Source: Lama guanicoe (taxonomy: Eukaryota). From it: DNA of 64,000 nucleotides. Every line of letters starts with the position of its first letter. Position 1 is the first letter of the stretch. The notes beneath the pieces are model-generated. The model saw only the letters and a program-made list of their open reading frames with translations. It did no database searches and was not told the origin of the DNA. This document shows positions 1-64,000 of this stretch, piece by piece. The position numbers and the translations under genes were made by a program. Location: assembly GCA_013239625.1 (NCBI GenBank), contig MU055452.1, forward strand, positions 971,394 through 1,035,393. Reading direction: 5' to 3'.

Positions 1-2785
1 GCATTTTAGCAAGTCATACCCAGATAGCATGATGTCCTAGGTACATTTTGTTATCCTCTGAATACAAAACACCATGAACTTCACACTTTGCCTCGTCAGC
101 CAGCAAGGTGCCAGACAGATACTTGCCTGACGCTAAAGATGATCACCACGAGCCAAAACACTCCTATGCCTGGCTTACATTTTCGGTCTGGCATCTAGGA
201 AATGCTTCTTGCAATTCAGCCCTCTCAAGGAAGCTGAAGACCCTTAGGTGACATTTTAAAGCAGTTGTGCTCTGATGGCTTTGAATATGCCGAAACAAGA
301 ACAAAAACTCACAAAAAGTATTTTTAGCGACTATAGTTCCCAAACAACAGTACTCTAAAAACTGCACAAGAATCACCTTGAGAGGTGTTTAAAAACATGG
401 ATACCAGGGATTCTGGTTCCGTTTGTCTTGGGTGAGTCTTGACATCTGGGTGACTAGGATTCTGATATGCAGGAAGATAAAGGCTCTGTACTTGAACTTG
501 TTGCCACCCAGCCATCACTTGCAAATGGGCAAGGATTTCTGGAAACAAGGATCCAGGTAGAGAAGGGTTGTATCTCCATCCAAACAGTATGCAGCTTTGT
601 CAGGATGGGACACATAGAGCTAAAGGGTCAGTAAAGCAAGCAGCTTAAGTAGGCATTTCTAATCGTCCGCCTATTTGAGACATAACCATTTCTCTTCCTT
701 CCTGTAGGATTTTTGATATGAGAGTTTATCTGCCCACCTCATCCTCAGGCTTTTGGGTGTTTGATTTTCCATTAACCTTAGTGAGTAAAATTAATAATGA
801 GGCCCGTAGTGCAGGAAGGTTGGTTTATGTTTCTTGTACACGAATCTTGTCAAAACAGGTACCAGGCATTCTAAGGAAGACCTAAGATTGACTTCAAATT
901 CCTTATTAAAGTATCAGAGGAGAAACGGAGTCTGTATGTTTTTGGTTTTGTTGAAGACTGTCAGGCTTCCTCACCGTTGCCTGGGTTGTTACCATACTTG
1001 GATTAGAAGGTTACCCATCTTTGCCACTGCTCAGCCCAGTTTAATTAACACCTCACCCTCAGTCCCCAACATCCCTTTAAACCACTGCTCTCTGCCCAGA
1101 TAGACTTTTACACCTGTCTTAGCAATTCTGAGAAAGATGCTTTGAAGTGCCTTTTCAAAATCCCCTGTTAATGATCTGGTAATTATTGTGGTGACTTTTC
1201 AATGAAGTGTGAAGTGCTCAGCTAGCTGTCAGCCAAGAGAATCCCCAGGCACCTCAAAAGAGGGACACATGAAGGGAGAAAAAGCAAAAACAACAACAAC
1301 AACAAAAACCCTGAGCCTAGGTCTGTCCCCAAGTCACAGGGGCAGCCCCATCTGGCCAGAGAAGAGGCCCTGCCTGAAGCTGGGAAGGCCCCAGGAGCTC
1401 CTGTTGGCAGATAAGAGCTCTCTAACTCCTGGGAAGAGTCTGACTATAGAATCTGGGGAAACTACATAAACGACCCTCAAAACCCCACTGGTACCCTAGT
1501 AGGCAATGCCGTGTCCCCTGGCTGGCTCTAGGGAGAAGCCACACTCCTACACGTAGACTACCACATTGTCCTTGGTGCCCTCCTCCCTCACCAAGTGGAG
1601 CACGTCCCTTCCCTTCACAATCCACATCTATTGTCAGCAGTCAGGGCTCCTGTCCAGAGAGGCCCGAGCGAGAGCTATTGATGCTTTTCTCCCTGCCCCT
1701 CAGATCCCAGCAGCCAGCAGCGGCGGGGGTGGGGGGGAGGGTGTGGTCAAAGAGGGTCCAACTGTGCTGGGTACTCCCCACATCCAGAAGCCAAGTATGC
1801 CACCCATCTCCACACCTGTGCTTCCCAACACCCTGTTCCACTGGTCAGGGTGTTGGGTCTCTCGCAGCCTGACGACCCCTCATAACCAAAGAGGCTGCAA
1901 AACACATCAAGGAGTCCTACCTGGTCCAAGTTCTCGCAACATCTGAGCTGGCCCTTCCTCCTCCTTCCCCCACAGCTAGAAGACAGTCCCAACTGAGAAG
2001 TGAAGGGCCAGCCCTGAGGACCCATTTGACCATGGAGTCTTAAGGAGTAGAGGACATCATCTGGGTCAGGCCGCTTGTTTTACTAATGAGACACTGGAAC
2101 TCAGGAAGGTGACGTGATGCTCTCAAGACAGAAGCCTCACCAGCGAACGCCGGGGTGGGACTAATACCAGGTCCCAGGGTCTTCTCTACCACCCGTGGCT
2201 CTTCCACCAGCGCCCACCATCAGTCCGAGGTGCCTTCATGTCTTCATCTGCTGACCTGGCCTGGTCCTCCTACCCCCAGCCTCAACCAGGAGAGAGCAAG
2301 GGCCTGGGGGGAGGCAGAGACAGCGAGGCCAGCTGTGCCCTGGGCCGTCTCTGACATGCCCTTTGTACAGTGTTAACTGAGTACAGCTGCCAGTGGGTTG
2401 ATGGTCTGACCTGGCTTCTGGCGCCCAGACTCTAACCCTTGCTGGCACTGCCCTGCTCCTGACATGGCTCCCCATGATGGCACCTTCTCTGCCCTGGACA
2501 CCATGGGAGCTGCCCTGCTTAGTTGCTGGAAATCATCTTCCCAAGTCATGGAAAGATCTGAATCTCTTTAGTTAAGCAAACCCAGCTGATGGGCAGTCTG
2601 GGATCCCCTTCTCTGTTCCTCTGAAGGAACTGGGAAGCAGATGCTCCCAGCATAAATATTTTTTGTAACTTTTTCCATCTCTAGGAATAATACAATAATA
2701 ATATGTGACAAGAGGAAGAAAACACTGTTCACCAAAATTCCTCTTAGGCAGAGTATTCTATATGTTCAGAAGAAATGCTCCGAGC

Positions 2786-2958
2786 CAGTGGTTCTCAAAG
2801 TGTGGTCCCCAGATCACTGCATCACTTGGAAATCACCTGGGACCTTGCTGGAGATGTAGATTCTCAGGCCCACTTGTGCCCCCATGTCCTGCTGCATCAG
2901 AACCACTAGGGTGGGACCCTCCAGGGCATTCTGGCACAGTTAAGGTCTGGGAAGCCAA
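2786..2958. mobile_element. MER5A-like hAT-Charlie DNA transposon remnant
   Basis: Starts cagtggttctcaaagtgtggtcc (MER5 terminus) and contains agatgtagattctcaggccc. Confidence 0.7.
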
Positions 2959-3424
2959 TTTTGGGGGAGATGGGGAAGCTCCAGAATGCACCCCAGTAGC
3001 AAAAACCCAGGATCAATGGTCTTATAAGGAGGAAGGGTCTGGTTCCCGGCATGGCTTAGGTCAAGGGAGTCCTGGGATGAACTGGGAGGTAGAAGCTGGG
3101 GGAAAACTCTTCATGACAGAAAGGAAGGACTTTTGAGGTTCCCCGAGGAAACCTAGAGGGGAGGAGAGTGAAGGTTGTGAGGCTGGGTGCCGCGTAGGAA
3201 AAAGAAAGAGGAAGTCAGACCCCTGTAACAGGGAGTATCTCATGAGATTGTTGGTGGAATCACAAGCCTTATGCAATGTGCCTTCTCCCCGAACTGCACA
3301 CAGCATCGGCAAAGATTATACAAACAACCACAAGCTTCCTGGGGGTTCCACACTCTGGACACCACAAGAGGGGCTAAGTTCTGCGTGGCGGTCTCAGTGC
3401 CACCCCCAGCAGGAAACTCTCTGT

Positions 3425-3660
3425 AAATAGAATTGTCGTGGCTGCATACTCTTTCATAATGAGAACATTTCTGTATTTCCTTAACCATCCCCTTATTTGG
3501 GGGCATCTCGTTGGTTTCCAATTTTTCTCTATCATAAACAACATATGATAAATGTCTCAGAGCTACAAACCTTCTCTTTACTCATGATTACGACCTTGGA
3601 ACACAGATTCACAAATGTTGAACAACTTGGTTCAAATGCTGAGTACTGTGAAGAACAGAA
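3425..3660 (-). mobile_element. Old L1 (L1M) fragment, antisense
   Basis: ggctgcatact...ttaaccatcccctta...ttggtttccaattttt pattern typical of antisense L1M near the ORF2 3' end. Confidence 0.45.
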
Positions 3661-4189
3661 ATTTCCCCTGAGACTGAGTAGGGGAGGGAGTGCTGCCCAG
3701 AACATTTATGAATATGATGTAGGAGAGGAAAAAAAAGTGTCCTCTTTCTCGGAGAGAATTATAGAGGTTCACAGAGTAGAGCCAGGCATTCCGGGGGCTG
3801 TGAGGAGAGGGCATGTGGAGGGGCTTCCCAGTAACATTAAAGCTGTGTTAGAGCTGAGGGTGTTTTGAGTGACAACGAGAGGGTTCACAGAGAGTGGCTG
3901 CATGTATTTGGTTGCAGGTGTCACACTCTTACCTCTAGCCAGTCACCAGCTTCACAGCTGTGCTTTTAAGCTCGCAATCTGGTCAGAGCAGGGGTAGTGC
4001 AGGCTTCGAGTCCTGCAAGATCTAGGGTCTCAAATGATGACACCAGACCGTCCAGTATCTCTCAGCTGTTGCTGTTGGTGATTCCTTCCTACTGCAGACA
4101 GGCTTTCTGTGTGCAGGGAGAGGAGGAAGGGGCAGGGAGTGGAGGAACAGGGTGGGCAGAGCTGCAGACAACTCCAGTCTCACTTGATC

Positions 4190-4500
4190 CCAGCTAGAGA
4201 CGCCAGAGGAGAGAGACACCTTCACTCTTCAAGCTTCATGTGTCAAATTTCAAGGAACATCTCTGATTGGCTGGCTTGGGTCACGTGCTTGTTCAGTAGA
4301 CAAACTCATCGTGGTTACACAGTTGGGGCACTATGATTGGCTAGGCCTGGGTCACATGTCCATCACTGAAACCCAGTCCAGGTGCTCTAACTGGTAGCCC
4401 CATCAGAATCATATGGATTTAGGGAGCAGCAGATACCCAGGAGAAAGGGGTGTCCTTTCCAGAAGAAAATGGTAGCCAAAACCACAGATGTTCACTATCT
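4190..4500 (-). mobile_element. MLT1J/K/L-like MaLR LTR fragment
   Basis: Repeated tgattggc...tgggtcac(g/a)tg motifs and terminal acagatgttcacta. Confidence 0.6.
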
Positions 4501-5789
4501 GTATTTCTTCATACCCTGGCAGCTACTGTTGATTCATCACAATATTTCCCCCTTGAGCCCAGATTCAGCCTCAGAATTCTTCTTAACACAGCACTCAGGC
4601 AACGAATTCCAACCAATCCAAGTTAGCCTACAAGATAAAAGTGATTTGCCATTTTGGAGCTTAAAACAAGATGCCAGATCATTGAGAACAAGAGACTAAA
4701 GTGAACTGGGTTTAAGGAAAGTGTAAGTCACAGAGGTCAGCTCAGAACTCTAATGGGTCGCTTCTGCAAGATGCCTTCTTGGGGGACAGTAGGTCACTGC
4801 AGGAATGAATGTCTGTGACAGTGCAATGGTTGGGCATTGGTGGAGTACGGGACATTGTAAGATTCTCTGTTTTTCTTTGGGAGGCCAAATATGTTTTCTT
4901 TCTATTACTGTCACTCAAAAGTGAGTTGCGAGTGGGCAGTGCAAGAGATGTCTGAGCCTCATTCATTAGATTTCCACAGGGTTTTGGCTTTAGGAGAAGT
5001 CTGGTCCCTCCCATTTGTGTGCTCCATCGTTTGGTCAACAGCCAGCCAGACGGGGTGAGCCATGGTAGGCTATGGTGCATAGGGCTGGGACCAAGGCCCA
5101 GCTCCAGGGCAGCACTGGGTTCTTCCATGGAAAGGCTCACAGCTCACATCTCCAAAGTGCACAGGTCAAAGCAAACCCAAGAACAATCATGATGGAAACT
5201 GCTATTGAGGGTAGCCAGCCTGGGTGGTAAGGACAGGGCACAGCCATCTCTGGATGGCCCTGGTACACAGTTTCAAGCGGGTAGTCACTTGAGGATTCTG
5301 ATACCATGTGAGGGACTGCAGAAGTTTGGCTAGCAGACCAGATACCATGAAGCGTGTCCATATGGCCTCAGTGATCACAGGCTTCAAGTTCCTGCCTATT
5401 CCCGTGGACTTCTTTAGGACCTGAGGCTGGGGTTAGTTCAGCCTGGGCTCCCAGCTCACATGCAAGTCTCCTGGGGCCTGACCCAGGTCCTCAGCAGAGC
5501 CGGAAGAAGCAAGGCTTAATTGCATCGGAAGGGAAGCTTGCTAAGCATGCTGACACTCTCAGCCCATGCAATCAATCTTCCATCCTGTAAATGGAATTAG
5601 AAGTGTGATTCTGGCAATTATAAAGCCCATCATTTCCCTCTTTTTCTCTAAGTAAATTAGAAAGGCTCTTTGCTCTCACTTTGCAACTGGACCTCATTTG
5701 TAAAGTGCAGCTGTAAAAGTGCTGCAAAGGACTGTACTTCCAGAGGTGCCACATTTGATGCCCAGCTGGCCAAGGGTCTTGGCTTCCTT

Positions 5790-5925
5790 TCAGCCCTGGT
5801 TTTGCTGCCAACCAGACTATGATTTTTGGCAAAGCCAGAACCCCTCTCTCGGCCTCAGTTTCCCCATTTATAAAATGATGAGTGTGGATGCAGTGGCCTC
5901 TGTGATTCCTTCCAACTCTCATGGC
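5790..5925 (+). mobile_element. MIR SINE fragment
   Basis: MIR core gcctcagtttccccatttataaaatga. Confidence 0.6.
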
Positions 5926-6169
5926 CAGTAGAATTTAAATTTGCTTGATTACCAGAATGGCTCCTTGTAAACAGGGGTAAAGCTTTTTTTAAGCCAGGAG
6001 CTGTCCTGCTCTCTTCATTTCCCACTTACAACGCAGAACCCCTGCAGGTGCAAACACATCCATTTTCAAAGCAGTATGAGGACAGAGGAGCCACGTGCCC
6101 TTGTTTCTGGAACCAAAAGCGCTAACCACACCCACTGAATGCTGACCCTGTGCAGGCCCTGACCTGTTT

Positions 6170-6290
6170 TGCAATAAGAATCACATTGAACCCTCACAAG
6201 AGAGCAGCTTTTAGGCCCATTTCACAGATAAGAAAACTGAGACACAGCAAGGTAGTGTATCCAAGCCAAGTCTGCCCGGCTCCGAAGGCC
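6170..6290 (-). mobile_element. MIR SINE fragment
   Basis: Antisense core cccatttcacagataagaaaactgagac. Confidence 0.6.
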
Positions 6291-7519
6291 CCACCCATAT
6301 TCACAACTTTCTCAAATCCCCAAATTCCAGGACTTCAGTAGAAAAAGAACATATGGACCAAGAAGACCCCTCAACATGAAGGGAATGCCAGGCAGCACCC
6401 CTGAGTGATGCAGTGTGCCCAGGCAATTGGGAGATGTCCCTAAACATGTGGGGCCAGTTGGTCCACCAGGAAGAGGGGTGGTTAGAAGATGTGAAAGACT
6501 CTGACAAATGTGTTTCAATGTTTCTGACTCTCTAAATGGGCTCTTGCTTCCTCCGCCTCCTCTGCCTCCTCCTTACCTTTGGAAATGGAATGCTATCAAT
6601 TTCATCTGAAGGGAGTGTTTGGTGCTATTTAGAAACAGCATGAAATAAATTTTTATGACTCTGGTAAGGGGGTGATGGGGAACATTCAGTTGCCTTGGCT
6701 CTGATGACCCAGCTCTGTCTCCCACATTTCCCATATTGAAGTTCTCAGAATTTACAATTACAAATGCTGAATGACATTTTAATTTTTTATAAGGTGGATA
6801 AAAGAACTACAAAATATCATTTGTTTTAAGGGTTGTCTTTCCAAATAAATTAAAGTACCATCAAAGTTTTAGGAATGAACATTACCCTACTACAAAAAAA
6901 ATGTTTTCAAAACATAGTTTCAGTTAGGCTCATCTGGCAGATGCTAACTCTGGAAATAAGTGTTAATGACAGTTTTTTTCACAGAAAAGACTCTGCTGTC
7001 CCCATCAATGTGGTTTAGTCAATACCTCTTGAATACTTCTTCAGGTAACTTATACATACGTTATCTTAGGATTCATCAATGTCATACCTGAGGGCCCCCA
7101 CATTATCTCAGGAGCCCCCGGCTGGATGTCAGCCCAGCTGAGCAGCCCCTGCCGAATCTTAGGTTCCTGACCGGCACTTACTGAGCACCTGCTCTGTACC
7201 AGGTGCCCTGCTGGCCCTGGAGGCAGAGCAATGGACATGGGGAACCACAATCCAGGGCTCCATCTGTAAGGATGCACCGGATGGGGAAAACATCCTCTAG
7301 AATTTCAGTATTGGTGGTATTTATAAGTTGGAACTGAGTGCAAAGTAGATGTAATTGGAATGCTGAAGAGATGCAGATGACCTGGACTTTGCCAGCAGCC
7401 AGGCTATCTTGCACCTGCTTCCTCATCATTAAAACAGGACAATAACCTCCAAATCACAAGGTTGTTGGTGAAGGCGGAGGCCATTTAGCAGGGCTGTGAT
7501 TAACAATGAGGTTGTCGGA

Positions 7520-7700
7520 CGAGGTTTGAATTTTGGTTCCACCACTGTGATTTTGTACAAGTGACTTATAATCCCTCTGAGACTCAGTTTACCTTGTCTG
7601 TAAAATGGCCACAGTAATCTCATCTCCAGGAGACAATGGTGGGCATGCATTTTAAGTGCTTGACACAGTGCCTGGAGCAGAATAAGTGTCTTTTAAGGAA
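7520..7700 (+). mobile_element. MIR SINE
   Basis: caagtgactta...ctctgagactcagttt...ctgtaaaatgg...aagtgcttgacacagtgcctgg. Confidence 0.7.
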
Positions 7701-9545
7701 TGGTTATCATCGGTAAAGGTACCAATGCCAGGCCAAGCTCAGAAGAGGGGCTCACTTGGCAGGATTTCTCTCCCCTTCAAATTCTTCTACACATGTATCA
7801 CCCAGGCCCCATTTTCCTCCTCCCCGGTCTCTCTTAGACAGTCCCTGTCTTTCCATTACAGCCAAAGTTTATTTCCTCAAAAAGTCTTTGCTGAAATCTT
7901 ACCAGAAGCCCAGCATGATGTTAGAATCTCTGAACAGAAAAGAAACACCAGCAGTGGCCCTGCCCACCACACACACAGGGTATCCACAAGCAAATAATGA
8001 ACGCACCAGACAGAATTAAGTCTTAGTAACAGCTTGAGCTGGCAACAGCAGCCTTGTCCCAAGGCAGCCCGTGATTAATTATCAAATGAATTGTGCAGGC
8101 TGTAATTGCTACCAGAAGTGTGTGGAGGAAAATCTCACTTCTGACCACAGTGGTCAGGGAGGATAAACCTTCACACCCTGGAGATCTGGCTGAGACACTT
8201 GCGGAAATCACGAAGCAACAGGAAACTACAGGGAACAGGACCGTCAGGCTCCAATCACCCAAACACTGGGGGCTTCCAGCCCTCCCCCATGCCTGCTACA
8301 GAGGCCCAGCTCTTCAGCTGTTTCAGCAATCAGCCCACAAGTTTCCCATCTGAGGAATGGGGTTTCTCAGGCAGGTAGGAATGAAAGAATTTTCTCCCCC
8401 ACTTCCCAGTGCCCCCACAACACACACACCAACACAACTACCACAACCTGCACAAGTGACTGATATAGTTGAACCTCTGCTTTCTAAGCCCCTCTTTTCT
8501 CTGTCCTATTTTTACGATTCTTTTGGGGTTTTATTTTTCAGTCTACAGCATGTGGTTCACTCCACCCACATAATAAGAGAGAACTAACAAGTTACTGTAC
8601 CTGTAGCGCACTGAGGTCACTGGATGAAAGGAATTCAAATAACCAAGAGAGACCTTTTTGTTAAGTATAATTTCAATAGGCAGCACAAGGAAAAATTAGC
8701 TAACACAGGGGAGGGACATCGGAAATGAAGTGAAAGGACTGGGCGTCATTACTAATTATTTTCTTTGAAGTCCTCTTGATTGTTTTCTAACAATACAGTC
8801 CAGGTAGAAAACTTGCTATTTATATTTTATAGACAAAATAGAGATGTATCAAAGTCTTCCATTTGTCTGATAAAAATGATAGGACTTGGGGAGATGGAAG
8901 GAATCTCATTTGCCTCTCTCCCTTAAATCTGATAGAAGGAAAGTCTGGGCTTATCTGGAACATTCTTCCTAGTCTTTCAGCTTGCCCTGGCTCATACCCC
9001 TCAGTGCTGCTGGCCGTCAGGCTCTGGAAGATCAATTCAGCCTTCCAGCGCGGACTCTGCCCAGCCAGGAGGTTCCCCATGGCACCTGGCTCCTCCACCA
9101 GCCTGGGCAGGGCAGGGCAGAGCCAGGTGGGCGGCTCCTGGCCCGCAGGCTGGTAGGAACTGCGTGAGTCTTGTTGCCAAGTCAGAATAATGACTTGCCC
9201 AGCAGGGAAGAGGCCAGGTAGGTTTGGGACCTTTATTTTGGGGCTGTTTTTACATCTTCCTCAACCTGGTTTTACTCATTGTTAGAAACAAGAGACAGAT
9301 CTGCCAGAAATGTATAATCAGCCACCAAGCCTAGCAATGTAGCTATGTTCAGAGAACTTACATGGTTTAGAGGAAGCGTTGTTTTGGGGAGGGTCTTTTT
9401 CTGCTCCCTCCAGCCCTTCCCACAGACTCAGGAACAGCTGGTGCTCAGGGAGCAAGCACACTGGCTTTAGACCACAAAGATGTCCCCTTGGAGCAGCATT
9501 ACTGAATTTTCCTACCAAGTGTAAAAGGCCACATTGCTACTGAAG

Positions 9546-9593
9546 TGTTTTGTTTTGTTTGTTTGTTTGTTTGTTTGTTTGTTTGTTTGTTTT
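9546..9593. repeat. (GTTT)n microsatellite
   Basis: Directly visible tandem repeat. Confidence 0.95.
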
Positions 9594-10049
9594 AATATAA
9601 ATCTGATCTTGGCACATTATTTTTGACAGGTCTCCCTCCACTTAATATCTTAACGGGGATGACTCTTCTCTTGACACGCATTCTACATAGAAATCCTTCA
9701 TAAATGCATGCTCACTGGACCTGCCAGGAAAGGGCCCTGCACCAGAGGAGCTGTTTCCCGGGAGTTGAAGTCCCCATGGGGAACCCCAGAGCCACAAGGC
9801 TACGGGGCTCACCTTGCCACCACTGACCCTCTCCACCCCGAACTCCTAGAGTTCTTAGAATTTTCCTCGGGGGTTCGCTTGCTGTGAGAACATCAAGTAA
9901 ATCTATTGCATTGGAAGAGCCTTAAAACCCAGCCAAACTCTCCAGATTTTAAAAGACAAAAGGCAAAAAGACTACTGGCCAGGAGGTCTGGTTCTGGCTC
10001 TTGGGTGGCCTAGGGAAATCATCCCCTCTCTCGGCCTGTTTTTCCTTCT

Positions 10050-11760
10050 GTAAAATAAGCGGGATCCAGCCGAGGACTAAGGCGAGACATCGCAAGCCCC
10101 GCTCAGGTGTGACGACGGGGTGGTCGCCGGGCCCCCGAGCCTCCCTCCGAGGACGCAATTATTTCAGAGCACCTTCTCTGCTAGGAGTTGGACTCAGGCG
10201 ATGTAGCGGAGCCGCCCCGTGAGTCCGCAAGCTTGGCGGGCCGGGCCAACCCCCGCCCGGACGATCGGGTTGATCCCCACCGACGCCTCGGCCCCGCCCA
10301 CGCGCCGGCCCCCGAGGCCCACCCCGGCGCGCTGCCGGCACCCCTCCCGACCTGCCCCGCGACGCCCCCGCTCCCGCCGCTGAGCGTGCCGCCCCGCCCT
10401 CCCCGGAGTCTCCGTACCACGCGGGCGGAGGGCTGGGCGGGACGGGGCGGGACGCGCGGGAGGCGGAGCCGAACCGGGGAATCCTGCTCCCGGCGAGTGC
10501 CGGGCCCCGCAGAGCAGCCTGCCCGTCCGAGGGCCCCCGCACCGGGGGCGGCGGGGAACCCCAGACGCCACCGGGCCGGGACGGAGCCCCGCGCCGAGCG
10601 AGCAGCCGCCACTGCCTCCGCGCCGCCCTAGCGGACTGGAGGGGGCCCGGCGCTGCCTCACTCCGCCCGCCGCCAGCCCCCGCGGTCCCGCCGTCCGCTC
10701 GCCGGCCCGTCTCCGGCACGCCATGCAGCCGCCTCCAACCCCGCGCGCGTAGGCGCCCGCCGCAGGCCATGCTGCCCCTGCTCGTCGCGCTGCTGGCCGC
10801 CGCCTGCCCACTGCCGCCAACCTGCGGCGGGGCTACGGACGCGCCCGGCCTCCTCGGGGCGCCCCTCAACGTCTCGGTCAACGCGTCGTCCGCGGGCGAG
10901 CCCGCCGCCCCGCGGCTGCTGGCCTCGGCAGCGCCCGGGGCCCCCGAACAACCGGGCCCNNNNNNNNNNNNNNNNNNNNNNNNNNNNNNNNNNNNNNNNN
11001 NNNNNNNNNNNNNNNNNNNNNNNNNNNNNNNNNNNNNNNNNNNNNNNNNNNNNNNNNNNNNNNNNNNNNNNNNNNNNNNNNNNNNNNNNNNNNNNNNNNN
11101 NNNNNNNGCCTTCCACCGTGTCGGGCCGCCGCTGCTCATCGAGCACCTGGGGTTGGCGGCGGGCGGCGCGCAGCAGGACCTGCGCCTCTGCGTGGGCTGC
11201 GGCTGGGTGCGCGGCCGCCGCCCCGGCCGCCTCCGACCTGCCGGCGCCACCGCCGGGGCGCCCACCGCGCTGCCCGCCTACCCCGGGGCCGAGCCCCCTG
11301 GGCCGCTGTGGCTGCAGGGCGAGCCGCTGCATTTCTGCTGCCTGGACTTCAGCCTGGAGGAGTTGCAGGGAGAGCCGGGCTGGCGGCTGAACCGCAAGCC
11401 CATCGAGTCCACGCTGGTGGCCTGCTTCATGACCCTGGTCATCGTAGTGTGGAGCGTGGCCGCCCTCATCTGGCCGGTGCCCATCATCGCCGGTTTCCTG
11501 CCCAACGGCATGGAGCAGCGCCGGACCACCGCCAGCGCCGCCGCCGCCGCCCCCGCCGACCCTGTGTCCGTGCTCTCGGTGCCTTTCCCGCCGGGAGCCT
11601 CGGCCGGTGTGCTTCGTGCTGTAGTGACCGTTAGTTCTTCTTCCGGGGAGGGGACCGCCGGAGAGGCCCCAGAGTGTGGGAAAAGCAAGGTTTGTGCCGC
11701 TCTTCTGGCTCCGAAACGCGGGTGCAAGCCCTTGCCCTGCAGGGTGGGATCCGCAGCTTG
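10050..11760. promoter_or_regulatory. CpG island covering the TMEM158 promoter and gene body; GC boxes around 10420-10470
   Basis: Abrupt shift to very GC- and CpG-rich sequence against CpG-depleted flanks; several GGGCGG (Sp/KLF) motifs at 10422-10470; no TATA box seen. Confidence 0.9.
10723..10752 (+). promoter_or_regulatory. Upstream ORF (MQPPPTPRA*) in the presumed TMEM158 5'UTR
   Basis: gccATG CAG CCG CCT CCA ACC CCG CGC GCG TAG; the stop lies 16 nt before the main ATG. Translation is inferred, not shown. Confidence 0.55.
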
Positions 11761-11835
11761 GAAGGCTGAGAGGAGGAACTGGGGCCCTTTCCCCTCTTCG
11801 CGTCCCCCTGCCCTCCTCCCTCCCCACACCCACGT
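10769..11835 (+). CDS. TMEM158: Transmembrane protein 158 (RIS1), single exon; homology ends ~11557, frame stays open into masked bases, true stop not visible
   Basis: Translation MLPLLVALLAAACPLPP...AFHRVGPPLLIEHLGLAAGGAQQDLRLCVGCGWVRGRR...GEPLHFCCLDFSLEELQGEPGWRLNRKPIESTLVACFMTLVIVVWSVAALIWPVPIIAGFLPNGMEQRRTTAS matches mammalian TMEM158 as I recall it. It has a signal-peptide-like N-terminus, NVS/NAS sequons, a C-terminal hydrophobic segment and gccATG context. The N run at 10960-11107 keeps the frame. The track end at 12031 depends on reading through Ns. Confidence 0.95.
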
Positions 11836-11984
11836 NNNNNNNNNNNNNNNNNNNNNNNNNNNNNNNNNNNNNNNNNNNNNNNNNNNNNNNNNNNNNNNNN
11901 NNNNNNNNNNNNNNNNNNNNNNNNNNNNNNNNNNNNNNNNNNNNNNNNNNNNNNNNNNNNNNNNNNNNNNNNNNNNNNNNNNNN

Positions 11985-12200
11985 TTTGTTGTTTTTTAAT
12001 TTATTTAAGGGGGGGCATAGGAATGATTTAACACTGATATATTGTTACCGCTGAAAATGAACTTTATGAACCTTTTCCAAGTCGATCTATCCAGTGATGT
12101 GGCCAGGTGGGCGTTTCTTCTTGTACTTCTGTGTTTTTTTGGCTTTTAATACAGACATTTTCCTCCAGAGATGCGTATGTAGCTTTTTCTTTATTTGATT
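11985..12200 (+). terminator. Distal TMEM158 3'UTR with AU-rich element and likely non-canonical poly(A) signal AATACA (12148-12153)
   Basis: ATTTATTTA at 11999-12007; TGTA at 12122-12125; AATACA followed by a GT/T-rich tract at 12172-12200. The sequence resembles the end of the human TMEM158 mRNA as recalled. Confidence 0.6.
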
Positions 12201-12920
12201 CAGAAAAGGACTCCAAGAATTATAAGATGATCCCCTGAACCGTGAGGAAGGGAATCCTCAAAAAGTTAGAGAAGTGCTAACTCTGTTTCCCTCACCTGTC
12301 CGGGAGAGGTAGGATAGAAACCATATTGCTTGCGCTAATGGCAGTTGTTTTGCCTCTTACCACACTGTCCCCCACCCAATACCCCTCAGCCTCACTGACA
12401 CTTGTCAGGGTGGCATACAGGGTTTTATGTGATTTATTGCTTTACCCATTTCCCCCAAGCTCTGCAGAATACCAGGTAAAGTGCCAACATGGTAAAATCA
12501 ATAGTTCTTCTGAGCCGGGTGTCTTTGACGGAAATGATTCATTTTAAAAGGCATGTAGATTTTCTTTTCATATGTGTAAGCTTTACTGTATGAACATGTT
12601 TCAAAAGCTGATTTTAAAACTTGAGATATTTTGGCATTAAGATTTTTTTCAAGGTAAACTCTTAGGGACTAAATAGTTCATGATCACACTCCTGGGTTCC
12701 CATGTTACAGTGTCTGCTGGGCAGTAGTTTCAGATTCTTCCCAGTTTTCAGAAGAGTAAATGAAAAGCCCTTAAAGTGACTTAATATGAAAGCCATTTTA
12801 AACACCTTAAAAATTTTTTAAGCTACTTTTCCCTTGCTCCATCTCCTCCCTACTTTTGAGTGAATACTTGATACTGTGTTAGAGCATACTTGTGTCGTGA
12901 ATACTAGGTACTGTTCTTGA

Positions 12921-13103
12921 CAGTTCTCCAAGTGGGATTCCTGGAACAACAACATCAGTAGCATCTGGGAACCTGTTAGAGATGCAAAACTGGGCCCCAC
13001 CCACCCAGAACCTACAGATGCAGAAACTCTAGGGTGGGGCCCAGCAATATACTTAACAAGCCCTGGGAGGGATTCCGATGTGTTTCAAGTTTGAGATCTG
13101 CTG
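12921..13103. mobile_element. MER5A hAT-Charlie element, near full length
   Basis: gttctccaagtg...ctgggaacctgttagagatgcaaa...cagaaactctagggtggggcccagcaat...aagtttgaga. Confidence 0.8.
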
Positions 13104-13549
13104 CCTGGTAGCAGAAGGGAATGTTCAAAGTATGTAGCCTTCTTTTATCTTGAGATGCCTCTACTATATCAAAGAAATGGGACCCTCTTTTCACCAGAAT
13201 CTGTCTGAAGGAGAGGCTGGGTCATTGCCCTGCAGCTTCAGCTGTCCTTCTGGCTCTTTGGGGTCCAGGATATCTCTGGCATAGAGGAAGGGGTAAGGGT
13301 GGTGGTCTTTATCTCCTGATCCAGACACTGAAGAAGTTCAGTGTAATGCAAATCTGCTAGCCTCACAAGTCATCATAAACCTTATACCTGCAAAGCAAGG
13401 TGGTTGTGAACTGCACTCTTCTCTAACCCTGTGCTAACTAGCAGGAGAAAATCAATAACTTTGCTAACCTTGGTCAATTTTAATATAATCATAGCATGTG
13501 TCATTCTGGAGGGCACATTAAGTATTCTTAGGTCAACACACACATAGAG

Positions 13550-13700
13550 TCATTCTCTGTGATTTTTTCCAAGATGGAAACTGAGGCTCAAAGAGGTTTA
13601 GCATTTTGCCTACAATCATACAACTACATGAAGAAGCAGAGCTGAAACCAAACCTAGGTCTTCTGCCTCCATGACTAGTATTTTCCCATCACCAGAAACT
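13550..13700 (-). mobile_element. MIR SINE fragment
   Basis: gaaactgaggctcaaagaggtt core. Confidence 0.6.
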
Positions 13701-13857
13701 TCCCTTCCTTGGAGAATTAGGAGCTAGCCACTCAAAGTCTGATCCTCTGTTGACCCACCCCTGTCACTGTCAGATTCTGGGCAGCCATGAGCACAAAGGA
13801 GCCAGAGAGCATTAATTTTAAATAAGACACCTAGGCACTTGATAAAACTTTATATTT

Positions 13858-13897
<40 letters not shown>

Positions 13898-13943
13898 GCC
13901 GACCTAGATCTACACACCCACACACACGCATACACATACACAC
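13858..13943. repeat. (GATA)n microsatellite followed by an imperfect (CA)n
   Basis: About 10 ATAG units at 13858-13897; CA-rich tract at 13912-13943. Confidence 0.9.
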
Positions 13944-14379
13944 TGGATGGGCTGGTTAGTTCTCCTTTATGCTGACTGGCTGCTTTCTGAGAGCCAGAGC
14001 TCTAAGCAGGAGACTACAAAGTGAGGATGAAGCCTGTGTCCTGTTGGTCTCTTTAAGTTGGAACCATTCACTAGGTAAAGGAAGTCAGACGCTGGCAAGC
14101 TCGGCTTCAGGGTCTGTGCCCCCCGTCAGTTTGATTTACATCATCTCAGCAGTGGAACACTTCCAAGATTGCATTTTACTAAAGGTCAATCAGTACTTCT
14201 TTGACAGGAAAGAAGTGTGCCACTGTAGCCTGTGTGCATGCGTGAGCACATGCATGCAGAATCCCCAGATTCCAGTCCATTCTTAAAGCTTCCTGGGGAC
14301 AGCTTGAGTTGCCTGTGACATAGCTAAGTCCCCAGGATAAATCATCATTCTCAGTTATTCTTGCTTTTCCTGAGAGAGA

Positions 14380-14831
14380 GAGATTCCCCCTGAGGAGGAG
14401 GTGTACCCACCCTACCAAACCCAGCCACTGCTGTCAGCTGCCCTACTGAGTTGTCTACATTCCTCATGGGAGCTGCCCTCAGCCCTGAATCTACATACCC
14501 TGGTCTCCTCCAGGGCTTGCCTCAGCTGAAGAGAGCCTCCCAGCCCCAAGCCACACCCCCTTTCCAGGGCCCCACATCCAATGACTGACTGACACCCGGC
14601 ATAGTGCTCTCTGGACAGCTCCGAAGGGCGCTGCATCTTCAGGACTCCTCACCGGGTTAGCTGAGGCTTCCACTGAGACTCCATGGAGGCTTTTGATTTC
14701 TCCCTCTGCCCACTCCTGCCGCCTCCCATCCCTTCCCTTCCACAGGTAGTAATCCAAGAGCACTCCCTAAGAAACCTCCTGAACACTGATCCTAGCTCAT
14801 AGCCTGCTTTTCCGGGAACCCAACTTGTGAC
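14380..14831 (+). mobile_element. LTR16-family (ERVL) solo LTR
   Basis: 3' end gagcactccctaagaaacctcctg...ccgggaacccaacttgtgac resembles LTR16 U5. Confidence 0.65.
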
Positions 14832-15097
14832 TGGCAGTTTACCTAAGGAGATGCAGAGTTGTTCCAGCCACATGGTCATTAGGCATGTCTGAGGAGCAGA
14901 TCACATGAATGATTATTATTTGTATTCTTTTTACACTGATCACGTTTCTATTTTTCTCTTCTGTTTGGATAGTTCTCTAATATCCACAATTAGTGGTGAT
15001 ATGGGATATATCCCCTAATGCCAATTCTTGCTGAATTATTGCACTATGTATATATAGTCAAAAGAAGAAGGCCTGTTTCTTACCCTCTCAAATCCTG

Positions 15098-15240
15098 GTA
15101 TCTATCAGTCCAGATACACTGGGTTATGCTGCAATAATAAGTAACCCGAACATCTCAGCAGCCTAACAAAAGGAAGATCTAGTCCTTGTTCATGCTACAT
15201 GTCAGGTGAAGGATGGGCCACAGGAAAGGCATTTGGGGGA
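15098..15240 (-). mobile_element. MLT1 (MaLR) LTR end fragment
   Basis: gggttatgctgcaataataagtaacccgaacatctcagcagc resembles an antisense MLT1I/J terminus. Confidence 0.5.
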
Positions 15241-16611
15241 CCTACAATGGGATGGGCACTGGACAGTTGGGAACAGGTTCTGCTGGCTTCCCTCTTCTAA
15301 GAGCAACCCCTGAGTCTACAGCCCCATCAACTCTCCTCTGCCCCAAAACAGTCTTCTCCTTTGGCCCTGGAAGGCTCGCATCACTGAGTTCCAAACTCTC
15401 CCACCCAGCCTGAGAGGCATGCCCCATGGTGCTGGCTCCAGGCTGTCACCATGTGTTGAGAGGGTACCCGGGGTGATTAACACAGCTCAGAAAGGACACT
15501 TTGCTACAGAGCATCATCCTTGTACTCTTGCTTGAACTTAGATGGTATCTATTCATTGTAGAAGTGTTAGAAATGATGGCACTAAAAAAGAAGGGAAAGA
15601 GAACTCATCTTTCTACTACCCCCAAATCAGCCCTGCCAATGTTTTGGTGCGTATACCTCCAGTCTATTTTTACACACATATATGTGTCCAGGAGTAGTTA
15701 TTTATATTGAAACTAGAATTGTGCTGTACCTGTTTTGAAAATTTTTCTTTGTTATACAAGTGCTACATCATAGAAAACAGAAAATACCCTTCATAAGGTA
15801 AATGAGTCAATGTCAGCAACAACTACAGCATCCACAGGGATCGTGGCTAACATTTATCAACAAACGTTCATGCATATATTATCTATATTTTAACGCCAGC
15901 AGGCGCCTGCTTCTCAGAGCCCTGCTTTCTCCACTCAGGGCCTCCTTGGTGGTTCCCTCCCTCTGCAGAAGGTAATGGAGGGCTTCTCGGGGCAGGGGGT
16001 ATATGAAGGCTGTATTCCTGATGTGGGTCAGAGGGCAGCGGCACAGGATATTGAAATCTATCTGAGGGCCAAAGGCTTGATGGAGACTGTTGTGGGGAGT
16101 TAGCAGGGGAGGTCTTCTATCTTTCCAATCCCAACTCTATGATCTCCAGATACATATCAAAGCCAGACCAAACTTCCCACCCCTCCTGGAAAAACATCTC
16201 TACTTGAGTCTGAGGTTTCAGATGAGGCTGATAAGGAACAGGACACAACTTTAGAGGATGGACAATGCGCTTCATCTCCTCCAGTCATAACCACGGAGCT
16301 GCCTTGTATTGTCTGGGTTTATTTGAAGTCTTTGGTATGAAATGAATTCTGAGATTCAATAAGCAGGAAGGATATTGCTCCTGTATAATGCTGCCCCAAA
16401 AGCTGTCACAACTCCAGGTGGCCAAGTCACAGCTGCATTCAGAAGCCTCTGCTGCTGGGGGCGGGGACCAAAGACAGAACCTCCCAGATAGAGGAAGGAG
16501 ATGGGGCCAGAGGTGGGGCATCTGGCCAAAGACAGGAACCATCACTGGGTCAAAATCTATTCAGTACCAATCACAGTAAACGGACTGCGTTAAGCCCTTC
16601 TGGGGGGATCT

Positions 16612-17110
16612 CGTCTAGGACCTGGTTCCCTAGAAGCTGAGCCTGAGATGAAGAGATTCATACCGGGGATTTAAGGTGGGATTCTCTCAGGACAGAGAGC
16701 AGAGGAAGCAGGAGGGGTGGGGGGAGGAGCACGGCAAGGGTTGGGGGAGGAGCATGGCAAGGGTGTGGTCTCCGCTGGAGTCGGCTTCAGCCGGATCCCA
16801 TGGGGGCTCTGGAGCAGTAACTCCAACACAGAGCTGCCCCCGCCGGCTCCTGGATGCAGAGCGCTGGTCTTTTGTCCTCCCATTTCAGTCACTGGCCAAA
16901 GCCTGGGTGTCGCGGCTGCACAGCCTCTCTGGCAGCTCCCACTTAGCTCGGCCCAGTTCTCCAGAGAACAGCAGCTGGGAGATGTCAGCAGCCCACACTC
17001 CCAGCAGCTCGGGGAGGGGTGCGCAGGTCTGTAAAAGGGGTCTGGGCAAGGCAGCCACAGGATCCACTGAGACCTCACCTCACTCGTGAGTCCCATTCCC
17101 AGCAGGGCAG
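16612..17110 (-). mobile_element. LTR16-family solo LTR, antisense
   Basis: ggttccctagaagctgagcctgagatg...gattc start is the reverse of the LTR16 U5 end. Confidence 0.6.
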
Positions 17111-18608
17111 GTGGGGAGTGAAGCTGAAAGGCACCGGGTGAACTGCAAACTGTCCCACTCGCGGGCTAACCTGTTTCACGCCTTTGCCAGTCTCAGGTGA
17201 TGTCTGGCTGGCCAGCCTTGCCTCTGCCTGTCCTGCACTTATGCTAGCTGAGCTCTGTCTGGTAGGCTGGCCCTCCCTGATAAAGTCTGAAGTTCCTGCC
17301 ATTCGCTTCTGCTTTCAACGTCCTGGCTGCCTGGTACCTGGCGTTACAGGGGAGGTCCCACAGCATTAGAGTAGCATTAGATACAGCACTAGCATCCCTG
17401 AGACTCTCAGCAGACTGGCAGGAACATATGACAGGGCACCAGGCCACCTGCTCAAGGTACTGGCCTTGCCATTAATGAGCTGTTTGGCCTCGGTTCCTTG
17501 CCTACAAAACAAGGTTATTGAATGAGGTGAGCCCTTTGTCCTTCCAGGCCTGCAGTTTCCAGGTTAGTTAGACCACACCAGCTACAAAGACATACCCCTC
17601 AGGCATTTTTTCACTAGGGAGACTGAAACAGAGGCCAAGGCCACTCATCTTTCTGGGTGACTTGAATAGGAAAAATATGATACAAATAAAAGAGGGTTTT
17701 TAAGATATCAGAGAGGTGCTTTTTTGTTTGTTTTGTTTTGTTTTTTTGTTTTTGCCACTGGACAGCTTGCATTGGCTGCCTGTATGGGTCTAATAATCTA
17801 TAAAATTATGATTTTTCGCTTTATTCAAATGGCCAGGGCCAAGGAATAAAGGTCTTTTAAGCCAAAGAGGTGAACAAGAAATGAGAAATTTTTCACATTA
17901 AAAACAAAATGACTTCTTTGACTTTTGAGCTAACACTGGCTGTCATACTCTCAGGCAGGGTCTACACAAGGCCCAGGGACAGGAGGCAATTAGCATGGTT
18001 GTGCACCTATGACATGCCAGTAAGTGGACCTTCCAAACCCTCACAGCAATCTTAGGAGAGAGGCAATATTTTCACTGTTGTAATGATTTATGTATAGTTT
18101 CAGGCACTGGGAGACTGTATACCTTACTCCAGTTCACAGCTCGGACACAGGGGAGCGTCACAAAGCCCACCCCTCCTACGAATCCATGCCCCCTTGCTAA
18201 GGAAGGGTTTACACACCCGTTTTAGTAATCCTTCCAGAAGTTCCTTTAAAGCACACAAACAAACGTGAATGCATCTAACACCTGCATCCCTTTGCTTGCT
18301 TTTTTTTCTTTTCTTTTCTTTTTTTTTGTTCCTGTATAAACCAGATTTAGAACATTTAGATCTAACCAGGCATATTTTCACTTACGGTAAACAGAAGTTT
18401 ATTTTTAAGCAGGTTTTTCCAAATTAAAAATTAAATGGTCAGTTAGGGAAATTGTCTTTTTCTGATAAGAATCTCCAGTGCCAGACTGAAAATATGCATC
18501 CCACGGGAGACAAGGTCATTCTTACATGGACTATATAAGATTTGGAGTTTGGGTGCTGGATATCCAGGGAAGTTCCAGGAGAGCCTGCTGCCTAGAACCT
18601 GTCGTGTG

Positions 18609-18625
18609 AGGTCACAGTGAGGTCA
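18609..18625 (+). promoter_or_regulatory. Perfect DR5 nuclear-receptor element (AGGTCA-cagtg-AGGTCA)
   Basis: Exact match to the RAR/RXR DR5 consensus; function not shown. Confidence 0.4.
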
Positions 18626-18798
18626 CATGCAGCCTTCCCTATTGGAGGAGAAGCCACCAATGCCAAGTTGAATTTGGGAGCAGCACACACACTCTGCTGG
18701 GGGAAGAGGGAGAGCTTGCCGTAGACATTGCTCCCAGGTCATCCTGACTATACCCCTATGTGTCCCTGTGGGCTCTGGGCAAGATGCCTGTTCTACAC

Positions 18799-19152
18799 AA
18801 GACATTGGCAAAATTCTTCTGTAAAGGACCAAGTAGGAACTATTTTCAGCTTTGTGGGTCACGCATACCGTCATCACGACGACTCAGCTCTGCCAGGGGT
18901 AGCTCAATGACTGCCATCAGAAATATAAAAATGAATGGGTGTGGCTCTATTCTAGTAAAACTTTGGGTATGGACACAGAAATTTGAATTTTGTATAATTT
19001 ACACAAACTCTATATACAAAATTTGAATTTTGCATCAGTTCCATACATTGTGAATTGTTTTGACTGCTTTTCATCCATTAAAAATATAAAAATTATTCTT
19101 AGCTTGCAGATCGTACAAAAGCAGATCCTTTGCCATAGTTTGCAGACCCCTG
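18799..19152. mobile_element. MER58B-like hAT-Charlie element with 8-bp TSD
   Basis: ggcaaa...ctgtaaaggacca start and catagtttgcagacccctg end; flanks TTCTACAC (18791-18798) and CTCTACAC (19153-19160). Confidence 0.85.
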
Positions 19153-19220
19153 CTCTACACCATCCATCTTCCAAGTCCAAATGACTGAGGAGTTCCATCC
19201 TCAGGCAAAGAGCTGGAAGC

Positions 19221-19346
19221 GGGGGGAAGATATAGCTCAGTGGTAGAGTGCATGCCCAGCATGCACAAGGTCTTGGGTTCAATCCCCAATACCTCCATTA
19301 AAAAATAAATAAATAAACCTAATTACTCCCCCTGTCCCCCCAAAAA
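19221..19346 (+). mobile_element. tRNA-Ala-derived SINE, camelid Vic-1 type
   Basis: A box tagctcagtgg, B box ggttcaatccc, tRNA-Ala-like head, then attaaaaaataaataaataaacctaattactcccc tail as recalled for the camelid SINE. Confidence 0.8.
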
Positions 19347-20339
19347 GGCAAGAAGCATGTGGAAAGGAGGGTTTGCAACCAAGGAAGGCCCTGGGGAAAC
19401 TCTATCTGCTCCTTCCCTGAAATGTCCATCTCAGGGTATCAAAGTTCTGATCGGCCGAGTTGACAGACCCTACTACAACACAATCGTAAGTGTGATGGTG
19501 CTTTATGGACCACATTTAGAAGTTACACGTCCTTGTCTGTCTACCTGGTAGATTAGAACTGGGAACATAGCAGACTGAATCATGCCCCTATTACTATCCC
19601 AAGGGCAGGCACCAGGCTCTTTCAGGTGTGCCTGACTCTGAGCATCAGGCTAGAGCCCGCTTGCTCTGTGAGCAGAGCAGGCAGAGGAGAGGTAGAAGCC
19701 GGTAGCCAGACACACTGGCATGATGGTATAACGATGCTGCAAACTGATTCTCAAACCCTTCTGCAAGTCTCCTGGCCACAGCAGGGAATGCCCCTCCACC
19801 CCGGGGAAGCTGAGGTATTTACCTAATGCTGCCTCTTGGAAGAGGGAATTTTTTTGTAATATTATGTTTTATTTTTTAAAATTCATGTAAAATGTATCTG
19901 CTACCCCACAGTTTGTTTTCTTAAAATTTAGTTATTTCAACTGATCAGCAAATGGTTCTCTTCTGGTTGGCAAGGGCTTGTCCTACGGGGAAGGCAGTGA
20001 ACAGACATGGGGTCCCTCCAGGAGTGCCCCAGCCCCAACTCATGCAGCTTCCAAATCCCTTCTAAATATAGATCCATGACGAGTGGGGTTATTAAGGTCA
20101 AATGAGCCGTGTTTATTATGACTCACATCTGTCTCATTCAGGAGCCCCCAGATCACACTTAATTAGCCAGATGAGATGGCAGAATTCCTGTAGACTCACT
20201 CCAGCCTACCAGTTCCATTCAGAGGGAAGCCAAAGACCCAGCAATGCTTGACATCTTAGCTCATGGAATGATTCCATCAGAACGGAGTGAGAAGCAGGAC
20301 CGGCCAGCTGGGGCAGAGGCATTGGGCAGTGAGGCCAGA

Positions 20340-20680
20340 GTACTCACGTTCAAATACTGGCCCTGCCACTTGCTAGCTGCTTTCTAGGCCTCAGTTTTCT
20401 TGTCTGTAAAGTGGCAGTAGTAACAGTACCTCTCCATAGGTATTATTGTAAAAACTTTAAAAGATAACCTAGCCAAGAGTTTACTTCCTCTCCATGCTCT
20501 TCCAGGAACACAGATTCCAACTGGGATCTGGCTTTGCCATGTACTCCCTTGGGTTAAATACTTAACCTCAGCTTTCTTGTCTGTAAAATGGGTATAACAA
20601 GGCCTATCCTTGCAGGGCTGTTGGGAGGAAGAGTGAGTGTGAAGCACAAGGCTCATGGACATGCTCAACAAACAGTACTG
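20340..20680 (+). mobile_element. Two adjacent MIR fragments
   Basis: Two copies of the cctcag(t/c)tttcttgtctgtaaa core at ~20390 and ~20567. Confidence 0.65.
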
Positions 20681-21074
20681 GCAGTATTATTACTCCAGGG
20701 CAGCAGTTCACTCCAGCCCAGGAGACCACCTGTCTCAGTATCACTATATGCCAGGCAGGCCATGGTGAGCCCTGGGTACAAACAGGCCTGGACCTTGCCC
20801 TCACAGAACATGCAGCCTCACCTAGTCACTTCCAAGGACCAAATTTTAATCCATGCTTATGGGTAATTGATAGAAACACATGTATGTTATTCTTACTATT
20901 AGCTGCTGTTCTCAGAAGCATCACTGAAGAGTGTTGGTGACCACTGGTGTCATGGGCGGCCGGGCAAGCCAGGCCGGTGCTGTGAGAGGGTCGTATGGAC
21001 TGAGTGCCTTCTCTGTTCCTTTTAAAAAGTGTACTTTTTTTTTAAGTGCATAATGGGGTAGAGATGTAAAGGAA

Positions 21075-21530
21075 AGACTTGCCTCTATCCAGAGGTGAAG
21101 GGATAACATAGTGCAGTCTGCACATATCANNNNNNNNNNNNNNNNNNNNNNNNNNNNNNNNNNNNNNNNNNNNNNNNNNNNNNNNNNNNNNNNNNNNNNN
21201 NNNNNNNNNNNNNNNNNNNNNNNNNNNNNNNNNNNNNNNNNNNNNNNNNNNNNNNNNNNNNNNNNNNNNNNNNNNNNNNNNNNNNNNNNNNNNNNNNNNN
21301 NNNNNNNNNNNNNNNNNNNNNNNNNNNNNNNNAGGAAGAATGGTGCCTTGTTGCTTAATGTGACCAGACTTTCTGTTTGGGGTGATAAAAAAGTTTTGGA
21401 AACAGTGATGATAGTTTCAAAACACTGTGAATATAATTAATGCCACTAAATTGTACACCTAAAAGTAGTTAAAATGGAAAGTTTTATGTTATATATATAT
21501 TATCATAACAAAAAATTTTTTAAATAATAA
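21075..21530 (+). mobile_element. L1MB-type 3' end, partly masked (21130-21332)
   Basis: tttctgtttggggtgataaaaaagttttggaaa...aatgccactaaattgtacac...gttttatgttatatata, then an A-rich end. Confidence 0.75.
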
Positions 21531-22562
21531 TGACAGAACTAAGGCTTAGCTGTCTCCAACCAAGAACTGACCATAAAAGATGGGTTTATTGTCTGCCCAG
21601 GGGAGTGACCCAGAAGCAGCTCCTTGCCCCTGAACCAGGAGCCACCCTGCTCTCTGTGGCAGCCCCGCCCACCCCACTCCGGGCTGGCCTCCTGCTAGTG
21701 CCACGTGAACCTCATCACCAGCACTGATGGATGTGGACAAGGCATTTAGGAAGGAGAGCTGGCAGACCCTCTATTCCCGGCAGTGATGCCGGCAGTGGGA
21801 CCCTGGGTTTCTAGCTCCTGGTGGATAGGAAGCAGGGCCCCCTGGGCAGACAAGCTCCAATATTCCATGAAGGCAGCACTGGAAATGAGAGAGAGAGAGA
21901 GGCCTGCTGCCTTTTCCTGTTTCAGCCAATTCCCTTGTCTCTCTCAGGTCTGAGTGGTGCAGGAAAAGCATGATAAAACCATTCCCTCAGTCTCCCCTAC
22001 CATTGAGAATTATTTCTTTTGTCATTATTCCAAGACTCCCAATGTGTCTCGGGGGCTGGAGGCAGCCACGGGGCTTGGATGGAGTTCATTATCAGGCACA
22101 GACTCAGGGCAGAACATAAAAGATTCAGCCTTGACATTTTACAGAGGGAAACAAATTTCTGCAAAGTCATTGTTGGGCTCAAAGAGAGAGGGAGAGCATT
22201 TTCATCCAGGCACAGGATGAAAACCCTTAACAACCCTGGCATTGGCGGGAACAGTGGTACCTGCCCACAGGAGACCAACACTGACATCATCTGACCCATG
22301 ACCACGATGAGGCACTTACATTCTGCTAGACTTGGATTCTTAATCTGTAAGATGAGGGGACATCGAACACCTGCTGGTAGGGCTGTTGGTGCCTGCACTC
22401 CCCATAGAACAGTCTAGTACCCCTTCTACTTTCTCAGCCATGCCATACTTTGGTGGAGAAGAAGCAGGCTACACTGGACCACTGATGTGTACTAATATTG
22501 AGAGCTATTGTTTACTGAGTTGCTACTGGTGTCAGTCTGTTCTGAGAACTTTTAAATATGCA

Positions 22563-22983
22563 TATAGAAGACTTTCATGTTTCCCCATCCACACTTCCTC
22601 CCCAAGGACCATGTCCATCCATATTGGACCAGCTTCCAAACACCATCATTTCTGACTCTTAGGACACTGGCTGCTGAAGTCTGCTATGCCCATGCATGCA
22701 ATAGGCCAGAAGTGCTGAGGAATTAAGGCACCCCAGGGGGACCCCCAAATCAGTGGATTTACCCCAGCTCCATTGCCGCTCAGGCCAGGTAACACTGATG
22801 GGGGCTAAGCATCCCAGTGCCCCCAGTGGCAGCACACTTGCGGGATAAGTCACTCTTGCTGCTCTCTCCCCCTCCCCCATCTCACGTCCTTCTCCCCAAG
22901 TGGTATTTCCTGAGATCACCTCCAAAATAAAGTACTTACATCTGAATCTCAGGGTCTGCTTTTGGGGAATGCAGATTCAGATA
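22563..22983 (+). mobile_element. LTR16-family solo LTR inserted into a MIR, with 5-bp TSD ATGCA
   Basis: ATGCA at 22558-22562 and 22984-22988; decayed TG/CA termini; AATAAA and ctcagggtctgcttttggggaa near the 3' end; antisense MIR halves at ~22500-22560 and ~22990-23140. Confidence 0.7.
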
Positions 22984-23280
22984 ATGCATAATCGCATTTA
23001 TTCTTTACAAAGAACCCAGGGAGGCAGATCCTTTGCTCTCCCTTTTACAGATAAGAAACAGGCTTAGAAATATTTAGTAACTTGTCTTAAGTTCCCACAG
23101 TGGTGAAGCTTAGGCTTGAATTCCAGCATCTGGTTCCAGTGCCCCACGAAGCCCTCAATCACAGCTAGCCAGCCAATGTGCCCCAGGCAGTGGCTTGCCA
23201 GGGAAGCGTGAGGCTGCAGGAGGCAAATCTCCACCCCTTCACCCCACTTTAGTCCTCACCGCGAAGCACGCACCAGCTCT

Positions 23281-23313
23281 GAGAGAGCGAGAGCGAGAGC
23301 GAGAGCGAGAGAG
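23281..23313. repeat. (GAGAGC)n / GA-rich microsatellite
   Basis: Directly visible. Confidence 0.9.
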
Positions 23314-23321
23314 AATGCCCA

Positions 23322-23335
23322 CCGCCAGGTGGCGC
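23322..23335 (+). promoter_or_regulatory. Candidate CTCF site CCGCCAGGTGGCGC
   Basis: Close match to the CTCF core CCASYAGRKGGCRS, with CpGs retained locally. Confidence 0.5.
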
Positions 23336-24082
23336 CCTCTCCAGGAGGCTCAGGCTGGCTCTGCAGGGACTCTGGACACTTAAAGGTAAAAGGTCCTTAG
23401 TTCTGGCCCTACTTGCTCAGAACTAGCTACTTGGAAGAACCAAGGTGCTGCCTTCTGCCTTCTGCCCTTCTAAAAAAGGCAGAACCTGAATTAGGAGGTT
23501 TCTCAGAAGTCCCAGGACTTCTGGGCTGTCTGAATAACCCACACTCAGCCTTTCTCAGCTGCTCTCCTCTCTCCAAAGCTGCCAGGAGGGTGGAGAGTTT
23601 TAAAACCCTCTCTGTGATCACTCAGGGCAGCAAACCAAATTCTATCGCCACTCAGCCCCCTGCATTGTGGGACTAGGCACCCCATTCTGCCTCCTCATTC
23701 CCCAGGGCCTGTGGGTGGACCTGGGGCGTGGGGCCAATGGTCAGGTGCAGCAGGACGGTTATTTTGGTTGAGCTGCCCCTGCTCTGGCCTCTGGCCTCAC
23801 CTGCGCCCCATTCTCTGAGGTGATTCCAGCCCCCGCAGAAGTTGCTCAGCACCTAGTGTCACTGCCCCCAGGACACAAAATGAGCGCTCAAGATGTACGG
23901 GGATCCCACTCCTGCCTCCCTGCTGTTAAAGTTCTGATTCCAGACTCACATGTCGAGGGAAATGAGTCTGGCTTTATTTTTTACTTAATAAGCCGTACAA
24001 ACAAACTCAAATTCCCAAGTGCACCTACCGAATCTGCTATTTTTTAAAAATTTATTTTAACATCTAAAAACGTATCACTGGC

Positions 24083-24435
24083 TGTCTTAGGTCAGGTTCC
24101 CCAAGCAGAAGTTGAGAAGAGCTCTGTGTGCAAGTGACTTATGAAGGATGCAGTCTCAGGGAAGCCACGCCAGGGTGCCATCTCAGGCAAAGTGCCATGG
24201 AAGGTAGCTTTAAGGCTGATCCCGTAGGAGCCTGTGCAGTGTAAGTGGAACCTCAGAATCACCCGCCTCCCGCCCCCAGTGCTTCTAGACAAGACCTCCA
24301 CGTTGTCACACCCCATCAGTCATTGGCTAAGGGCCACCCTAAAGGGATGTAAATTCTCAGGCAATGACTCCCCAGATAGCCTAAGACTGGCTTTCCAAAG
24401 ACTCAACAGGGTCAGCTGTTGAAAGTGTGGCAGTA
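24083..24435 (-). mobile_element. LTR16-like ERVL solo LTR, antisense
   Basis: Starts tgtcttaggtcaggttcccc...gtgcaagtgacttat. Confidence 0.55.
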
Positions 24436-24438
24436 GGG

Positions 24439-24462
24439 ACACACACACACACACACACACAC
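24439..24462. repeat. (AC)12 microsatellite
   Basis: Directly visible. Confidence 0.95.
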
Positions 24463-24645
24463 AAAACAGTAGAAGGGATCTGAGAGATCTGAGCAGAGCA
24501 TCATCATTGTCCTGCAAACCTGCCTTATTCCATAGCGGATACAGGCTGGCTTAACAAAAGTAGGCATAATACCAAAAATTTTAAATGATTAATTGTTGGA
24601 GTTGAGGCAATGGAGAAACAGAGATAAAAAGTAAACAAATCCAGA

Positions 24646-25701
24646 GAGAAGAGGCCACGATGGTAGATCAGAAGGAGCAGGAGCTCACCTCCTCTCACAA
24701 CCACAACAAAACCGCAACAACTGCAGAACGACTACTGATAAAAAAAAGACTGCAGCCTATCAGAAACGATCTTCCACAACTGAAGACATGAAGAAGAAAC
24801 CACAACGCAATGGGTAAGAGGGGCAGATGCTCGACATAATCAAATCCCATAACCTCTCCCCACCCCGCCCCCCCGCCCCGGGTGGGTGACGCTGGTAAAC
24901 TAGAGAGAACAGTTACATCGTAGAGGTGCTCCCACAGGAGTCAGAGTTCTGAGCCCCATATCAGGCTCCCCATTCCAGGGGTCCAGCACCAGTAAGAGGA
25001 GTCCCAGAGCATGTGACTTCGAAGGCCAGCAGGGCTTAATTCCAGAAGCTCCACAGGACTGGGGGAAACAGGGACTTCGCTCTTAAGGGACCCATGCAAA
25101 CATCTCACACTCGCTGGGACCAAGGGAGAAAGCAGTGATTTCATAGGGGCTGGGGCCAGACCTACCTGCTGTTCTTGGAGGGTCTCCCTGGGGAAGTGTG
25201 GTGGACGAGGCTGTGGCTCACCCTGGGGACACAGACATGGTGGTAAACAGACTGGGGAATATTCATCTGCATGAACTCTCCATCCTAGAGGCAGACATCT
25301 TGCTTAAGTCATTAGCACCAAGACCTGGCCCCTCCCAACAGCCTGTAGGATTCATTGCTGGGACCCCCTTCCCCTCCAGGCCAAACAACTAACTGGTTGG
25401 GACGCATCCCCACCCATCAGCAGACAGGCTGCAGAAAGACTTATTGAGCCCATAGCCACCTGTAGACATGCCCCTAGATACAGCCCTGCTCACCAGAGGG
25501 CCAAGACCCAGCTCCACCCACCAGGGGCAGACACCAGAACTAAGAAAACAACAATCCTATAGCATGAGGAATGAATCCACAAACTCAGGCCAGACTCTAC
25601 CCTGGGACCAGCTGGCCCCTGGCCCTTGGGTGACAAGAGGGGAGTGCACTGCTGGGATGCATAGGACATCTCCTATAGAGGGTCAATTCTCCAAGGTCAA
25701 G
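24646..25701 (+). mobile_element. L1 5'UTR-only (3'-truncated) insertion, artiodactyl type
   Basis: Starts cacgatggtag...gagctcacctcctctcac, resembling an artiodactyl L1 5' end; no ORF1/ORF2 or A tail; flanked by 19-bp direct repeats at 24627-24645 and 25702-25720 (16/19 identical). Confidence 0.65.
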
Positions 25702-25879
25702 AAAAGTAAATGTATCCAGAAGGAAACTCAGTATGCTAGGAAATTTCTAGATAAGGATTACAATGTCAGCATCGAGTTTCCCAGCAGCCAAAGCAAAGAG
25801 GGAAAATTAATTGAATGCAAGATGTATGATGCCCACAGGGTTTAGACTCTCTTGCTGGTCCCAGGATTAAGAACTTTCT

Positions 25880-26592
25880 GCTGGTGGGAATGCAGTTTGG
25901 TGCAGCCACTGTGGAGAACAGTATGGAGATTCCTCAAAAGACTAGGAATAGACTTACCGTATGACCCAGGAATCCCGCTCCTGGGCATGTATCCAGAAGG
26001 AACCCTACTCCAAAANNNNNNNNNNNNNNNNNNNNNNNNNNNNNNNNNNNNNNNNNNNNNNNNNNNNNNNNNNNNNNNNNNNNNNNNNNNNNNNNNNNNN
26101 NNNNNNNNNNNNNNNNNNNNNNNNNNNNNNNNNNNNNNNNNNNNNNNNNNNNNNNNNNNNNNNNNNNNNNNNNNNNNNNNNNNNNNNNNNNNNNNNNNNN
26201 NNNNCATTCTAAGTGAAGTAAGCCAGAAAGAGAAAGAAAAATACCATATGAGATCAGTCATATGTGGAATCTAAAACAAACAAACAAACAAACAAAGCAT
26301 AAATACAAAACAGAAATAGACTCATAGACATAGAATACAAAATTGTGATTGCCAAGGGGGCGGAGGTGGGAAGGGATAGACGGGATTTCAAAATTGTGGA
26401 CTAGATAAACAAGATTATACTGTATAGCACAGGGAAATATACACAAGATCTTATGGTAGCTCACAGAGAAAAAAATGTGACAATGAATATATATATGTTC
26501 GTGTATAACAGAAAAATTATGCTTTACACTGGAATTTGACACAACATTTTAAACGAGTATAAATAAAAAATGTTTAAAAAATTATTAAAAAA
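25880..26592 (+). mobile_element. Young 5'-truncated L1 (ORF2 C-terminus plus 3'UTR)
   Basis: [36 protein letters not shown]...ILSEVSQKEK; A-rich tail; TSD AAGAA(C/T)TTTCT at 25869-25879 and 26593-26603; TT/AAGA endonuclease site. Confidence 0.92.
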
Positions 26593-26638
26593 AAGAATTT
26601 TCTAAGTATGTAATCCCTGCACACAAGAGAATCTACAA

Positions 26639-28003
26639 CAGAGCTGTCCAACAGAAATACAATTCACGCCACAAATGTGATTTTAAACGTTCTAGTAGCC
26701 ACACGAGGAAAAAAAAAAAGAAGCAGATTCAAAAAATCCCACAATAATGGGGTGTGTCAGAGGGACACAGGAGCAAGCTGAGAGAGCTCCCAGTGAATGG
26801 GCAAAGTGAGAACAATTAGAGCAAGAACATAAAGTTGCATTGGATTATAACCCAAAGACTAAAAATAAGTACCTGTGAGTCCATGCTGATACAAATATTG
26901 AATAAATAAATACATGGGAAGAAAAGACCAATCTCCCTTCCAGAAGCATTCCCAATAATCTGTGTAGATCTCCACTCTCAAGGGACACGCACAACCCCTC
27001 ACCTGTAAATGTGGGCAGAGAAAGAGCCATTTTACAGAGGAGAACCTGACCAGCACCACCTCGGTGCCTGATCAAACATTGATCAAGGTTTACGTCAACA
27101 GAGACAGCCCTGTTGACTATATACCCTCGGTATGACGTGACAGAAGGGCATTTTGCCTCTAAGGTCTTTCTCCCCAAACCCACAACCCAGGTCTAATCAT
27201 GAGAAAACATCAGATAAATTCCAACTGAGAGACATTCTACAAAATTCCTGACCAGTGCTCCTCAAAAAACTCGAAATCATCAAAAACGAGGAAAGTGTGA
27301 GAAACTGTCACCACCAAGAGGAGCCTAAAGAGACATGCTGACTAAAAGTGATGAGGTAGCCTGGTTGGGATCCTGGGACAGAAAAAAGGCATTAGGTAAA
27401 AACTAAGGAGGTCTGAGTAAAGTTCAGTCAATTATGATGCAGCAACACTGGCTCATTAACTGTGACAAGTATACCCTACTAACGTTAAGATGTTAATAAC
27501 AGGGAAACTGAGTGTGGGGCATATGAGACTTCTCCATATTATCTTTGCAATTTTTCTACAATTAAAAGTTTATTTTTAAAAAGGAGAAGTAGGTGAGATT
27601 AATTTTAACAACATATTTTACTTAACCTTATATATCCAGAATATTATCATTACAACCTGTGATCAATGTAAAACATTTACTAATGGGATATCTTATGTTC
27701 TTTTTTCATACTAAGTCCTTGAAATCCACTTGGTATTTTATGCTTATAGCATGTCTCAGTTTGGATGCTAAATTTTCATTGGAAATGTTGATCTGTATTT
27801 AGTTAAGTTTCATAAAAGTTAGAGTTAAAAAATAGATTCACATACTCAAGTTGTTCCAAACACTCTTAAAAGCTTTCCAATAGCTGAATCAAATATCAGC
27901 TTTCAAATTTGAATTAATTAAATTAAAATTTAAAGTTCCATTCCTCAGTCACATTAGCTCGATATCCACATGTGGCTGGTAGTTGCCAGTTTGGACAATG
28001 CAG
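26639..28003. mobile_element. Charlie1/MER33-family hAT element split by an L1 insertion (halves ~26639-26726 and ~27585-28003)
   Basis: Terminal inverted repeats cagagctgtccaa ... ttggacaatgcag; internal ttctagtagccaca and ccacatgtggct. Confidence 0.75.
26727..27583 (+). mobile_element. L1MC/L1MD 3'UTR fragment nested in the Charlie element
   Basis: gggacacaggagc...ggattataacccaaag...gtctaatcatgagaaaacatcaga...ttgcaatttttct; probable TSD agaag(c/t)ag. Confidence 0.75.
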
Positions 28004-28329
28004 GTGTGAAAAGCTAATCATAATATGTTCCAGCTTTTCTGGAACAGTCCTAATTCCAAATATTCTTTTCCATTGTCCCTTAAGTATACCTGGACATGTC
28101 AGGCTGATTGTTAGTTTGAAAAGCACGGTTACTGGGTTATGTGAGTAACCAGGGTGCTGTTTGGAAACCTGGCATGGACCTTCCTTCAGCAGAGCCTCCA
28201 GGAGTAACTCTCCTCAAACAATTGGCTCTGCTATGTCTTGACTTCCCTGGCTTTAAAGCAAGACAGCAATGCCTTCTAGTCTATGTGGGACCACACCGGA
28301 ACCATGAGGCCTTGCAGAGCCTTACTGGA

Positions 28330-28640
28330 AGGCAATTCAGCATTATATATCAAAAGCCTTGAAGAGCCTTATAACCATTGACCCAGGAGGTTCCCTTCTA
28401 TGAGTTTAACCCAAGAAACTAGAAAGGCATGCCGAGATGCATGAGCACAGAGAAGAGTTTAATGGAAAACATACTGAACAGAATCTAAATGACCAGCAGT
28501 TAAGTGAGCAGGTTAAATGATGGTGCAGCCATCCCAGGAAGTGTTATGCAGCCAATAAAAAAAAATTTTTTTTTGAAGAGAATCTAATCATTCACAAAAT
28601 GCCCATGAAATGATAGGAAGATGGAAAAAAGAGTGTCAAT
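28330..28640 (+). mobile_element. Old L1ME-type fragment
   Basis: ggcaattcagcatta...ttgacccagg...gttaaatgatggtgcagccat...tatgcagcca pattern. Confidence 0.5.
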
Positions 28641-29369
28641 ACTATAGGTCAAAATCATCCATGAGAAAGAGAAGCTGTAGTTTCAGTGTGACAAGTTTTT
28701 ATCTACATCAGCTCAGTTCTCGCCACCTCCGGACCCAGGACGATTACAAAGCAGGGTTATAACAGGCTGGGCTACAAAGCGAAAGTACCCAGAGCAAGTC
28801 TCTTGTTGTGGGAAAGTTAATAGCTATGAAAAAAATCAAATCACATCTGAGTAATCAGGGCCGATATTCCGAGCAGTTACCGACCTACCACCCTTCCTCC
28901 CATCTGAGCCGGTGAAGAGGCAGCCAGCTTTCTGGGTCAAGTGAAGAGGCCAGGTCTCTGCCGAGAAATAAATACAGGAGTACGAAGGAGAGATGTGATG
29001 TAAGCCCACTGTAGCTGCACTTTTGTAACCCTGCAGTGTGAGTGCTGCTCAGTTTAGAAATCGTTGTCAGTGGCAGTGTGTTCTGCCTCTGTTTTAAGGC
29101 ACATGAGAGAATCTGATATACAGGGGATTTGTAACCAAATGTCTATGGAAGTTTGCTTGATTGCACTTCCATCAAGGTTTAAGCACCTATGGAAATCGGA
29201 TCTGAGAACCTTATACTTTCAATTTGGCCGTCATGAGTACTGTGAACACTTAGAACAGTTAGTTATTTAAAGATAATAAACAAAGTACACGAAGTGGTGG
29301 GTATTCCTTTCGGCAAACAAAAGTGCCTTAGACATTAAAGAATCTTGTCAACCAACAAGATGCACCAGG

Positions 29370-29590
29370 GTATAATCACAATAATACACACACATACACA
29401 AACACATATACACAGAAAAAAGACTGGAAGGAAATACAACAGGATATAAACAGTGGTTATCTGTGGCTGTTGAGATGATAAGATGATTTTTATTTTCCTC
29501 TTTATACTGTTGTTCTCCAAGTTTTCTGAAATGAAATCATACAGCCATTGTAATTGGAAAGAATGAAGTATGCTATTATGGAAGTCAGGA
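29370..29590 (+). mobile_element. Old L1ME-type 3' end fragment
   Basis: cagaaaaaagactggaaggaaatacaac...aacagtggttatct. Confidence 0.55.
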
Positions 29591-30851
29591 GTATCTTGTG
29601 AAGGTGGCATTTGCTCCCACATGCAAAACACAATTGTCAGGAAGAGCCCCAGCAGCTCCTGAGGCCCTGTTCCCCACCTTGAGCAAAAAACTCTTGTTTG
29701 TGCTGCTAAGGATCTCACACTTTTTCTGGTTTAAAATCGTCTCCTTTTGGGTAATGACTTCGTCTCTGGTCTCTTCATCATAACAAGGGTTTTCCTTCCT
29801 CCTTGTCATTCTAAGACAACAGCTGGTCACAGGGGAAGTTTACACATCTTCAGGTCTTGTGGCACAACTAACTACATGCTGCTGTCAAGGTTGGAGGCAA
29901 TGTCTTGCTGCCCAGGCCCCCGGTGGCTCTTACTGAGGCTCTGATTCCCCGAGGCCTGCATGGGAAAGCCATTTGATTCTTGGTTTCAGAGGTCCATCCT
30001 GTAGCTCTCTATTAAACTGTCGTTTTGCTTTTTGCTATGGTGACGTCCTAGTGAATTCACCAGTTAGCACTCCAGCTATTCTTGGGGTCTCCTGTGAAAT
30101 ACAAGAATTTCTGGACCTTTTCCACTTCTTGTGCTGGACCAGACATTATGAACCAGGGGTGCTATCTTAGGCCCAACCCACCACAGCACTCAGCCATTTC
30201 TACTCCATGGCTTGGGCACCATGTTGGATGCACTATCCTCTGAAAGATGGGAAGTCCCCTCAGGCTCCACCCAATGCAGTGGGGACACCAGCCTTGGTGT
30301 TTCTGGAGTCCTTAAAACTACCTGGGTGTTTCCATCCTCACTTACCCCTGGGGTTTGGCCCTGACGGGTGGGGTGGGGAGAACCAGCACACTCACAGGCT
30401 GACCCTTGCCTGCCTTTTCTTGCCCTGTTTCTCGATTCCTTCCCCAAGTCCCAAAACAGCTGTACTTCCTGTGGAGCAGAAACTTCCCTTTTGTCATATC
30501 TGCATTCTGCCATCCTCCATGACTCACCGAACCATCACTCAACCATTCCCAGCTTTGATTTCCTGATGTGTGAAAGCTCCAGCCTTGGGAGTTTTAAGAA
30601 AACCCTCTCTCTCTCTGAAAAGTCTGGCTTTCAAGACCATTGTCTTGCTATCAGATTGTTAAGACTACTTTGAAACTCTAAGTGAAAAAGCAACATCTTT
30701 AACTCAGGCTGCAGCCACCTTCCTCTTTCTTAGAGAGGTTCGCCTCTGTTCCTAGCCTAAGCTCACTGGCACAGGCTGTAGAGGAGGAATTGAATGGGTT
30801 ATGGAGAAAGGAATATGTCCTAGGTGATATTCAAAACATTATCCCACTGCA

Positions 30852-31574
30852 AATGCAGTTTAGTGAAGCCACTGTGGAAAACAGTATGGAGACTCCTCAA
30901 AAGACTAGGAATAGACTTACCGTATGACCCGGGAATCCCGCTCCTGGGCATATATCCAGAAGGAACCCTACTCCAAAATGACACCTGCGCCCCAATGTTC
31001 ATAGCAGCACTATTCACAATAGCCAAGACATGGAAACAGCCTAAATGTCCATCAACAGATGAAAACAGATGACAAAGAAGATGTGGTATATTTATACAAT
31101 GGAATGCTATTCAGCCATAAAACCTGACAACATAATGCCATTTGCAGCAACATGGATGTTCCTGAAGAATGTCATTTTAAGTGAAGTGAGCCAGAAAGAG
31201 AAAGAAAAATACAGTATGAGATCGGTCATATGTGGAATCTTAAAAAAACCCCAAAAAACCAACGCATAAATACAAAACAGAAATAGACTCATAGACATAG
31301 AATACAAACTTGTGGTTGCCAAGGGGAGGGGTGGGAAGGGATAGACTGGGAGTTCAAAATTTGTAGATACTGACAGGCATATGTAGAATAGATAAACAAG
31401 ATTATACTGTATAGCACAGGGAAATATATACAAGATCTTGTGGTAGCTCACAGTGGAAAAAAATGTGACAATGAATAGATGCATGTTCATGTATAACTGA
31501 AAAATTGTGCTCTACACTGGAATTTGACACAACATTGTAAAATGACTGTAACTCAATAAAAAATGTTTTTTTAA
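30852..31574 (+). mobile_element. Young 5'-truncated L1, same subfamily as 25880-26592
   Basis: [67 protein letters not shown]; 19-bp TSD AAAACAT(T/G)ATCCCACTGCA at 30833-30851 and 31575-31593. Confidence 0.95.
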
Positions 31575-34044
31575 AAAACATGATCCCACTGCATTATTTA
31601 AAAATGATATAAATGCAAACAAAAGCCAACAACAAATATTACTTTAGAACAGTTGAATGAGGAAAAATGTTTTAAAAAAATCTTAATATCTAATGCTGGT
31701 GAGGATATCCTCATGCAGGCACTGGTGACAGTATAAATTTATGAAAGCAATATGGACTCTAATTTGGAAATACATATCACTACCAAACCCCTTCAAAGCA
31801 GAACAAATGCCCTTGGCAGGAATGGGTACTCCTGGGAGACAGGCTTTTGACTTGGCCTATTTTCAGGGCGATCACTCAGGAATGTGCTAGAGTGATTCTG
31901 TACCACCGCTCACACGTGGTGAGTGTGCAGGTATGTAGTCAGAGTCTCTAAAACATCCTGGGTAAGAGAGATAAACCCACTCACTCCTCCCATGAGAATG
32001 GCAGAGGGCCCCACGTGGTGCCTTGGCGGAGTCTCACTCTGAAGTTGGCATCACTCGCAGCAGGCTGTCCTTGTGGGGATTCTGGGGACCTGGGAAGGCT
32101 TATGTCTCTCTGGAAGCAGGATGGGTTGCCTCCTGCTTTCTGTAACCATTTCTATGTGTTTCCATATCCTTTATCAGTAAAGAGACTCAACTTCCTCGAG
32201 CCATGTCTGCTGCATCTTCCCATCAGGCACATTGCATCCTGTGCTGACATCCATGTGGCCATGTCTTCTTGACACAGGCTTCCCAAAAAGACTCTTTCAG
32301 CTGCCCCTGGAAAGGTTGTCCTTCTATAAACTCTCAGACAGATCATCAAAATCCAGAGCTGTAACCATGGGAAAACGCTGAAACCTACATCTGCCCAGAC
32401 AATCAGAACAGCTTAATCCACTTTCCTGGCAATGCCTGCATTTTTGTCGGCACTCTGAGGGTTCCCAGAAATGCTGCATCATCCCCCTAAGTTAAACCAG
32501 CACCTAAGGTGATACGTCCTGGGTTAGTGAGTCTATTTCCTGGTGTTACTGTCACGTTCGTTTGATCTGCTTATTGCGCAAACACCTATTCTTTGAGTAG
32601 CAGCTAAGTTCTCGGCCCTAATCTCTGTGAAGGAGGGTGCTCACGCTGAGACGGATCCCAGCTTTTTGACAACCTTGATGATCAGAGGAGGACTGGGTGA
32701 AAAGGTGGGCAAATTTGACTCATTCTTTTAAAATGAGAACTTTTTTTTTTTTTTTTTGCTTTCCTCAAGTCAGGAGTTTGAGTTCATCTTTGAAGGAAGT
32801 CTGCTTCTTTGGGGAAAAAGCCTTCAATAGACGTGTTAGTCAGGGCCTTTTTTTAATTGCTGAGGGCATAAACCCATTTCAAACCAACATGGGCCAAAAG
32901 GGGAATTCTCTGTCTGGATTAAGTAACTTAAGCCCAGGAAGTTGGGGCGTACAGTGGAGCTCAGGGGAGGCAGGAGCCAAGGTTCACTCACAATTCTCTC
33001 CCTCTCCTTCTGTTCCTTGTGTCTGCTGCTCTTGGCTCCCTGGCTTTCTCCACAAGGATAGAACCAACTTCACAGTCAACCCTCACATTACTCTGGCTCC
33101 CCACACCGGCCCATTCCAGGAGAGATCCGGGGGAGGTCTACCTTTTGGTCTTTGGGAAGGAGGAGGATGTCCTAGCAGTGCCAGCAGTGGAGGGCAGAGG
33201 TGAGGGAGGGGATGGATGGAGCGTGTGTCCAGGTCTCATGGACTCCACAGAACCTCAGGAGCTGAGGTGAGGATCAGGGCTGCTGTAGACTGTTGTGTAG
33301 GTTGTGCAGTGCACAACCACACGCTGGTGAGGGCTGAGTCAGTCTCTCTGAAAGCGATTTACAATGCATCACTCATGCTGAGAAAACAGACTGCACAGGT
33401 GACACAAACCACAGTCACTTGAGCTGGGGACACAGTGGAAAGAGCCAAGACTGAAGTTGGGTCAGATGAGTGATTATTATTTCAACCCAGACCAGTGGGA
33501 GCCTGCAGAGAAGGACAATACTGCAGGGCCCTCCTCAACTGCTCACATTTTTGAGATAAAAAGGCTAGGGAAGATGCCTTTGTGAAGAGAAAGGGCCTTA
33601 TTAGGAAGTGTATACTCTTACTTGGCTGAAAGACATAGTTATGTGAAGTGTTTTTGGTACATTTTTTAGTAAAGGATCAGAAAAGTACATAAATTGTAAG
33701 TGCCCAATCCGATGCATTTTCATAACACAGTAAACACACTTGTGTAACCAGCACCCAGGTCAAGAATCAGAACTTACCAGCACCCAGAGCCCCTCAGTTC
33801 CCCTCCCAGGCACTTTCCGAGTCAGTTGTGCCCTTTTCTGTGTTAGAATGCACGTCAGTGAAAGCTTCAGGCAGCACAGACATGCTCTGCCTGGTGCTGA
33901 ATTTCACCCAGTGGAGCACACAGTTGGTGTTCTTTTGTGGCTGGCTCCTGTGGCTCACCGTTACGTCGGGGACATGACCCTGTGTGGCTGTGCACCATCA
34001 CAGCTCATGTACCCGTGCTGGGTGGTGCCTCATGGAGTGAATAT

Positions 34045-34432
34045 GCCACCACAACAAAGTGCCACAAACTGGGCGGCTTCCACAGCAGACATGTGTCCCT
34101 CACAGCTCTGGAGGCTGCAAGTCCAAGAACAAGGTAGCAGCAGGCCTGGCGTCTTCTGAGGCCTCTCTCCTTGACTTGCAGACGGCCGCCTTCCCACTGT
34201 GTCCTCACATGGTCTTTCCCCTGTGCACGTATATCTGGTATTTTTCTGGAGATCCAAATTTCCTCTTTTCACAAGGACACCAGGCAGATTGGCTCAGGGC
34301 CCACCTCAACAGTCTCTTTTTAACTTAATCATCTCTTAAGGGCCCTACCTTTAAATACAGTCACACTTTGAGACACAGGGGGTTAGGATTTCAACTTATC
34401 AATTTGGGAGGGACACAGTTCAGCCTACAACA
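34045..34432 (-). mobile_element. MLT1A/B MaLR solo LTR, antisense
   Basis: ccacaaactgggcggctt...cacagctctggaggctgcaagtccaag...ggacacagttcagcctacaaca. Confidence 0.85.
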
Positions 34433-34770
34433 GTGCTGTTCCACTGTGAACAGGCATGTGAGTAGTTTTTGGTCTCTAGCAATTACAAATAGGGCTACTG
34501 TGAACATTCTTGAACATCTTTTTCAAAACATATTCACCCATTTTGGTTCACTATACACCTAGGAGTGGCTTTTCTGGGTCCTACAGTCTTTGTGTGCTCA
34601 GGTGAGTAGTTACTGCCAGCCAGTTTTCTGACCTGGTTATTGCAGTTTACTCTCCCATAAGCAGTGCAGGGGAGTTACATTGTTCCACATCCTCTCCAAC
34701 ACTTGGAATTGTCAGCCTTGTAACTTTAGCCATTCTGGTGGATACATAATGGCATTTCATTATAATTTTA

Positions 34771-34927
34771 TGTTGAGCCTTGAATGGACTAAACTGTACC
34801 CCCAAATTCGTATGTTGAAGCCCTGGCCCCCAGTATTATAGTACTGGAGACAGGACCGATACAGAGGTAATTAAGGTTATATGATGACCTAAGGATGGAG
34901 CCTGGATCCTATAGGATTAGTATACGT
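34771..34927 (+). mobile_element. MLT1A-like LTR 5' part, remainder masked
   Basis: cccccaaattcgtatgttgaagccct...gaggtaattaaggtta. Confidence 0.75.
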
Positions 34928-36369
34928 NNNNNNNNNNNNNNNNNNNNNNNNNNNNNNNNNNNNNNNNNNNNNNNNNNNNNNNNNNNNNNNNNNNNNNNNN
35001 NNNNNNNNNNNNNNNNNNNNNNNNNNNNNNNNNNNNNNNNNNNNNNNNNNNNNNNNNCATATTCATTTTGGACTTCCAAGTCATTTGCCCATTTTCTACT
35101 GAGCTGTCAGTCTTATCAACTGCTGTGTATGAGTTCTTTATATATTCTGAATCCTCTGTTGGATCCATTTACTACAAATACCCTCTCTTAGTGTGCAACT
35201 TCTTTTTCACACTCGTAAGGGTATCTTCTGATGGTCTGAAGTTCTTAATTTTAATACAGTCCACTTAATTAAATTTTCCCCTTATGGTTAGTGCTTTTTG
35301 TGTTATATTTAAGAAATCTTACTCTACTCCGGAGACTGTTCATTTTAAAGGCAATTTTAAGGGAAAAAAAAATGAAGGTTCAGAGTAGGATGAATCATTT
35401 AAAGAATTTTAAGCCATATTTTTATGTACATCTGAGTCATAATGTGAAATTTTCAAATCTTTAACATATATTTTATACCTAATTAGATTCTGAAAATGAA
35501 GTTAACTGGGGAGGCAATTTTTAAAATCATAGAATGTCAGTGTTGGGAGAGTCTTAAAAGTCTGGCCCTTCATTAGTTACATTCAGGTTGACAGATACCC
35601 CTGAGCACAGCCCCGTGCCGAGCTCCCTGCCAGGAGTCAGGAGTGTGAGAGGAAGGGGGAGCGCTGTGTCCACAGCACGCGGGGCCTGGCAGGGAGGGCA
35701 GTGGGCAGTGGGCACCCAAACTGTCAGGATGCAGATGCCAAAGGAGGGCGAGTGGCTGTGATGGAGGAGAGTCCAGGCATTACGAGGACCCGAAGGTGAA
35801 AAGCACATCTGCCTGAGAGGGGACTTCTCGGAGGAAACGGAGTTCAGGGAGTGGGAACAGAGGGCCTGGGGTGTGTGTTCCTAAGGGCTGGACTTGAGTA
35901 GGGTGTGTGCAGTCTGCCTACAAGGCTTCTGCGTGCCTCACAGACCCAGACTCCACAGCCCTTCCTAAATCTGGGATGGCAGCAGGTGACTGGTTGGGAA
36001 ATCTGACATCCTAGATCCAAGGACCAAGGCCAGGATGCTGGGAGGGCTGCATCCTCAACTTGGTAGCATCTCGTTACCTAGATCTGCTCTTCACAAGAGA
36101 TGGATTTTCAATTCACCAGAAGACTCCCTTGCAGAAAAATTGGCTTGGAAGGCCATAATATGAAAAGGAAACTAGGCAAAAGGAAACTTCCTCGCTGAAT
36201 CTCACAGAATGATAATAACCTGCCCTTTAGTATAACCATGTTTTGATTTTTAAATGCCTTGCTTTCTTGCAATAATGCACACCTATCAAAAGAAACAAGG
36301 TGGAGACCAGTTGCAAAATTAAAAAAAAAAAAGATGCTATTTGGATAATAAAGAGGGAACAGAAGAGAA

Positions 36370-36590
36370 CAGACTTGATTAAGCACCAGCTGCATCTTAG
36401 GCTATTTTAAACACTTTATGCATATTATCTCATTTTATCATAACACAAAAGTAGGGTACAACATTTCCTATTTGACTGTTTCTGTGAGCAGAGATTCAGA
36501 GAGGTTAAGTGACTTGCCCAGAGTCATACAGCTCAATGGGGACAGAGCCAGAATTCACACTTGGGACTGAGTCTCACCTTCTTTGCCTAA
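36370..36590 (-). mobile_element. MIR SINE
   Basis: cagagaggttaagtgacttgcccagagtcatacagct. Confidence 0.75.
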
Positions 36591-37569
36591 AATTACTGCA
36601 AAGAAGCAGAAATGCATGATGTGTGTGGGGCCTGGTTATTTCACTGCCACAAAAAGTACAAATACCCCAGGGTGGAGAGGGTAGCAGCTTAGTGTGACTC
36701 AGGGGACCTAGCTGATTCTGTGAACAGGTCTCTTCTGGCCAGAAGCTCCATGCTCCTCCATGAGTCTGCCCTTCCTAACAGTCACAGAGGAACACCCCTG
36801 TCTTTCTGCTGTCTGGCCTCCAGATGTTCCCGTCTTGACCTTCCCTTCTAGGTCATCCTCTGGGCTTCTAAATAGGTTCTCTTTTCTGTTGATTAAAGTA
36901 ATAATAATAATATGTTATTGTTGTTGTTATTATTATTTAAGGCTTTGATTCTAGGCCTGCAGCATACCATTATCCTTAATTGGGCTGCATGATGATCAGT
37001 GATGACTCACTTATTGGCGATTTGGGAGTGTCCTTACATGCCTGCAAGCTTGGAAAATATTCCCGGAGAGCCCTTCCTGGTCCCCAAGTCCATTTATCTT
37101 CCTGGCGTTCTTCCCCAGCCTTACACTCTCCGTCCTCCCAGTCCGCCCAGCCCCCATATAATGAAGTGTCTCACTGATGTGTGTTCTGCTCAGATCAAAG
37201 AACTCGGCAATGTTTCAATCAGCCAGCCGTCCCCCAGCTGCAGTGCATCTTAGTGTTCTGTGGGGCTTCCGCACACTCTTCGCTCACAAGAACTGTTAGT
37301 TCAGCGCCTTTTTAGGAAAAGATCCCTCAGCGGGAAAACAGGAGACCTGGAGAGGTTTCCACCCGAGGCCCTGCATACCAAACATGGCTCAGGAGGAGAG
37401 GAGCCAACGTGATTGAGGAGCTGGGGGAAGAAGGGTGAGCGGAGATGCAAGCAGGTAGGAAAGGTGCCTGAAAGTGGATCAGGAAGGAGCACACAGACTG
37501 TGGCCGCCTTAGAGGAAGCCAGCCTTGGAGGGAGGAAGACTTGGGAGAATGATTTCACCCTGCGTGGAG

Positions 37570-38126
37570 AAGGTGGTTGTGACTGTTTTCCCCGAAGATG
37601 GGTGCAGCAATGTCTCCCACCCCCACTCCCCCACACTCTTCTAGAACCTTGCCAGTCCCCCATCACGAGGTGGGGTCTAACTCCCTTCCCCTTGACATCA
37701 GGTGAGCTTTTGTGACTGTTTCCATGAACAGTCATGCTTGAAGTGATGCTACGTGAGACTTCCGAGGCCAGGCCATGCAAGATGAGCCACATTCCACCTG
37801 TGGTCCTCACGCGTGAAGCCTCCAGCCCTCTGGAAGCATTTTGACTGCCTTGAGGCCTCCATTTGTGAGGAAGCCTAAACTAGGCCACATGGAAAGGCTG
37901 CCCAGAGGCCCTGACAGCACGTGAGGAGACGGAGGTCCCCAGCCAGCAATCCGAGCGCTGGGCGCCGTCTGATCACAACCACATAAGAGACTCAAGCCAC
38001 AACTGCCCAGATGAACCTTTCCCAAGCTCCTCACCTACAGAAATCATGGGAAATTACAAAATGACCACTGTCTTAAGGCACTACATTGTGGGGTGATTTG
38101 TTATGCAGCACTGGATACCTGGATCA
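37570..38126 (+). mobile_element. MLT1G/H-like MaLR solo LTR
   Basis: gaagtgatgctacgtgagacttccgaggccaggccat...ggggtgatttgttatgcagca. Confidence 0.75.
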
Positions 38127-39972
38127 TGGGTTCCGGCCAAGTGTGTATTAGACAGGAAATGAAGTGGGAGTTGAGGTCACTGCAAATCACTTGAGGAAAG
38201 AAACAAGTCTGCCTGAACTTTTCTTTAAATTAAATGAATGGAATCCTCACCAGCTTGTGACTTCAAAATGATGCTAACCTCCCTTATCACAGACCAATGG
38301 TGAGGGCCCACGCTCCAGCAACCAGGTCACTGGCTGTCAGCAGCTCTGTGGTTCAACCTGCTCCTTCTGGGAGTCCCAGAGCGGTGCCCTCTCAGGCCTG
38401 CTAACAATGCTGCAATTTCCACCCTCCACTGCCCCCACTTCCTGCCGGAGCTTTCACTCCTCCTAGTCGGGAGTCACTGCCCACAAGGCCACCTGACGGA
38501 GGCGCTCTACTGCCACTGCTCAGTATCAAACACCAAGGAGCAGACCAAGGGCGTCCCCTCGGCAGGGCAGAGGTGAGGTGACCAGTCCTCCCCACGGCCA
38601 GCTCCTCACTGGGCTGCCTGGCCCCCCGGCAGCTGTAGTTGGATCCAGGGTCTCAAAAACTCTCACTTGAGTAGCCTCAGCCTCAAATCCCTTCCTCCAT
38701 CGTCGTTCAAAGAACAGGTGACGTAGCATCCCTCCTGTAGACCTAGAACTCCTCCAACCCACTCCCCCACATAAAACTCATCCATCCTCCCCTCACTGCA
38801 GAGCAAAAGCTCCCACGTATCCAGCGATGCTGGGTGGAAGCAGCGTGTTTTTTACACATCGAGGCCCCATGCAGCCCACCAAAACCGCTCTCCTAACCAG
38901 AATTATCTCAGCTGAAGCCCTCATCTCCACAGTGTATATCAGACCTCTGAAGAGCCAGAAATTCAGAAAAGGGCTATTTAAATTGCATTTCAGTGAAATG
39001 AGGGTGAAGGAATGGAAACACAAAAGCTGCTGACAATAAAACCCTTTCAGTTATGGGAATCCTTCCTGGTGGATGTTGTGAGAGCATCATTGCAAGTTTC
39101 ATTCTGGATGTGAGCAGACACCAGTGCCATTATGGGAACATATCACAGCAGAGTTATTTGCAAACTACTTTGATTTAAAAATGCATTTAAATGATGCCAT
39201 GCGAAAGGAGATGACTTTATACCCGGAGACTAGAAATCAGCTAAAAGCTGGTTATCTTGAGTCCAGGTCTACACGATTAGTTGAATCCATTGGTAGAAAG
39301 GTACTTTCATCAGGGCACTGGAGGGGTCTGAAAGGCCCACCATGGTTGGACTGAACATTTTTATAACCGTGCAGAACAGAATCTGGGTTGAAATTTGCAG
39401 CTGTTTCCCTACTTGGAGTGTCTAGACAAGACATTAAAGATAAGGAAACCATATTTCTTGAGACCTTATGAAAATTAAAAACATGATTTAAAAAAAAAAG
39501 TAAAGGTATAGCTTTAAAGACTTTGAGACAAGGAAAGACATGGTCAGTGTTAGAGAAAGTCAAAGGAAAAGGAGTTAGAATGGAAATGTTGAAAGGGAAA
39601 CGACTGTGATCACAGCCTGCGAATGAGATCTCATGGGAGACTCTCCCAAGCAGCAGCATATTCAACAGAGCTTACACCCATGGCTGCTCAGATTAACACT
39701 TCCCCTGGCCCCTACCTGCCCTGAGGTTTTTTAGGAAATAACCAGAATGTCCTAGACTGCCAACGGTACATCACTCCAGCAGAGAGATCTGTCTGACCCC
39801 CGTCCCTTTCCTCCCCTACCAGGGAAATGACGACCTTCTCTGGCTGGGCCCTCTTTTCCCTCTGTCTTCCATGACTTTGAGAACAATTAATTCAGTCCCA
39901 TGGAGGCCGACGTCACTACGTACCCAATCACCCGTCCAACAAACCCAGTTTTATCCTGGTATCCACCCTCCT

Positions 39973-40444
39973 CTGTGGCAGTTATATAATTTATGGGGGT
40001 TGAGTCCATCCTTATCCCTAGGAGTGTGTCCTAATTAGTCTAAGCCAGTGTTGGTGGTACCATTTCCTGGCCTGTGATTGGCTTAGGCAGGAACATATGA
40101 TAACACAATCCTGGCCAATGAGGTATGAGTGAGAGTTTATGGGGAGTTTTGGGGAACTATCTCTTTACTGATGAAAAGAGACACACAGTGGGAGATGCTG
40201 CTGCCTAGCAGGGAGATGCTTTGTCCCTAGATGTTGTCGGGTCCACTCATGATGCCAGGGCTGAGGTGACCATCCTGTGACAAAGGGGAGCCGAGGACAG
40301 AAAGAACCTGGGTCTTTGGTAATGTCACTGGGCTGCTGAATTGTCAGTCTTGGAGACACCCAGGGTTGGGTATATTTAATCCTTGATCCATTTCCAGTTG
40401 TTATTTCTGTTGCTTGTATCTGGAAATATACTAACTGACATACA
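39973..40444 (+). mobile_element. MLT1J/K-like MaLR solo LTR
   Basis: gattggcttagg...ctggccaatgag, ending actaactgacataca. Confidence 0.65.
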
Positions 40445-41310
40445 ATTTAACTTTCTTCCTCCTCCATTCTTCCTACGTGTGCCCAACTCATGCCTTAGGG
40501 AAAGGGAATTAGGGATGTTCCATCTCTTTTTCCTTTTTTATTCTTTATGTGAACCCAAAGATGGCTCTAATAAGTGCTGTGAAGTTTAGGAGACAGCTCA
40601 ACCTTGCACCTGTATCGTAGAAATAGAGATAGACCCTTGAATTTTAAAGTGAAACAAGACTTCAAGACCCAAAGCATTGGATCTAATTTCAGAGATCACA
40701 GATATTTTTGAAAATCTGATAAGAGCTGAGAAGTAACATCTTGGAAAAATGCACATGCCCACACAGTGTGCCCACATGCTAAGCTTTCAAAGAGGCTTCT
40801 GGAAGCACTACTGAGAATCCCTACAGCTGAAAGGATGTTCATGGTGCTGTGAGTGCAGACTATTCTAGATTGCTTTATTCAGGAAATGAAATGAAGAACA
40901 TTTTCTCCACCAGAATTCAGGAGGAGGCTTTAAAACAGAGCAGCGGGTCAGGAGGAGGGTAGGGGCATATGGTTCTCATGAGAGAAGTCATAAGAGACTG
41001 TAGTGTGTTCTCCCAAAGTTGGTGGAATAGGAGGGGGATTGGGGTGAAGGGAGAGGGACTTTGGATGACAACCAGGTGGGAAGGGGAAGAAGATCGGCAA
41101 CCACCCAGCTGGCAGACGGCCCTGTGTTTGATAGGCTTCTCCTTACGACCCCTCACATCCTCAGTGAAGTTTCCAAACTCGGGAAATGTTGAGAAAGGTT
41201 CGGTTTCATGCGGAAAACAGTGATGGGGCTAAAGTTCACATCTGAGTTTGATGTGAGGCAACACACACAGATGTGGAGTGTGGAGACAGCAGCATAAAGA
41301 AAAAAGTGTC

Positions 41311-41337
41311 TGTGTATATGTGTGTGTGTGTGTGTGT
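41311..41337. repeat. (TG)n microsatellite
   Basis: Directly visible. Confidence 0.85.
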
Positions 41338-41889
41338 TTAAGCATTAGGAATTGGAACTTGCAAAAATGTAACATCACCGGGCTGCTGCTGCTGAAGCAG
41401 ACTATCAATGACCTAATCCACTACACAGAGTGTTCAAGTCAAATGTGCCAAATCTCCAAGGGGCAGGAAGGTCCCACATGACATTCGGATCACACACAGC
41501 CCTGAGCTCAGCACCGTGCCCAGAACGACACAGTTAGCAAGGGTTGAGCTGGGAGCCCAAGCCCATTCTGATCAGATCCATAAAGTAAAGAGATGTGTTT
41601 TCAATGTTACTTTCTTTAACTCCTGGTATTGCTGCAATATCGTCTACTGATTTTTTTATTGTCACTAGGCAATAATTCAGCTGGATTCATTACTCTTTCA
41701 CCCATGTTACTTACTCAAGAGTCTATTATATGCATAAGGTATTCAAGGCTGGGTTTTGGTTTTCAGATCCTGACTTTCCTCTCCTCCCCTCTGGGATTTC
41801 TCAGCACAGGAGCTGCACTCACCAGGAAAGAGAACTAAACGGGAAGTAAAGCACTGCCACGTGAATACAGAGCAAGAGCCTGAGAACTG

Positions 41890-42018
41890 TGGGGACCAGG
41901 TGCCCTGGGTGGCCTGGAATGTGCCCATTTTGTGACTCTTTTCCCCGTATCCATATGAATAACCTGCCATTTCACTCTCAAAATGCCCCACTTGGGTGAT
42001 AGATATATGGTGACCCAA
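41890..42018. mobile_element. MER94-like hAT-Blackjack MITE
   Basis: tttcactctcaaaatg...tatatggtgaccc end resembles MER94. Confidence 0.5.
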
Positions 42019-43049
42019 CTAAGACTCCCAGTCTCAGGGACAAGCTGGTTTGGAGAAGGCAGCTCAGGGTAAGGGTCACTAAGTGGTCACTTGATTCTCA
42101 CTCAACCCCCAACCCGCTGAATCTCAGGTACCTGCATCCACAGCCTCCAACCTCAGGTGGAGAAAACAGACCGAAAGAGAGGTAGATCTTGCCAGGTGTG
42201 AGGACTGCACGGAACAGAAAGCAAAAGAGGGTGGCTGGGCCTGCCCTGAGAAAACAGGTTTTCCTTCAGCATACTCATCACATGGAGATGGGAAGGGCAA
42301 GAGGAAGTTCACCAAGGTGCCCTCACCTGTAACACGAGTGAGCTTGCCCCCGAGTAAAACGTGGCCCTGTGGATGTCTCGGGCTCTGACCAACCATACTG
42401 CCAATGCTTCCTTGCTTGGGAGGAGTTAGATGGGGGAGACAGCCTAGGACGACCCCCTCTCCCTGTGACAGGCAAAGCATCCGGCAAGGGTGCCTTCAAG
42501 ATGGAATAGGGCAGGTTCCTGGACACTAGGAGCATCTATGCTGTGGCCATGAAGTTGGAGGCGCAGTTCACATTTCATTATTTTACACACTGAAGAGCTC
42601 TGGATGCTGTATCTCTTCGCTGGGTTTCCCGACTCTACAGACACTATCCAGTTTGCAGGGGGTGTGGTGGGAAGTCATGTGCACCCACGGTGCGAGGTAG
42701 ACTGTGGGAAGAAGCCTAAGGGAGATCCAGATCGTGCTCTGGGTCCTTAGAGGAGGAGACTTCTGGAGGGAAACCTGGGAAGACTTTAGGTTCAGATGAG
42801 ATTTGAAAGAGAGAGCGGGGCTTCAATGTGTGGAAGTGGGAAAAGGAGAGCGTTCTAGACAGTCTTTTTTTTTTTTTTTGGTAGCAAGGGAAAAAAAAGC
42901 CAACTCAGACTGCTTCATGAAAAGTTTTTCTACAGGCAGAGAACAGGAGGCAGTGACTTGCCAGGTTCACCCAGGTAACCTTGCTTGGTAACCAAGCCAG
43001 GACTAGTAGTCTTTCTTCTGGCTTGACTGCATTATGAGGGAGGGGGAGA

Positions 43050-46000
43050 GGTGGGGCTCCTTGGATTCCAAGAAAAATAAACTCTCTCCAATGATCTCCA
43101 CTAAGAGAAAGTGTAGTTACTGCAAGGACTGTGCTCAGAAAGCCAGGGAAGCCTAAGATCCAGTCCTGGGAAAACTTTGGGATGGGAACATATAGGTAGA
43201 TGTACTTGGAAAACTTGACCTCTGATTCTCCTGAAGGCTCTGTGCCTGCAAGAGGGGCTCACTACCCCTGGTTAGCGGAAGCACTGCCCCCTGCTCGATG
43301 ACCATGCAGGAGCCTAAAATGAGACAGAGGCCTTAGAGGACAATGCTTGCCCTCCCCAGGATCTGCCCCACCTCTCCTCCTGGCCACCAGACCTACAAGT
43401 GGGGTTAATGTTTAGCCTAGCTGGAATCTTAGCATAGCTAGTTTGGTTGGGGAAGTGCTGGACACACACGCAAAGGAAGGAGAGGGACTGTGTGTTGAAG
43501 AAGCTGCAGCTCTTGCCTAATAAGTACCAGCAGGATCTGGGAGAATGTGCCTGGAAGGAGAGTCTGCTGGTGCTGCATCAAGGGGGTCAGAATCTAAACT
43601 AAGCAAGGGAGAGTTGTTGATATGAGCACTCTCTCCCATGACACAAGATTTAATATCCAGGGAAGGTCCTAGGGGCTTGTCCTGATACCCTGCTGAGATG
43701 ACTCTTAGAAGCTTGGGTAAAGCAAAGCCCACATTAAATGAAGTTGAAATGCCAAAAGATTCAAAAGGTGGGCAGCTAGAATAGGTCTAATGTATAAGAC
43801 TGAAAGACCCCCGAGCTGACTGTGTTCCCCAGGAGGGCCTGGCCTGGAGGTCACTCCATTTGCCAAGGCAGTAGGAATACTCCGGTAAGGGGGCACCAGA
43901 TTGTTGAGCATCTCAGTGCTGGCTGTCTGCTGTAGGCAGGGGATAAGTATTATTACCGAACTGGGCTCCCTGGTAGCCATGAGGATGATGGGATGTAGGG
44001 AGCACTAAGTCTTCAGGTGATAGCACTTAACCATCAGACTCAAGGTGGGCGTAACTACCAAAATGGATGACAACTTGGAATGGCAACAAATGGTGCCCAG
44101 CCTGCATAGATCTACAGATATAAATAATATAAGATGATGCTCCTACTAGCAAAATAGATGGTCAACTAAAAAGGGTAGGCTTTATACATAAAATCAGGAG
44201 TGATCAAGGATGAGCAGAAGGCCAAGCTCAGCCACCTCAACCAACAATCACAATCCCTTGCTCTGTTTCCAGACTTGAGCCAGTTCGTAGACTCAGAGCC
44301 CATCAGCTAAAGGAGATGCCAGGTCCCCATAAGGAAGAAGCCTGCAAAATCATGCCAACTGAATACAGGAGTGAATCTCTCAGTCTCTTCCCAGAGGAAT
44401 CCCCGGATGTTTACTCAGGTAACTGCACAATGGGGAAAGAGAAGTGCCCAGATCTTGGCACCAGAGAGCCATCACATCCCCCCTCCGAGACCGAGGCCTG
44501 TAAGGGTTGGGCAATAAGTGAAGCTCCCACCTAGCTTCATCTCACAGTGGGTCCGCTGGGTCCTTGGACCTATGTAGTGGTCATGTTTTCAGCTCCCAAC
44601 TGTTTAACTGCAAAGGACTTACTCCTCTCATTGGTTCCTTTACCAGTAAAATAAGAGCTCCTAAAACCATATCCACTCCTGCCAAGACAGTAAGTCACAA
44701 ATGGTATCACGCTTCAGGGGGATGACAGAGATTAAGCCACCCACAAAGGTCATCCCCAGTATAACCCCATTTAATTCAACAGCTTGGCCCCTGCAAACGC
44801 CAGACTGACCACAGTCTGATGACAGTAGTCTTCCACAAACTCCATAAACAATAGCCCTGTTGCAGCTGCTAAACCTGGTATGGTATCTCTGAGCAGATTA
44901 GCATAGCTCTGTAAGGGGTGTGGCAAATGCATTCTGTTCCATACAGACCAGTCTACATTCACATGGGACAGACAACAGTATACACTCATGGTCTTGCCCT
45001 AGGGTTATGTTAACTCACCTCCCTGCCACCACAGAGTCTAAAGGGACCTAGACTGGCTAGATACTCCTGGGAACATCATCTAGGTCTACTCTATAGATGA
45101 CATTATGTTAATTGAACCAGATGTGCAAGATTAATGGCAAGTACCTTGGATGAACAGTCACTTCAGAGAATGGGTCACACGAGGACTTGAGGGCCCAATG
45201 GTTCTGGGACACAGGGAGGCATTCTGTTCAAAGTAAAAGATAAAATTTTGTCCTTTTAATCTTCCATCTCTGTGAAAGTAACACAACACTGCATATGGTT
45301 CTGAGTTTTGGAGGTAGCATTTTGAGAAAAATGCTAAGATCCATTTTAGGGGTGACACTGAAAACTGATGGTTATGAGTGGGGCCCAGAACAAGAAAGGG
45401 CCCTGCAGCAAGTCCTAGTACAATCCTTGCAGCCCTGCTGTGTGGGGCACGTGACCGGTGGGTTCCCATGCTACCAGAGGTACCTGAGGAAGAAGAAGAA
45501 AAAGATGCTATGGGGAGCCTCTGGCAAGCCCCAACAGGAGAGGCACAGCACAGACCCATAGGGTTCTGGATCAAGGTCATATAATTGCAGGGAAGAAATA
45601 CATTCCACTCAAAAGAAGCAATGGGCAAACTACTGCATCCTGGCAGGGACTGAACATATGCCCATGGGACATCAAATGACCACGTGGCAGAACTGGCCAG
45701 TATGAGCTGGATAATGTCCGACCCACCAACTCATTAAGCTGGCAGGCTGAGCAGCAATCCCTCACACAATGGAAGTGGTACATCCAGGATCAGGTATAAA
45801 CGGGGCCAAAGGGGACAACTAAGCTGCATGACCAGGCGGCATGGATCTTCAAGCCACATCCATCAGTGTAGCACTGACGTCTCTCCTGCAGTGCACCTCA
45901 GACCCGATGACAGGTCCCCTAAGGCCAGCTGACAGAGGAAAAGGCCTGAGCTTGGCTGCTGGGTAGGGGGGCCCAGTGTGTGGGTGGATGGATACTGGTG

Positions 46001-46530
46001 CCCTGCACCCGTTGTCAGGGTGAAAGACTAGAGAGAAAGAGAATGTCCCTGATGTACGGGGTTTGGAGCAAAGTGCACCTGGTCATCCATCCACCTTGCG
46101 TGGTTAGAGAGTGGCCTGAGGTAAGAATACACACAGATGCATGAGTAGTGATAAGTGACTTAGGCAGTTGATTAGGGGCCTGGGAGGAACAAGATTGGAA
46201 GATCAGGAACAAGGAGATCCCGGGAAGAGGCACAGGGTGGACCTACAGGCGTAGGCACAAGTTGTGAGGATTTCTGTGCCGCATTTTAACACCCATCAGA
46301 GAAGATCTGCTCCAGAAGAGGCATTAAATGCTTAAGTGAACAGAATGACTCGGCCAGGAGTTGTGTCAGTCTCTGCCCCTGACCACCCAGTGTTTGCACA
46401 GTGGGCTCGTGAACAGAGCAGCCATGTGGCAGGGGTGGAGTCTGTGCTTGGGCCACTAGCTTGGGCGTCCACTTACCACTTGACACTGCTGAGGGTCCTC
46501 CCTGCCAGACATCACTGAGACCCCACCCCA
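43050..46530 (+). mobile_element. Decayed ERVL internal region (gag-pol remnant)
   Basis: RT motifs FTWDRQQYTLMVLP*GYVNSP (44958-45020) and YSIDDIMLI (45087-45113); YEWGPEQERALQQV; DAMGSLWQAPTGEAQHRPIGFW; integrase N-terminal AQWAREQSSH; many stops and frameshifts. Confidence 0.88.
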
Positions 46531-49221
46531 ACAAGCCCCGTCACACTTCCATCTGTTCCCTCCCTTACACAACGAGGGCTACACTTACAGCCCCCATGGC
46601 ATCAGGCATCAATTAGCTAAGGGTGGTCTTCACCAGCCAGAGATTCTACACTCAGCAGTAATTACAGACAGCGAGTTATTTCTGCAGAAGCCCACTCAGT
46701 GCAGCTCACTTTGTAAAAGGACAGGAAACTGCCTTCCAGGGGTGGAGCGTTGTCTGGGAAAACACCAACATTGTGGAATTAGGAGTCCCTTCATTCTACG
46801 CTGATCTAAAATGGTACCTTTTGAGGAATGCCTGGATGGCTATGACTTAATTCCCAAGATGCGCCTAGCAGGGCCCCAAAGGGCTCTTTAACCCGGCTCC
46901 AGAGTGGAGTCCCACAATCCTGATCTTCATTTTCCTGGAAGGCAGAGGGAAGCTAATCGCAGTGAGAGCCCCGGTACCTGGTACCTGGCATTCTCACACC
47001 TGCTATCACCCTGGACCTTGGGACAACTCCACAGATGACAGGAGTTCCCTGTGTTACTGGAAGGACCTGAAGCTCCAAGATGGACAGCCCATGGTCTTCA
47101 GCTGCTATGAGCCAGAATCTGTCCCATCCTTCTGCCTGCGGAGCCACTGGCCATGGCCTGCTTTTGTCAGAGTACCCTCTGGCCCCCTTTGGTTTGGGCC
47201 TAAAAACCCAACTGTAGTTTCATCACTTTTCTGTCTCACATTTAGAAGCCTAGAGTTTGGGGGTTGTCTCTTTTTCTTTCAGCAAGTGAATCACCATCTG
47301 ATGCCTCTCTGGAAAATGGAACAAACGAACCTGCTCAGAACTGAACCTCTACCTTCCCGGCCCCAGCCCCTTAGGTTTGGAGTTCTGTTTAAAGGAAGAA
47401 GTGCACGTGCGTAGGGCTGGTGAGAACACTGGCCTTGGGACTTTTCACGATGAAAGGCAGGAGCACACAGATGCTCCTGTCTCCTAGGCAGGTGAGGTCA
47501 CTCTGGCCCTGCACCTGGTTAGTTAACCCCTTCTGGGGGTGGCTCTAAGCCAGTAGCTGGGCACATGAAGAGATGCCTGGACAGGGTCCATCCCCACCAG
47601 GCTTCCAGCAGCATGTCCTGCTATCGCTCTGCCAGGGGAGAAGGAATTGATGTCAGCAAATGAGAGGGAGACACCAGGACTCAGAGTGACCCTGTCCTCT
47701 GCTCCAATTCCATGCACCCATTTGACAGATAGAGCTCAAGCTAAGGCTGAAGAGCAGGTGCTTGAAGCCCCTGGGAAAATGGGAAGAAGGATGCCTGAAC
47801 CCTAAACAAGATCCTAAAACAAGAAGTTGGTGGCCTGAATCTTTGGGGTGGGAGATATCCTGACGGCCCCAAATCCAGCCCCTAGTGCAGCACTATACTT
47901 GGTAGGTCTTCAGTAGCGGGTAGTGGTGGAATGTTGGAATGAAAGAGGACTTGAGCCCTTGTGGCCGGGAATCCTGTTTCCACAGGCTTCATATTAAGCA
48001 CCATTGTCTGTCTTTTTCTTTCCAGATTCCCCAGTCCTGGGGGGGCAGCCCTCTACCCTAAGAGAAACCGAGACATGGATGAGTCAGGACATTCCTTCCC
48101 TGCCAACTCACCCTGCCTGCCTGGGATCAGAATCGGTCAACGCCCATCTCAAACACACTGGTTCCACTGGCCAGCCACCACCTTCAGCTGATCCCCACCC
48201 AGTTCTGCCTTTAAGGGTGGCACCTGGTTCACTGTTCCTCGCAGGCCCACACCCTCTTTGCAGCTTCACCCTCTATTTTAACCCTCCCACAGAAGCATAG
48301 AAACAGATAATCCTGGCCCCTGGGAAGCACCTCCAGTTCTCAGAAGTCAGGTAAATGAGGACTGGTTTATACTCTGCATACTTCTGAAAGGACAGAAGGC
48401 TGCTTCTTACAATAAGAAGCAAATAGACAGTCCACTATCACTGCCAGGAATGAAACCACAGTAACGATCCGATGAAGTCCTTGTGTGTTTATTTGGCAGG
48501 GGGCAGGAATTTCTTGTATCAGAAATCCTGATTCAGGAAGAGTACTGCAACTTATACAAAAATCGTGCTCTGAGCCTCCTAGCAGGCAAGGGGAAAAGTG
48601 ATTTATGCTACTTTCATTATCAAATAAAAGAAAGTATACCATATCTTCTCAGGAACCCAGGTTCTCAGCAAATTTTTCTAACCCAAAGAGAGCCTTCAGA
48701 AAAATAAATATGGAGGGGAAGGAAAAAAAGCAAATTTACTCCCAGCTTTGATGCCTTGACTACTAAATGCTAATTAATTATTACCTGGAGACAGCAATGA
48801 ATTAGCATAAGCAGCAGCATTCATGGAAAGTTTTACAAAATACACCAAGTTATTTTCCCAGTGCAGTTTCAAAATCAACTGCAAAGCCTACAAAAATGCA
48901 AAACTCTGACCCCAACCTTAGACCTATAAAATCGGAATTGCTGGAGGGAGTGACCCACGAACATGCACTTCCCTTGTGCTCCCCCATGGAATTCCTGGAC
49001 ACCATAAAATTAGATAACTGATTCAGAATTTCCTTATACTTGGCAAGTGCATTCCAATTTGGACCAAAGAAAAGCTCCTCTTCCCTTACAACTGTAGCTT
49101 TAAGCAGCAAAAGATGGCCCCTCTCCCAGGACTATGCCAGCTGTATTGAAATGAGATGTTTGTAAGTCAAGCCTGCCTACTCGCACCTCCCCTACCCACC
49201 TACTCTCAGCTCCGCCCCGCT

Positions 49222-49745
49222 GTGTTAGTCCAGGTCCTCAGAGAAGTAGATGCCAAGAGGGATTCAACATGCAAGGATTTTATCAGAGGAAGTATATGTG
49301 GCAGGAAATAGAGAGGGAGCAGAGAAAGCTACAAGGTGAGTCTGACCCCCAAGTGGGGCCGCCAGATTTAGCAAATAGTCAGCATGCCCAGGTAAATATG
49401 AATTTCAGATAAACAACACATTATGTTTTACTATAAGGATATCTCATATAGTGTTTGGGACATACTTATACTAAGAATTGTTTGTTGTTTGTCTGAAATT
49501 CACATTTACCTGTGTGTCCTATATTGTATCCCACAGCCCTGACTCCAAGCAAAGAAAAAAGGTAGGTTGAGTGGGAGCATCCTGTGATGTCTAAGGAAGG
49601 TGCAGCCAAGCCATCGGGGAGTCCTTGAGCTAAAGTTAGGGGACATCCGAGCAGTCCCCTGTCTCTCAGCAAAGGACTGGCCTTAGTATGCCTTCTGTAC
49701 TCAGTATTGGTGGGTCGTGGGAAGTGCTGTGGCCTCAGCACAAGG
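49222..49745 (-). mobile_element. ERVL-class (LTR16/LTR33-like) LTR interrupted by MER53
   Basis: tgtgttagtccaggtcctcagagaagtagatgccaaga start; the element continues after 49541. Confidence 0.55.
49354..49541. mobile_element. MER53 palindromic hAT MITE
   Basis: Long inverted repeat gaatttcagataaacaac / gttgtttgtctgaaattc; core gggacatacttatactaa; degenerate 8-bp TSD cccccaag / actccaag. Confidence 0.85.
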
Positions 49746-50339
49746 GAGGGGTGGATTCAGGATCCAGGAGCCGGGGCCCTGGGGTCAGTTAAGCTCTCCG
49801 TACTTGGAAGTCTCCAAGGCACACACTCAGAGCCGCCACACCCCAACACACAGCCCAGAGCCAGCAGCAGCTGCCATTGGACACCTGTCTTCCAGCCCCA
49901 CCTCAACCTCCTTGAAAAGATGTCAAGGAAAAACATCTCTGCACTAGTTGCCCTCTCCCTACACTCCCTACCCCATCTCATAAGTACATTGGAAAGAGAG
50001 ATGAGGTGATGGGCCCAGTACTTCCTCAGTTCCCTCTGGCTGCCCCCAAACAGTAGAGGGAAGCCACTGCCTAACCCCACATCCCAGACAGAGCGCCGAC
50101 CTGGAGTCAGGCCCTGCCAGCTCGGGCCCTGAGGGCAGGCAGGGGGCCTCCCCAGAGGCCAGCCAGGTCTCCTGGAGAAAGGAACTAGATCACACTTCCC
50201 TCCAGACATCTGTCTTACGTCTGACAAAGGTCTCAAACTTTAAAGTCAAGATTTTGTCAACTTTATTCTTGGTCTTGGTCCCTGCAGCCTGAGCTTTGGA
50301 AAGCCTTCAGAGAATGAGTGAGGAAATTCAGGTTCGTGC

Positions 50340-50730
50340 AGTTCTCTGACAATCCTTGCACCAGCTCTGTGCACCCTTCCCCCAGCTTCTGCGTGCTTTG
50401 CTCTGGGGCTGACCCCTGCAACTCTCAGGAGATTGCACGGAGCCCCCTCGCCCTTACAGAGAGCCTCTCGCTCACCTATAACCAAGAACTCTCTTCGTGG
50501 GAGGACAAACACCAGCTCTTCTGCCTCCAGGTGAGACAAGCCGAGGGCTCTTGTGATGCCCAGGATCTGCCCGAGGCTGCGCTTCACCCGAACTCTCCCC
50601 GTGGAGGCAGAGGGCTCCTTCCCCTCCCTCTCCTGCTTTCCCCACTGCCTAGGTTCTCCAGAGAACACTCCCTTCATAAACTGCTAGCACCAAGTTCTTG
50701 ACCAGGTTCTAGAAGAATCTGACCTGAGAC
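50340..50730 (+). mobile_element. LTR16-family solo LTR
   Basis: gaacactcccttcataaac...agaatctgacctgagac 3' end. Confidence 0.55.
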
Positions 50731-51519
50731 TGAAAACACAAGTCTTTAAATGTCACTGGACACAGGCTTATGAGTTGGGCTGTCCCCTCTATCTTCAGAG
50801 CTGGACGTCAACAGGAGTGTTTGGGACGCCAAGTCACAGTTGGAGAAACTGGGCATTCAGGAGGTGAAGAGACCTGCCCAGCCTCACGGCAAAGGCAAGT
50901 GCTGGGACTCTGCCTCCGATCTGTTCCTCTGAAGCTAAGCTCCAGCTGGCTCTCTCTGCCTCGCCGATCAAGGCTGGTTAGGAGGTGTTTCTACTTGTTT
51001 GTCTTTTAAATTCAAAAACACTTTAATTCAAAGCTCACCCGTTAATGGCAGTGCCAGGATTCCACCCCAGAGTGGTTGGTTCCATCCTGGGCAGAGTTCT
51101 GGAGGCAATGGCCATCTGCTCCCTTGACAATTGAGCCTGGTATTCAAATGTGGCTGGTGGTGACAGGGGATGGGTAAACACCATACCCCAAAGGCGGTGG
51201 CAGGGCAGAGAAGTGCACTTTCAAATGGAGCAACAAATCCCAGCTTCAGACTCCCAGAGGAGGTGTTCTCAGCTGGGGGCCCTGGTAATGTCTTGGGGGA
51301 TGAGCTGAGACTGCTCACCTTCACCAGGTTTCCCCAGGCAATCCTGGTCTGCTCCGTTCTCATCTCCATGACCTCTCTCTCTCTCTTTGTGCTCCAATGA
51401 CTCTGAACACACAGAGCTGCTCCACCCCTCCCGCCCTCGGCTTGACTTGTTCCCCTGCCTGCACTGCCCTCTCCATGTTCCACTCTGTAAACAAATCTTA
51501 CACCATCTATTATATTGAT

Positions 51520-52480
51520 GGCTGTTTGGTACAGTGGTTAAGGGCTTGGGATCTGGCTCTGAGATCCCGTGACCCGGGCTCTGTTCCAGGCTCTGCTGCT
51601 GAACAAGTGTGTGAAAATGGGCAAGTTATTTAGCTTATCTACAGCTCTCGCCATAAAGTTCTGGGGGCCGGGCATCATTCTAGGTAGATGAGATGTAGAC
51701 AGGGCACTTGAGACACAGCGTAGACTCTTAATGTTTAACTTGAGTTGGATTCACTTGCTGTACCTCACCTAGAGCAGTAGAATGTGCTTTGTAAGACAAA
51801 GAGACAAATTAGTGTTGGAGTTGCCTTCAGCCAAGAGCCTCTTCATGGACAGTGTTGGTTTCAGGCCTCAACTCCTCCCTTTCCAGCTAGGTGACTTTGG
51901 GCAAGTCTCTGATTTACTTCCCAAGGCTGTTGGAAGAAAGGATAAGTGCTTTGGACAGCATAAAGCAAATGCCATACAATGGAGCGATGTCTGTGCCAAA
52001 CAGGGGCTTCCTGGAGACAAAAACAACAACAAAAAGGCAAAAGTATGGCTTTTTAATGGTGAAATCTAAAGCACAGCCAGGCCAGAAGAGGAGGTACATG
52101 TAGAAGCAGGTGACATGCAAGTTCTGGAGGACCCAGCTTTGACGGTCTCACCTAGAGCTGATTCTGGGCTCAGCCAAAGCACCATCAGTCCTAGAGGGAG
52201 AGAACCCCATAGAAATTCAGAGTGAAGAGTTCTTGATACAATAACGTTTTCATTCAGGAAAAGCTGTGCGTGGAACTATGCCAGGTACCTACATGTTTTA
52301 TTAGTGGCTCATTTACGCTTATGACAACTCTGTAAAGCAGATGTCATTACTCCCATTTTATAGATGAGGAAACTGAAGCTCAGAGGTATGGCAAACTGCC
52401 CAAGGATATGCAGTCTATTAATGACTGTGCCAGGATTCCAACCCTGTGTGACTGGTTCCAAGGTGAAAATTACTGTCACT
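51520..52480. mobile_element. Cluster of three MIR fragments (~51520-51740, ~51850-52010, ~52250-52480)
   Basis: gggcaagttattta; gtgactttgggcaagt; cccattttatagatgaggaaactgaagctcagag. Confidence 0.65.
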
Positions 52481-52549
52481 TATTGCATGTTACAATCTTC
52501 CTCTCCTATATTATCTTATTTGACCTTATCATCAATCTCTGAGATAACA

Positions 52550-54740
52550 AATAAATCCCTGGTCGAAGTTCAGCTCACAGTGGGTCCAAGTGGTCCATCC
52601 ATGGAGCTGACTGATGGGCATTTCTGCAGTCCCAAGTGTATAATGTGAATGGATATACTTGGGAGTAAAATCCTTCATTGGTTTCTTGGGCAGGAGGGTG
52701 GGAGCTATGATGGTGGAAAAGGCCAAATGGAAGCCCCTGGAACTGCCCCCACGCATGTCATATCCCTCGGAGAATGGCAGAGACTAGTGCTGCTCTCAGC
52801 ATCCTAGAAGATGCAAGGATGGTAGTCCCCTACCAAAGCCAGATGGGTCCTGGAAGATGACAGTGAACTACCTAAACTTTAATGAAGTCACAGCCCTGAT
52901 TGCTATTTCTGAATATGGTATCCTTGCTACAGTAGATGAACAAGACCTGATCTCATAACCTAGAGAATGGGAGAAAATATTTGCAAATGATGTGATTGAC
53001 AAAGGTTTAATTTCCAGAATATATATACAGCTCATACAACCTAATAACAGAAAAACAAACAACCCAATCCATAAATGGGCAGAAANNNNNNNNNNNNNNN
53101 NNNNNNNNNNNNNNNNNNNNNNNNNNNNNNNNNNNNNNNNNNNNNNNNNNNNNNNNNNNNNNNNNNNNNNNNNNNNNNNNNNNNNNNNNNNNNNNNNNNN
53201 NNNNNNNNNNNNNNNNNNNNNNNNNATTCAAAAGTCCACAAATGATAAATACTGGAGAGGNNNNNNNNNNNNNNNNNNNNNNNNNNNNNNNNNNNNNNNN
53301 NNNNNNNNNNNNNNNNNNNNNNNNNNNNNNNNNNNNNNNNNNNNNNNNNNNNNNNNNNNNNNNNNNNNNNNNNNNNNNNNNNNNNNNNNNNNNNNNNNNN
53401 NNNNNNNNNNNNCTCTAATTCAAAAAGATACATTCACCCCAATGTTCATAGCAGCACTATTTACAATAGCCAAGACATGGAAGCAACCTAAATGTCCGTC
53501 GACAGATTACTGGATAAAGAAGCTGTGGTATATTTATACAATGAAATTCTACTCAGCCATAAAAAAATAATAAAATAATGCCATTTACAGCAACATGGAT
53601 GGACCTGGAGCATCATTCTAAGTGAAGTAAGGCAGAAAGAGAAAGAAAAATATCATATGATATCACTCATATGTGGAATCTAAACAAAGAAAAAAGAAGA
53701 CACTAATGAACTCATCTACAAAACAGAAACAGACTCCCAGACATAGTAAACAATCTTATGGTTACTGAGGGAAAGGAAGTGAGAAGGGATAAATTTGGAA
53801 GTTCGAGATTTGCAAATATTAACTACTATTTATAAAAATAGATTTTAAAAATTTCTTCTGTATAGCACAGGGAACTATATTCAATATCTTGTAATAATCT
53901 TTAATGAAAAAGAATATATGTATGTATGTATGGCTGGGACTTTATCCTGTACACCAGAAATTGACACACTGTAACTGACTATACTTCAATAAAATCATAA
54001 TCATAATCATAACTGGCAAAAGCATTTTATTTCCCCCACCATCCTTGCCAGTAAAGGGGATCAGAAATAATTCACTTTCACTTGGGAGGGACAGCAGCAC
54101 ACACTGACGCGCCTGCCAATGGCTGTTACCTCTCCTGCCCTCTGTCATACCATAGTCCATCGGGACCTGTCTCACCTGGATATCCCTCAGAGCATCCTTG
54201 TTCACTGCATTGAGGAGACCATATAATCAGAACAGAGGACCAAGAACTGACAAAGATGTTAGAGATGTTAATCAGACACATGAACTCCAGAGAGTGGAAG
54301 AAAAATCCTAGCAGGACTCGTATCCACCAGACTGGGCAAGTGTTTAGGGGTCTAATGGTGTGGGGGCATGCCAGAATATCCCCTCCGACATAAAGAACCC
54401 ATTGGAGAATTAGTGGAGAGCGTGCTCTGAGAGGATGGGGTGCCATCCTCCAAGAGGCACTAAGCACCCTGGCACCCTGAGTCAGTGGGCATTGTATGGG
54501 GCTGTGTCCCCATTAGGGGAATTCACAGTCTGGAAACCAAGCAGGGAAAGCCAGAGTGGCCCCAATCACTGTCACTTCTGAGAACCCTGGTGGAGAATTT
54601 CATGTCCCACCCCCCCCACTGTGGGTTTAGAAATTCTGGTTTCCAGAGGAGGAAATGCTTCCACTGGTGACACAGTGAGGACTCCATCAAACCCCAAGCT
54701 GCAGCTGCTGCCCAGGCACTTTGGGCTTCTCGGGCTAGAT
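52550..54740 (+). mobile_element. Second decayed ERVL internal fragment (protease, RT, then integrase end/dUTPase), split by an L1
   Basis: QLTVGP, KAKWKPLELP and DGSWKMTVNY before the L1; FTFTWEGQQHT after it; KLQLLPRHFGLL (ERVL dUTPase-like) near 54700. Confidence 0.8.
52960..53994 (+). mobile_element. 5'-truncated L1 (ORF2 C-terminus plus 3'UTR) inside ERVL pol
   Basis: [20 protein letters not shown]...KDTFTPMFIAALFTIAKTWKQPKCPS; AATAAA at 53988-53993; TCATAAC at both ends. Confidence 0.92.
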
Positions 54741-54959
54741 CTCAAGCTTGTGGGCAGCTGGAGGCAAGAAATTCATTACTTCTCCAAGTGTTTTGTGTTT
54801 CTGAACAACATAAATGGGAAGGAAGTGGGTTCACACCAACCTATGCACCCAGGTCTGAATTGCCAAAGGGCAATTCAGCTCTACCAACAGTTCTGGCTAA
54901 TTTTGGTTTTGTTCAAGGCTCTGCATTAGGCACAAAGAGAGGGGTACGAGGAAGGTCAA

Positions 54960-55425
54960 CAGTGGAGGTTAGAAAACACACGTGCAAGTTCTTTTACTTT
55001 CCTCACATAAACGATGGCGGCCAACTCCCCTTCCCTTGATGGGGCTCGCCTTTGGTTAACCGATTCTAAGCAGTAAAACACAGTGGGAACGACACCTTGA
55101 CTTCTGAGGCCAGGTCATAAAAGAAATACAGCTTCCTCCTGTCTGGCTCACTCACTTTCTCTCTCTCTCTCCCCCTCCCCCTGCTGTGAGGAGACCCAGG
55201 CCATATAGAGGGAACCTCAAGTGGGCCAACAGCCCCAGCCCAGGTCCTACGCAAAACTGGTATCAGCCACCAACCGTGTGAGTGAGGAGCCTTCAGATAA
55301 TTCCTGCCCCAGCCTCTGGCTGCCCCAGCTGTCGTCGTAAAAGTGAGCAACACAGAGGCAGTTGTCGTTTTAGCCTCTACGTTTCGGGACACTTTGTAAT
55401 GCAAGTAATAGGCAGGTGGGCACAG
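54960..55425 (+). mobile_element. MLT1F/G-like MaLR solo LTR
   Basis: gacttctgaggccaggtcataaaag...ttttagcctctacgtttcggg...tttgtaatgca. Confidence 0.7.
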
Positions 55426-58400
55426 ATACACAGACCCAGTCCTTGGAGGACAGACAAACCCACCTCTGGACAACACGCAGCTGAGCACAGTTATCTGGCA
55501 CATCCTAATGCTCCTTAGCTGCCAGATGTTTGTTCTGTTTGTTTTCAGACGGAAGAAGTCAGTTCTGAAGTGGGTTTCAGGCACCGAGTTTGAACAGAAC
55601 AACAGATGGGCAGCCCAGGCAGGGGCAGTGAAGGAAGGCCTCGAAGGGGTGAAGGCATTTGTGCCAAACCTTGGGGGATGAGGAAGAGAATTTCAGGAGC
55701 AAAGGGCAGCACCGATCACAGAGCTGGAGCTGGAAGCGGCCCTGGAGCCCCCGGTCAATCCCAGCATCCTCAGTTAAGGATTGGTGGTGAGACCCCAGAA
55801 CCCATGTTCCCCCGTGTCCTATTCTGGGAGCCTGGACGCTGCCTTAGCTGGGCAGCCACAACCATGGCTCTCGCCCAGGCAGGTGTGAGGGCTTTGATGT
55901 TTGTCCACTGGAACTGGTCCCAGGACGGACGTTTCAACAGCTTGCTCTGCAGTCCTTATCTCTAATTCTTGTCTCACTCTCCACCTTGACCCCTGCAGGG
56001 CTCAGCAATTTCTCTCACCTACTCAGTGCTTAATCAGCACTGGAGTAAATTACTCAGACTTCATCAGGCCCCCACTGATGAGCACTTCCCTCTTGTCCTC
56101 CTGCCAACATTGGGGCTGGGTCGACCAGCCTTCCCTGTGGCTTAGCAGGTAGTGGTTGAGAACCAGCTTCCCAGATGAACAGCTGCTTAGTATTCTTTTC
56201 AAGTTATAAAGGCACGATAACTGTATTACAGTAACTGTTAGACAATCAAAGAAAAAAATTAGCCGTAATTCCACCACACCACGCTGCCAGCTCATTCTGC
56301 TCATCTTTGTGTATTTTTTTCTACAACATTTTAAAAAACTTCTTAGAGTCATACTTTACATTTAATTGTAAATCCTGAGTTTTCCATTTAATGTTGTAGC
56401 ATACGCTTTTATCATAATTTTCTTTCCTAATCAATATGTAGCAGCACTGAGCACCTAAACCACATTTTCTATCATTGTTACTCCACTGTTTGCCATCTAG
56501 GTGGTTTCCAGCTTTTCCCTGTAGTAAACTTCTTCCTGCCCAGAGCTTTTCCTCAGGACAGATTCTGGGAAGAGAAATGACTGGGTCAGAAGGTGTGGGT
56601 ATCTTTTATGGTTCTAGATATGGATCCCTTGTCAAATGACCACAGTGATGTTTTTTATTTTGAATTGTGATTGTTATAGTTGATACAGTTGTTACTATGA
56701 ACGTATTAGCTGATCAATGTAGAAAAATCTGAAGAATTTGAAAGAGGCAAATAAAAATCACCCATATTTCACCGAGATAAAGATAATCATTATCAGTAAC
56801 ATGTTGGTATATTCCTTTCCTATATTTATTCTTCTTTCTGTAAGCTTGGTGTTTTTCGGTTTGTTTCAGTGCATGAGTGAATCAACATCATTCTGATGAT
56901 ATTCCAAATAAACTGGAGATCACAGTTTTCCTTGAGTATTACAGCTAAGCATGTTCCACTTTATTGCAAACTCTTCATAAATATCAAGTTTAAGAAATGC
57001 GTAATTTCCCACTGGGTAGATGCATCCTCATTTACTTGCCCATTATCCTATTTGGGGACACTTAAACTGATACCAAAATTTTGCTTTTAAAAACATTTGT
57101 CAAATAAATTTGCAAGTTATGATTTAAAAAGCAATTTGTAAGTTAGGTAAATTGAAAAATTATGGAAACTCATGACAGAAGAATTGACTAACTGGTCTTG
57201 ATTATGGAAAAGATTAAATTAAAAGCTCTTTCCTAGATTAATGGTTGGAATCTAAACAACCAAGGGTGTTTTTGATTTCTTTCAATTTTGACAATCAAAG
57301 CAAGCCCAGTGGAAAGAATCCCGATTGGGAGTTGGGACACTTGGCCTCTGGCTATGTGACCTTGGGCAAGTCACACAGCCCCTCAGGACTTGATAAAATG
57401 AGTAAAGTAGATGGTGCTGGCCCTGGCCCCCACCGCCCGGGGCTGGTTCCCTGTCCTGCGTCCACATCTTTGTTAAGAGCTCCTCAGTCCCCACTTTTGA
57501 GTTGCCACCTGCTTCCTGCCCCAGAGTCACACAGCAGCCTGGGGACATGCATTGTACAGTCCGCAGGCCCAGGGCGGGCTGGCAACAGTGCCTTAGAGCA
57601 GAAAGTGTGTTTGATGCACAAGTCATTCAAAACGGTTACGCTGCTTCTTACGTATAGACACGGAAAGATAATCAAGACTCATTACGCTGAAAGAAACAAA
57701 ATCCCGAGGGGTAGAACAAGGCGAGATAGTATGTTATTATTTATATAAAAATAAAATAGAGAGCCAGATACACATAATTAAAAATATAGAAGGAGCTCAG
57801 GACCCAGGGAGCAGCAGGGCTACATAGTGACCAGTGACAATCACAAAAATTGTGGATGCTCGTTCCCCAGATAATCACTTAACCCACACAAGGTAGCTCA
57901 CCAGAAAGGCCACCTGGTAAAGGACATATGATGTTTCAGAGTGCTTGCCAGATGCCAGGTGGAGGAAGTGAAGCCAATTTCCCCAAACACTTCCTCAGCC
58001 CCCAGGCTGACCCGTGGCTGAGACCTCACTCCCCACCCCTGCTCAGTCCCATCAACAGGCCAGTGAGGGCTGAGCACTCAGGAACTACAGCTAAAAAGAG
58101 AGACGAAAGGAGAGGGGAGGGTCAGGGATAGGGAGGGAAGGGAGTGAGAAAAAGAAAGAAACACTGGCCATCTTCTGAACAACAAGGAAGATCTTGGCAA
58201 AGTTTTGATGATATTTCATTTAGAACAAGCTTTTAAAAATTGTATGCTTTAAAGCCGTCTGCCTCTCAGATGCCTTTCTGCCTTCTAGCAGCTCAAGGGG
58301 AGGGACTGTCCTGCCTGGGATGGGACCTGAGGTCCCAGCTGGCCTGGCCTCCAGTCTCAGCCCCATCTTTCCGGCACAGCAACAGGTGGCCAGGCCCTGC

Positions 58401-59079
58401 CAGCCGCCAGCCTCCGGGAGCACTGGGCACCAGAGCCCCCATTAGTTCACCCACTGAAATGAGCCACTCCAACAACCTGACAAAGCTTTGGAGCAAGCCA
58501 CAGAAGGTGTGAAGTTCCCAGGAGGGAAGGTAAGAAGGAGTAGAGTCAATATTTTCCAGGTGTCCTTTTCTTATCTGTCAGGAGGAATCTTCAGAGACAG
58601 AGTGATTAAATTAGATGGAGCATGTGGGGAATGAACGTGAAGCAAGACGCCCTGAATAATAAGGGGAGGGGTGGAAACTGCGGGGAGTGCATGGAGTGGA
58701 GAGTCCTGCCCAGGGTGACACACGCAGCAGAAGGCAGAGGGGACCCTGGAAGACAACCAGTCTCCTAAGGCCTGAACGCCACTCACTGCTTCTGAATCTT
58801 CTGGCCATTATTTTGCCAGGCTCCTCCGTTCAAGAGGCTGGGCTGGCTGGAAGAGAATCACTTTCTTGCTCTCTCCTCCCCACCTTCTGGCTGCGGTCAG
58901 CAACTCTGAGCATCAAGCCAAGCCTGACTACAGGCCGTGATGCGCTACAGAAAATTTCTCTTCTGCCCTCCTACCTACTGCCTTGTGCCACCATCAGGAA
59001 CTGAGATGGTCAGTGTCTCCAAGTCTTTTTTATTCCTGAAAAATGACTAAGGAATCAGAGATAAAAATGTTCTTTCTAA

Positions 59080-59290
59080 TAATGGTTGATGCTTCAGAGT
59101 ACTTGCCAGGTGCCAGGCACTGTGCTCAGTGCTTTACATGTACTATCCCACCCGATGCTCACAACAACACTATCAAGTAGATGCAATTATTTATCCCCAG
59201 TTTATTGGTGAGCAAACAGGCACAGAGAGGTTAACTGACTTGCCCAAGATAACACAGCAGGCTAGATTTGAAGCCAGGCAGTCTAGGAAT
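59080..59290 (-). mobile_element. MIR SINE
   Basis: gtgccaggcactgtgctcagtgctttacatg...cagagaggttaactgacttgcccaag. Confidence 0.8.
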
Positions 59291-59636
59291 GTATTTCCTT
59301 AAGGATAGTATTGCATCTCTCTACTGATAAAACAGATCAGAGAACTCAGCATAGATCTGTGGCCAAGGGGCTCTTTAATATCTCACTCTTGAGTTGGACT
59401 GGTCTAGCCAATCAGTCTGGCCATCTGCCTGAAGGGGGTGGGGAGTGGGCCCTGGGGTACATCTCACAGAGGGAGCAGAGGACACCTGCAACCCAAGCTG
59501 CAGGATACCTAAAACCAAGGAGGCAGGTTGTCCAAGTAGGCAGAGGTGGGGTTTGAGGATCTGGCAGGCTGAGTTTCTTAATTCATTTTCTACTTTTCAC
59601 TGGTTCTGGAGAATATCCATAGATGTGCTGTGAATC

Positions 59637-59810
59637 CTGTATTTCCTCAATTCTTAAATACCATGAATGTATCTGACACCATTACTGTAGGTACCTCAAG
59701 AAAAAATGTACTATTTTCTTATTTAATCTTCTGTAAGATGCATGCATCCCAATTTCAGAAATTAATATGTGAGAAAAAAATGAGTGTCTCTGAATCAATG
59801 AAATATGGTA
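59637..59810. mobile_element. MER104-like TcMar-Tc2 MITE
   Basis: Inverted termini ctgtatttcctcaattc / gaatcaatgaaatatgg, followed by TA. Confidence 0.6.
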
Positions 59811-60289
59811 AAAGGTTTCAACATGAAATAGGTTAAGTAAACCTTTGAGCTAAACAGGTCTTTTTATTGCAGGAATTGTCAGAGCTTTTAATATGCTCAT
59901 GTGCACACTGAGTCTCCAAGAAGTAAGGAATGAGCTGTTTCCCACATGCATTGGTCCAGAGAACCTTTTCTATCTGAGTGTCCCAGAGAAGGGGCATTCT
60001 GCAGTGCCAACTCAGAAAAGGCTACTTTAAGGAAAACAGTATGTGGGAACTGAGTAATTCTGAAGAGAAAAATATCAGACACTGGAAGAGAGATCTCAGA
60101 AAGAGATGACTTTGGGGAGGGAACTGAAGTGAGGGCAAAGGCAGGAGAAAAGATGGAGAGAAACACAGGCATCTGCTGCTTAAAAAGAAGCCAAAGCTCC
60201 GCCTCAAATGAGAGGGATTGCAACTCCCCAGCCCCAAAGTGTGGGCTGGGCCTGGTGCCCTCCTCCCAAAGAGCCCTCTATGGAAAAGT

Positions 60290-60860
60290 CGGGGCGGGGA
60301 GAGAAATCTGACAAGCACCATCCCAGCCACATGATCAAGATTAATTCATCAGTGATAAGTCATGTTGATAGTTTGTACTCTTGCTAAGATGTAATGAAAA
60401 TGTCTTTCACCTTTGTGATCTTCCTCCCCGAAACACATAATCTCAGTCTAATCCTGAGAAAAATATCATACAAATCCCAATAAAAGGGCATCTCACTATA
60501 TACCTAATCAGACTCAAACTGTCAAGGTCATCAAAAGCAAGGAAAGGGAGAGAAACTCAATCAGCCAAGAGGAGCCTGAGAGACATGATAATTGACATAA
60601 TGTGGGATCCTGGACAGGATCTTGGGACAGAAAAAGGACTTTAGGTGAAAACTAAGGATATCTGAAGATGGACTTTGGTTAATAGTCACGTATTTGTGTT
60701 GCTGCATTAATTGTAACAAACGCACCATACCAACGTAAGATGTCACTAGGGGAAACTGCGTGGGGAATGGGGGCTACATGGAACTTCTCTGTACTATCTG
60801 CTTAATTTTTGTGTGAATCTAAAACTGTTCTAAAAAATAAAGTCTACTAATAAAAGAAAG
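60290..60860 (+). mobile_element. L1MC/L1MD 3'UTR fragment
   Basis: cagtgataagtcatgttgatag...gtctaatcctgagaaaa...tctgtactatctgcttaattttt; homologous to 27040-27580. Confidence 0.75.
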
Positions 60861-61451
60861 GAAGGAAAAAAAGAATCCAAGGAGATGATTATCTGCCCTG
60901 TGGGGAAAAAAAAGAAATAAAAGTGCTGCTTGAATATAAATGGAACTCACTCATTCTGATGGGGACGTTCTGTGGTTCAGGAAATCTTCCAGCTGAGCTG
61001 TCAGAAGTCCGTAGAGGAAAATGAACCAGAGGGTGGTAATGAACATGGCCATGTTTTCTGATCCAAAAATCCATTCAGGAGACCTGAAAATGTAAATGCG
61101 TTAAATCAAGACTCTTGTCAAAAATCTAAGATGGACTATTGGGTGTACTTACTACTTAAGTGGAAAAGAAACAAAAAGGCCACTAACATAGCAGTGGGAG
61201 ATTTCAACTTGGCCAAGGACAGCTGCAGAAATGTGATGAGAATGGGGAAAGGCAAATTAACATTTCAGAAAGAGAATTGGTTTGAGTTCTCAAATATTTA
61301 TCCCAACTAGACCCTGTTCCTGGTAAATATATATTGATTACTGTTCGCTTCATTCCTCTGACAAATATTTTTGAGAGTTGCGAGCACTGAGCTAAGGGAG
61401 GTCACGCAGATGAATAAAATGGGATTCTTGCCAGCCACAGAACCAGAAACT

Positions 61452-62285
61452 CTGTTTCATCAATTCTAAGACACACGTCTTGAAAACTTTTAACATCTCT
61501 GAAACTGGGGTGCTTCTCAAAGTCATTGCCCCCCAGTGGAGGTCCCAGCGTGGCAGTCATGCCTGGACGCACTTACACTTGGCCATCACTGTTCATACGG
61601 CGTCAACTTTCATTGACTTATACACATGGGTGGTTCTACCCATATGGTATCTAATTATCATTTAAAATATTGTCAAAAAGATGACAATGTGATTCAGTAT
61701 GGAAACAAAACAGTTGGCATGGGCACAGGAAGGCATGGAAATAGGGCAGCGGGGCACAAATGTAACAGCAGAGCAGCAACTGTCTGCCATTAGAGGAATG
61801 ACCACAGTTTCATATTTCCCTACAAAGGTAGAACTAAGTGCTTATGGGACTTAAGGAAGAACATAGAAGAAATAGAATTTGATTAAGCTGTTTTGTCCCT
61901 GTGAAGTGTGCAAAAGGATGGCAGACCACACACCAAGCAACGCAAGGTGCTTAGAGGAAACAGAATCCCCAGGACAGATGAAGGCAATGGGACATCTCAA
62001 CCACAAGAGCCCTGGTGAGCGGTGCCCCTGCAGCGAGGGTTGCCTTGAGAGCATTGGACATCCAAACACCAGGTGGCCCCGACACGGACTGACGTTCTAG
62101 CAAGTGCGATTCCACCAAGGAAAGTCTACAACTACGGGGCTAGTGGAAAAGGAAAATGCTAGCTTGACCTTGATATTCTACGGCGACACGCCAGAGGTGA
62201 ATTCGTGGTGTCTTTTCTCAGTTGTACATAAATAATGGTGTTTCTTAGCATGGGTGGTATCTTTGATTTGCTCGAATCTACTATG
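61452..62285 (+). mobile_element. Kanga1/MER104C-like TcMar-Tc2 DNA transposon with a transposase N-terminal remnant
   Basis: tttcatcaattctaagacacac...ttaacatctctgaaactggggtgc terminus; RHGNRAAGHK (61731-61760) resembles the Brinker-type HTH of Tc2/pogo transposases. Confidence 0.65.
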
Positions 62286-62429
62286 TGTAATGAGGGAGGA
62301 AAAGGAACAGTCTTCATGGAGGGAAAGTTACCTTCATGATAAGGTTAGCCCTGAGGAATCCAAAGGCATTAGAACTGAGGTAAAACACTGGGCACCAGTA
62401 GCCACTAAAGACACAAAAAGGAGACAACT

Positions 62430-64000
62430 GGTGCCTCCTGACCAAAGCCCACAGCCCCACCTGTGCAGTGGCCCTGCTGAAAAAATAAAACATGAGCAGA
62501 ACAGGCCTCAAGATCCAACTTCCAGTCTATAGTAAATATAGAGGGCAAAGGAACAGGACCAATGATTCGAGTTCTTCAACAAATTGTAATTTATTTAATT
62601 ATAAACACATAAGAAATAGGAAAAAATAAGAGATGGAGGATTTATTGATTAAAATGAATTTGGAAGACATATCATGGACTTCATGGTTCACTTCCAAGGA
62701 ACAGAGCAGGGAAAGGGGAAGATAGTTCATGGTGGGAAGCCTAGAGACACCACTTAACCCAGAGATGAAGGTGAACTCCACCAGTGACATCGTGTGGATG
62801 TCACCCACCCCTGAAGGGGTGTGAGGAAGTGCTCTGCTTCTGCACTGTTCTCACCAAAACCCACATCCTCGGTATGATCATGAGACAAACTCCAGACACA
62901 GCCAGATTGGGGACACTCTACAGGATACCTGCCCAGCACTCCTCAAGACTGTCAAGGTCATGATAAACAAAGGAAGACTCAAAAACTGTCATAGAGTAGA
63001 GAAGCCTAAGCAGACATGATGACTAAATCCAAGCTGGAATCTTGGAAAAGAAAAAGGATGTCAGTGGGAAAACTGGTGAATCCAAATAAAGTCTAGAGTT
63101 TAGTTAATGGTAAAGTACTGGTGTTAATTTCTTAGTTTTGATAAATGTCTCATGGTATGCAATATGTTAACATTAGAGAAACCCCGGGTGAAGAGTACAT
63201 GGGATTTCTCTGTACTGTTTCTGCAACTTTTCTATAGATATAAAATTATTCCAAAATAAACAAGTTTATTTTACAAACAAAGACAAACTAACCAAATGCA
63301 GTACAGGAACCACATTTTGATTTTGATTCAAATAACTAAACTATTAAAAATGATATTGATGAGATAATTATCAGTTTGAATATTGACTATATCTGATGCT
63401 ATTAAGGCATCTTCAGCCATTTAGGTGTAGGTGTGATGATGGCATTGTTGTTACCATATGATCAAGCAATTTCACTCTGGATATACACACAAAAGGATTG
63501 AAAACAGGGATTCAAGCAAATAGTTGTACACCCATGTTCATAGCAGCATTATTCACTACAANNNNNNNNNNNNNNNNNNNNNNNNNNNNNNNNNNNNNNN
63601 NNNNNNNNNNNNNNNNNNNNNNNNNNNNNNNNNNNNNNNNNNNNNNNNNNNNNNNNNNNNNNNNNNNNNNNNNNNNNNNNNNNNNNNNNNNNNNNNNNNN
63701 NNNNNNNNNNNNNNNNNNNNNNNNNNNNNNNNNNNNNNNNNNNNNNTTTTTGCATGGTTCCATCTATATGATGTACCTAAAATAATAAATTCTTAGAGAC
63801 AGAAAATAGAATGGTGGTTGCTCAGGGGCTGGGGCGATGGTTGTACAACAATGTAAATGTGCTTAATATCACTGAACCGTAGACTTGAAAACAGTGAAAA
63901 TGATAAATTTCATGTTATATATATTTTATCACAATAAAAAGACTCCCAATCTTTTGGAGACATATTCTGTAATGTATTGAGGATGAATGATATGATCTCT
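62430..64000 (+). mobile_element. Nested old L1 3' ends (L1ME host; L1MD-like ~62690-63275; L1MB/MC-like ~63450-63940, partly masked)
   Basis: cagcactcctcaagactgtcaaggtcat; cacccatgttcatagcagcattattcac; aaatttcatgttatatatattttatcacaataaaaa. Confidence 0.7.

Follow-up and report, generated by a model that had tools for sequence, protein, structure and literature searches.

A review (PMC10627164) places TMEM158 in the plasma membrane, gives it two predicted membrane segments, and describes it as induced in Ras senescence and linked to TGF-beta signalling in tumours. The function of the protein is poorly defined, and our literature searches brought up neither a function for its lysine end, nor a report on variants of its alanine tract, nor any work on the gene in camelids, the joint mentions of TMEM158 with camel or alpaca all belonging to unrelated human topics. 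Two other kinds of described systems are relevant to a copy of this gene that lacks its end. Assemblies made from short reads accumulate erroneous indels and missing sequence where genes are GC-rich, for which secondary structure has been proposed as a cause (PMC9516821), and some of the published genome assemblies of South American camelids are of the short-read type (PMC7331169). Stop-loss variants are reported to exert their effects mainly through loss of function (PMC12817085), and quality control is reported to remove the products of read-through (PMC10364623).

The window, that is, the entire stretch of 64,000 nucleotides analysed here, contains a single strong CpG island (approximately 10001-12000). 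On the plus strand, the segment 10200..10768, with 81-82% GC and 32 CpG per 200 nt, presumably includes the promoter and the 5'UTR, and is followed by a one-exon coding sequence that starts with the ATG at 10769 and can be traced to 11557 (10769..11557), the end of EQRRTTASAAAAAPA, the last stretch of this frame that matches orthologues. There is one N run inside the retained coding sequence, and its length preserves the frame. The identity of the gene is clear from the search with 150 residues of its translation, which yielded 237 protein matches at E<=0.001: among the 120 of these that were listed, the named proteins are nearly all TMEM158 and carry PF27962, and the best match among those listed, P0002, is 98% identical over the 150 residues searched. 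The region 11380-11700 has one match in the assembly (G000; 2.05 Gb in 55,231 pieces), which makes TMEM158 a single-copy gene and excludes a second copy, or an alternate haplotype, from which the start of the UTR might have come. CDCP1 and LARS2 are conserved neighbours of TMEM158; a search of the assembly with the LARS2 domain gave no matches, probably because introns split this domain.

At 11557..11558 (plus strand), the similarity to the orthologues ends in a gap-free junction, at which approximately 64-107 nt present in the relatives (P0002, P0005, P0139 and P0150) are absent. P0002 is the same as the window up to AAAAAPA and then continues for 21 further residues ending with VTSGTATK; the short tail rich in alanine and threonine, with its final lysine, is absent from the assembly at TMEM158, and this absence is the lesion at issue here. 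As the sequence-only reading of this DNA had noted, the frame stays open past 11557, running as DPVSVLSVPFPPG...PPHTH through 92 stop-free codons (11558..11833, plus strand) until it meets the N run beginning at 11836. Should this run be stop-free, the latest possible in-frame stop on the same strand is at 12029..12031, but an earlier stop within the run is likely because, when downstream-like DNA was shuffled 3000 times, just 92 of the shuffled versions stayed open for 49 codons, and because one record in the same UTR frame as the window stops approximately 17 residues past the matching point.

By its matches, the DNA that follows 11557 is the 3'UTR of TMEM158. Frame 0 of the window matches UTR-derived peptides in aberrant records from donkey, Aotus and elephant, frame 1 matches two eared seals (RPVCFVL), and frame 2 matches macaque (LGRCASCCS). 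Within 11558..11833, frame 0 has no stops and the other two frames have two each. The 92-codon open frame is nevertheless unremarkable and needs no special cause, given that 393 of 3000 dinucleotide shuffles (13%) of this stretch of 66% GC are equally open. Neither AATAAA nor ATTAAA occurs between 11558 and 13500; the first of the five variant hexamers in this interval, AATACA (12148..12153, plus strand), is a candidate polyadenylation signal.

The size of the missing segment, judged from non-camelid relatives, would be about 89 nt (range approximately 64-107). The distance between the stop and the PVS-coding motif is approximately 26 nt in donkey and Aotus versus 3 nt in the window, which, together with a tail like that of P0002, suggests the absence of some 63 nt of tail (approximately 21 codons), the stop codon and probably about 23 nt of UTR; with a tail of the dog length, the estimate rises to approximately 107 nt, and if GACCC is a remnant of the stop, it falls to approximately 64 nt. 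The earlier estimate of 90-100 bp, including the alanine tract and the stop, agrees with this figure, but the proposal that GACCC is what is left of TGACCC is probably incorrect in view of the same difference in spacing; a shorter UTR specific to camelids may be behind the 3 nt at GACCC. The internal alanine tract, which had seemed shorter than in human, is not peculiar to this genome: there are 8 residues between the anchors in the window, the same as in Oryx and P0002.

The C-terminal tail was surveyed in 151 proteins, of which 135 are homologues with the QRR anchor and 15 lack the anchor, the protein of the window itself being set aside. These records are not independent species, and many of those that do not end with lysine are marked partial; with this reservation, 96 of the 135, from frogs to mammals, have a terminal lysine, and the median length of the tail after QRR is 13 residues. 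The tails range from 4 residues (TSSK, in frogs) to 44 (a rodent-like record), with no lysine-ending tail longer than 44, and all the length variants that end with lysine are in frame and keep the stop. The terminal lysine is kept from frogs to mammals, while the spacer rich in alanine and threonine that precedes it varies between 3 and 43 residues (P0002-P0151). In human isoform 2 (P0140), the tail is shortened in frame.

This tail looks like a trouble spot in mammalian records. Among 15 named mammalian taxa, 8 (Macaca, Aotus, Loxodonta, Eumetopias, Callorhinus, Phoca, Oryx and Neotoma) have a record in which the tail is cut off, frameshifted or fused to other sequence, a count that is inflated, since damaged records cluster apart from the others, and that may include some real alleles or introns of gene models. 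The Oryx record, marked partial, stops one residue short of the junction in the window. The two eared-seal records (P0122 and P0126) end with the same UTR-derived peptide, which they reach through different joins, and these ends may result either from error or from a real deletion.

The search for a full-length protein that carries the extension in frame found none, either among longer proteins, where the only match is a frameshifted donkey model, or among 1.84 billion representatives, where the three matches are a UTR fragment, the donkey model and an unrelated repeat protein; likewise, no named camelid TMEM158 record came up in the protein searches (the 120 listed of the 237 matches, the 5 matches to an N-terminal query and the extension queries), both results being weak negatives. 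In an index of sequencing runs, 77 sampled words were looked up in 24 runs, none of which had all 77; four runs from one organism and one study had 73 of the 77 (0.95), a score that, with one breakpoint costing 3.3 words on average and one SNP costing as many, fits either equally well and carries no weight here. A scan of metagenome contigs with a 20-nt UTR motif gave three matches, all three by chance (18-33% identity downstream).

The quality of the assembly in comparable DNA was assessed on 28 GC-rich developmental genes from G000, namely, 4 HOX13, 21 forkhead and 3 SOX loci. The 21 forkhead loci are those with a near-complete domain in one piece, out of 30 fetched; loci with a partial domain match (L028-L030, L032-L035, L037 and L038) were omitted from the frame count. 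Gene labels follow characteristic features of the proteins and, for loci that have an eh1 motif, the eh1 table of PMC1939712, to which the comparisons with published values refer. Intact controls have the eh1 motif and the protein end at the published position/length in FOXC2 (270/501), FOXB1 (170/325) and FOXL1 (262/346), and FOXD3 has 378/481 compared with the published 378/478 (PMC1939712). In the FOXC1-like locus (L010), the part after eh1 is approximately 15 codons short relative to the human value in the same table (PMC1939712). The FOXD1-like locus (L015) has approximately 12 extra codons after eh1, in an odd, non-repetitive segment.

Altogether, 21 of the 28 control loci are free of frameshifts and of N runs, and runs of 14-18 alanine codons are preserved in the HOXA13-, HOXD13-, FOXL2- and FOXE1-like loci, so that this assembly does not simply collapse GCC runs. 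N runs, among which masks and gaps are indistinguishable, are found in or beside the coding sequence in 5 of the 28, two of these being flanked by duplicated stretches (L008 and L027) and one accompanied by a frameshift (L041). In L008 (1-1560), L027 and L035, which are HOXA13-like and FOXE3-like, a stretch is repeated on either side of an N run, as would be expected if a scaffold gap had been flanked by a false duplication. In the SOX1-like L041, the N run and the frameshift are near 1250-1300, at the start of the HMG box.

Two of the 21 forkhead loci, one FOXD2-like (L020) and the other one that we take to be FOXQ1-like (L031), have gap-free frameshifting deletions, both in GC-rich DNA. In L020, which contains no N, the forkhead domain is not read in the frame that encodes the N-terminus and its DIDVVG motif. 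The stretch from the ATG to eh1 spans 1073 nt, or approximately 358 codons, compared with 412 in human and 409 in mouse, which makes it approximately 150-160 nt short, and the part after eh1, with 76 residues, has the human length (PMC1939712). The deletion, gap-free, frameshifting and approximately 150 nt long, immediately precedes the forkhead domain, near 1500 (G000:C5752, near 9914350, minus strand), and is probably an assembly error. In L031, the frameshift follows the forkhead domain, near 1850-1875 (G000:C7248, near 651100): the eh1 motif is absent in all three frames, a normal-looking C-terminus is found in another frame, and the frame of the forkhead domain reads past the stop, as in TMEM158. 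Approximately 313 codons remain, about 87 fewer than the reference values of 402 and 400 (PMC1939712). This break, too, is probably an assembly error. FOXQ1 shapes the hair shaft in mice, which makes the break of interest as the source of the DNA appears to be a fibre animal. The assembly, then, includes gap-free deletions of at least 100 nt in GC-rich exons, in roughly one of every 10 forkhead genes read, and lesions similar to that of TMEM158 are present in unrelated GC-rich genes (2 of the 21 forkhead loci, next to the 5 of 28 loci with N runs).

Against this background, the loss of the TMEM158 tail and stop in this assembly very probably arose in the sequencing or assembly of GC-rich DNA and most likely does not exist in the animal. 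In a structure-prone stretch of approximately 80% GC, low coverage or skipping by the polymerase would have left the segment poorly read, and its two sides would then have been joined without a gap; the animal itself likely makes a normal TMEM158 of approximately 284 residues, with a short alanine-rich tail and a lysine end. This reading is favoured because similar breaks affect two further GC-rich genes of G000, because 5 of the 28 control loci have N runs in or beside the coding sequence, because false lesions of this general kind are known from short-read assemblies (PMC9516821), because the same tail is broken in the records of 8 of 15 mammals (in a sample biased towards breakage), because 96 of the 135 records keep the lysine-ending tail, and because the extension was not found in frame in any full-length protein among those searched. 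The breaks in TMEM158 and in the two forkhead genes would all be false, given that one technical cause behind all three is much more likely than that a single animal should have three independent real knock-outs or stop-losses of this one kind; for the FOXD2-like and FOXQ1-like genes, this is an argument from plausibility. An artefact had already been considered in the sequence-only reading, in the form of a collapsed GCC repeat, and of this proposal, the artefact is favoured by the evidence, but the route is not. Simple collapse implies an in-frame join from run to run that keeps the stop, as exemplified by the white rhinoceros record P0123, whereas here the join leads from Ala-Pro-Ala into the UTR rather than from one alanine run to another; a repeat scan of 11400-11835 detected only short pairs at chance level. 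Several facts count against an artefact: there is no N at the junction, the island of 80% GC keeps its frame everywhere else, 21 of the 28 controls are clean, the alanine-codon runs named above are intact, and real in-frame shortening of the tail exists, as in human isoform 2.

Some of these facts fit a real allele of the sequenced animal, a private or polymorphic deletion in the GC-rich tail caused by replication slippage or end-joining. The protein would then be extended by 92 or more residues from the UTR, would probably be unstable, and the allele would act as one of loss of function. The gap-free junction in an otherwise well-assembled island would be expected in this case, and the tail is mutable in nature, as is apparent from its variation between frogs and a rodent-like record and from the human isoform that lacks part of it in frame. 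However, natural length variants that end with lysine are all in frame and retain the stop, and breaks of the same type in 2 of 21 forkhead loci put the base rate of error far above the rate that we judge should be expected of real stop-losses in a conserved gene, so that such an allele is unlikely. Less likely still is the event that the earlier reading had offered as one of its alternatives, a stop-loss fixed in the camelid lineage, whereby a stop codon and a lysine kept since the amphibians were lost and the gene's own 3'UTR became a new C-terminal tail on the cytoplasmic side, of at least 92 and perhaps up to approximately 140 residues. The extension is open for 92 codons and is not hydrophobic overall (mean hydropathy -0.12; 1.32 in the best 19-residue window), the coding sequence before it retains 98% identity to P0002, the best of the matches listed, and the transcript of a single-exon gene would escape junction-dependent decay. 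Nevertheless, 13% of shuffles are as open, and in donkey, Aotus, elephant and one further record this frame, which is UTR there, has 35-70 codons free of stops. The protein searches yielded no match that carries the extension in frame, and the terminal lysine is maintained from frogs to mammals; the notion of a new tail received no positive support, and the artefact is preferred.

If the lesion is an artefact, it is a warning that calls of gene loss or stop-loss that rely on a single lesion in the CpG islands of this assembly need to be checked against reads first because gap-free deletions affect GC-rich coding exons at the frequency seen among the forkhead genes. A lesion that proved both real and fixed would show cleanly how a 3'UTR can turn into protein, and would offer a natural test of the role of the conserved terminal lysine of TMEM158.

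Compared with TMEM158 (RIS1, p40BBP; PF27962) of other tetrapods, the gene in this assembly has the same hydrophobic segment, QRR anchor, single copy and single-exon layout in a CpG island, but the last 21 or so residues and the stop are absent, and the frame continues into the UTR. The aberrant records of Eumetopias, Callorhinus, Oryx, Phoca, Loxodonta, Aotus, Macaca and Neotoma are broken in the same tail, and several run into the same UTR, each, however, with its own join or frame. The stop-loss, or nonstop extension, variants described in the relevant portions of PMC12817085, PMC10364623 and PMC11502859 would resemble the present case, were it real, in translation into the 3'UTR up to the next in-frame stop; those variants are validated by reads, whereas this one is seen in an assembly and also drops approximately 21 native residues. 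The false lesions reported by Kim et al. 2022 (PMC9516821), as far as the cited sections describe them, share with TMEM158 the setting in a CpG-island coding exon of approximately 80% GC and the presence of further lesions in other GC-rich genes; they are small indels, gaps and missing 5' exons that were judged against reads, whereas the lesion described here is a gap-free loss of approximately 90 nt at the 3' end of a coding sequence, seen in the assembly alone.
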